A stretch of DNA of 64,000 bases. It comes from Vicugna vicugna (Eukaryota). Location of the stretch: NCBI GenBank assembly GCA_013265495.1, contig MU058065.1:10581720-10645719 (forward strand). The letters are read 5' to 3'. The notes beneath the pieces were generated by a model. That model was not told the DNA's origin and ran no database searches. It saw nothing but the letters and a program-made list of their open reading frames with translations. Positions 1 through 64,000 of the stretch are shown piece by piece. Positions within the stretch are counted from its first letter, which is position 1. The number at the start of each line of letters is the position of its first letter. The translations under genes were made by a program, and so were the position numbers.

Positions 1-2350
1 ATTGTCTAGGAATCTAGCATAATAGTGATAAAAAATGGTGATGTTGATCATCCTTGAATTATGGCTGTTTTCAAAAACAAAGCAATTAGTCTTTGGCCAT
101 TAACTATGATGTTAGCTGTAGGAGTTTAGTAGATGTTCTTCACAGGGTTGAGAAAGATTAACTCTGTGTTTGTTGAACGTTTTAATGATAAACATGTGGC
201 ATATTTACTCAAATATCTTTTTACTTTTTCTCTTGAGATAATTGTGTGCTTTCTGTTCTTTTTTTCCTGTTAATGTGGTGAATTTTATTGATTTTTGATT
301 GTTGAAGGAAACTTTCATTTGGCGATAAATTTTTCTGATAATGATAGATTATTCTTTTTATATAGTACTGACTTCAATTTACTAATATTTTATTAAATAT
401 ATTTGCATATATACTCTAGGAGGATAAATGATTTTTCCTTAAGTATCTTTGTTAGGTTATTGTATCAATGTTACACTGGCCTCATACTGTAAATTGAGTA
501 ATGTTCCCTTTACTGAAATAGTTTATCTAAATTAGTATAATCACTTTCTTAGAAATTTTACAGAATTCAGTAATGTAAACATCTGGGCCTGATATTTGTC
601 ATATGTATTTTGATTATAAATTTGAACATAGTTTACTATTAATTGAATAGTAAATAGCTCTTCATATTTTTCTGATCTGGGTAAGTGTTGGTAGATTATT
701 TCAAAGTACTGTCTGTCAGATTCATTGGCATGAATTTTTTTAATGCTTCATTTTAACATTTAATTTCTAATTGATTTGAAGTCATATACAATCTTTGTTC
801 TTAGTTTTTATAATATTTTTTCATTTGTAGATAATCTTATTTGGGCTTAACAATTTTATTAATTTGTCCTAAAAAATTGACTCTGTCTTTCCTAATTTTC
901 CATATTTAGTGTATCTTTTAAATTTCTTTATGTTTGATATTTATTATTTTTCCTATTTCCTTCAAAATAAATATTATTTTTGATCTTCTCAGGGTAATAT
1001 GTCTTTTTCTCTGTATGCTTTCAATTTTGCTCTGTATATTAGCATTCCAGCAATTTGACAGTGATGGCCTTAGGTCTTGTTTTTCCCCTCTGAATTAGTG
1101 TTTTTAAACTTCTTAGATCTATAAGTCACTGTTTTTCAATGAATTTGGGAAATTTTCCCTCACAGGGTCTTCAAAAAATGTTTCTCTCATTCTCAATATT
1201 TTCTCCTTCTGAATATTTGACCATTTCTTGTGTTTTCAGAGATACCTCATGTTTTGTGCATTTCATTTAAAGTTTTTTCTTTTTGTTCCTTATACTAAAT
1301 ATTTTCTGTTGATTTCTCATCAAGTTTACTGACTCCTGCTATTTTCAATTCTATATTAAATCTAACCAGATAATTTTTCATTTTAGTTATTGTAGCTTTG
1401 AATTCTAGAATTTCCATTTGGTTTATTTTCTTATAGTTTTTTTTTTTCTCTACTTAAATTTCCAAAATGTTCACTTGTGATCATGTTATTCTTTATTTGA
1501 ACACAAAGAGCTTTAGTTCTTTGAATATAATATAGCTACCTTAAAATATTTTGGCTAGAGCCAATACGTGAACTGTTTTGGAGTTTATTTTTTTCCTATT
1601 GTCAATGTTCTACTTCTTGACTAGGAATCCTATTTTCCTATTTCTTTGCTCATTTGGTAATTTTTGCTACTAATTATTGTACATGATTTGTTATGGAGAT
1701 TAGGGGTCTGGTAGTTTCTTCTGAAAAATGCATATTCTTCTTCTAGTAAGTAGTTTAATTACTGGCTGATCAGCTTGAATTTTTGTAGGCTTTGTTTTAC
1801 ATTTTTTAGAGATGATCCAAGATGTTACACAAGCCCCCCAGCCTCCAAACTCTGTCTCCTATATGTTCTGTTGTTTATTTTAAGATTTGATAGGATAAGT
1901 CTAGAGAAAGACTTACTAGAGTGTGATCCTTGATTCTAATGTGAGACATTCCTAGTGTCTCAGCTGGATTCTAAGGGTGTTAATGACCTGTTAGCTTTGT
2001 ATATACACTACGGATGGACTGGAGTTCCACTGTTTCCCACACTACTTGATTTCTAGTATTTATATACAGTTTTCACATCTATAGTAGCCGCTCTCTGATA
2101 AGCCGTTTGTAATCTCCCTTGCATATGCATAGTCCAGTCCACACGGCAAACCTCAAAACAGAGATATGGGGACCCCCTCCATATACCTCTTTCTTCTGTG
2201 GAGCCCTGACTCACAAGTTCCAACTGATTTAGCTGCACTTAACTCAGATCCCTGCTGTCTCCACTTCAAAACAGAGCCATCCTTTGATTGGATGTTTACC
2301 ATCTATTGCACAAACAGGAAATTACACCCAGACCTACAGCCAAGACCATC
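1..2350 (-). mobile_element. Ancient, highly decayed LINE-1 (L1M-type): ORF2 fragment running into ORF1/5' region; continues beyond window start
   Basis: T-rich + strand; 60-200 (ttggccattaactatgatgttagctgtagg...) resembles antisense L1 ORF2; 1120-1500 (tttgggaaattttcc..., attctagaatttccatttggttt) resembles antisense ORF1. Right boundary approximate. Confidence 0.75.
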
Positions 2351-5264
2351 TGGAGCTCATTAACTGAGTCATTTATGCACATTTATGCACATATTATGCA
2401 CACATGAACACATACACATACATTAAAAGACAGTAAAGTACCTCACGCATGTATTTAATGAAAGCAATATTCTCTTTAGCAGCAGAATTCTAGGCCAGGG
2501 GATCCCTTGAGATTTGTTATATTCCCCAGAATAATGATACCTAAAACATTATTTTTTATAATATTTACTGTTTTCTATGTGTTATAAATATTGACACATA
2601 ATTTTCAAGCAATCTTATGGTGTAAATTTATTTGACCCACAATAACATTGATGGAATGGATATTCAAAGTTTAAGAAATTTGCCCAAAATCACAGCCAAA
2701 AAGCAATTGCATGATACCAAAATCAAGTTCCTTTCATTACTGATGCCTTTCTACCCTTTTATCTAGATATAAAGTTCCAGTATGGTAGGTGTAGAGTCAC
2801 TAAATATTTCCTAACACAAAATAAATAGTTTACTATAAGATAGAATTATAAACATAAATGTTTTTTTGATTATAATATGATCTTTCTCTTCACCTCAGAG
2901 AGTAATAGAACATACAATCTCCTCTACCTGGAATGGAGCAATTAAAAGCATCCCAAACTACCTTTCTCTTTGAAGCTAAAAAAAATCAGCTAATTTTACT
3001 CTTTGACAGTCAAACATGGTCTTTTTGTGGAGGAAAATCCCTATTTCCAAAAACACGAGGATTCCTGAAAGCAATTTCTAAAGATTTCTGAATGAACATG
3101 ATATTTATTTTTTCTCCTATAGTATCATTAACTCTGGTTTATTTTAGCAACACTAGAACTTAGACAGGCATTGTCATTTTCATACACATCTCTCATTAGA
3201 ATTCCTTCCTTAGGTATGTAATTGCATGGGATAGCAGATTGAGGAAATATGATTTTGATATTAAAAACCAACCCCAAATTTGTATAAACATGCAGTAAAA
3301 TATTTGGCATAGGAGTGGTAAACACTAATCTTCTAAAATATTATGGCTTTATTTTTATTTTGACTCAGCTGTCTAAAGTTGAGTACAAAATAGGCTATAA
3401 TGTTTTTAAATTGATTAATGTGTAAAACTAACATAAGAAACTTATCAATTATTTGAGCATTATTAGAATATCCATTAAAATGTATGAAGATTGTTTAAAA
3501 AGTCATAAGATAATTAGATAAATTTGAACACTCACTGGATATAGGTTGATTGAAAATTTGGCTCAATTTAAGTAATTTGGATAAGGAGTTGGTGGAGATA
3601 AAGATGAAACATGAGGTAATTGCTGATCTGGGTTATAGACTCATTGCTGTTTATTATAGTATTCTTTTTTGTGTATTTGTTATTTTCAGTAATAAAAAGT
3701 TATCAAATTGTTTCATGATAGCTTTTATTTCTCTCTACAGCCCCTTTTGCTAAAACCCAGGAGATAAAGTCTTATTAAGAAATTAATATGGGGGTTTAAG
3801 TAAGATATATTTAAGAGTGGGTAGGATAAATAGTATTGTGAGGATAATTGTAGCTAAGCACAGATATATCAGGTATATTCTAATAAGTAAGACCAAACAG
3901 AGGAAAAGAGAACAAAAAAATAACAATTTAAAGAAACTGGATGAAAGGAGAAAATGAATTCAAATAGGCATAAACCAACATGTTAATGGTCTGGAGAAGA
4001 ACACAGAACATTTTTCTAAATTCCTGCAGAGACCATTTGGTTGCATCTCAAAATCATGAAATCCAGACTGATGGGATCGTATTCTCACTAAGGCAGGTTG
4101 CAGGTGGCAGAGCAGGCAGAATTAGTTTGTTCTTCATAAGCTTATATTTGGAAGAGTAGGGGTAAAAATAAAGCTTCCTGTGGGAGTGGGCTTTTATCCA
4201 TTTTATGACAATCTCTATTAAAGTGCATCTCTTTCTCTCAGTTACTCTGTGTACCATCACTCCCTGTATCCTTGGCATTTGTCTTCCAAATATCCTCTCC
4301 CCATTGAATATTTATATTTTGACTTTTTCTTGTTTTTGTACCTTTTACCAAACATGACTTTGATTATCTTTACTTAATCGCCTTTTCTTAAAATGCTTAT
4401 TTTTAACCACATGGGATGGCTAGATATTCTTTGTCAGTGATAATTTATACATCTCATTCCATTTGCTATATTCATATTTTTATACTATATAACTTTTTCC
4501 TTTAGAAAGTCAAATGTACTTGGTAATGCTTTTCTTTTTGTGAACCACTGCCAAGTCCCATGGGTTCAAGGCTGAATTATTCAGGGGACTAAGGAACAAT
4601 GTGGAAAATCATTCCTCATTGTGTCAGACAAATAGTGCAATTTTGCAAAACATGATTAGAATTAAACAAAATTTGTAGTTTTATAATTAATTTTCCTTAC
4701 TGAATTATACAATGTAAACACTTGCTGATACTGTGCATGTACTTTTTTTCTGTAGATTTTGTGAAAAACAAAGTTAGCAATAAGTACGGTCTTTTATTAT
4801 TTGAGTGGACTTTTCAGACATTTTCATATTAGTTTATTCTTATACATAGTTTTAGCATGTACTTATAAGCTCTTGGTATTTTAAACTGTATTTAAATATT
4901 AAAGCATCAGATTTATATCAAACTGTTCATGTTCATTCATTTTTCTTAACTGAGTATGTTGAACTTTAGTTTCCCTGAAACCTAACTGTTGGATCAGAGA
5001 GAATGAACATGTTCAACAACTAAGGTAAACCATGTTAGAATTGGTATTGAACTTAAAAAACTTTGGAAGTTCAAGTGTATTTAATAGAGTCAACTATTTC
5101 TCCCTTTATTGACTTAAAATTTATGTCAAGCCTAACAGACAAAAATCTGTTGAAACTAGGAAAGAATGAGCTCAGAATTTGACTCAAGAATTTTTTTTTG
5201 CTTGTCTGCGTACTCTGAATTTTCTAATTTATGAAATAACTTTGAGGAAGACCTTCAGGGATAG

Positions 5265-5490
5265 CCTATAATTAAGAGCTCAGGCATTGAGGAAAATTCA
5301 GGGTCTTATTTTCCACTTATTAGTGTTTGACTTTGGATTATTTTCCTAACCTCTTTTAATTTCAATGATTGCATCTGCAATATACAAATAATTATAATGC
5401 ATAACATGAGATGCAAGTTTTTGATGAAAATATACATGAAAATCCATCAAAACAGTATCTGATAGAATGTGAGCACATGGTACTTGCAGG
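5265..5490 (+). mobile_element. MIR SINE relic
   Basis: Degenerate MIR core: ccacttattagtgtttgactttggattattttcctaacctc...catctgcaata...ataattataa. Confidence 0.55.
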
Positions 5491-5647
5491 TAATTATTAT
5501 CATATCATGTATATTGATACTCTAAAAACTTTATGGTATTCATTAAAATTCTATGTTTAGTTTTTTTGATACTACAGCTATACTTTTACAGACAGACTTT
5601 TCCATAAGCTATCACCAAAATGATTGTGTAGCTCCTTATGGAACATT

Positions 5648-5675
5648 CACACACACACACATACACACACACACC
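5648..5675. repeat. (CA)n microsatellite, imperfect
   Basis: cacacacacacacatacacacacacacc read directly. Confidence 0.9.
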
Positions 5676-8600
5676 CACCATGACAGTTCTACTAGCAAAA
5701 ATTTTAGAGAATTATAAAATAAATTTTTTTAAAGCTATTTAACTCTATTTTGGTATTCTCACTTGTGAAGGTCTCCTCTGCTTCCCAGAGTGGAAAATTC
5801 TTGGACAGATGACAACACAGGAAAAATAATCCTTTCCACTGCACTTAAAATATAATTCTCTGAGAAGTGTAAAAATATAAAAAAAAAAACCAAAATTTTA
5901 GAACAGTATGGAAGGTTTCAATACCTCCTGATGGTAAAAATAATATATTCTTATTAATCAACAAGAGAAATAAACATTGACTTTAGGGATGAAATACTCA
6001 CAGTATACCTTTTCTCAAATTCTGAGAATAACTTCTCATTAGAATCTTTAGATGAAGAAAACCTCAAAAGTTCTCTGAAATAATTAAAATTTCAACATTA
6101 AATTGAAACTTTTAATAACCATATTACCTTTCATTACTTTTTCTTTTTTTTCCAATTTTTACCCTTCTAATGTAGATATGGAAATATCCCTGTGGATCAT
6201 TGAGTATTATTATTTTCTATTGGTGAATGTAGTCTATCAATTTTTTGGTGAAGAACCAATGGAAAAAATTAAAAGTAGGAAAATATTTTCTTGGATGGGT
6301 CTAAGACCAGGGATCTTGACATTTAGTAGACAGTGGTATATTTTATTTTGTTGTTAAAAAAGTTATAAAATAAAATGAAACTGTGTTTATAAACCCCCCA
6401 GAAAGATATCCTATGATTTATACACTTACCTCTTGTTAGATGAGGCAAAAGGATTCAAGTTACAAGGGAAAAAAAACTTGAAAATTTTAATCAGTTATTG
6501 TAATTTATTGTTCAGTCTTCTATTTACAGGTGTACAACTGTGAACAAGTAAATTTAGGTAGCTAAAGGATAGTTATTTATGATTTGTGTTATTTGATTAG
6601 AATATTTCTGTTATGAAAACTAATGGGAGCAAAAAACTCCCAATGGAGATGTTTCTCTTTTTGGTAGTGGAAAAAGGAACTAGAGACAAGATAGTCGAAT
6701 ATGAATGTGTCTGCTTTCGGTGAATGAAAGGGAAGGAGAGAGAAAGGCAGAGAGCATTCATTAAGAAAACATTTGCTATGTGTCTACATGACATGGTAGT
6801 CTAACAGAGCAGTGATAATGGTCAGAGGTATTCAAATAATGTAAGAATTGAAAAAAGTTGAAACATAAATTGGAAAACCAATACTATACACATGCATTTG
6901 TGAGTTTTATGTAAATAGTTCATGCTTATAAGTACTCTTTGTACAATAACAGATAAAGAACATCCTGAGATGACTGCTTCAACCGATGATAAGTAAACAA
7001 ACAGCCCTTTAGGAAGTTTTTATTGAGACAAAAGTGAGGTTTTCTCTAATTACCTACTTCACAAGCATATTGGTCAGAAATGTTTATACACTAGAAATCT
7101 ACAGATAATTTTAATTAATTTTCTTTGAAATAGAAAATTGTCATCATATAGTATACCTATGTAACTGAACTCTAGTACTTTTCTTATGCTTCAAAACTTT
7201 ATTAAAACATGTAAAAAGGAAAAACGGAATTAAGATGTAATTATCTTTCTTTTTGCAGTATCCTGTTGAGAATCAGATGATAAATCATCTTACATAGTCA
7301 TTTCTCTATCAGTACAAAATACCATCTATTACAAACATTAACAATTCATTCATTAGTCATAACAGCAGTGTTCTCATTTGAAGTGATCAGTTACTAATGG
7401 TTTTAAAATTCAGAAGCTCTGGGCTTCCTGTAATTATTAAAAAAATGATTGCATCCTGATGAAACAAGAATAAACTTAGTATGTCATCCCAAGGAATAAT
7501 GTTTCTACAGTAACTTGCTATTTAAATACTAATAACATGATAACAGGAAATATTTAAATATTGTCACAGAAGTATTCCTAAGCATTTCTGCATAAACATT
7601 TACTGATATATACCTTAAATAAACTTTAACTTAAGAATTCTGTATCAATAAAAACATCAAGATTTCAAAGCAAACACACACATTTGGGTAAGATAGGCAT
7701 TTTAATTGCCTTAGAAAGAAATGGAAACTAGAATTTGCACATTTTTATTTCACTTTTTGGGAATTTTTTAATTAAAGCATATTATATTTTCATTTTTTCT
7801 TATATTCAACATGTAGAAAATAGCATAGTAATCTTATTTAGGACAGGCTATACTTTGCTTCTCTTTGTCCTTATCAGAGTATCAAAGATAACATTATACA
7901 AACATGCTTAAGTGATCCTTGTACAATTGAACACATTTTCATTCAGTGAACATTTTTTGGGAGGAGACAATACATAGAACACTGAAGAAATAGTGATGAA
8001 AGACATAGATAGCACAGTCTTTCCAGAACTGCCAGCTAGTCAACATTTGGAGTTCAGAGATTTACTCTGATGCCACATAATTTTAAACCATGAAACTTTG
8101 AGGATGATTTCATTTCTTAGCCCAGGGTTACCTTTTCAATATTCTCTCTCAGTTGTCTGCTTCCCCCCCCCATTATAAATTCTTAGCCAATTTATTTGAA
8201 ATCTTGGTTTCAGCTACCATCTGTTTTAAGATGATTCTCCACTCTTCCAATTTTACTTTCTCTAAAATTAGGTAATAAACATGGATGAAGTAAGCACAGT
8301 GCCTGAGGCATAATTTGTTAGTTCCCTTTTCCTATTCCCTCTACCAAAAGAGTTTCTCTCTGAAACATCAGCATTCTCTAATTCTTTAACACTAAACATT
8401 TTATATTTTATCCACTTAAGATATTCGACTTAAGATGGTTCCCTAATAATATTGTTGCTGTACTTGGAGGAAAAATAATTCTATATAGAGAGACTAATGC
8501 ATCCTTAGGAAAAACTGGTTAGTTATTCAAGATTTGGTGTTGCTTTAAGATGGCATATTTAGAAACTTCTGGACACATCTCAATGTACCATTATCAAATT

Positions 8601-8834
8601 TCAAACGAGGTATTATCTTCAATGAATGTTTGTCAAACTTGTGTTAAACACTGTTGTTTTCTAGTGATATGATAACAAAGTTTTGGATTATAGAAAATAA
8701 TTCAAGTAACTTTGCTTAAAAGTTAGTTACATGAGGATTTTACAACTTAAATTTGAAGCATAAATAATGTATCAGGCAAAGAAAGTGGACAATAGAGAAA
8801 TATTCTTGATTTGTTCTTTGCAGATGACATATTA

Positions 8835-8985
8835 ATGCAACCTCACAAGAATGTGTGGGTTGGAGATCATCAAGGCTTCATAGATGGAAAAGAACCAAGT
8901 GTCATTAAAAGTTAATAGTTTCTCCAAGATCACACAGCTAGTGAATATCATACTTTGAATGAAAAATCAGGTCTGCCTGACTCTC
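8835..8985 (-). mobile_element. MIR SINE relic
   Basis: ccaagatcacacagctagtgaat...caggtctgcctgactct matches antisense MIR core. Confidence 0.6.
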
Positions 8986-11900
8986 TATAAGAAACCAGTG
9001 CTAAGAGAACAGAGATAAAAGGTCTAAACATTCTGTCTGCTTGTGTTTTGGGTTTTATTATGGGAGCTTTTTCACCAGTGCCACGATAAGCACCTGAATA
9101 TCCTGATCCTTATTAATGGGGATGATATAAGGAAAAAGGAGAGAGCTCAAACAAGTAGGTATGCTGTTATAATAACAAATCCTCCTGTTCCAAAGACATA
9201 ATTTGTGTGTTTACCTTATCAAAACAAATGAAACTACTAACTCTGAGACTTTTCATGGAGACCTTTTCTATCCACCTGGCCAACTTGTCAGAATTCACCT
9301 TTGTTCTCAAGTTTTATTTGAGAAATTTATTCAGGAAAGTGTTTAGATCAGATGAGGATGCTGCTTTTCTTTCAGAATTAGGATGGTTATAATTTCAAAC
9401 GCATCCTAAACTTAAAAAAATAAAAGTCAAATGGAATATTTTCTAATTGCATTTTTTAGTTAGGGAAATTTTTAAGGATATTACAACATTCTCATTGTAA
9501 GAGATTTTGTCTAAATGACACTGGATTTTTATTAATCTTATTTTACGTGAAATTTGTTTCCAACCAGTTTCCCAAAACTGTAATTTGCTTTTCTGTATAT
9601 GAGACACTCAGTTACTTGATGCATAATCTTATTGAAGCTAAGACTGAATGTTTAATACACATGAGCCAGTTGACATTATAGAGAATATATCCTTGGCTAG
9701 ATGGAGCACTTTTAATTCTGCTTAATGATTAGCTTTAAGAAGGACTAGATTAAAACAGTAGTTGAAGGTCCATCTTCTTTGGGAACGATAACTCAAAACA
9801 CAGGTTGACTTGATAGTGAAGGAGTAGCAAAATATTCACAAAGAGTTGCTTACTTAATGTTACGCAAAGTGGGATTTTCAGTAATTGACTCTCTCACAAT
9901 GAATCCAGAGCAAGAGTGAAAAGAATGTTTAAAAATGTTCAATGAATTAGGTATGTAATTCTATAAACCCGAAGAAGTAAAGCATAATCTTGTTTTTTAC
10001 CTGTCAGTTTTAGTATCAGAGGATACTTCAGCTGGACCCTTCTTTCCTTCTAAAGTTTCAGAATATTTTTAAGAGAAAGGCTTTTGTGATAATCAAAGTA
10101 TAAGGTAGCCTTTTGCACATAAATAAGATTTCCAATGTGACACATTTTCCTAAACAGATGGGCACTATTCCAATTGCAGCCATACATTCTTGCAATCTTG
10201 CACTTTTAAATCAGATGTTCTTTTGTATATTAAAGTAGTTTCAGTAGGAAGTATTATTTCCACAGCTGCACTTCTGTGATATAATGTAGCTTGTTGAAAG
10301 GTATACGGGAAAACTACTAGCTTTTGTAAATCTTACTTTTGATTTTAGATTGTGATTAATAATTCCTACCACAAGTAATTATTTTCAGATTTAAGTAGAT
10401 AGTATGTGTGAAATTATCTAAACTGATACTCAGAATGCAGTGGGCACATAATAAATATCTGATTATTTATTTATAATACTAAACCATTAGAAAATTATAT
10501 TATTTGAAAAATAACACTTTATGCATTTTGTCAGAATACAGTAAACAAAAGCCCATTAGTAAAGTGATGTTGGAATCATATGTTATCACAAATGTCACAA
10601 AATAGTTTTATATTCAATAATAAACTAAATGAGTGAATGAATATATCCATAGTATTTACTCTATTTCACACTATCTTAATGCTGAACAATCTATTTTTGA
10701 GTAATCTGTTTTTTACTGTCTAAGAAGTTGCCTAACACATTTGATAGCTATTCTTCAGATTATCGGAAAAGAAAGATTAACATCTTATTCTACTTTGCAT
10801 TTGCTTCATTAAATTTAGTGAAATTCCAATTTAGTAATCATTTTTTGATGAACTGAAAAAGTTAGAATCCTGTCTTCCTACTCTTAAAGGGAAAAGATTA
10901 GAACCTGGGAAATTAAAACTCAAGAAACACAATATATATTTAAAACTTATAAGAATCAATACAAGTGTCATTTGCACACAACATAAATTATGTTTTCCAA
11001 GACAAGTGAAATATTCAATAGGAAAAAATTTTGATTAAATGCTTATATGGAAAGTTTAAGAAATAAGACTACCTCTTCAAAGATCACTATGTAGCTATTT
11101 ACAAATAACAAAATAATTATCTATCATGTCCCCTTCTTTTAGCCCGGCGTTAACTATATTGGGAATATCTGATAAATCATACTGTATTATTTACTATGAT
11201 ATCATATATTATATTTTAATATGACATGTCAGTCATTATTTATTTATAGGAATGCTTCACACAGCTTTTGTAAGAATCCAAAGGAAGCCTAATTTCTTTT
11301 TAAACAATTAAACTGAGCAAATAGGTAAAGGGACACCTCTGCAATGAACAAATATAACGTATGTGACTGTCCGACTAATAAACCCGCAGTCTTGAGTATT
11401 TTTGTAAATTATGTTTCAGTTGTAATTAATTATATTATATTCATCATAACTTTCTAAAATTATAGTACTTAAAACATTTAAAGTTATTAGTTATATAATC
11501 TGAATCCCATTCTAAAAGTTAAGTTCTTTGAAGAGAGACACATTTGTTTTTTTCTTTATATTCCCTGTACCTGCCCAGTGTTGAGTGAACGAGTGGACTG
11601 CATGAATAAGTTAAAACTTGCTGACAATTTTATATATTGCTACTTTGGAATACCATAACAATTATTTTTAAAACAAAAAAGAAAACCTCCAAAGTATTTT
11701 TTAGTTCATTCTATTGATTTAGCATGGAATTTTCAGTATTGCAAGGTTGATACCCTGACTACAGATAACTATTCTATGAACACCCTGCAAATCCACCTTT
11801 TTGTGTGTGTGTGTAAGATTATTCTAGAGTAATTATCAACACAGGAAAACTTTTAAATCAGTTCAGAAACATTTCATTTGAGCATTTCTTTATATATTTC

Positions 11901-12399
11901 CAATCTGAAAAGCTTTGATAGGTATTTTTTTATTTCTTAGAGCAACAAATATCAAATATTTAGCATAGAGTACACAATTGATCCCCTAATGATGACAAGT
12001 AGGATAGTACTTCTGTATAACAGAAACACTTATAGATTATAAGAGTGGAAACCTGCCTCTATGGAATAATTTTAGCACATAAATATCTCGGTCACATTCA
12101 CTAGAATAGAAATTGAATTAAATTAAGAGTTGACATTTCACAGGATTGCAAAAATCACACATGTAGATCAAAAAAAAATAGCTTCAAAATTACCTGATGA
12201 GGAAAAATACAATTCCATTGAGAGAAAGAGCTGAGAATTTTCATAAGCTCATATAAAGAAGCAATGAGCAGTGGTTGTTCCAAGTAAGGTGTATCTTGTT
12301 ATGTCTGTGGACACTTGAAAACCATATATATTCTGCTGTTTCTTTGTGCAGTGTTCTATAAAAGTCAATTAGAACCTGTTGATAGATGGTACTGTTCAG

Positions 12400-12665
12400 T
12401 TCTCTAACCTTGAATCTGTGGGTTTCTATCTTTTGCCAATTTGGGAAATTTTAGCCTTTATTTCAAGTATCTTTTTTCAGCCTTGACCATTTTCTTTTCT
12501 TCTGGAATTCAGATGATATAAATATCACAACATTTTTATAATATCCTATTCCTGAGGCTCTATGCAATTTAATTTTTTTCAGCTTATTTTTGAAGAAGTA
12601 ACTTCACTTGTTCTGTTTTCAAAGTTCATTGATTCTTCTGTCCTTTCCATTTTAATGTTAATGTA
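12400..12665 (-). mobile_element. Ancient L1 ORF1-region fragment
   Basis: ttgccaatttgggaaattttagcc...ttcttctggaattcagatgata...aagttcattgattcttctgtc is typical antisense L1M ORF1. Confidence 0.6.
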
Positions 12666-14752
12666 CTGAAAAAGTGACACCTCGTTTTTATCTTGATATA
12701 TATTGAGGTCACAAATATTCAAATTCTAAAGTACAAGGGGCTAAACGTGTAGTGGCTTATGTTGATGGTAGCTTCCCTGCAGTCACTGAGGAAAGCTGGG
12801 AAGGAAGCTGACTTGTCTCATAAAATATCTTCTTCTGTTATTCTTCACCCTTCCCTTGCCTTGCTCACTTGCCATAGGAAATATCCTCATTACTTTAATC
12901 ATGGTAAAAGTATTATGTTATCTAGGCTCGAGTGGAAAATTAGTATTTCCACGGTGTGATGTTTTAGATCTTATCTTAATTCATTAAGAATATAATGGCA
13001 CTGAGTTTAGGCCTCACTTGGCATAGGTTAACTAAGAAAAACAGGTACATAAAGATGTCATTAATTATATTTAACAAATAAATATGGTTATTATAAATAC
13101 AAACACACACACTCACACACACATTTCAAGAATAATTAAAGATAATTTTTTCCACACATAACAATTTGTTTTAGAACTAGAACAATGATAAAATGTTACA
13201 TTTAAATCTGCTGATCACCTATCTTAATTACCATAAATTTGACAAATTAATATAATCTGTTAGTAGATCAAATGTGGAAAATATATGTATATTCACTAAG
13301 ATTGCTTTTCTTTCTAAATTTTATTATACTTATAATCTAAAATAGTTGATGCATTTTCCACAGAAGTCCAACTTTAAATGATATAAACATTTGAGGAAGT
13401 AGACTTCATGAATTTTTTTCTTTGATTTACCTGGAATAGATGATCAAAAGTACTTCAATTCAAACTTTCCAAATATCTCTTCTAATGTCTGACATTTCAA
13501 TTCAATTTACACTGTATTTAAAATCTAAAATTTGTAAAGGGTGCAAATATTAGATCTGTTCAATCTCTGTGTCTAAGCCCTTATCACAGGTATTTTACAA
13601 CAAATCTTATGAAAGAATAAAATAGACAACAACAGGTGGGAAGCAGTTTTTGAAATTTAACATGTTGGCGTTTTGACTGTCATGTACAGTTGCTACCTGT
13701 GAACAGCAGAGGTGTTTCTCTAACATTTGTATATTGACTTACCATTAATAGTTTGGGATGCTTTGTATTTCATAAAAATTCTGAAGATGTTTTTAATCAG
13801 ATGTTGGATTTCAGAAATTGAAAATATTATTTCAAGTTGATCATTGTAAAATATGCTATATAATTGAACTCAGATGCCAATGAATATATTTTGGAGGGAA
13901 AAGATCTTTTCACTTTTTCTACACAATGAGAGGAGTATCCTCCTAAGCTTTATGGTCAGTTCCCTTCAGTCATCAGATTATGACATTGATGAATTGTATT
14001 AAATTGCCAGTCTGCAGATAAATAGACTATACAAACTGAATCTGAACTTACTCTAAAAGACAAACTCCTTACCTTTGCAATGTTGCCACCTCACACCGTC
14101 CTACAAACCATTATCAGCCAGTGTTAGAAATGATTAAGTTGTTTTGATTCTTCTCTCTCTCTTTTTAAAATCAACTTTCAGAAGTCATGGATTTCAGAAA
14201 TAATCTCCTGAGAAGTTATATACAAATAATTGAAACTCACCATGTATGAAAATTTAATGACAAAACTTAAGCATTTATGTCTAGTTGCTAGACTTCAAAT
14301 AGTTGAAGACTAATAATACTGTAATGGGCAATAATATGGCTTCTACAAATTGAGGTGTGTAATTTTATTTTTAAAATGTTTAATGAAAGTAAAATTGTTC
14401 TGCTAATAATTAAACCTAAAGTATCAAAGTGAAGCAAGAGCTTTTAAGATTGTTGTGTAAATTGTTTAGATAAAAAACACTCAAGTAAGCACTCTTACCA
14501 CTTGCCCCATTGCCACTCTAACTCAAAACATTTTCTGTTTAATTATCCAGGAAAAAATCACATTAATGTAGAAAATAATTTTAATTCTGTTTGTTCCTTT
14601 TATAAACATTTTCCCAAATTTTGAAATTAAACAATTTACTGAGTCTTCTCCATTTATAAAAGATATTTATGATGTCACAAAACATGCCAAAATATAATTA
14701 TTTAGCAAGACATAAAAATAAGCTCTGTAATGATATTAAGAATGCAAATCAA

Positions 14753-15536
14753 ATCATTGAAAAATCCACAAATGATAAATGCTGCAGAGGATGTGGAGAA
14801 GAAGGAACCCAGCTACACTGTTCATAGGAATGTAATTTGGCGTAGCAACTATGAAAAACATATATAGAGAGTCCTTAAAAAACCTAAAAATAGTTTCCAT
14901 ATATTCCAGCAATCCCACTCCTGGACATACATCCCAAGAAAACTCTAATTCAAAAGATGCGTGCACCCCAATGTTCATAGCAGCACTATCTACAATAGCC
15001 AAGACATGGAAGCAAACTAAATCCAACAGATGATTGGATAAAGAATTTGTGAGATACACACACACACACATACACACACTGGTATATTACTCAGCCTTTA
15101 AAAAGAATGAAATAATTCCATTTGCAGCAACATGGATAGACCTAGAGATTATCAGAAGTGAAATAAGTCAGACAGAGAAAGACAAATATTATATGTTATC
15201 ACTTATATGTGGAATCTACAAAAATGGTACAAATGAACTTATTTACAAGAAGAAATAGAATCACAGACATAGAAGATAAAGTTACCAAAGGGGAAGTGGA
15301 GGAAGAATAAATCAGGCGTTTGGCATTAGCAGATACAAATTACTATATATAAAATGGATAAACAAGGTCCTACTGCATAGCACAAGGGACTATATTCAAC
15401 ATCTTGTAATAACCCATAATGAAAAAGAATATGAAAAAGAATGTATGTATGTGTAACTAAATCACTATGCTGTATGCCAAAAGCTAACACAACATTGTAA
15501 ATCAACTATACTTAAATAAAAGTGTTTAAAATTTTT
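14753..15536 (+). mobile_element. 5'-truncated intermediate-age L1 (ORF2 C-terminus plus 3' UTR) with decayed ~15-bp TSD
   Basis: ORF fragments CTPMFIAALSTIAKTWKQ and YYSAFKKNEIIPFAATWIDLEII; AATAAA near 15515; TSD aagaatgcaaatcaa (14738-14752) vs aaaaatgcaaattaa (15537-15551), 13/15 identical; internal (CA)n at ~15056-15079. Confidence 0.93.
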
Positions 15537-15805
15537 AAAAATGCAAATTAAGTTTAGAAAGCTAATTCCAAAAGGTCAAAATTACATAAATCATGAGACT
15601 GGATTTCTATAAGTATAAATCTACAACAGCTATAAATTACCCTAATTACACACCCTGGTTTTTTTTTTCGATAAATACATTCAACAAATTTATTCTTCTA
15701 AATCTTGCTTTAATAGAAATAACCTATTTTTCTTTTTAAAAAGTATTTGTGCACATCAGTTACAACCATCTTTGCTAATATTGTAATTATCAGTTTTGAA
15801 GTTTA

Positions 15806-16005
15806 TTTATTTAAACATTTTTATTGATTTATAATCATTTTACAATGTGTCAAATTCCAGTGTAAAGCACAATTTTTCAGTTATATATGAACATATATAT
15901 ATATTCATTTTCACATTTTTTTCTCTGTGAGCTACCATAAGATCTTGTATATATTTCCCTGTATATACTGTATACAGTATAATCTTGTTCATCTATTCTA
16001 CAATT
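15806..16005 (-). mobile_element. Young camelid-type L1, 3'-terminal ~200 bp only
   Basis: Near-identical to 22905-23100 and to the reverse complement of 50285-50435; TSD ttttgaagttta (15794-15805) / tttcgaagttta (16006-16017). Confidence 0.93.
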
Positions 16006-16724
16006 TTTCGAAGTTTAATTTTTATGCCAGCAGACAACTGCCAAGAGCAACATCATATGTGAAAACTACAATAAGCATAAAATGTATTCACTTTCTTTCA
16101 ACTATACCAATTCAGCTTACAGAAATTTTATTCTTTCAACAAAGACCGCTTTTCCTTTTGTTTTATAACTTATTTAATTTTGTCCAAGGTGGTTTTTACA
16201 ATTCTCCTTTATAGGACCAATGACCTTCTAATATCTTTAATAAGAAAACAATATTTTGCCTCCCTACTCTCATTCGCCGCACTTTCAGGAACCATACTTC
16301 CTTAGTATGGTTGAGTTCTGATTTTAGTATTTCACAGTGGGCTTTTGAAAACTAATTATATGTAGACAGTTTTATTTTATTTCTTCTATTATTTTTGCAA
16401 AATGCTTAACCAAGTAACCCTTGCTCATTTTCTGTTGTTCCAAATCATTATGTCAGATGCTTTTTAAAAGTTAACATTACCTGAGAATATTAAACATTTT
16501 ATACTTTTTGATAGTCCATCTAATAATGCCTTAAATTTCATGTATTGTATAGTATGTTCCATCCTTTAGAAAGATATTGAAAATATGTGTCAAAACTGAT
16601 TATATCTAAACAAATACAAGCCCTCCTAAATAGGCCCAACTGTGGCAGAGAAAATGAGATTTTCAGTGCACAATGATGGCTAGTGAGACAGCCATTTCCA
16701 TGAGACAAATGTCCTATTTACCTA

Positions 16725-18535
16725 CTTTTGTAACAGATTTATTGAGATATAATTTACATACCATAATAGTCACTCAATGTGCTCAACAAAATGTCTTTTA
16801 CTGTAATCCTAGAGTTGTGCAACATTACTATATCAATTTTAGAGTATTTTCCTCACCCCCCCAAATAAATCACATATTCTTTCACTATCACATCCAATTC
16901 ACCATTCCCCTCAGTGCTAGGTGACTACCAATCTACTCTTTATATGTATTGATTTGTCTATTCTGGACATTTCATATAAATATAATTATATTATATATAG
17001 TCACTTCGCTTAGCATAATGTTTTCAAGGTCCATCCATGTTGTAGCATGTATCAGTACTTCAATTTATTTTATGACTGACTATTGCTCCACTGTACTGAC
17101 ATACCACATTTTGTTTATTCATCAGTGGATGGACATTTGATTATATCCAACTCTTGGCTATTATGAACAATATTGCTATGAATATTCATGTATGATTTTG
17201 TGTTGACATACATTCATTTATCCAGGTTACATACTTAACGAGTGGAATTACTGATTTAAACAGGAACATTTTCAACACTGTTAAGTTTCTGCCAGACTGT
17301 TTTCCAAAGTGCCTGAACCATTTTACAGTCTTATTACCTGCAATATATGATGGTTCTGATATTTCCACATTCTTGTCCATACTTATTATTATCTATACTT
17401 TTTATAATAGCTGTCCTAGTGGAGATGAAATGATATTTCATTGTGGTTTTGTTTGCATTTCCTTGATGACTAATGATGCCGAGCATCTTATCATATGCTT
17501 AGTGTCACTTGCATATCTCTTTGTAGAGATGCCAGTTCGGTTCCTTTGCCCATTTCTTGATTAGGTTATTTGCCTTTTTATTATTGAGTTGTAAGTATTC
17601 ATTATATATACTAGCTGTCAGTTCATTTTGAGCTATATGATTTGAAAATATTTTCTCCTATTTCATGTGTTTTTTTTAACACATAAATGTAATAATATCT
17701 TTTCAGTCACATATATTTTTGATTGTGATGAAGTAATTTTTTTGATCGCTTCTGCTTTTGATGTAAGACCACACTGCTAAATCTAAAGTCACCCTTGTGT
17801 TTCTTGTAGCACTTTTATAATTTTAGTTCTAATATCTGTCCTCAAATCTGTTTTAGTTATTTTTATATATTTTGTGAGATAGGCATCCATCTTCATTCTT
17901 TTGTGTGTGGCTATCCAGCTGTCCTAGCACCATTTGTTAAAGTAATTTCCTCCGACAATTATATTGGCACTCTTCTTACAATTCAGTTGACCTTATTCAA
18001 GTGTTTTTTTTCCTGGATCCTTAATTCTGTTCCATTGACCTGTATGTTTATCCTTATCCTAGTGCCACATGCTTTGATTACTGTTGATTTGTGGTAACTT
18101 TTGGAATCAAAATGTGTGTCATATAACTTTCTTTTTCTTGAAGGTTGTTTTCATTTTTCTGGGCCCCTTGAGTAAGCTCATAGGATTTTTAGGCTCAGCT
18201 TATCAATTTCTATAAAGGAACCATCTGGGAAAATGATAGAGTTTGCATTGAATTTGTAGATAAATTTAGGAGTCATTGTCATGTTAGTAAGTTTAGTATT
18301 ATATCTTCCAATTTATAAATATGTTATAGATTTCCTTTAAGTAGATCTCCTTTAATTTACATCAATAATGTCTCACAGTTTTACATCAATAATGTCTTAC
18401 AGTTTTCAAAGTATAAATTTTATACTTCTTTTCTTAAATTTAATTCTTATTCTTTTTGATGCTATTGGAATTATTTTCTTAATTTCATTTTTTGTATATC
18501 TTTTTGAAAGTGATTAATTTTTGTATATTGCTCTT
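16725..18535 (-). mobile_element. Old L1 (L1MB/L1MC-like) 3' UTR and ORF2 3' part
   Basis: Begins tttattgagatataatttacataccata, a typical L1MB-type antisense 3' end; contains ttgcatttccttgatgactaatgatg and ttgcattgaatttgtagat ORF2 motifs. Confidence 0.88.
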
Positions 18536-20880
18536 GGATGTGCTTAATATGTGCTTAATGGTGTCACATACATTTCTCTGAGCTTTGCTTTTTTTTCATT
18601 TTTTCCTCTCTAATCTTCAGATTGTATAATCTCTATTGTATTGATCTTTCTTCAATTTTGCTAATTTTTATTTTTATTGATCCCCTCTAGTGTACTTTTT
18701 ATTTCAGTTATTATAATTCTTAACTCCAGATTTTTATTTGCTTCCTTTTTAAACAGTTTCTGTCTCTTCCTTTATTTTCTCTGTTTGATGAGATACTGTC
18801 TTCATAGCTTCATTCACTTCTTTAACCATGGTTTCCTTCATTCTTTGGAAATATTTATAGTGGCTACTAAGTATTACTTAATCTCTGTGTGTTAAATCTG
18901 ACATCTGGTTGATCTCCTTGCTTCTTGCTACTGCCTGTTTTCTCCCCTCTCTATGGGTCATATTTTCTTGATTCTTTGCATAATATTTTTTTGAAAACTG
19001 AACATTTCAGTTAATATATTGTAACAATTCTTGATACCACCCATACTGTAGTTTTTGTTGGTTTCTTTATCTGTTTAGTGACTGGCTGGATTATTTTAAT
19101 GAAGTCCATTTTCCCTGTAGTGCAGAGACCCTGACATTGTCCTTCAGGGTGCAGCCTTGGCATTTGCACAGGCAGGTGTGGGAGCCCATGATTGGGTTAA
19201 CAAATTGTAACAGACCCCAGCTGCTTCTGGGCTGATGGTCTGCTTTAACATATCTATAAGATTGTATATTATTCCCCTCTCCCCATGACTTCCTTAAAGG
19301 TAAACTGTAGGCCCCCAAAGAAATGAGTCTTGGGCTGGAATGATAAACAAGTTATAAAAAGCTTCAGACTCAGAGGTGAAAAGGCTGGTTAGCCAATGAC
19401 GGGTAAGACCCCTAGAGGGGGGCAACCTAAGACAGGCACAGCCACCTGAGTCCAAGAAAAATGTTAAAGCGGCTACTTCTCAGACATTTTGCCCTGATAA
19501 GCTGTAAGGCTCGCTGATGTCAACACAAATATGACTTGCTAAAACCTAGAGGACCTTCTGACCTTGAGCCAGACTCTATAATCTAAATCCCACCCTGTCT
19601 TTCCCTAAATTCCTGCATTCCATCACACAATGGTTAGTGATTTCCTAAATTCCTGCATTCTGTCTCACAATGGTCAATGATTTCTCCTTTGACTGTAGAC
19701 AATAAATGTGGGAGCAATTGAGAGGTTCCGGGAGTTGGCTCCCGACTCCTTCTCGCTCTCTTGACTTTTTCCACAGAGTCTTGAGTAGTTCATTCCATTT
19801 TGGTGGGACTTCTGCTGGCCAGAACCCACGACTGGTGATGAACCCACAGGCAGGTGATATGGCAGTGGCTTACAAGTGCTCTCTTTGTCTCTTTTTTTCT
19901 GACCATATACAACTCTACTGTAAAGCTCTACTAATTGTTTGCTTATTACTGTATTGTTTTCAACAATGACCCAAAGGATAAATTGTCCCACAGACTGATT
20001 CAATTAAATTTGAGCTTCTTTGCAGTGTTAGTTTAGGAATTCAGTGTTTGAGGTTTGTTTTGGCCCTAGGAGAACTCTTCTTGGTTGTCTGTTTCAGGTT
20101 CTTTCTGGTAAAATATATTGGCCTCTTCTTTAACTGATATATATCTCTAATAAAGCTGCGGTCTTCTTGTAACTGCTTTGTTATTTTTGAGAGCCCCCTT
20201 AGACGTGAAGTTCACCATACTCTCTTTCAATGGAAGTTCCTTCAGGAAGGGCTTTGAATCTCTGCATTTTATAACCTGTCTCTACCCTGAAAAAAAAAAT
20301 CCTTCAGCCATGGTTCCAGAGGTGGGGTTGGGGATAGTGGCGCATTTCTCCCCAAATGACTTTTCTGTCTTAGAAACTGAGTACTAGGCTGGTGGAGGGA
20401 GCCTCTGATCTTCTTGGCTTGTGTCCCCTAATGTGGAAATTCCACACTATGAATAGGCCAGGGAGAAGGCAATTAGGACCCCAGTATTTTCAATATTTTG
20501 TGATAGTAGTACAGCCTCTGCAACCTCAACTTAGCTGCGACTCCAAGAATTACCCGCTGAACAAGATACTGGGACAGAGAATGGAGAGGTGGGGGTGATA
20601 GGATGCAAATTGCCCATATCCAGCCTCTCCCAGGATATATCATATTCTATGACTAGGAGTTTTGGACATAAAGAACTCCGTGTTCTTGGCTGCACAAACC
20701 TGGAGTAGAATTTGTCTTATACTGATCTGGGAGGGAGGAAGGGGATCATGATTCAAATGTCTCAGATTATCACTGTTCTTACCAAGTTTGAATACATGTT
20801 TCTTCACTTGCTGTATGCCCTTAAAAACATTTCCAGAGATTTTAAATTGTTTTATTTTTCCACTTTCAGCAGTTTCTTTG
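18536..20880 (-). mobile_element. Old L1 ORF1/5' region relic, interrupted by a solo LTR at 19177-19848
   Basis: atttcagttattataattcttaactccaga and ttttgaaaactgaacatttc antisense ORF1 motifs; a moderately GC-richer 5'-like sequence resumes after the LTR; right boundary uncertain. Confidence 0.6.
19177..19848 (+). mobile_element. Solo ERV LTR, 672 bp, class II (ERVK/betaretrovirus)-like
   Basis: Termini TGTGGG...CCCACA (perfect 6-bp inverted repeat); perfect 6-bp TSD ggcagg at 19171-19176 and 19849-19854; CCAAT 19393-19397; AATAAA 19701-19706; internal 40-bp tandem duplication. Confidence 0.9.
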
Positions 20881-22875
20881 AAGACTAGTTCCACAAAGCT
20901 CCTTGAATAGTGTGTTTCACCTGTACCTACTTCTACATCAGTGATGATGATAATAATTATATAATAATAATTATTAAATAATAATTGTGGCATTATATTA
21001 TTAATAGCAGTAAACACTAATAGTTATTATTAGATGAAGAATGAACATCACAACATATTTTTTAAAAAGAAAAGATATTTTCCCAAGGTAATTAAGCATT
21101 TGATAAAACATTTAATGGCTGAGAGTAAGTTGTGTGTTTTCAGTAAGCTGGAAGGATCTCTGATATTGTACTATTCCACCTTCCATACATATATGTGTGT
21201 ATTTGGCTTTCTCTCCCCCAAAATTTGGAGTTTCTTGAGGATATGACAGTGCTCATTAATCTTTGTATTGTCTGACACATATCATATAGCCCACATACAG
21301 GCTTTTAATATACTAGTTGATTATTTGGTAAATGACAACTCCCTTGCTAGATATTTGGAAATATACCTACACTATGTTTTGTGTAACCACAGACTATTGT
21401 TCTTTGACAGAGTGCAAAATAATTTGGGTAGGAAGTCAAGAGTCTTCGTTGGTTCATTGTGAGTTGGAGGTACAGTAAACCTACTACTTACTTTCAAATC
21501 CCTTCATCTGCTTTTCTTGAATCAAGGTTTATGTCACTATCCTGATAGTCTGATAATAATTGGAGCTAAACTGAAAATAGCAATAAGTATTTTAACCTTT
21601 TTACAAGTTCCAAAGGAACTTGTCTCTTGGATCAAGTTTCTTGGAATTACCATTTAATAACTTAAATAAAATAGCAATAATGTAATTGAAAAACTGGTAA
21701 CCTAGTGGATCTAATGAAAAATTGTCCTAGACTGTAGAGTTAAATTTATCCAAGAGAGGATTTTAGTAGAACACAGGAATCACCAATCCAATGCCATGCA
21801 TAGGAGTTTAACAAATGCTTATTTGCATGAGTATACTTCATGCAGGTTATGAATACTTTTAAAAAGGCTCATTCTTCCTTTCTTTTTGTGAAAATCTGGG
21901 AATAGTTGGTAGTTTGATGTTCTCAAAACATGTTAATTGTCTCCAAAAATCTGTAAGATAGTAAAGGATTAGTAAGGTAAAAATCTCTAATTTTAGTATA
22001 AAAATGAGGATAAGTCCCAGGTGGGAGATTTTAATTAAAGCAGTCTTCTGTCAAGATAATTAATAGTTTTTGCTCTTTTATATACACAAGTATAAGTCTA
22101 AATTTTTAAGGGTGCTGTTTAAATTATTATACAGCATGCTAATGCTTGAAGTTATTTATTCAATAATTTTTGTCATTATTTAGAATAATTTCTCTTGCTG
22201 AGTTACATATATTTTGAGTAAAAAATAGCAAAAACTTTCTATATCTTCTAGACATAAACTATATCCTTTATCACATTATTGTATTTATAACATTATTGTA
22301 CTAAATGAGTGATAAAATATGAAACTTATTTACAAATTGCATTTACTTTGATTTAAACTTACATATAAATACAAGTATTTCTTTTGCTCTGTATATTTGT
22401 GTGTGTGTATTCAGAGTTGCCTCCTTATAAGAATCACTATGAAACTGTAAAGCAAACAAACAGGTTAAAGAGCATATACACCTAAATGCTAGCTATAAAA
22501 CATATACTTACAAAGACATGCATTAGTTGTCCAACTTACTGAGCTATTATCCCTACCCCTAAATTATCACAGAATTAAATACATTTATATTAGAATAATT
22601 TTTCTTCTTTAAATTAAGCATGAATATTTAAAAAATACATGTACTATCCAGGACCCATATGCAAACCTGATGTGCTTTTTAGAGAACTTCAGTTAAATAA
22701 GTTAAGGATCATGCATCTTAAAAAAATTTTTTTCTACTTATATTTTTAAAGTGGAACTATAGAATTATAGCTTAACTTTTCCTAATGTGCTTGAATGAAA
22801 GGATAGACTAAATGGTGCTCTATTCTTTGGATATTGCTTTTTTTAATGAAATAAACATAAAAAATATGAGATTTT

Positions 22876-23898
22876 TTTCCTCCCCTCTTAATTTAAACTT
22901 TTTTAAAACATTTTTTATTGATTTATAATCATTTTACAATGTTGTGTCAAATTCCAGTGTAGAGCACAATTTTTCAGTTATACATGAAAATATATATATA
23001 TCCATTGTCACATTTTTTTCTCTGTGAGCTACCATAAGATCTTGTATATATTTCCCTGTGCTATACACTATAATCTTGTTTATCTGTTCTACAATTTTGA
23101 AATCCTAGTCCATCCCTTCCCACCCTCTGCCCCCTTGGCAACCATAGGTTTGTATTCTATGTCTATTTTTTATTTATGCTTTGTTTCTGTTTTGTTTTGT
23201 TTTGTTTTGTTTTAGATTCCACTTATGAGCAATCTCATATGGTATTTTTCTTTCTCCTTCTGACTTACTTCACTTAGAATGACATTCTCCAGGGACATCC
23301 ATGTTGCTGCAAATGGCATTATGTTGTCAGTTTTTATGGCTGAGTAGTATTCCTTTGTATAAATATACCACTTCTTCTTTATCCAGTCATCCGTTGATGG
23401 ACATTTAGGCTGTCTCCATGTCTTGGCTATTGTAAATAGTGCTGCTATGAACATTGGGGTGCAGGTGCCATTATGAAGTAGGGTTCCTTCTGGATATAAG
23501 CCCAGGAGCAGGATTCCTGGGTTACATGGTAAGTCTATTCCTAGTCTTTTGAGGACTCTGCATACTGTTTTCCACAGTGGCTGCACCAAATTACATTCCC
23601 ACCAGCAGTGTAGGAGGGTTCCCCTTTCTCCACAGCCTTTCCAGCATTTGTCATTTGTGGATTTTTGAATAATGGCGATTCTGACGGTGTGAGGTGATAC
23701 CTCATTGTAGTTTTGATTTGCATTTCTCTGATAATTAGTGATATTGAGTAGTTTTTCATGTGCCTATTGATCATTTGTATGTCTCCCTTGGTGAATTGCT
23801 TGTTTAGGTCTTTTGCCCATTTTTGGATTGGATTGTTTGGTTGTTTCTTATTAATTCGTATGAGGTGCTTATATATTCTGGAGATCAAGCCTTTGTTG
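22876..23898 (-). mobile_element. Young camelid-type L1, 5'-truncated (~1.0 kb; ORF2 C-terminus plus 3' UTR)
   Basis: Minus-strand ORFs 23541-23888 and 23212-23589 encode L1 ORF2 C-terminal motifs ([33 protein letters not shown]); TSD aaaaaatatgagatttt (22859-22875) / aaaaaatacgagatttt (23900-23916) at a canonical TTTT/AA site. Confidence 0.96.
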
Positions 23899-24065
23899 AA
23901 AAAAATACGAGATTTTAATGTAGGCCACAGATAAGCAAGTAAGCATGGGGTTGTTTGGTTGTTTCTTATTAATTCGTATGAGGTGCTTATATATTCTGGA
24001 GATCAAGCCTTTGTTGAAAAAAATACGAGATTTTAATGTAGGCCACAGATAAGCAAGTAAGCATG
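23830..24065. repeat. 118-bp tandem duplication (2 copies, 1 mismatch) spanning the L1 5' junction
   Basis: 23830-23947 equals 23948-24065 except gga vs ggg at the unit start. Confidence 0.96.
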
Positions 24066-24559
24066 ATCCACTTCTGGAGAAGGATTTCATACTGAAATTC
24101 TGAAAATACATGTCTTCTTTCCTAACTAGGTTGAACATACGTGATACATATTCCAGGATACCCAATGAAATCTCAGTTTACATCTATTGTTCCAACATAA
24201 TATTAAATCTGCTCCATTTTGTTATTTAAAAAGTCCTAATTTGTATGTTAATTTACATAGTTACTTAACCATACATTTACTGGAAATTTTGACATTCTTT
24301 CATTAGTTATTCTTTTAGGTTAGATATAAAAAGTTCTCTACTTCAATATCTTCCCCTGGGAGGATCAAAATATTAACCTCCATTAACTAATACTAATTAT
24401 TATTCACTATTTTTTTAATATTTTATCCAGTTTACTTACCATTAAGATACACTGGTTTTAAAACTGTATATTTGTGCCATAACATTTAAATAATCTTAAT
24501 AAAGTAAAATTTAAATACAATAAAATTAATGTATGGGGGAATTTGATATTATGATTTTC

Positions 24560-25855
24560 TACAGTAATATAATCTCCAAGGCAACCAACATGTGGAACAA
24601 TTTCATCATCTACATTTCTATCATGCCACTTTGTCAACCCAGCCTCTGATTTCCAGCCCCAGGCAAACACTGGTCTGTGAATTCCAGCCCCATCCAAACA
24701 CTGGTCTGTTTCTTATAACTAGAGTTCTTCCTTTTCTAGCATTTCTTATAAATACTTGATTTCTTTCATTTAGCATGCATTTGAGACTCATCCATGTTGT
24801 TGTGTGTCTGACTACTGTATTCATTTTTACTGTTGAATAATATTTTGTAATTTGTACTGAACCACTGTTCCTACCAACAGTAGGTAGGAGACGCATCTTG
24901 CTTCACAAACTCAACAGCACTTGGTATTGCCAGGCATTTAACTTTAGTCATATTTGTGGACATGTAATGGTGTTAACTTGCATTTTGCTGATGTCAAATA
25001 CAGTTGAGCCTCTTTTCATCTGCTAATTTATGACTTATTTTCATTTATGAAGTCTGTGTTCAAGTACGTTGCCATTTGTGTTGAATTTTCTGCCATCTTA
25101 TTAATGGACTGTAAAAGTTCTTTATATATTTCGAATGCAACCTTTTGATATTTTTATATTTTGGAAATGACTTTTCCTGGTTTTAAGTATCCCTTTTCAG
25201 TTTCTTAAATGTCTTTTGAAGAGGAAATATTTATGTCTTTTATAAAATTACTTTCATAGATATTTTCATAGATCATTTTTTTGTGTGTCCATTAAAACAA
25301 AACTAGCCTAATGTCACTGAAATTTTTACCCATTATCTTCTTAAAATTAATGAAATTATTTCTTTTGTTTAGGTCTATAATACAATTGAAGTTAATTTTT
25401 ATACATAATGTGGATTTAAAAAATTGTGGTACATTTATCGCCATAGAATTGCCTAGTTTATATAATACTGTTTTTTTTGAAAATTAGATCTCATTCCAAT
25501 TGAATTACTGTGGAACTTTTGTGAAATTAAATTGCTAGTATGAATATGTGACTATCTGTGGACTCTGTTCTGCTCTGATGATTCATGTCTATTTTCACAT
25601 CATAATATAGTTACAAAACCAGGTAGCATAAGTTCTCCAGATTTGTTCTTCTTCAACATTTTTTCTTATCTTTTGTCTTCTCACACACATTTTAAAATCA
25701 GTTGGCCAAATTCTTTATACAGCTTGCTAGGATTGTGATTAAAACTGCATACAGTTGAAAATTCATTTATGAAAAATTGTGACCTTAAAAATATGGAATC
25801 TTGAACATGAAACATCTCTTCATTCAGTTAAGCTTTATTTAATTTCCTTTAATAT
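24560..25855 (-). mobile_element. Ancient L1 (L1ME/MD-like) 3' end and ORF2 fragment
   Basis: tttgagactcatccatgttgttgtgtg and ttgcattttgctgatg antisense L1 motifs; minus ORF fragment YYSTVKMN..HTTTWMSLKCMLNERNQ. Confidence 0.8.
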
Positions 25856-25859
25856 TATA

Positions 25860-28545
25860 GTACATGTGCAAGTCAGTGATATTAGTAAATCATTATAGAG
25901 CTGTGCAGTTGCCATCACACTCAGTTACAGAACATTTTTCTCATCTGAGATACTTCTTTTGTGTCTGTTTGCAGCTATTTCTTAGTCTCACCTTCCATTT
26001 CCAGGCAACCACTCATCTGCTTTCCATCTCTATAGATTTGCATTCCTGGACATTTAATGTGAAAGGCATCATGAAATATATATTCTTTATGTCTGACTTT
26101 CTTCACTTAGCATAATGTTTTTGAGATTCACCTATGTTACATCATAAAACATACATTTTAGCTTTTAAATTTTAATAATATTCCATTTTTCCCTATTTTT
26201 GTATGTTCATTCAACAATGGAGATATATTTAGATTGTTTCAGTTTGGGGCTATTATGAATAATGCTGCTATGCACTTTCACAAACATATGTGGTTTCATT
26301 TCTCTTGGAAAGAGTCCTAAGACTGCAAATACTGAATCGTATAACAAGTTTAAGTTTAACTTTTAAGGAAATGACCAAATGCCAAATTGGCTGCACTGTT
26401 CACATTCCCACCGGCAGTATCTGATTCCAGTTTCTCCACTTCCTTACCAGTACACTTTATTGTCAGTATTTTGTCTATATTAAGTGCCTATTCTTGTATA
26501 TGTGTGGTGTACTTTATTGTGACTTTTATTTATGTTTCTCTAATAACTAATGGAATTTAATATCTTTTCATGTCTGCATCTTGTTTGGTGAAATATCTAT
26601 TCAGTTTTTTTTCTTATTATATATTTGGGTTATTATTGAGTTATAAGTGTTGTTTGTAAACTCAGGAGAAGTCCTTTAACTTCTCTTCAAGCATTTTCTC
26701 TCAATCTGTAGCTTACTTTTTTCATTTTTATTAATGGCATCATTTGAAGCACATGTTTTAAAATTTTCATAAAATCCAAATTTTATATTTTTTCTCTTCA
26801 TAAAATTTACTTTTGATGTATCTAAAAACTTTTTCCACAAACAGCTCCTGAATATTTGCTCCTTAAATTTTATAGTTTTAGCTTTTACAGTAGTTTATGT
26901 GATTCATTTTGAGCTAACTTTTGTGTATAGTGAGAAAAGTGTCTTTAAGTTAATTGTTATGGTTGTGAAAATCATTCAACAATTATTTGTTGAAAATAGT
27001 ATTCTTACCCTATTTTGTCTTGGCATCTTCATCAAAAATCTACATTTGAAGACTCTGAATGCTCTTCCATTTAATATATATATATCTACTTTGTTGCAAC
27101 ACCCATTATCTTATTATAGCTATATAGTTTGTTCTGATTTGGGGTTGTACAAGTCCTTTAAGTCTTTTTAAAAACCATTTTACTATTCTATCTTTGTGTT
27201 TCCATATAAATTTTAGAATTTTTCTTTATTTATACAAAAAAAAGCCTTTGAGATAAAATTTTGACCCAATTGGGAGAGATTCGTTGTCTTGATGATACTG
27301 AATTTTTAATCCATGAACCTGAAATATCTCTATTTATTTATGTCTTTAATTTATCTTAGCAAAGTTTTCTAATTTCTGTTATATAATTATTGCATTTCTA
27401 CTGTAAATTTATCTTTAAGAATTGTGTACTTTTTGATGCTACTGCAAATTAAATTGCTTTTAAACTTCTATTTTTAAATTGTTCATTGTGAGTATATTTA
27501 AGTATAATTGATTTTTATATATTCAGTTAGCATCCTGAAAGCTTACAATATTAAGTGATTTTTTTAAAAATCCTATTTATATTTATAGATATCAGTTTTA
27601 TTATAATTTACTCGGGGTATTTTACAATGTAATAATATTATCTGAAAATATATGCAGCTTTAACTCTTTTTTTCTAATAGGTGTACTTTTTATTTCTTTC
27701 TATTACTATGTCAGATCTGTGAGCTCATATTATTCCTTTATTATCCTTTTAGTTTCCATTAGATCTGTAGTGATGTCCCTGCTTTGATTTCTGATCCTAT
27801 TGTGGCATTTTTTATAATTTATAATTAACCTGACTAGAGGCTTTTTGATTTTCTTCATCTTTTCAAAGTCTCAGCTTTTGGTTTCATTGATTTGCTCTAT
27901 TAATTTTCTTTACTTCAATTTCTTTGATTTCTGCACTAACCCTAATTTATTTTATTCTGCTTACTTGGGATTTAATTTGCACTTTTTTCCTAGTTTTTCT
28001 AAGGTAGAACTTAGATTATTGATTTTAGATCTCTCTTTCTAATATATGCATTCATTGCTATCCTTTCCTCTAAGCACTATTTTACTTTATCCCACAAATG
28101 TTGATAAGTTGTGTTTATATTTTTATTTCCAAAAATCTTTTAATTTCTCTTGAGACTTTTAGAGTCATTCCACTGTGGTCTGAAACTAGACACTGTATAA
28201 TTTTTATTCTTTTAAATTTGTTTAAATGTGTTTTATGGCCCAGAATGTGGTCTAAGTGAATTTTCCATGTGAGTTTGAGAAGAAATATGTATTCTTCTGT
28301 TTTTTAATGAAGTAGTCTACAGATGGCAACTGTATGTGGTTGATTGATTGTATTTTGAGTTCAACTGTGTCCTTATTGATTCTCGCCTGCCTGATCTGTC
28401 CATTTCTGACACAGATTTGCTGATACTGTCAACTATGATAGTGGATTCATCTATTTGTTTTTGCAGTTCTATTGGTTTTTCCCTTAAAAGTTTTGATACT
28501 CTACTGATAGGGACATATCCTTTAAGGATTGTTTTGTCTTCTTAG
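25860..28545 (-). mobile_element. Old L1 (L1MB/MC-like) 3' UTR through ORF2 with internal deletions
   Basis: ccaggcaaccactcatctgctttcc, cacttagcataatgtttttgagattcac and ttttatggcccagaatgtggtct antisense L1 motifs. Confidence 0.85.
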
Positions 28546-30574
28546 ACAAAAACAAGAAAATTGGACAATAAGTGGACTGAATATATTTTTAAAACCTTAT
28601 ATTTCCCCTTTGGTGGTAGTAACTGAAGTTTCACTTGAAGAGAATTAACTTAGCCAAGACTATGTAGGGTAAGTAAAGTAAGACAATTCCCAAAAGTGTG
28701 GTCCTTAGACTAGATTGAGAAATATTTATTGATATTCTATGTAAAAAAAAGTTTTTGCAGACAACTATGGTCAGGATGCACAAATATTTAACCCTTGTCA
28801 CTCAATGCCTTCTTCCTTAAATCATAACATACTAACATAGTAAAAGTTGCAAGAAGTCCTGCAGTAATAAAGAATATGTAACTGTTAATTATATCTCAGA
28901 GAAGCTGGAAAAAGGAAGACTATACAACTCTATTCAATTGTTTGCCAAAGCAGAACATGTATATAGATACTTTTTTAGCAGGCTTCTTACGTATCAAGAA
29001 ATTCAGAGGTGCAGTTCAATCTATGAATATACTAATGAACATAAAAAATTTAATTAGCTAACCACATGCAGACAATGATTCAATTCACCTGCTAGTAAGT
29101 TTTTAAAATCTGTATTTATTAATATTATCTTGAATGTTCACATAAATTGGCTAGAGCTGAGTAGATCATTATTCTTTATTTATAGCAAACAATGACTACT
29201 GGTTTCCTGTTCTCCAGTCCTTATATGTGAGGTGATGCAATAGGAGGCAAATGTTATGCTTCACACATGGAGTCTGTATTGTCAGTTAGGAACCCTGAAT
29301 AAAATGATCTGGGCACTTATTTACATGCTGTATCACTCCTATCCAGAAACAGTCTCCTTGGAAATATAATGGAAAAGATACTGGCTCCTTACTCTAGCTC
29401 CATGTAATATAAATAAATCTCTCCATTGCAAAGATAAATAAGTTCGTTGTCTCCAGATTTACAACCCTGAATTTCTTCAAGGTCCCAGGTTTTAGCCTAC
29501 ATTGAAATGTAAATCCACAACTCTGGAGATGAATCTCTCTGGAGCTCTTTCTAATTAGTCATAAATTACCTTTCAAGACATGGCTTTTGCCCAGGCCTCA
29601 GGTTTCAGTAAAACTTGTTCAGAATGTCCTACCAGTGCAGAAACACAAACTATCTTCCCTACTTTGTCACACCCACAGTGCAGTAGTTAAAGCAACTCAG
29701 ATTAAAATAAGAATAATGTTTTCTTTCAATATAAGTACACCTAAACAGTAATTTAGTCAATTAGTAACTCAGTATAATTTGTAGTGTTATTATCTTAGTC
29801 TTTACAAATATGAGAGCATCATGGTAACAATGATTATGTATACCTAATATCAAAATATATTGTTATGAAAAATATTTGAACTTATAACTGATCCTACCTG
29901 CCAATAAAATGTTTTGGTGTCAATACTGACCTTTAGCAAACGTAGCTGACTGTGAGAATCCTACTTTTAGAGATAGAGTAAGGAAATCCTTAACCTTAAA
30001 AGTAGGCTAGTGGATCTTAATCAGAATTAAACTTTATGAAAAAAACTAGTTAAAAACAGAATATACCCCTTCATATGCAATATTCTATGGCATATGTTCA
30101 TTTTATTATAAAAAATATCAAGTTCTATCTATTTAAACAAATATAGTATCTAATATGTATATCCATTTATGTGATATGACATGAATCTTGAGGTTATTTT
30201 CTATATATACATAGCTGTAAATGACAGATGGATATCAGAAGTTGATCTCAAGTTTAAAAGCACTATCAAATCCCCCATTTTATTACAACAATAAAGTCTG
30301 TGTTTATATAATAAGACAGGCATATCACTTAGTTTTCCATACAGTTGATTGATACATGTTCATGAAAATAGCTAATATACAATATTCAAAATTTTATTAG
30401 GCTTCAATAGCCGAGAATCAGAAGATCACTATTTGAAAATAAAAATCAACATTTATTCTTAAAAAGTATAGTCATTAAATTAGTTTCAACTTTTACTCTG
30501 TGTATACTGCAATTAATATTTCTAAAAAATAAAGACACTTTCTTGGTGAATTTTATTTTTATTCATTCATGCAT

Positions 30575-32700
30575 AGTTTTTTTAACGTGTACTAGTAAAC
30601 ATCCAATAAAAGTGTAATGATACAATGAGTAATGTAATACACACCGAAGTACTCACCTCACAGTCAGCACCGTGAGTGCTCTTTCCTGATTCCATCCCCA
30701 GGGGTAGCACTATCTTATACTGGGTGTTTATCACTCTAATGTGTTTCTCTAAAATTTTACTACAGATATATGTATTGCAAAGCAATATATATATTTGCCT
30801 TTTATAACTTTAAATATATGGAAGTAAACTGTAGTTTTGGTAACTTGCATTTTTGCTAATCCATTCAATGGAGGGATATACCACAATTTATTTTTTCTGT
30901 TATTGGAAATTTATATTGTCTCAAATTTTTAAAAAAATTACAATGTTGCTATAAAATATTCTTTTTCATGCCTTTTTATATATGTTATTTCTGCTGAATC
31001 TTACTCTGGGGCCTAGTTGCCTTATATATTTGGTTATCTTAACATGTTTTCTGTCCATCCTTTTAAAAAATGTATCTATGTGAATTTGAAATCTGGGATA
31101 ATGGTCCCTCATCCAAGGGAAGAGAGGGTTTGAATATGCTTCTCTTAAATTCGTGGAAACAATGCCAGGGCTGGGATACTTTAAAGTAAATTGTTCACTT
31201 GATGTTATTTGGATCTCTCAGGTGTGATAAATCGGGGTTGAAATTAGCGCAGTAACACATCATTCTCCTTGCTCCACACAAACTCAACTTTTATAACAGC
31301 ATACTGGAGTGAGGGGGCATTTTTACCTCCACATCTCTCTACTCTGAAATCTTTTTCTCCCTTGAAGGTACAATTATCGTGAAAAGGGCCCTTTAGTGGT
31401 CTTTCTAGTTTATACATATCCACTACTTTGTTTTTGTTGTACTTGTTACAAAAAACTGTTAAAACCTAAGTTCAAATTGTCAGAATAGGAAGCTGCCTTC
31501 AGGGAAAAAAGAAGGCTTTAGATCTCTGCTAATCACTCTGAATTCCTTTGAATCTAAATTTCCATATTATTTATTTATTTGATCACTTTTTCATTCTTTT
31601 AAATGTATTTTAAAAAGGTTTTTTCTGATTTCCAGCAATATGATCGCTACAAATTACATAGAGTAGTACAGACAGCATATCCAATGTGATCATATTTATC
31701 ATCTCTTTTAATACTTTCTACTTATGGTACTTTTTATCTTCTTTAAAATTTAACAGTATCTAATGTAAGTCAGTATATTTATGCTCTTACCGAATATTAT
31801 GGCCTTAGAATATGCTGATTCCAGTCACTGCCTTCCAATTTACATCTTATTTTGTGCACTATACTGTATGTATGATCTTCCAAATTAGATACAATTATAC
31901 ATAATCAATGTTTATTTAGGTTTAACCTGATACTTCTCATTTTCCCAGTTTATTATTCCTTCTTACATCTGAAATCTTCATTTTGGGTTTATTGTCTCTT
32001 TTCCTGAAGCACATCATTTAGCAGTCCCCTCGATGAGGGTGAATTTGTAGTAAAATCTTCCAGCTTTTGTTTATTTGAAAAATTCTATTTCATTTCATTT
32101 GTGAAAGATATTTTAATTATATATAAGGTATTTGGCATAATTATATCCTCAAGACAATCCTAAAATATCATTTTATTGTCTTCTGACATCCAATATTGAC
32201 ATTAAGAATCAGCTGTTGGTTAAATTGTAAGTTGACATATATAAGCTTACTTTATCTCAGCCTACTCTTTGTTGTTTTTCAGTTCTAATACTTGTCTAAC
32301 TGTGGATTTCTTATAGTAGTCTCCTTGAGATTTGTTTTGATTTCTGTATCTGATAGTCCTGTCTTTTTTTCAAATCTGAAATCCACTCAGTTTTTATCTC
32401 TTCGAAAATCATCTTTCCTCTATTTGTCTATTGCCTACTTCTGAATCACTCATTAGAAAGATATTCTTCCTTTTCTTTCTTTCTCCATTGTACTTATCCT
32501 CCATCTGTCATTTTCTGTGTATCCTTGTCAACCAAAGACATTACACTGAAGATGTAGTATATGGATGCTTTTAAAAATATCTCCAAGTACCTTTCATTGG
32601 AGACCAAATATTCTAATTTGACTTTTAAAAACGTGCATAGCATGTCCGTAGATGTACATGCTAAGTAGACACAGGCTCTAGAAATCACTCAGAAGTCGTA
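30575..32700 (-). mobile_element. Patchwork of ancient L1 fragments (3' UTR at 30.6-31.0 kb; ORF1/inter-ORF-like at 31.7-32.7 kb)
   Basis: atataccacaatttatt...; gtagtaaaatcttccagcttttgtttatttgaaaa...gaaagatatttt antisense L1M motifs; the intervening sequence is uncertain. Confidence 0.55.
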
Positions 32701-35624
32701 TAAATTATCCTTCACATCTTCACTGTTTGTTTCTTTCTATACCATTTTATTCGGGTTTTATTGCCATCATTTATTTTCTTAGCATCTTTTTCTTGATGAA
32801 CAGGCATGGGTTTTTCCCCTAACATTGGATTCAACTGAAAATAAAGATCTTCTGACAGTTATTACAATGTCTTATTCACCAAGGTGGTGAATAGGCGACA
32901 TCTTACTTCCTGAGCCCTCCTCTATTCTTTACCCAGACATTTGCATAAGAAAGGGAAGATTAGAGAATATCTGGCACAAGGTATTAAAATATTTTTATTA
33001 TATAAATGGATAAATAAATGGTTATAATAAACTAAATACATGAAGAACAAAACTTTTAATGAGTTGCAGAATATAGTGCTATCCAAATTTCAAGTCAGTC
33101 TCCTGGCCGTCCCGCTAGAGGTAAATGTAAGTCCATTCTTAAATGTGCACTCATGCATATACATCTTCATACACACAAATATACACACATATAGACAGAA
33201 AAAAATCCCATCTCAATAGCATCTTTGTTTACCACAGTGTTTATGCTTAATAAGTATAAATATAAATAAAGTCAGTGTTCTAGCATGTGAAATGATTTTT
33301 ACACCATAACTTTGAAGGTTAAGTCATGTGCGTAAAATGGATGATGGCAAATCTCTAAAAAGTTACTGTCTCTGACTTGAAATATATTAAAACAAAAGAA
33401 AACAGTAAAAGCTAAAAGGTTTTCTTAAAAAAATATTTGGTATAATAATATTACACTGCTAATTTCTGTTCAGTTAAAGGTAGAATTCTTCTATGGAATA
33501 TTTACCATAAGTTTAATTAATCCTTGGCACAGAAATTAGAGCTGAACCATAGCTAATAACTGGCACTGCAAAGAAATTATGAGTCATAGACAAAAGGCAT
33601 AGTCCATGTATATTGATTTAAAGTCTACAAAGTTACTAATTCAGTCTATTAAAAAAATCACTACCACCTTTGTACACCAAAGTTCAAAGAATATTTTTGG
33701 TGGGAATACTGTGTAATATGAGAATTTCATTGTTTGCACAACAGGAAATTTAATCAGTGAGCTTATTTTATGGGCTTGGTGTAACTTCTGAAGCTAGGAA
33801 TAAAACCCAAAGTGTAATATTGGAAATGTATCATTTCATTATGTAAGTCTCTGATAAAGTGGAACAATGATAATGTTATCATTACTGTCAAATTAAATTT
33901 TAATAATATGGGCTTATTTTAGGAGTTATGGATTAAGTGATATTTAGGTTATATGTAAGATTATATTAAGAACTGAAACAATAAATGTATCATTGTAATT
34001 GATATTGATGAAAAATGACAGAATCAATTTTTTTCAAATATTGCTTATGAATTTTTGATAATATTTTTATTATTCACTTCCCATCTTAGTTTAGTATAAT
34101 GAAGAAAATATGCCTTTATTGATCAACAAGCACATATGCAGTGTTTTGGATTTTCATTCTGCACCAAGACAATCATTTTGTGTCATTGTATTTTAGCTGT
34201 AGGTAGATAACACTGTTTTTAATGTGGACTAGAGTACAGTGTTATTGTTAAGAAAATTATTGAGCCTGTGAAGTCTCACTTTTAAAATACAGAATTTACA
34301 CAGACTGCCTCTTCATCAGTGGGATATAAACGGTCCAACAAGAAACACTCTCAGGCCAAGTATAACTTTTTCTATTTCTGGCCTAAATATACCCATTCTT
34401 GATATCATCTTTTTCTATACAGCAAACATCTACCAAACTCCTTTTGGGCTTTCTCACAAGATTGAGATAGCTAGATCATTAATTTACTGGTCTTTGCTGT
34501 TTACTTCATTTTTGCATGGCTTTTCTCAGCATATTATCATTAACCTTAAGAAAATTCATTCTTTACATGGGGCCTACTTAATCCAGTCTCAGCCAGCTGT
34601 CTGTTCCACTAGGAGTTGTGTTCTGGCCTCACCTCTTCATACAAATTAAACAGTACAGCTTTCTTACGTTGTGTATTGCCTCCAATGCTACCCATAAAGT
34701 TGTTTATTTAACATAGTTTATTTTTAACTGTTAACTTCTTCAAGAAAATATATTTCCCTTCTGAGCAGTATTACCAAAGACAAAACATATTTTTTCCAGA
34801 TGTTGTATTTAATTTAGGTTTCTGGTCTTGGGCAATTCACTAATTCTCTTTACCTTTAGTTTACTTACTATAAACTGAGGGGTTGGGTGAGAATCCTTCA
34901 ATAATGTCATTAATCAAATTTAGGAGTAGTGTGTAAGACTCTTCAATTGGGCAATTAAGGATCTGGAGTTAGAACATCTATGGTTAATATTTCCCTTTCA
35001 AAGTTTTCATTGATTAGGTATGGCTACAACCCTTAGACATTTAATTTTGAAATTTAGATGTTTCCAAAATTTACTTACCAACAAATTTAATTATTTTAAT
35101 GTATTAAAGAGACAAATTAACAGAAGATCTTGGAATACTGGAAAAGCATACACATGTACATATACAAACAAAGGGCTTTACCAATGACTCAACTCTGAAA
35201 GAAGTATTCCAAATAGATTTTATATATTTAACATGCAACACTTTTAGTAATATCACAAACATTGCAGAAGCTATAAGATATATTACCTTCTAACGTGTCT
35301 TTCTTAAAGGCAGATTATTATATAATAATGAGAAAACCTAATGATATGTTACTATCTGAAGTATCACAGTAAGTGTTAGATGGAATGGATCATTCTAATC
35401 CTGAACTTTTTGTCCTGGAACCTATGAATGTATTAATATATTAAGAAAAATGCATTATATTAAAGAATATCATTATACAAATAGACTTATGCATAAAAAT
35501 AGAATCATCAAGTAAATCTATAGACATACAAACAATAGAATCACTCAATAAATATAAAATTGTTTATCGTACCAATATTTTAAATATTTTATCTAATTAA
35601 TATGTAGGCTGATATATTAGCCAG

Positions 35625-35820
35625 AACCCTGATCCAGTGGTTCCCTGCTAGACACTTCCTGTCTTTGTGATCTTTGAATTATTTAACCTATCTTAGTTTT
35701 CAAAATTCCTAATTGTCTAATGGAAGTAATAATTGCATCAACCCCCTGGATTGATGGAAATATTAAATAATTGAAAGTATGTAAAGTTTTCTGGCAATTA
35801 GTAAATGTTAAATATATTTT
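35625..35820 (+). mobile_element. MIR relic
   Basis: tgtgatctttgaattatttaacctatcttagttttcaaaattcctaattgtctaatggaagtaataat matches a degenerate MIR core. Confidence 0.5.
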
Positions 35821-37974
35821 AGCTAGCCTCGTACATATATTTTGTAAGCTTTCCTCTTTGAAATGTAGACTCATGTGGATGATGTTTATCATGACGTTTC
35901 ATAGTTGTAGCTATGAATAATAATTTAGAAATATTAAACTTCTGACAGAACTCTAATTTGAGAAGTAATCAGCCATTTCTCATTCTATTTTATTCTTTTT
36001 AAAAAATATTAATACTCAGGATTATGTGCAAAATATACTTTTTATATGAGAATTGTTAGTAATACTTATCACTATATACAGAAATTGAACGGGAAAGTAG
36101 TCAACATAGTTGTAATGCAAGTCCCTCAATGGATGTACAAGTTTCATATGTTGCATTCAATGGAGATATGCTCTTCAAAATTTACCTGGTTTTATAAATT
36201 TGCAACACTCATTAGAGATAACATAGAAAACATGAACTTGCTTAAAGATTATACTTATAGCATTTGTAGAAATTTTGTTTCTTTCTTTCCCTTCCTCTTT
36301 CCTCCTCCCATCCTTCTAAGGTAATGAAAACTTTTCTCTAAACCTTAATATCTTACTGCGATGCTTCTTCTGTGGTCAATAAATGCAGCTCTCATATATG
36401 ATTTTTATACATACAAATAATTAATATAAATATGAACCTCAGTTATTTAATCTATCTTTACTTAGACTGTTTCCCTTTGTTGTTGTTATGGTGGTGGTTG
36501 TTTTTAAGAACAAAGTGTTTGTAAGAACAAATGTTTATAGCAACTGTTGTAAGGAAGTATTTTCTTAACTGTCATGTAAATGTTGCAAACATATTTCTTA
36601 CCTTGCTCTTTGTCTATTTATGTCATATAGAAATGCCATAGTTTTTATTAACATGACTGTATGAATCTATTTTTTATTTCTGATTTATTTTACCATTACT
36701 TAAGTTTATTCTACAGACCCATTGTGTATCACAGTGTTTATCAAATATACAGAGTATTGAGATTAGACATTGAGACATAAGGTAGAAATGTGATTAAGAC
36801 CATAAAATTGCTCATGAACAGAAGGATAGAAAACATGTGTACATACAGTTTAATTAAAATTGACACTAGAAACATTCTACAGGAAGACTCATATTTCTTT
36901 ACATGCATCCCATTCTGTTAGCATATATGAGTTGTTTGAAGCCTAGCCAAATTTTTCTTTGCCTGTGTGCAGAGCAAGAATGGGCGTGGATGACAGTATC
37001 AAGAGAGTTAAGTGTTATTGTATAAGCAACTTTACACAATATAAATATTGTAATTACTGATTTTGCTTGTTACTGCCTATGTTTAATATTATATTTACAT
37101 TTTTGTATATGCATTTATCTGTGTCAGTGTATCAGAGAGGAAGTCTGTGTCAGACCACTTATAAAGAAAAAAATATAAAACACAATTACTTGTATACTTA
37201 AATTTAGAATTAGCAAATTATTGCTGTTAGTGTCTTGAAAGTCACAGTTTATACTCAGTATTGAAAACCAACATAGATTTATATTACACAAATAGAATAC
37301 AAATCATATTATACAGAAAATAAGTTTCTGTTTGCAATTATAAAAATCAGTGTATGTGAGTTATACATTTCAAAAATTGAACACCTATAATTTTTAGAAA
37401 ATACCTGCTTTCTGTATTAAGTTCTACAAATGAAGTAGATATGTATGTATTTAAAATAAAACAGAATCATTATACAAATAAGTCAAAACAAGTTGCTTTG
37501 AAAGAATCATTGTTTTTTAAAAATGCAGCTTGGAAAAGCAATTACATTTTCTAGACTTAAAATACTTTTACTTGGCCCACCAAACTTGTGCTTTATGACA
37601 TTTAAGCTGCCATAAAATTCATCCCCCTTAACTATATACAAGTTACTTTTTTGTCCTATTTTTAAGTAATTTTATATTTTTATGATTAAATGTAATGTTT
37701 CAATGTAAAACAAAAAACTAACTAAAAATGCATAAAATACATAATGTACATGATCATGGATTACATAAACTTATTACCACAACCCACTCAAGTTAAGAGA
37801 TACACACAAATACTGGTAAATCAGAGGTTCACCCTTTACCTTTTCTTAATGAATAGCATTTCTTTTTTTCAAAGGTCATAACTACTTTTACTGTTATATA
37901 GATGACAATCATTTTCTTTTCCTTATCTTAACTAGCTACTTGGTGCCAAAGATATGTAGATCTTTTAATATTGT

Positions 37975-38050
37975 CAATCCACAGCTGTTTGAACCAGTGG
38001 ATGCAAAAACCTTGGATATGGAACCTGTGGATGAAAAGAACCAACTATAT
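37975..38050. mobile_element. Tigger/MER2-type DNA transposon terminal fragment
   Basis: atccacagctgtttgaaccagtggatgcaaaaaccttggatatggaacctgtggatgaaaagaaccaacta resembles MER2-family ends. Confidence 0.6.
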
Positions 38051-38051
38051 A

Positions 38052-39630
38052 TCTACCTCTAAATGACATTTTTATATAGAAAATACCAAAGATTTCACTC
38101 ACATACACAAACTATGAGAGTTAATAAGTTTAACAAAATTAAAGAGTACAAGATCAACACACAAAAATCAGGTGTACACCAGCAATAAGCAATCAAAAAG
38201 GAAGTTTAAGAAAACCAATTAAATTTAGAATAGCATCCAAAAGAATAAAATGCACAACAATAAAGATAACCAAGGAAGTGAAAGACTTGTACATTGATAC
38301 CTATATAACAATGTTGAAATAAATTAAAGAATACCTAAATAAATAAAATGACATCCCATATTTATGAACTAGAAGACTTAATGTTAATATGGTAATACTC
38401 TCCAAAACAGATTCAATGCAATCCCTATGAAAATCCCAGTGGCTTTCTTATAGAAATAGAAAGTACCCTGAATTGCAAAATAAACTTGAAAAAGAGAAAG
38501 AAAGTTGAAGGAATCATTTTCAAATTTCAAAAGTTACTACAGAGCTATAGTAATCAAAACAGTGTGGTACTAGTATTAAGATGGACATATAGATCAATGG
38601 AATAGAATCAGTGTCCAGAAATAAATACATCTATGGTCGACTGATTTTTGACAAGGTTGTCAAGAGCATTTAAGGAGGAAAGAATAATCTCTTCAACAGG
38701 TGGTTCTGGGACAAAGTGTATATCCATATGCAGAAGAATAAAATTTGACCCCTACTTAAAACTTTATATGAAAAGTATCTCTAAATGGATTAATGACCTA
38801 AATATAAAAGCTAAAACTATAAATATCTTAGAAAACATAGGGATAAATCATGACTTTGAATTTGGTAACATATTTTTAAATATGATAACATGTTACTTGC
38901 GTAGCAGGGATAAGAACAGAAAAATAGAAAAAATAGAAAAGTTGGATTTCATAATTATTAATTTTTTCTATATTAAAGAGCATTATCAAAAGATTGCAAA
39001 TGCACCCTACAGCATGGGAGAAAATATTTGCAGATGATATATTTGATAAGGCTCTAATATATATATATGTGTGTGTATATGTATATATATATATATATGT
39101 AAATTATAATTCAACAACAGAAAGACAAAACAAATTGAAAATGGTCATAAGACATTGCTCTAAAAATGCACAAATTATCAACAAGCACATGAAATTATTC
39201 TCAACATAATTATTTGCTAGGGATGTGAAAATCAAAGCCATTTTAAAGATACAACTTCATAGTCAGTGATAAGCAAACAAACAAAAAACAAATATGGAGA
39301 ATAGCAAGTATCAGCAAGGATGTGGGTAAATAATAACCATCATACATTGCTAGCAGAAATGTAAAATGGTTCAGCCACTGAGGAAAACAGTTCAGCAGTT
39401 CCTTAGATAGTAAAAAAAAAACTATAGGGATACCATATGACCCAGTAATCCTACTCACACAGGTACTCCAACAAATGCTTATACCTAAATGTTCATAGCA
39501 GTACTATACACAGTAGCCAAAAGGTGGAAACAACCCAAATTTCCATCAATGGATGAATGGGTAAACAAATTATGTGATATATATATAATAATATATATAA
39601 TAATATATATTATTCAGTTATAAAGAGAAG
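38052..39630 (+). mobile_element. Old L1 ORF2 3' half (L1MB-like)
   Basis: cagattcaatgcaatccctat, acagagctatagtaatcaaaacagtgtggtact and gttcatagcagtactatacacagtagccaaaaggtggaaacaacccaaat ORF2 motifs; decayed ORFs at 38648-39209. Confidence 0.9.
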
Positions 39631-40126
39631 AATATCCTTGTTATATTTAACAAATTCACACATGGTAATAACTTGTTTATTGTATTTACCTATAAATTGT
39701 ACTAAGAATTATACTGGTTATGAAATCAGGGCACCTGAGAATCATGGGCCCTCACATTCTCCTCTTGCTTTCAATTTCCTTCTTGTATACCTTCAGTTTC
39801 TTCTCTAGTATTAAGTTCCAGTTTTCATGCCCTCCCACCTTCCCTTTGCTCTATCCTAAGATTCTCTTTCCTACTGACTCCACCTTCTAACTTTCAACTC
39901 CCATGTCCCCACTGAAGTGTCCCCTCTGCTCCCAAGTCTGGTCCATCTTTCTCAGACCATCTTAGTCAACATTATCTGCCCATACACACCCCCATTTTGG
40001 GGACAGATAGCCAAGTCTCTATGTCATAATACTTCTTATCTTTTTTGAATCAGAAAACACTTCCCTTCAAGCACCAGTAACGTGGGATGGAGAAAAGCAA
40101 AAACTTCACAGACATTTTCAAAACTT

Positions 40127-40345
40127 CAATTAACCCTTGAACAACATGGTTTTGAATTGTGCAGGTCTACTTATACATGGATTTTTTCCAATAAATATTG
40201 TAGTGCTACATGATCTAAGGTTGGTTGAATTTGTGGATGCAGAACTATGATATAGAAGGCCCACTATGGAACTGGAGTATCCCTGGATTTTGGTAGCTTT
40301 AAGGGGTCTTGGAACCAATTCCCCACAGTATCTGCAGGATGACTG
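40127..40345. mobile_element. Tigger2/MER8-like Tc1-mariner MITE (~220 bp)
   Basis: Starts caattaacccttgaacaacatggttttgaattgtgcaggtctacttatac; ends ggaaccaattccccacag...gatgactg followed by TA. Confidence 0.85.
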
Positions 40346-40399
40346 TATAAAGAAATCCCATCCAATGCAAACTGTTAAATTGCCACAGACCCTATATAG

Positions 40400-41460
40400 G
40401 CTAAACACAATGTTTGTAAAGGAAATTAATCATTTCCAAAATTAATCATTCAGAAAACTAGTGTTCAGCCAAACTTTTCAGCTTGTTTTTGAAAATATCA
40501 AATTTCTTGGAAGTAAGATAATCTTACGAAACACATAGAAGACAGATTGTGTTTGGCAAGCAGCATGATCATGGCCACTGAAAAGAGTGAGATTTAAATT
40601 TTTGCAGACACAAATACACAAAGATCCATGAGTAGTTAAAGTCTAAGTAATGAAAGTAAGATTAATGAATTAAAGGAAAAATTGAAAACTAAATCCCAGA
40701 GATGGCTCGTTTAAAAACAATAATGAACAACTATAAAATAAATTTATCTGATCTATTCAAAAAAGTTAAAAATAAGTAAATGACAAAACTATGCATGAGA
40801 ATAAGGATAAAACAATAAGTACAAAGTAAGTAAAATAATGTATGTGGTTGATTTTTCTCAAATTCTTGGAAATTATCTTAAAGTCTTTGATGAAAATATT
40901 TTAACAAAGGTTAAATCATCAAACAGATACCCAGAGGTAAAACAATTTTAAAGTGAAGTTATACAAAAGGAAACAAAAGTATTGAATTACTTTTCCTCAT
41001 TAAAACACTAGCTATTTTCACAGATGTATTCGATGATACAGTTGTATGAGTAGTAATCCCAATGATATTTAAACTCTTTCAGATGATTTAAAAGGACAGA
41101 TTATACCTAAATTTGAAATAATCCGGATAATAGTTATAAGAAGTCTTTACAAAAATATCACAGAGAAAACTACAGGCCAGATCATTCTAGAACTGGTGCA
41201 AAATATTGTCTATAAAATTATATCTAGCTATAAAGACTTAAAATATTTAAATCTGATCAAGTGAAGTTTATGCCAAGAATGGAAAATTATCCAAAATTGG
41301 AAAATACTTTAGTATAATTTAAGGAATAAGTCAGTGGGGGAAAATGTGATTGTTCACGTAGACTTAACAAATTATGGAATCTAATTCCTTAATTTTTTTT
41401 TATAAAAATAAAGCAGAACCTGAAAGTTACTTTATTTACTTAAGGGAAAAATATAGAAAA
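40400..41460 (+). mobile_element. Very old L1 ORF2 relic
   Basis: A-rich; gaaaactacaggccagatca and tgatcaagtgaagtttatgccaagaatg correspond to decayed ENYRPI and HDQVGFIP motifs. Confidence 0.65.
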
Positions 41461-41899
41461 GCTGGAAATGTGTCATATATGTATCCTCTAAACAAAATAT
41501 ACTGTTTTTTTTCTTTTTTCGAACTCTTCAGTCTTAAGTATAATTATAAGGTTTAAGATAGTATTACTGATATTTAAAAATGTACAATTTGTAATTAGTA
41601 AGTCTATTATTTCTGTTTCCATTTTCTGTCAGTGTTTCCCTATTTGTATTGACTGATGTCATGTTAAATGTAGGAATTCATTTAAATGCCAATGGCACTG
41701 ACTGAAGAATCTATCTTCATACATGTTCTGGAGAACACAGAGGCAGAATGTTCCAAGTAAGTGCTTGTGAATATAACTCATTTTTATTATATTATTTTAA
41801 ACTGTTAATTAAGATATGAAGTATGAATAAATGACTCTTTTCTAGTTCATCGATCGTATAAACCAATATAAATCATTAGTTTCACTCATTTGATACATA

Positions 41900-42290
41900 T
41901 TTATCTAGCATCTGCAGAGCAGTTTTGTCCTTATTGGAGCTTTTATTCCAGTAAGAAGGCATGGAAAGTTAATTGTTATTTTTAGATGAGATGATCTGGG
42001 AAGGTGTTGGAGGAGGTAACAGATAGGACTTGACTGTGGGTTAACCCAAGAGTTGGATCCAAGCAACTGAAGGCTCCTCACCCTCTCCCCTAACTTTGGA
42101 ATGTACATTCTGCCCAACATTTCCACACTAGGAGCTGTTTCAAGGAGATGGCCCTAAGAAAGTAAGATGGTGTTGAGGCCACCTAGACAGTATACATGAC
42201 TGAGTCCAGTTAAAGCCTCTGTATAAACTCTGGTGGGTAGGTGCAGATATCTACTCATCTTTTGGTCACCAAAGACAAACCTTTTACATG
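41900..42290 (+). mobile_element. ERV1-class LTR fragment (MER34-like, tentative)
   Basis: GC-elevated patch with cccctaactttggaatgtacattctgccc...ctctgtataaactc...cagatatctactcatcttttggtcaccaaagaca; termini not identified. Confidence 0.55.
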
Positions 42291-42659
42291 TGCATTTCCT
42301 TTGAAAGAATATGAGTTAAATCTTGTTCCAGACTATATGTACAATTTCTACCTCATTCCTTTAGTTAGTTTTACAATTATCCATTGCACAAGTAGAAACA
42401 TACTCTGTTTAACTATTTCATATTGATAATATTTTGGAATTTCCCCAATTTTTATTAAAATACTTGGCAATAAATAATTTCATATTTGCACCTATATTTA
42501 TATCTGTAACATCAACTGTGTCTGTACATGAATCTACAATGATATCTATATCATTGATATCAATATTGATATATCTTATACTATTTCTGTAGAACAGTTT
42601 TCTATAAGGAAGAATGCCAGCTAAGTAGCCAAATTTATTTTAAGCCACTACATTATTTT

Positions 42660-42782
42660 TGGTGGTCGGGGAGGATTGGTAATTAGGTTTATTTGTTTAT
42701 TTTTTAATGGTGGTACTGGGATTAAACCCAGGACCTTATGCATGCTAAACACATACTCTAACACTGCACTATACCCTCCCCC
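42660..42782 (-). mobile_element. Camelid tRNA-derived SINE (Vic-1 type)
   Basis: Reverse complement reads GGGGAGGGTATAGTGCAGTGTTAGAGTATGTGTTTAGCATGCATAAGGTCCTGGGTTTAATCCCAGTACCACCATTAAAAAATAAACAAATAAACCTAATTACC, with A/B-box remnants; possible TSD attatttt at 42652-42659 and 42785-42792. Confidence 0.88.
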
Positions 42783-45139
42783 AAATTATTTTAATATGTA
42801 AGTATTATTCATAAGTTATTTATTAAAATATTATAGGTAATCATACTAACACCAAAGCATTTGAGATTTCACTGCTCTTCATAGATTCATAATTAATACA
42901 TGCTTTAGTATTATTTTATTTTTGAAAGTCTTATAAGTGAGAAATAATGTTTCTTTAATTTCTATTTGATTATTCATAATTCTGTGCATATTAGAACATT
43001 TTATATTTTGAAATTGTTCATATTATTTACTCATTTACATTTTAGACTATTTTTAGTTATATTTAGAAAATAAAATATTAACCTTTGATTATATCTGTTA
43101 TAAACATTTCCTTTCAGTTTCCTTTAAGAGTTTTGTTTGCTTACGTTGTCATTTGATTGTAGAACCTTAAATTTTTAAATTAAGTTCATTCTAGAAGTTG
43201 GGAAATACAATAGACATAAAAAAACACTAAAATTATATTTAAGGAGGCAATGATAACACAACATGCTACTGTTACACACAGACACAAATGATATATTTAA
43301 AGAATAAGAAAACCTTAATGAACACTTAGAATTAATATTCATTCTATCTTAATGTATTCTCTCATGCAACATACCAGGGTGTGAATTTTAATCTTGAGAC
43401 TTACTAGGCATCAGAACTTGGGTAAATTATTTTGCATCTCAACTTTTGTTTCTACATTTTCAACAAGGTGATAGCCCCAATCTCAAGAGAAAAGAAGACA
43501 GTAAATAACCAAAAAAGTTAGCAGTGTTTATTGTGTAAAGGTAAACATAGAGAATTCAAACACTCTGTGTAAGATTCATGACCAGATTAAAAAAAATACA
43601 ATGGAATGAAAAAATCCTGTTAACAAAATTAACATACATACATACAAAAAATGAACTGCCCATAAGAAGTAGTCAATATAAAAAGTCTACCCTCCCTAGG
43701 CAGGTAAAACATAAATACATAAATAAATATACTATGCTCCTTTTTAGAAATACCGGGTATTATTAAGTAACCTATATTTAACAAATTGAATGCAATTTAA
43801 ACCAAAATATTAGTAAAAATCAAAATACTTAACAATTTGAGAAATATATAAATTTCTTGTGAGAGAATAACTAAAAGAGTAGAACTTCAAAATAAAGTTT
43901 TGAAGTTGGAGAAACTGAAAAGATACATGGCTTGGCTATATTTGTTTTATATGTAACAAACATTTAAAAGTAAAAGAGAACATAATTGTTATTCAGCTGT
44001 CCCAAGAAAGTCTTAGGAAATAGAGAAATTCAACAATATTAAAAGACAGTAGAATCAAAATTAATTGAAATGAATATTTTTAAAAAGAAAAATCAACAGA
44101 AGAAGTAACATAATAACAGATCAAATATGCTAGAGAAAAGATAAGCATGAGCAAGAATCTTCAAGAGTAAGAAGGGTAAAATTAAGTTTAAAAGTGAGAA
44201 AACATATTTCTGTATGAATTTTAAATAATATGCTTCTAATCCATGTCCTATCATTGAATCATTATAATGTGTATAAATAGTTCTTGTTCTTTTACCAATC
44301 CCCATAGTCTGGCTGGTCAACTTTCTGTTCTTTTGAATTATTTGGGAACATTCATCACGTTAGTTCCATTTATCTCCATTAATTTCACTGTATGCAAATC
44401 TGTATTCACATTGATAAAATGAGCAATATTCAGAGGAGAAAAGCAATTGAGGAAAACAAAGGTAGTCTGTGTGGAAATACACATAATATTTCAGAAAAAG
44501 TACATTATTCACAAGCCTTATAAGTTAGAATTATGATCAATGAAAATATCAAAATTTTACAATCATTGAAAAATGTCACACTTATAAATTCACTTAATTT
44601 TTGAAGATATATATTGTTATACTCAAAATATTTGATTGTTTTGGACTATTTTTTCTAACACATTTTTGAACAAGCAAATAGTTACCTAAATAAATATTTT
44701 TCACAAGTATAACTTATCCCTTTATAAGTGATGTTTCATTCCATTTGTAGCAGTTTGGAGAAATTATTTTTCTCCTTATTCCCAAAGCATAACACAGTTT
44801 CTGGTACCAGGTAGGCACTAAATAAATACTCATTAAGTTAATCAATATTTTGATCAAAATTAGATAATTGATTCCTATAGAGGCTTACAGAGTGCCAAGG
44901 AATGAGCAGATTACACTACCTGACTCAATATTTCTTCCCATATATAAATATCTAAACTAAGGTTAGTCAAATTTCTTCTCCATTTAGATAATCTCATAAA
45001 AAATTCAAACCACCTGTACCAATATTGGTGAGTATTGTTGGTTTTCTTAGATAGTGAGTCAACGTGATTCACATATTCCTCATGTGTTTCAAACTTTCCA
45101 ATCAGTACTAGGTAGTAAAAGAAAATTTTATTAGAATAT

Positions 45140-45291
45140 TTATTTATTTATTAATGTTTACTGAGTATACTCAGTTTACAATGTTGTGCCAATTTTAGGT
45201 GTACAGCATAACTGTTCAGTCATACATATACATACACGTATTCATTTTCATATTCTTTTTCATCATAAGTTACTACAAGATATTGAATATA
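45140..45291 (-). mobile_element. Intermediate-age L1 3' UTR, left part (host of the nested L1)
   Basis: tttacaatgttgtgccaattttaggtgtacagcat...tactacaagatattgaatata; joins seamlessly to 50454 onward when the insert is removed. Confidence 0.9.
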
Positions 45292-45956
45292 AACTCATTG
45301 GCTGAGATGAGACCTGATCTAAAGGCTGCAAAGCAGACTAGATAATGTAGGGGAACGAATTAGTGACCTAGAAGACAGGGCAACGGAAAGCACTCAATCA
45401 GAACAGCTGTGAGATAAACAAAAACAAATGAAAATAGCATAAGGGACCTATGGGAAAATATAAAGCGTGCCAATCTTCACATAATAGGGGTCCCAGAAGG
45501 GGAAGAAAGATCAAAGGGGATTGAAAAGGTATTGGAAGAAATCATGACTGAAAACTTCCCAAACTTAAAGAAGGAATCAGATACCCAAGTTCAGGAAGCT
45601 CAGAGGATCCCAAACAGGAAGAACCCACACCAAGACATATCATAATCAAGACGGCCAGAGTCAAGGATAAAGAAATGATCCTAAAGGCAGCAAGAGAAAA
45701 GCAAAGAGTGAGTTACAAGGGAACCACCATAAGGCTCTCAGCTGATTTCTCTACACAAACACTAGAGGCCAGAAGGGAGTGGCAAGATATATTCAAAGTC
45801 TTGAATGAAAAAAAGATGCAGCCTAGGATACTTTATCCAGCAAGGCTATCCTTTAGGATAGAAGGAGGGGTAAAGAATTTCACAGACAAGAAAAAGCTGC
45901 AGGAGTTTAGCAACAGTAAGCCCATGCTAAAAGAAATATTGACAGATCTACCCTAA
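45292..45956 (+). pseudogene. L1 ORF1p (truncated; RRM/CTD region)
   Basis: ILKAAREKQRVSYKGTTIRLSADFSTQTLEARREWQDIFKVL...PRILYPARLSF; the upstream part is disrupted. Confidence 0.95.
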
Positions 45957-46362
45957 ATAGAAATGCAGCAGGATGCTACAGAAATGAGAAACTCACAACT
46001 GGAAAGGTGATAACTCATGAATTACAAATAAAATAAACACGAAATTATAAAACAAGACATACAAATCATTGAGAGTGGGAGACAGAGGCAGGAAAACACA
46101 GGATTTTTCTTTCTTTCATTTTTAAATTTTTTGTTCTCGGTAGGATGGGTTTGAGATCATGTTACTATCAGTTTAATAAAAACAGTTACAGTTATGGGCT
46201 AATAGACTTACAAAAAAGGGTAGCCACAAGCCAGAAGCTTACAAGGGAGTCACAAAAACTAAATAAAATCCATGATAATACAAAGGAAAATAACCAAATC
46301 ACAAAAGGAATAAGAAAGGAAGAAAGAGGAAATACCAAATCAACTGCAAAAATAAGTTCAAA

Positions 46363-49300
46363 ATGGCAATAAACACACATCTGTCATTAATCACTGTAAA
46401 TGTTAATAGACTAAATGCTCCAGTCGAAAAACATAGAGTGGCAGACAGGATAAGAAAGCAAGAACCTTCAATATGCTGCATACAAGAGACCCACTTTAGG
46501 GAAAAGGACACATATAAAGTGAGAGTGAAAGAATGGAAAAGGATATACCATGCAAATGGAAAAGCCAAAAAAGCAGCTGTTGCAGTACTGATTTCAGACA
46601 AAATAGACTTTAAAACAAAGGCCATAAAGACAGATAAAGAAGGACATTTTATAGTGATTAGAGGAGTAATACAAGATGAGGATATTACACTCGTTAATAT
46701 ATATGCACCCAATATAGGAGCACCTAAGTACATAAAACAATTACTAACAGAGATAAAGGGGGATACTGATGGGAATACAGTCATAGTTGGAGATTTTAAC
46801 ACCACATTAACATCACTAGACAGATCTTCCAGATGGAAAATAAATAAGGCAAAAGAGAAATTAAATACTACAATAGAAAAATTAGATTTGGTGGATATTT
46901 TCAGAGCATTACACCCCCCATAAATAGGATATACATTCTTTTCAAGTGCACATGGAACATTTTCTAGGATTGATCATGTACTTGGACACAAAAGGAACCT
47001 CAGCAATTTTAAGAAGACAAATTATCTCAAGCATCTTTACCGACCACAATGCCATGAAACTAGAAATCAACAACAGAGAAGCAAAGGAGAAAAAAAGGAA
47101 AGCATGGAGATTGAACAACATGCTATTAAAAAACCAATGGGTCAATGAGGAAATCAAAGCTGAAATTAAAAATACCTTGAGACAAATGAAAATGAAAGCA
47201 CAACCACACAAAATTTATGGGACCCAGCAAAGGCAGTGCTAAGAGGGAAGTTTATAGTGATACAGGCATTCCTCAAAAAAGAACAATCTCAAATAAACAA
47301 TATAACCCACCAACTAAAAGAACTAGAAAAAAAGAACAACAACAACAACAACAAAAACCCAAAAGGCAGCAGAAGGAAGGAAATTATAAAGATTAGGGAG
47401 GAAATAAATAAAATGGAGATTTAAAAAACCATAGAAAAATCAATCAAACCAAAAGCTGGTTTTTTGAAAAAGTAAATACAATCGACAAACCTCTGGCCAA
47501 ATTCACAAAGAAGAAAAAAGAGCACAAATTAACAAAATAAGAAAGGAAAATGGAGAAATTACAACAAATAAAATAGAAATACAGAATATCATATGAAAAT
47601 ATTATGAAAAACTATAGGAACCAAACTGGATAACCTAGAGGAGGTGGACAAGTTTCTGGAAACATACTGTCCACCAAGACTGAATCAAGAAGAAACTGAC
47701 CACTTTCACAAACCTATCACTAGAAAGGAAATAGAAATAGCAATTAAAAACCTCCCTACAAATAAAAGTCCGGGACTGGATGGCTTCACCAGGGAATTCT
47801 ACCAAACATACAAAGAAGAACTCATAGCAGTCCTTCTCAGACTCTTCCAGAAGATTGAAAAGGAGGGAATACTCCCAAACTCATTCTATGAAGCCACCAT
47901 CACCCTGATACTAAAACCAGACAAAGACACTAGCAAAAAAGAGAATTATAGGCCAATATCACTGATGAACACAGATGCCAAAATCCTCACCAAAATATTA
48001 GCAAATAGAATCCAACAACACATAAAAAAGATTATACATCATGACCAAGTGGGGTTCATCCCAGGGACACAAGGGTGGTTTAACATATGCAAATCAATCA
48101 ATGTAATACATCACATCAACAAGAGAAAGGACAAAAACCACATGATCATCTCAATCGATGCAGAAAAGGCATTTGATAAAATTCAACACCCATTTATGAT
48201 TAAAAACTCTCACCAAAGTGGGTATAGAGGGAACATATCTCAACATAATAAAAGCTATATATGACAAACCTACAGCCAGCATAGTAATCAATGGTGAAAA
48301 ACTCAAAAGCTTCCCACTAAAATCTGGGACAAGGATGCCCACTATCACCACTCCTATTCAACATAGTCTTGGAAGTCCTAGCCACAGCAATCAGGCAAGA
48401 GAGAGAAATAAAAGGGATCCAAAGTGGAAAAGAAGAGGTAAAAGTGTCATTATATGCTGACGACATTACTATATATAGAAAACCCTAAAAGGTCCACACA
48501 AAAACTACTAGAGCTGATCGAAGAATTCAGCAAGGTAACAAGTTACAAGATAAACGTTCAAAAATCAGTTGCATTTCTTTACACTAACAATGAATCAACA
48601 GAAAAAGAAAGGAAAGAAACAATCCCCTTTAAAATAGCACCCAAAGTAAAAAAAATGTCTAGGAATAAATCTAACCAAGGAGGTGAAAGAGTTATACACA
48701 GTAAACTATAAACCATTGATGAAGGAAATTAAAGAAGACTTTAAAAAATGGAAAGATATTCCATGCTCTTGGATTGGAAGAATCAATATTGTTAAAATGG
48801 TCACACTGCCCAAGGCAATCTACAGATTTAATGCAATCCCTATCCAATTACCCAGGACATATTTCACAGAACTGAAACAAATCATAATAAAATTTATATG
48901 GAACCCTCAAAGACCTAGAATTGCCAAAGAATCACTGAAGAGAAAGAAAGAGGCTGGAGGAATAACTCTCCCAGACTTCAGACAATACTATAGAGCTACA
49001 GTCATCAAGACAGCTTGTTATTGGTACAAAAACAGACATATAGATCAATGGTACAGAATAGAGAGCCCAGAAATGAACCCACAAACTTTTGGTCAACTAA
49101 TCTTCGACAAAGGAGGCAAAAATATACAATGGAATAAAGACAGTCTCTTCAGCAAATGGTGTTGGGAAAACTGGACAGCAGCTTGTAAAGCAGTGAAGCT
49201 AGAACACTCCCTTACACCATACACAAAAATAAACTCAAAATGGATCAAAGACTTAAACATAAGACAAGATATAATAAACCTTCTAGAAGAAAATATAGGC

Positions 49301-50156
49301 AAAACATTGACATACATCTCAAAAATGCTCTCCTAGAACAGTCTACTCAAGCAATAGAAATAAAAGCCAGAATAAACAAATGGGACCTAATTAAACTTAC
49401 AAGCTTTTGCATAGCAAAGGAAACCATAAGTAAAACAAAAATATAACCTATGGAATGGGAGAAAATTTTTGCAAATGAAACCGACAAAGGCTTGATCTCC
49501 AGAATATATAAGTAGCTCATACGACTTAATAAGAAAGAAAGAAACAACCCAATCCAAAAATGGATTAAAGACCTAAACAAGCAATTCTCCAAGGGATACA
49601 TACAAATGATCAATAGGCACATGAAAAAATGCTCAATATCACTAATTATCAGAGAAATGCAAATCAAAACTACAATGAGGTATCACCTCACACCAGTCAG
49701 AATGGCCATCATTGAAAAATCCACAAATGACAAATGCTGGAGAGGCTGTGGAGAAAGGGNNNNNNNNNNNNNNNNNNNNNNNNNNNNNNNNNNNNNNNNN
49801 NNNNNNNNNNNNNNNNNNNNNNNNNNNNNNNNNNNNNNNNNNNNNNNNNNNNNNNNNNNNNNNNNNNNNNNNNNNNNNNNNNNNNNNNNGAACCCTACTA
49901 TGGCACCTGCACCCCAATGTTCATAGCAGCACTATTTACAATAGCCAAGACATGGAAACAGCCTAAATTTCCATCAATAGATGACTGGGTAAAGAAGTGG
50001 TATATTTATACCATGGAATACTACTCAGCCATAAAAACCGACAACAAAACGCCATTTGCAGCAACATGGATGCTCCTGGAGAATGCCATTCCAAGTGAAG
50101 TAAGCCAGAAAGAGAAAGAGAAATACCATATGAGATTGCTCATATGTGGAATCTAA
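46363..50156 (+). pseudogene. L1 ORF2p (APE endonuclease, reverse transcriptase, Cys-rich C-terminus), disrupted
   Basis: CCIQETH, NIYAPN and VGDFNT (EN); [33 protein letters not shown] and YADD at 48453-48464 (RT); stop at 46921-46923 and multiple frameshifts. Confidence 0.97.
49760..49889. other. Assembly gap (130 N) inside the L1
   Basis: Run of N. Confidence 1.
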
Positions 50157-50438
50157 AAAAAAACCAAAAAACAAAAACAAGCAAACAAAGCATAAATTCA
50201 AAACAGAACTAGACTCATAGACATAGAATACAAACTTGTGGTTGCCAAGGGAGCAGAGGGTGGGAAGGGATAGACTAGGATTTCAAAATTGTTGAATAGA
50301 TAAACAAGATTATACTGTATAGCACAGGGAAATATATACAAGATCTTATGGTAGCTAGTATAACTGAAAAATTATGCTCTACACTGGAATTTGACACAAC
50401 ATTGTAAAATGATTATAAATCAATAAAAATGTTAAAAA

Positions 50439-50660
50439 AAGATATTGAATATAGTTCCCTGTGCTATACAGAGTAAACTTGTTTATCTATTTTGTATGTA
50501 GTAGTTAGTATCTGAAAATCTTGAACTCCTAATTTATCCCTTCTCACCCTGTTCCTCTACTGGTAACCATAAGTTTGTTTTCTATGTCTGTAAGTCTTTC
50601 TGTTTGTAAATGAGTTCACTTATCTTTTTTTTTTTTAATTCCACTTATAAGTGATATGGT
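50439..50660 (-). mobile_element. Intermediate-age L1 3' UTR, right part (host of the nested L1)
   Basis: aagatattgaatatagttccctgtgctatacag...ggtaaccataagtttgttttctatgtctgt...attccacttataagtgatat. Confidence 0.92.
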
Positions 50661-53070
50661 ATAGAACTTTCTGTATTGCCTTAATGACAACAAAAAATAC
50701 TTATTTGCAATTATATTATTGGAGAGTAGAGAAATTGGAATACAAAATATAAATAAATTTATTTTTCTTTATTATTGTCAGTAAGAGGCAAAGATTAAAA
50801 TGTAACTTATCCAAGGAGTCAAAAAAGTTTGAACTCTTTCAAATTGTTTTCATTTTTACATAGATCGAGTAATAACTTTGCTACATTGATGGAAAAAAAA
50901 AGCTTAACTTAAAACAGCAGCAACTGTAATGTATTTCTTATTTGAAGTTCTATTTGCAGTACTCAACAGAACTTCACATTTGGCTGAAAAAGCACATGCC
51001 ATCATTCAACTAGAGTGCTGTACAACTTCTGGCAGGCAAAAAAAAGGCATTATTACTATCATCATCATCACCATTGTAGAAAAGGGTACTTAGCCTCCCT
51101 CTAGGAATTCTAAAATGGTTACAGTCCAGCTTGTATGAATTGTTTTATACATTAGAAAAAAAAAGAGTAAATGAAAGGGTGAAAAGTAGCTCTTATGTTT
51201 TATTATCTTGGAATTTGGACTATAAAGAGCCCTGAATTATCGGTGTAAAATTATGGGAAAATAAAACGTCACAATGTACAGTTACTTACACTCGATTTAC
51301 TTATGTGTCAAGTCATAAATCTGTTCTTTAAGTAGATTCCTCACTATTGAAATAAGTGTTTAATTTTAATGTTTATGTTTTTTGCTTGTGCTGGTGCTTT
51401 AGTACAATCTCACAATATTCAAAGATATTTTTGACGTGGTCAAATCATATCATTTTATGTATGTGGCAAATTTCACTACTTGTCAATACATTCAGGCTGA
51501 AATTTTCAAAACCCAGCATTTAAAAGACATACATAAGCTGTATATTTGAGCCCCCTTGTTGATACTTAGCTAAGCTAATACCCATTTTCTTGCCTAAGTG
51601 CCTACCAAAGTGAAATAATTGTGCATTGAGGTGCCAACTACGGTGTCTGAGTTGAAAAATGGCGTCGATTTTGGAGAATGTTAAATATTTTATACAGTTG
51701 TCCTCAGCATTTGTCAAACTGCAGCAGTCGTTACAGAGAATGGAGAATGGAGAGAAGACCTTGATCTAGGCATTTATTTAGTTATGCCAGAACCTTAGCT
51801 AGAATGCAGTATCAAGTGTGATGTGTGTTATATGGACCTCCGGTGTATGTGTTTTTAAATAGCCTATCTCCTTAGAACCCAGTTACTTTTCACATAGTTT
51901 CTAGACTGTTAATGCTTTTCTCCAGCAGCATTATTCCAGAAATGTTTGAAGCATTTTCAAGCAATGCACTGAATAGAGTGCTTACAGCTGACTAGATATT
52001 TATGGCAGGTAGAGAAGAACAATGCAAACTGAAATGTTTTACTTCCACTGCAAAGAATACTTGCTCTAGGTGAATGGTGTACAAATTCAGCAAAGAAGTA
52101 TTTCTACCTGATACTCTAAAAAGCTCCACAGGGACATTTTAAAGAGAGGAAAACAAGTGAAAATATCTTTTGCTCCAGGGAACGATTTAGTTGCCTGAAA
52201 ACTACCAAGGTAGTGCTTAAAATATACATAATTTTTTTCTGTTAACTGAATAAAATGAGTATTTTTTTTATTGAGCAAAGCATTTATGACACCCTTCTGA
52301 TAGAAATTAGTGACGTCTGAGACCAATTATTTGAAACGTATATGGAAGAATTTAAGAAGAAAAGTAGAGGCCAAGAAAAAAAACCCACCTTGGTTCAGTT
52401 AGAAAAAAGATAAGTGGAAAAATGTTAGCTGACAAAAGAGAAGGGATTGGTGAGATATGAGATAATTCTGTGTCTGTGTGTCTGTGTGTCTGTGTATGCA
52501 TATTTGTTAGAAGGGATGTACAACTACTAACATTTGCTAAGCTGCCCTTGTGGATTTCTTTTTTAATAATCCTGCTTTCAGTGTGAGATAAACATCTTAT
52601 TCTAGATATATTCTTTAATATTTAAAGAGTTTCTCACAGGAAGTAAAATATTGCTATACCTCGACTAATGTCCAATTTCTTCATTATTAAACAATTAACA
52701 TTGATCTCATTAATCACATACTATTTAATATAATAAAAAATTATGAATTGGACAAATTAGATTTCCCCCATCTTAAAAATGTTGATTTAATCAAAAATAC
52801 TTCTGAATATTTGATGACAATTTCAATTTTATTAAATTACACATTTTCATGTTTTGAACACCTTAAACAGCAACATAAAACAACGATTATAATTACAATC
52901 AATATTTTTACATGAAATCTAGTTATAACAATACAAATGCTCAGGATTTACAGTTTCTTCAAGAAATTTTATTTTTTCTTCTATTTATATTGTATTTCAA
53001 ACACTGATTTTATTACATTTTCTAACTTTTTTTTTCCCCTGCTCTTTTAAGAGAGTTATCATTAACATTA

Positions 53071-53801
53071 TGTAACTGATGAAATTGGAAAGACAGCCGA
53101 AAATCTGTGGCCAGGACTAGAGAATTTGATAAACAAATTGTTACCAGTTCTAATCAAGTAATTTTTGCCAAGGAAAGGACTTGTTACCAACTCTTTTGAC
53201 GAGGCTCCCAACAAGGATCCTTCTGCCAAGTGTCCCTCATGCCAATAGAAGGACACCAACCTCGGTTTGGAAGGAAAAGAGTTTTTTTCTTCTAACACAG
53301 AAGGGAGAGGCGGGAGCTCGGCCTCGGGCGTCTGTGCTCTCCCGGACAGGCCAAGGGCGGGGCTGCTTTACAGGGTTCGCCACCGGCGCGCGGAGGGCGG
53401 GGCGGAGTCCTCGTGGTGCCACGCAGCCTCTCTGCGCAGGCGCGCTGCTCACGGCACCTCAGGCTGCGGCGCCAGGTGCAGCTTGTCTGCACACCTCACG
53501 CCGCCGCCATCTTGAGTGGAGGTGGGCTGAGCGCTTTTGCAGCGGGCTCTGCAGTTTGGCGTTTCGGCTCAGCCTTTCTACGTAGGACCGCCAATCTAAC
53601 TCGTTAGGTGCAAGGCCTCTGCACACAGGCCCTACATACAAGTGGAGCTAAACCACGGACAAAAGAGGGGCAGATACCTTATGGCCTTGATTCCATCTTA
53701 TTTTTCTGGGGAACCTCAGTGGGGTTTGCCGGTGATGGACTCCTTGTTAAGGTTAGACATTGCCTGCTGCTTGTGGAGCTGTTCAAATTGTTCACCTTAC
53801 A
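53071..53801 (-). mobile_element. Decayed ERV LTR sequence (ERV1-like; single or nested LTRs)
   Basis: TGTAAC...CTTACA outer termini and an inner TGTTACCAA end at 53182; the minus strand shows a CAAGATGGCGG motif, a TATA-position remnant CCCTGTAAAG and an A-rich polyA-position remnant in U3-R-U5 order; no clean TSD. Confidence 0.6.
53311..53603. promoter_or_regulatory. CpG island / candidate promoter
   Basis: 31 CpG counted by eye in ~293 bp; GC boxes 53355-53362 and 53395-53405; NRF1-like TGCGCAGGCGCG 53433-53444; YY1 GCCGCCATCTTG 53503-53514; CCAAT 53591-53595. Confidence 0.7.
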
Positions 53802-54015
53802 CACTGGGACTGCGACTGCTGGATTGTATGGTAAGTCTGTGTTTAACTTTACAAGAAACTGCAAAGTGTCTTCTAAAGTGATGGTATCTAACGTTCCCGC
53901 TAGTGGCTGGTGAGAGCTGTTGCTCTGCATCCTCACTGGTATTGTTGTTTGTTGGGAGTTTAGACCTTCTGTTAGGTGTGTAGTGGTATCACATTAATGT
54001 TTTAATTTGCATTTA
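53802..54015 (-). mobile_element. Old L1 ORF2 3' fragment
   Basis: tgctggattgtatggtaagtctgtgtttaactttacaagaaactgcaaa...gtgtagtggtatcacatt...ttaatttgcattt. Confidence 0.85.
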
Positions 54016-54479
54016 AGAATTTTTCTTGGGAAGGCAGCCAGATTTCTTATTTACTCTTCTTTCATTTTTAATTTGGCTTCATTTCTAGCTACTTCTAGGA
54101 GGAGAGTTTGTGAACTGCCTAACTCACAGTTTTGTTAGAACAAGAAGGTTCACATAGTGAATTAATTATATTCACTGGAAGAATTCCTCACTGCAAATAT
54201 ATTATTTGATTGGTTCGTGATTTATATGCTTATAATTCTTCTCTCCTTACTAGGTATAAATTCTGTGAAGACAGAGACATTAGTTGTCAATCACAGAGAC
54301 GTTAAATCAAAGAAGTTGAATTTGAACTCCAGCAGTCTGACTCCAGGGCCTGTGTCCTTAACTGGTAAGTTACATTGCCTCATAATTTTTGTTTACAGTA
54401 TAATTTTATTTTAACAAAATTGTCTTCAGTGTTCATTGTAGAAAAGACAGCATGGAGAGCTTTTGCATGTATTTGTTCA

Positions 54480-54610
54480 TGTAATACTTGCAATAGAATT
54501 AAGTAAGTATATTATCCCATTGTACAGATGAGGGGAATGTTTGTTTCAATTAAGTTAATGGGTAATTAGTATCAGAATTGAAACCCAAGGCTGCCCGACT
54601 CAAAAGTCCT
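54480..54610 (-). mobile_element. MIR relic
   Basis: attatcccattgtacagatgagg...gaattgaaacccaaggctgcccgactc. Confidence 0.65.
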
Positions 54611-54748
54611 TCATTCTCTCCTTCCTTCCTTTCTCTTTTTCCTTCTTTCCTCCCATCCGCGTTCCTTTCCTCTTACCTTTCTTCTTTCCTTACTCCTTAC
54701 TCTCCTTTATTTCCTCCCCCTCCTCCTCCTTTGCTTCCTTCTTTCCTT
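54608..54748. repeat. CT-rich polypyrimidine low-complexity tract
   Basis: ccttc/ctt/cct degenerate repeats read directly. Confidence 0.9.
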
Positions 54749-54759
54749 AGTTTTGAAAC

Positions 54760-55200
54760 CTTTATTGTGATTTACTGAGCTCTTAATAACTTCATATTCA
54801 AGACAGTCTGGGTAAAATAATGAACAAAAAGCAGTATAGTTCATGTTCTATTGAAATGCATATTCTAGTGAGGGATGAAAAAATGTAAGTAAACAAATGA
54901 GATATTACACAATTTGGTAAATACTATGAAAGAATCTAAATTAATGACTAAAATAGAGAATGACAGAGCCATGGGATCTCACTTGTGTGAAAAGAGGCTT
55001 CTCTGAGGAAATGATGTTTTAGCTGAAATGTAAAGACTGTGAAGGATCTGACTCTGAAAACGTTGTAGCTAAACAGCATTTCAAACATAAAAGCAGCTTG
55101 TGAAAACACCGTGATTTGAGAAACAGTTTCTTTGAGTTTACCAAAGACTATCATGTATGGAAGTTAGTGAGCAACAGTGAATGGGTACAAAATAAAGTTA
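54760..55200 (-). mobile_element. L2 LINE relic
   Basis: atgaacaaaaagcag...atattctagtgaggga...aggcttctctgaggaaatgatgttttagctgaaat is typical antisense L2. Confidence 0.6.
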
Positions 55201-55604
55201 GAATTAATTTAAATCTTGAAATTTTATTAGTAAGTAACTGTTTTCAATCATCCCCACTGCCACTTCTGGCCAAGTATAGTTTGCTCAGAACTTTTCACTA
55301 TTACTTAAACGTATCTTTCAAAAGAAGGTTTGCTGTCTTTGCAAATGCTATCCCTCTGCCTATGTTTCTCTTATATTTCTTCCTCTTGGAAAAACACTGA
55401 AGGCCCTTTTTTCTCTTTTAAAGATTTTCGCCATGTTTCTCCAAACAAATTTAATTGTTTTCTCTTCTAAATAGCCTTATACTTTTATTGTGGAATTTAC
55501 CACATTGTAATTCAAATAATCCATTTATAGCTGTGTGTCTCTCCACTAAGCTATCAGATCTTCTGAGGCAATGATCTCTTCTTATTCATTGTGTACTCCA
55601 TTAA

Positions 55605-57010
55605 AAAAATCAGATTTATTGTGTTTTAATTTACATAGAGTAAATGTCAGACTTTATAGTTTTATGCTTTTTGACAAAAAATGCAGTCATGTTGCAACCA
55701 TAATCATGACATAGGATTATTTTCATAAACCAAAAAGTCCCATTAAGCCCTTTGCATTGAAACCCCTCTGTTATTCCATTCCCTTGCAGTTAGTGATTTT
55801 TCTTCTCTGTAGTTTTGCTTGCTCCAAATGTCATATACATAGGATTATACAGCATAAATGTCCTGATTCTGCTTCTTTTACATACCATAATGCTTTCAAA
55901 TTGCAACTATTTGGTTGTATGTGTCAGTAGCACATCTGTTTATGTTGCTGAGTAGTATTCTATAATATGGATGAACTAGGGTCTGTTTACATATTTACAA
56001 GTTTAAGACACACAGGTTTTTTCAGGTCTGGAGGTCTTAAATAAAGCTGCTATAAATATTCATGTACAATTGTTTTAGTGGACATATCTTTTCATTCATC
56101 TGTGGCAAATATGTAAGATATCTGAGACTCCTGGGTCATGTATTTAGGGCATATTTAAATGTATAAGAAACTGCCAAATGGTTTTCCTAAGTACCTATAC
56201 TGTTTTTCAATATTAATGTATGAGAGTTTATGTTTTCCTCAATTGGTATTGTCAAATTGCCTTTATTTTTTTCCCTTCCAGTCATTCTATTAGGTGTGTC
56301 ATGGTAGCTCATTCTGGTATCTATGTACGAAAATCATCTGTCATTTAAAAATACTATTACTGAATTTTGAGTTTTTATACATACAGAATATAAGTACTTT
56401 ATCTGACAGACATTTTGAAAATTCTTTTTATTTGTGCCTTTTTGTTTAATTTTTTATAGTGACTTTCGAAAGTTAGAAGTTTCTATTTCGAAGTCCAGTT
56501 TGTGAATGTTTTAATTTTGCCTAACCCAAAGTCACAATGAATCTCGCCAGTGTTTTCTTATAGACTGCATATATTTGAGGTTTTACATTTCGGTCTATGA
56601 TTGACTTTTAGTTTAGGTTTTTTTTGAGGAGGGAGTGGGTAGCAGAATGTATACATTTGAGGTTCATTTGATTGTATATGATATCCAGTTAATCCATTAT
56701 CATTACCTGACTAAAATGAGTTGTTTGGCACATTTGTATCAGATCAGTTGAACATATACGTAAGAGTCTATAGGTCCACAATGTACAATTCAAGTCTGTT
56801 CATTCATATTGTATTGATAATGCTAGCTTTATTTTAGGTCTTGAATTAAGATGGTGTTGAGTCTTCTGCCTTTGTTTTTTCTACTGTATTTACTTTTCCA
56901 CATAATATAATCAGTTTTTGAATTCCATTTAAAAAGAACTTACTGGGAATGTAATTTGCTTATGATGAATCTATAAACTCAAATCCCTATAACAAATCCC
57001 TATTTAATAT
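55605..57010 (-). mobile_element. Old L1 (L1MC/MB-like) 3' UTR and ORF2 fragment
   Basis: tttattgtgttttaatttacatagagtaaa, ttgctgagtagtattct, aagctgctataaatattcatgtaca and aagaaactgccaaatggttttcc. Confidence 0.85.
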
Positions 57011-58459
57011 CACTCTGATGGGACTTTAATTTATAAAAATAGTAACAGTAAAGTGGCCATAGCCATGCCGTGCCCAAGTTGAGGTATAGTAAGTCTTCAC
57101 TAAATCATATTACTGGACATGCAGGAGTAATGATCTCTTTAAGAGAAATTTAAATACTAATGTTAGAGGAAAAGGGCATACATGCTGAGCAGAAAAAAAA
57201 CAATTGATAAATTCCTCATTATAAATAAAGAAAATTTTATATTAGTTTTTCAAAGTAGAGATTTTTAATTCCCTTTTTATAGATTACTTTTAATTTAGAA
57301 TAATTAAAAACCTATGAATGCATTAGTGGGTAAGTATAGTTTGGAGAGGAGAGAATTATATTAGTCAACATCACAATATTATAAACTTAAGAAATTTTTA
57401 TTTTAAAAAATCAGCTTTTTTCTTGTTTTAAAGGCAACCTGCAATGTTTTTCATGCAGTCTAACATCATTACTGGTGATTTGTTTCTTAAGTTAATAAAA
57501 ATGCACTCTCTGGGTAGGTTCAGATTCATGTCGTATATAAATAAATGCTTTTAGCTCTTTCATGTCATCATATTTATGTACCTTCATCAGTCTGTGGCAC
57601 TTTGTGCTTATTTAGTTTTCTTAAGTGGCCTTTAATTAACAAATGGCTTGACATCTCTTCTGTAAAACTGAGATTTAAGCTATATTTTTAATGAATTTAT
57701 GCTCAAAAATGGCACTTCACAGGGGAATATTATAAACCTATTATTTGATACAATGAGTGATGAGTCTCTAAATAGACTTTTGAAAATTACCAGTGCGTAT
57801 TTTCATGATCAGAAAGGATAATAATAGGACACTCTGAGAAGCAGAATAATTGGAATAAAAGAACATAATGATGCAATGTGATGTTAGAAGGAGATCATGT
57901 GTTGCTCAAAAATAGAATTAAAATGTTTTCTCTAAACAAATCAGTATCAGTTGCGTTTGTGAGGAAGAGATTCATATAGTGTGTAATTGTTATCTAGACT
58001 ATACTCTGCTTGTTTGAAGAAAAAGAAATATGGCACTTTATAGACACGAGCATTTATGAAGAGAACTTTTTGCCCTGTACAAATCTGTTGTAGTAGCTGG
58101 ACCTGTCTTTTATCATCCCCAGAAAACAGGCTTCAGAAACAAATTAGTTCAATCTCCTGGTCCTTGGAACAGAGTATTTCTCTGAAATTTCAAGAATTGT
58201 AGCTATTACAACAGTAGGTTCCTGGAATTTGGGGAGCAAAACATCTGGATGGTGGGGTGACTTTTAAATTACCCTGAAAATACAAAATTTCCTGTTGTAA
58301 ATATATTTAATTTTGTTTCTCTATGCCTTGATTTTTTTATATTCTTATCTTTAAAATGGTTTTATTAATCCTGATAGTTCTGCAAATTTAGTTGTAGGGC
58401 TAGTAAAAAAGTTACCAAAGAAATTAATTAATATATTTTATTAAATAAACTAGATGATT

Positions 58460-61400
58460 TACCATCATAAAGGCAGAGCTCAAATTACAAATAAATTAAA
58501 CAAAAAAAGAAGAGAGTAATGAGGGAATTTAGGAACAAAAAATATATAAGATATATAGAAAAAAATGATATAAATGGTAATTTCCAACTTAGAAACTGCT
58601 TAAATACAAATGGGATATCAAAGGGCAAAATTGACTGAAATAGGTAAAAATAATCTTGATCCAGTTATAAGCTCCCTAAAGAGACTTGCTTTAGATGTAA
58701 AGACACAAAAGAAAGAAACTGAATGAATGGAAAAATATATTCCATACGAATAGTAACTAAAAGTGACCTGGGATGGATATACTAATATTAGTCAAAATAG
58801 ACTCTAAGTTGAAATAGTTACATAAAACTAGAGGATTATTATATATTTCTAGAAGAGCAAATCCATAAAGATACAACAATTCTAGACATGTACTCACTCA
58901 ACAAAAGATCGCCAAAATATGTGAAGCAGAATGTGACAGGATTAAAAGGAAAAATGGACAGTTCTAAAATAATAATTGGAGACTACAATATCTCAATTTC
59001 AATAATGGACTGAACAAGCTAACTGAAAATCAATAAGTAAATAGAAGATATGAATAATACTACCAAGTAACTTAGTCCTACCAGGCAAATACATAATACT
59101 CTAACAACAGGATACATATATTTCTTAAATATACATAAAATATTCTCCAGGATAGGTCATATGTTATCACACACACACACACACACACGCACACACTCAC
59201 AAATGAAATGGAACTAAAAATCTATCACAGCAAAAACATAGAAAAAATTCACAAATATGTAAATGATAAGCAATATACTTGTAAATAACCAATGTATCAA
59301 GGCAGGAGTCAAAAGAGAAATTAGAAAATATTATGAAATAATGAAAATAAAACATATGGTAAATCTTATGGGACATAGCAAAAGAAGAGCTTAGTGAGAA
59401 ATTTGTAACTATAAATACCAACATTAAAAGAAAATAAATGTCTCAAATCACCAACCTAATTTTACACCTTAAAGATCTAGAAAAAGGATGAAAGTAAAAC
59501 CAAAGCCTATAGAAAAAAAGAAATCATAAAGTTAAAGTGGAGATAATTAAAATAGAGACTAGAACAATAGAGCCAATCAGCAAATGTTGGTTCTCTGAAA
59601 GGGTCAAGAATATATTTTTAGCTAGATTGACCAAAGAGAGAGAGTGAAGACTTAAATCCCTAAAATTGAAAATGAATGTATAGATTTACTACCAATTTTC
59701 AGAAATGAAAATGATTATAAGAGAGTATTAGGAACAACTGTTCACCAGCAACTTAGATATCTTAGAGGAAACAGAAAAATATAGGAAGACTCAAACTATC
59801 AGAAGTGACTCAAGAAGAAGTAGAAAATGTAAACAGTCCTATAAGTAATTGAATCAGTATTCAAAATTCTCAGCAAAGATAATTCCAAATTTCAGGAGTA
59901 TGTGGTTTCATAAATAAGTTTTTTCAAACATTTAAGGAGAATTTATACCAGTATTTCTCATTTTCAATAAATAGAAGAAGTCAGCATTACTCTGATACCA
60001 AAGCCAGACAAAGATCACCAAAACAAAAGTTACAGACCAATATCCTTTATGAATATAGAAACAGAATTCCTCAGGATAATACTAGAAAAGTGAATCTAGC
60101 AGCATATTAGAAGGATTGTACAACATGACCAAATGGAATTTATCCCAGGAATATAAGAATGATTCAACATAAGAAACACTTAAAAAACAAAAAATTACCT
60201 ACCCCCACCAAAAAAATAAAAAAGAATAAAATACTTAGGAACAAGTTTAACCAAGAAACAGCAAAATTTGTACACTGAATGTACAATATGTTTCTGAAAG
60301 ATATTTAAGAAAAATATAATAAATGAAAAGGTATCCCATGTTCAAGTTTTGGAGAACTTACATTATAAGAGTGCAGTTTTACCCAAATTGATCTACAGAT
60401 TTAATACAATCCATATCAAAATCTCAACTTTTTTTTCAGAAATAAAAAAAGCTGACCCTCAAATTCACAAAATTTAAAAGGACTTCAAATAGCCAAAAGC
60501 TCTTGAAAAAAAAGAACAAAGTTGGAAGATTCACACAACCTGATTCCTAAAGTTATTATAAAGCTACATTAATCAAAACAATGTGGCACTGATATAAGGA
60601 GAGACATACAGAACAATGGAGTAGAATCAAGAGTACAGAAATAAATTCCTATGTCTACAGGCAATTCATTTTTGACAAAGAGATAACACTATTCAATGGG
60701 AAAAGAGTAGACTCTAATAAATAGTATTGGAAAAACTGGACATCCACTTGCAAAAGAATGAAGAGGGACCCTGTGTCAGATCATCTACAAAATTAACTAA
60801 AAAAGAATCAATGTTCTAAATATAAAAGATAAGTCTTAAAGACTTAGAGTAAAACATAGGGATAAGTCTATGTAACCTTGGATTCACCAGCATTATTAGA
60901 TATGACACCAAGCACAAAAACACAAAAGAGAAAATAGCTAAATTAGACTTCATCAAAATTAAAAATATTCATCAGTGAGATGAGAGACAGAAGACAACCC
61001 ACAGAAAGAGAAAATATTTACAGATAATATTGTTGATCAGATTCTAGTATCCAGAATATATGAAGAACCCTTACAATTCAACAACAGCAAAAAAACAACA
61101 GCAATAAATGGGTAAAGAGCTTGTAAAGACCTTTCTTCAAAAAAGGTAAACAAATGGCCAACAAATATATGACAAGATACTAAATATCATTAGTCATTAG
61201 GATAATGCATATCAAAGCCACAATGAAATATTACTTCATACCTACTAGAATAGTTATAGCTTAAAACAAAACAACAAAAAGTAAGATGTGTTTGTGAACA
61301 TGTGGAACGATTGGAACCCTCATACATTGTTAATAAGAATGTAAAATGTTGCAGCCACTCTAGAAAGTTTAATTTCTCAATAAATGAAACATAGAATTAC

Positions 61401-61830
61401 GTTTAACCTGGAAATTTTCCTTTTAGTGTATACTTTAAAGAATTGGAAACTTTTGATTCTACATTTTACAAGAATGTACATAGCTACACTATTCACAGTA
61501 GCCAAAGGGTAGAAACAACATAAATATTAATCAACTGACAAATGGATAAACAAAATATAATGTAAGAAGTATATAATAGAGTATTACTCAGGTACCTACT
61601 ACAACATGATGAATCCTGTAATCATTATGCTAAGTAAAAGAAACTAAACATTAAAGATCACATGTTGTGTATTCTGTTTGTATGAAATTTGCATAAAAGT
61701 TAAATTCATAAAGACAGAGAGCATATTAGTAGTTGCCAGGGGGTGGGGATAGGGAGGACTCAAGAGTGACTAATTAATGGTTGTGGGTTTTCTATTTGGT
61801 ATGATGAAAATGTTTTGAAACTAAGAACTA
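58460..61830 (+). mobile_element. Old L1 (L1MB-like) ORF2 through 3' UTR, with a large internal deletion near 60.18 kb
   Basis: Decayed EN motifs at 58.6-59.1 kb; tacagaccaatatcctttatgaat and catgaccaaatggaatttatcccaggaat, then a jump to aaaatacttaggaa; 3' UTR gttgccagggg...gatgaaaatgttttgaaacta; (CA)n at ~59168-59197. Confidence 0.9.
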
Positions 61831-63367
61831 CAGTAATTTTGCAGTACCCTTCCTAATAAAAACAAATCTGAAGGGTTTCTCACTTGTAATAACCCTCTTT
61901 TCTCAAAACTGTTACATTAAACTGCATGTTCTTTATCATACAAACAATATTATTTTTAACAGTTTTTTTAACTTATCTTCTAGCACCTTGTGAACTTACT
62001 TGTTTTTTAAAATTTTAATTTAGCTAGAGATTTAGTAACTCCATTTTTTTCATTCATTTTATTAGTTAATTGATTTCAGCTATTCTAACTACACATTCCT
62101 TACTTTGTTAACCTTTGGCACATGTAATTTATTTTCTTAAATATAATCTGTGAATTCTCATCATAATTCCTTAATACTGAATTATATTTAAATATGGTTA
62201 TTGGGATAAACTATACATTTTAAATATTACATATTCTGATTCATCAGTTTTAAAACTCTGAATTATATATCAGTGAAAATTAATATTGTTCCAAAGGCAC
62301 ACAGAGTGGTAAATGATAAAAAAGAGACATTTTGTTTTATGAAGTCTAAGTATATTACTCATATGGATAAAGACATAGACGATTTAAGAAAATTGTCACA
62401 GATGGAAAGCAGAATATTCTTTAATATTAACTTGCAGTGCTTTTTACATTTCTCTGAGAACATACTCACTTACCATATCAATTAATGTGTTTGCTGCCTT
62501 TGAAATATATTTAGATATATGATACTATCAGTCTGGGAGAGCACTCAATGAACAGCTGAATCTACCTTTTCACATTACTATGTCATAAGGGTGGAAAATG
62601 CTATAGTGTAATTTGTTTGAAGCACCTATTATAATGATGATGTAGTCAAGAAATAACAGTTAATTACCAAGATAGAGGCTGATCTTAAGCTAGTAAACAG
62701 TGGTGTGTCTCTCTTTCCTGAGGAACTGTGTGATTTATGTAGCTAGGAAAGCATGTTATTTTTCATTACCACAACAGCCTCATGATCTGTATTCTATTCA
62801 CATATGGAGAATAGAAAAATCTTCCTATATTTTCTATATTTTCCTATATAACATTTTCTTTGTTGTCTATTATTTAAAATAAAAGTTTAAGCTAATAAGA
62901 GAGTATAGGGGTTGATTTTTTCCCACCCAAGCTATTTGAAAAGATAATATATAAATGTATATTGTTTCTTCTACTCCTACATAGAGTAAGTACTTGGCCA
63001 TTTAAATTACCATTTTAAGATTGCTGTCCTAATGAATAATTGTTCAACCAACTGTCCTTCTAAACATGTGCTCATATAAGATTTATACCTGATATATTTT
63101 CAAATATATGTATTTGAAAAACATGACTCCTTTAGTTGTTGGAAACCTAACCCAAATTAACTTATGTTAAAAAAAAAGCCATCAACATTTTAAATGATTT
63201 ATTTTCAATATACCATGGAAGAATAAAGGTTGACACTATTGTTTTCAAGCAAAACTGGATCCAGGGCTTCAGAGTGATTATCAGAACCACCATTGCTGTT
63301 CCCTCTTCCAGCTCTTCTTTTCTTTTATTGGCCTCATTCTTTAACAGTCCACAAATAACCTGTGAGT

Positions 63368-63400
63368 TAAAAAAACCAAAAAACCAAAAAACCAAAAACA
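63368..63400. repeat. (AAAAACC/AAAAAACC)n simple repeat
   Basis: aaaaaaaccaaaaaaccaaaaaaccaaaaaca read directly. Confidence 0.85.
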
Positions 63401-64000
63401 ACTACCTGATCAGTGAACAAAAACCAGGTTCATGTTCTTTCAATAGCATTATCCCAGAGTCCAGAAGTTTCTTCTCATTGATTTTAGCACAAAATTATTT
63501 TGGAAGGAGTTGTTTCACATCTTTTGTTTAGTTCACCCTACAGTACTGCATTTTGAAGGTAGGAGGAAGCTGATGGGCTGAGGACTGTTACGTGAAGGAA
63601 GGGTAAAGGTAAAATTTTTTTGAAAGGTAATGTTTACTCTACATAAAAATTAATATTATAACAATACACACACAAACACACTTAGATGAAGAGTCCTATT
63701 TTCTATTTTTTATCTCATAGAAGATAAGCTAGTGTACATATAGCCAAAAATCCCTAAGAGAATTGAGAAAAGGAAATACGTATGTGGACCATAATTTGAT
63801 ATGCACTGAACTTGCATATCCATTCTCTGTGAAAAACTGTACATCAGTTAGTGAGGTTTAAGAATCATTTTTTAAATCATTATTTATTACAATAGTACCA
63901 CAGAAACCAATGAGCAAATCAGTGCATAAAAACAGCCTTTATTTCATTCGTTAAAATCATAGAACTTTGAAACTAGATAAGAATTTTCAGATCATTTAGC

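Follow-up and report, generated by a model that had tools for sequence, protein, structure and literature searches.

The question raised by this locus is why a small CpG-rich island furnished with promoter motifs should lie in otherwise CpG-poor DNA, and whether those features arose where it stands or came with the element that carries it. We analysed a stretch of 64,000 nucleotides from Vicugna vicugna, hereafter the window, to which all coordinates refer. The core of the island (53311-53603) holds 31 CpG in 293 bp, at a GC content of 0.686 and an observed-to-expected (O/E) CpG ratio of 0.90, against 0.313 and 0.15 for the window, in which the next best stretch of 293 bp contains 5 CpG and none contains more. 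The core qualifies as a CpG island under the rule of at least 200 bp, GC 0.5 and O/E 0.6, and under the stricter rule (500 bp, 0.55, 0.65) the longest qualifying stretch runs from 53179 to 53950 (772 bp). The ends of the surrounding element are CpG-poor, with 2 CpG in 53182-53310 and 2 in 53604-53801 (binomial p 0.0016, a value inflated because the core boundaries had been set by the CpGs). An excess of TpG/CpA as a mark of decay was considered and rejected, the O/E within the element (0.98-1.31) being about that of the window (1.20). The features of the core are as follows, with readings from the other copies of the element described below.

53311..53603, unstranded: CpG-rich core, 31 CpG, O/E 0.90
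53355..53360, + strand: GC box adjoining the TATA position; likely family trait, with a G-R-G reading in 6 of the 20 copies aligned there
53395..53405, + strand: tandem GC boxes; Gly/Arg-rich readings in most copies, in a gappy alignment
53433..53443, unstranded: NRF1-like site; motif match, 237/5000 shuffles
53513-53503, - strand: YY1 site AAGATGGCGGC; likely family trait, 2/5000 shuffles, core compatible in 11/12 copies
53591..53595, + strand: CCAAT box; motif match, 370/5000 shuffles
53373-53366, - strand: TATA position, non-canonical CTGTAAAG; from motif scan and copy readings
about 53291-53284, - strand: LTR poly(A) signal position, broken here, in an A-run; from residues in copies, as codon compatibility only

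The significance of the motifs was estimated with 5000 dinucleotide-preserving shuffles of the core, using patterns picked with the sequence already seen. The YY1 11-mer recurred in 2 of these shuffles, three long GC boxes in 6, three occurrences of GGGCGG (found on the + strand at 53355, 53395 and 53400) in 125, the NRF1-like site in 237 and the CCAAT box in 370; all four kinds of motif together appeared in none. The YY1 site and the GC boxes are above chance, and the NRF1-like site and the CCAAT box are singly marginal. An earlier sequence-only reading of the window, which had proposed that an old LTR was converted here into a TATA-less promoter, was accurate in its inventory: the CpG count and the scarcity of CpG elsewhere agree with ours, and a motif scan placed the GC-box clusters and the NRF1-like, YY1 and CCAAT sites where it had put them.

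The origin of the core can be addressed through other copies of the same sequence, which we sought in the form of spurious ORF translations. A phmmer search with the window frame 53154-53582 against 1.84 billion representatives returned 16 matches, 15 of which are other copies of the element; the remaining one (P0002) was dropped as repetitive and unrelated. A profile search added 9 further copies (15 proteins out of 8000 scored candidates, 6 of them already found). The copies score 64-174, compared with at most 61 for shuffled proteins in 460 trials. With P0008 and P0013 counted as one locus, on account of their common flank, and with P0002, P0013 and the cluster members P0017-19 and P0029-50 left out, the set comprises 23 independent copies. 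They are protein proxies from ENA and Logan contigs, selected both through gene calling and through similarity to the query, and the sampling favours GC-rich and CpG-rich copies, since a long frame and resemblance to the query were both required. Pattern scans for DNA copies gave 0 matches in viral contigs and 0 in genome contigs, and a word-indexed protein search with the 143-residue frame gave 0 among 269 candidates. One pattern match in a metagenome contig was dismissed as chance, being 27 bp of GC-rich, bacterial-looking DNA with no further likeness. As an observation in its own right, host DNA in metagenome assemblies has left spurious translations of mammalian LTRs in public protein collections.

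53182..53759, - strand: LTR-like repeat copy in the solo state, oriented with U3 at its right and with R and U5 at its left

In a frameshift-aware alignment 16 of the 23 copies begin at 53172-53184, and the residues ahead of this edge are unlike between copies (the only similar pair among 91 is P0008/P0013, treated as one locus) and unrelated to the window flank. The common start and the unrelated upstream residues indicate that the TG at 53182, which coincides with the left edge of the family, is the edge of a dispersed repeat. On the right, homology was traced to 53735, with the tails of P0007, P0023 and P0013 reaching 53732-53735 and scoring above 40 of 40 shuffles. Two CA dinucleotides, at 53759 and 53801, are candidate termini, and we infer that the element ends at the former, with the latter as the alternative. 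No exact target-site duplication was found at the 53182 edge, in agreement with the sequence-only reading; the best candidate, GACT/CACT (3/4), requires the right end at 53801, and with the end at 53759 there is none. A 9-mer at the left edge recurs 43 bp further left (53138-53223, 23/43 bases in register); this was set aside as a meaningful sign, as there are 16 such cases in the window and it may be chance.

The median residue identity of the copies is 0.476 (0.39-0.57), which under a simple model corresponds to about 70% DNA identity and therefore to an old family. Residues compatible with a poly(A) signal at 53278-53292 were recognized by eye in 18 of the 23 copies, and neither in the other 5 nor in the window; TATA-compatible residues lie about 80 bp to the right of this position in 3 to 6 of 20 copies, which is the order expected of an LTR on the - strand. 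Both readings are of residue compatibility, as codons are not readable from proteins. Inspection by eye revealed no primer-binding site, purine tract or internal sequence at either end, and there is no second copy of the element within the 64-kb window. We consider the element likely to be the solo LTR of an endogenous retrovirus, with a layout that would suit the ERV1 type. The earlier description of a decayed old LTR gains support from the dispersed copies, the sharp left edge and the inferred divergence. A very young LTR, which that reading had named as an outcome that would overturn it, was rejected on the approximately 70% identity inferred between copies, and an ordinary gene promoter that is not an LTR was rejected on their dispersal. 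The main text of PMC8605555, which came up in a search for camel and camelid LTR promoters, is silent on CpG and solo LTRs in the parts that were accessible.

The same copies allow inherited features to be distinguished from local gains. Of the 12 copies whose alignment spans the YY1 site, 11 have residues that fit its core, in all three reading frames, and a further 6 sequences fit it by eye. For the GC box beside the TATA position, several copies in addition to those with the G-R-G reading are compatible in other frames or with deamination-type residues. At the TATA position itself, 3 of 20 copies are TATA-compatible (F-I), 3 ambiguous (L-Y-R), 5 window-like (F-T-G four times, L-Q-G once) and 9 different; the non-canonical TATA would hence not be peculiar to this locus, given the 5 copies that read like the window. 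The NRF1-like and CCAAT sites could not be resolved in the copies. For CpG we used a proxy, in which CG at codon positions 1-2 reads as Arg and its deaminated forms as Cys, Trp, His or Gln. At the CpG codons of the window's core the copies read Arg 60 times, Cys/Trp/His/Gln 49 times and other residues 42 times (of 151), and at the window's TG/CA codons, the reverse case, they read Arg 29 times in 151. A GpC control matches this excess of losses (36/199 vs 11/114), and retention of Arg (60/151, 40%) does not differ significantly from that of Gly/Ala/Pro (231/495, 47%; p 0.14, the cells not being independent). Among the 20 window CpG sites that at least 3 copies cover, 9 are mostly Arg and 3 mostly of the decay type, and at 4 of 22 window TG/CA sites most copies read Arg. 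A per-copy index, Arg/(Arg+Cys+Trp+His+Gln), was computed for those 17 of the 23 copies that align over 45 core codons or more: 8 reach the window's values (0.54 and 0.70) and 9 fall below them, two of these being strongly decayed (0.10 and 0.16).

By this proxy the vicuña copy belongs to the CpG-retaining part of a family in which retention is frequent, and some of its own CpGs have been lost as well. The recurrence of the motifs and of much of the CpG in other copies suggests inheritance rather than local gain, so that the GC box, the YY1 site and most of the CpG retention are likely to be family traits. This is in line with the accessible portions of two publications, one describing ubiquitous sites such as those for SP1/SP3 and YY1 as native to ERV LTRs (PMC7778262) and the other describing NF-Y and Sp1 sites as native to LTR12 (PMC11007075). 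In a sample biased towards CpG-rich copies, with 8 of 17 reaching its index and with the motifs shared, this copy does not stand out from its paralogues. The claim that the motif set or the TATA-less state marks a conversion at this locus finds no support, given the recurrence of the YY1 core and the GC box and the 5 of 20 copies sharing the TATA reading. Of the statement that the core had "kept or gained" CpGs, the first half fits better than the second, with 8 of 17 copies as CpG-rich by proxy. The same 8 copies go part of the way towards the situation, also named as one that would overturn the sequence-only reading, in which all paralogues are equally CpG-rich.

The features that are local to this insertion are those of its flanks.

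53802..55301, + strand: right flank, with strong donor motifs (6), a single poly(A) hexamer and skew towards T and G
51682..53181, - strand, read outward: left flank, lacking strong donor motifs and containing 9 poly(A) hexamers, the first at 53014

Over 1500 nt of the + strand the right flank contains 6 donor motifs vs 1.47 expected (6/2000 shuffles); its single poly(A) hexamer vs 2.3 expected (688/2000) is not a significant lack once composition is kept. Read outward on the - strand, the left flank contains 9 hexamers vs 4.9 expected (96/2000) and no donors, and the opposite strands of both flanks show no donor or hexamer signal. The donor-minus-hexamer difference of the right flank was reached by 0 of 77 tiles, and its sign was positive in all 16 of 16 other settings; the asymmetry was matched by between 0/213 and 47/236 overlapping window positions, being weakest at 500 and 2000 nt. 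As the result varies in this way, the asymmetry is a moderate, setting-dependent signal; the donors had been noticed by eye ahead of the statistical test. The first 500 bp on the right have a TA skew of +0.20 and a GC skew of +0.135, which is exceeded by 1 of 78 tiles and fades with distance; the skew is 0.087 right of the element vs 0.017 left of it (40,960 unmasked bases), and the TG/CA skew is unremarkable (3/78 tiles). Under crude repeat masking, the CpG O/E of the unmasked flanks is 0.24 vs 0.12 (26 CpG vs 12.9 expected), above all 10 of 10 background blocks (best 0.214), and the first 200 bp to the right form a GC shoulder of 43-44%. The sequence-only reading had given no direction; our data point rather to the + strand, which is antisense to the LTR, and the flanks have the sequence features that mark directional promoters. 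Such marks are known from the accessible sections of the literature: U1/PAS asymmetry at one-way promoters (PMC6172195), a spike of T/G-type skew on the non-template strand at the 5' ends of CpG-island genes (PMC2927911), and shores of lowered methylation around unmethylated islands in sperm (PMC4509998). Sperm hypomethylated regions are described as born often in mammals in PMC5793779, in the consulted text of which LTRs are not treated.

We propose, as an interpretation that seems to us somewhat more probable than otherwise, that the island represents the core, rich in GC and CpG, of one copy of an old dispersed repeat, likely a solo LTR with likely inherited motifs, and that this copy likely remains unmethylated and likely serves as a TATA-independent + strand promoter of a predicted spliced non-coding RNA. 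The U3 regions of LTRs fire both ways, and in the antisense direction they do so without a TATA box, via Sp1 sites. Binding of Sp1-type factors and of YY1 in the U3 core would have left many copies of the family under-methylated in the germ line, and under such conditions CpG in the core would decay slowly and CpG in the ends normally. An LTR-sense RNA would then encounter clustered poly(A) signals at a distance of 170-600 bp (from 53014) and be cut short; an antisense RNA would meet donors at 53831, 53910 and 54365, with no poly(A) hexamer until 55191, and could be spliced and stabilised. Promoter use is in our opinion plausible, and would most likely be antisense to the LTR.

53480..53830, + strand: predicted first exon, with a start inferred near the YY1 site and the consensus-type donor 53831; alternative donors 53522 and 53910
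54254..54364, + strand: predicted second exon of 111 nt, separated from the first by an intron of 423 nt; without ATG

Splice sites were ranked with a splice matrix: donor 53831 is 12th and donor 54365 2nd of 3056 GT sites on the + strand, and acceptor 54254 is 7th of 3749. No strict branch-point match was found ahead of the second exon. The latter, 495 bp from the element, is the top-scoring AT-rich exon candidate in the whole window, and its 3' half (54300-54365) resembles a MIR fragment. According to the accessible parts of two studies, starts are found about 65 bp downstream of GC boxes (PMC2715254) and coincide with YY1 sites or slightly precede them (PMC3491394); these distances point to a start near 53480-53520. 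As regards a host gene, none of the 251 open frames of the window reached the Pfam cut-off (four weak matches were taken as chance), a PDB search with two frames returned nothing below E 0.1, a 43-residue frame in the predicted first exon had no match among longer proteins (0/1), and Rfam found over the window only a tRNA-like match at 42708-42778. The product would probably be non-coding, or the 5' leader of something beyond the window. Among the public sequencing runs listed, 18 of 24 contain 52800-54600 or part of it; 8 of these are RNA on record, from 2 studies, with a best RNA share of 0.20. We gave these runs no weight, as they may hold any part of the stretch, whether as RNA or as DNA. 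At 57436-57512 an acceptor-like and a donor-like site surround an ATG open frame with no Pfam or PDB match, which could be a later exon.

Other readings of the same data have to be weighed against this proposal. One would be that this solo LTR, as a member of a family that retains CpG, is merely carried along neutrally and makes no stable transcript, the donors and skew on its right being due to chance. Family-wide retention of CpG and motifs is enough by itself to explain the island, the flank statistics are moderate and setting-dependent, and no host gene was detected (0/251 frames at the Pfam cut-off). However, the donor excess, the step in T/G skew and the CpG shore, which are partly independent, agree with each other and begin at the element, and the best AT-rich exon candidate of the window lies 495 bp away; we regard a passenger as possible, though on balance doubtful. 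The flank signals also bear on the suggestion that the LTR sits antisense in an intron of a longer + strand gene starting elsewhere, to which the exon at 54254 would belong. Intronic LTRs are usually antisense to the host gene, and exons that lack Pfam domains or are shorter than the scanned frames would have been missed. Nonetheless, the + strand left of the element has 1 donor motif vs 0.96 expected and near-zero skew (0.017), and the change in both signals sits at the element, which makes such an intron scarcely credible.

The remaining two explanations concern the core itself. One of them holds that this copy alone escaped methylation, kept or gained its CpGs and motifs, lost its TATA box and was selected as a host promoter. 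It is favoured by the clear decay of some copies (index 0.10 and 0.16, the window having 0.54 and 0.70, with 9 of 17 copies lying below the window), by the greater number of window CpGs lost in copies than the reverse (49 vs 29), by the 3 of 20 window CpG sites that are mostly of the decay type, and by the sampling bias, owing to which typical copies may be far more decayed than those we see. On the other hand, the same asymmetry is present in the GpC control, Arg is kept about as often as Gly/Ala/Pro, the window has TpG/CpA at 4 of 22 sites where most copies have Arg, and the YY1 site, the GC box and the odd TATA reading are common to other copies, so that we find a lone escape quite unlikely. 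GC-biased gene conversion at a long-lived recombination hotspot could also have raised or renewed the CpG content, as suggested by the high turnover of the core (231/495 Gly/Ala/Pro codons kept) at high GC and by the GC shoulder on the right. Yet the copies are Gly/Arg/Ala-rich over the same span, indicating that the core was GC-rich from the start, the flanks remain AT-rich within 300 bp, and the strand-specific pattern of donors and poly(A) signals would be left unexplained; we consider this highly improbable.

The proposed antisense promoter has counterparts among characterized LTRs. Dunn et al. (2006) are said to have found that LTR9, of the ERV1 class, is a bidirectional promoter of DSCR4 and DSCR8. 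This case is known to us through the accessible parts of two reviews (PMC11007075, PMC10186651), according to which it too involves a solo ERV LTR with an Sp1-site core, transcription along and against its own orientation and a contribution to first-exon sequence. In LTR9, however, both transcripts and the core have been demonstrated experimentally, whereas here only one direction appears, from its sequence, to be stabilised; the family and the lineage are also different. CpG-rich solo LTRs that start lncRNAs include, in the consulted portion of PMC11007075, LTR12C (SChLAP1, PRLH1), MER52A (lncMER52A) and LTR70 (TROJAN), which share with our element the CpG-rich LTR, inherited sites of the Sp1/NF-Y type, and a first exon within the LTR that is spliced onward. 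Nonetheless, those lncRNAs are listed as LTR-sense in a table of that review, in contrast to the antisense RNA predicted here, and our family is much older than LTR12C, to judge from the approximately 70% identity inferred between its copies. Negative-sense promoters are described for the LTRs of HTLV-1, HIV-1 and MLV, and antisense activity also for solo LTRs, in the available text of PMC10186651; the likeness lies in antisense starts within U3/R that lack a TATA box, depend on Sp1 and may lead into host DNA, and the difference in that these viruses are exogenous and their LTRs intact, whereas the vicuña element is a decayed solo copy fixed in the germ line. Finally, the repurposing of enhancers to promoters by a U1/PAS shift (PMC6172195, in part) resembles our locus in that U1 sites are more numerous and poly(A) signals fewer downstream of a CpG-rich start in the stable direction. 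However, that study compared orthologues, whereas ours is a reading of a single locus, where the donors may be either older or younger than the insertion.

Several other features of the window may be recorded here. A second element, at 19330-20900, which has an LTR-like part with CCAAT and AATAAA followed by internal-looking sequence and which we take to be an ERV-like remnant, is CpG-decayed (O/E 0.27 and 0.14) and bears no resemblance to the element studied here. Positions 1-800 show T and G skew (+0.19, +0.16) equal to or above that of the element's right flank, and a start site or a simple repeat may immediately precede position 1. The + strand has an L1 at 45300-50350 that is long and fairly intact and includes 130 N of assembly gap (49760-49889); the 3' end of a related L1, which lies on the - strand at 22900-24060, contains a tandem duplication of 118 bp. 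By eye, 57300-57900 and 51580-51800 look like non-repeat, conserved non-coding DNA. The region 63150-63560 has long, exon-like open frames on both strands with no Pfam match and resembles an MLT1-type element. The tRNA-like match at 42708-42778 (- strand) is just above the Rfam cut-off and is probably a tRNA-derived SINE.

LTR-derived CpG islands and LTR-started non-coding RNAs, including antisense ones, are already well described, and one more candidate matters little alone. The correction may be more useful, namely that promoter motifs and CpG within an LTR should be regarded as family inheritance until shown otherwise. The analysis also yields a testable prediction, a + strand start near 53480-53520 and a junction 53830-54254, and suggests that spurious LTR translations (here the proteins P0001-P0050) can be used to detect and describe repeat families without a genome. 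It is tempting to extend the proposal to the family as a whole, as an old group of mammalian LTRs. In many of its copies, and in spite of about 30% divergence, the U3 core would have maintained its own under-methylation in the germ line and so seeded small orphan CpG islands across genomes; the flank would set the direction of each copy, and here the antisense direction would have been captured by donors as a stable, selected gene start. In this full form we think the proposal unlikely to hold. If family-wide retention of CpG were true at the DNA level, the family would provide a natural experiment, with one promoter placed in many flanks, which would address what keeps a CpG island unmethylated in the long term and what sets its direction.
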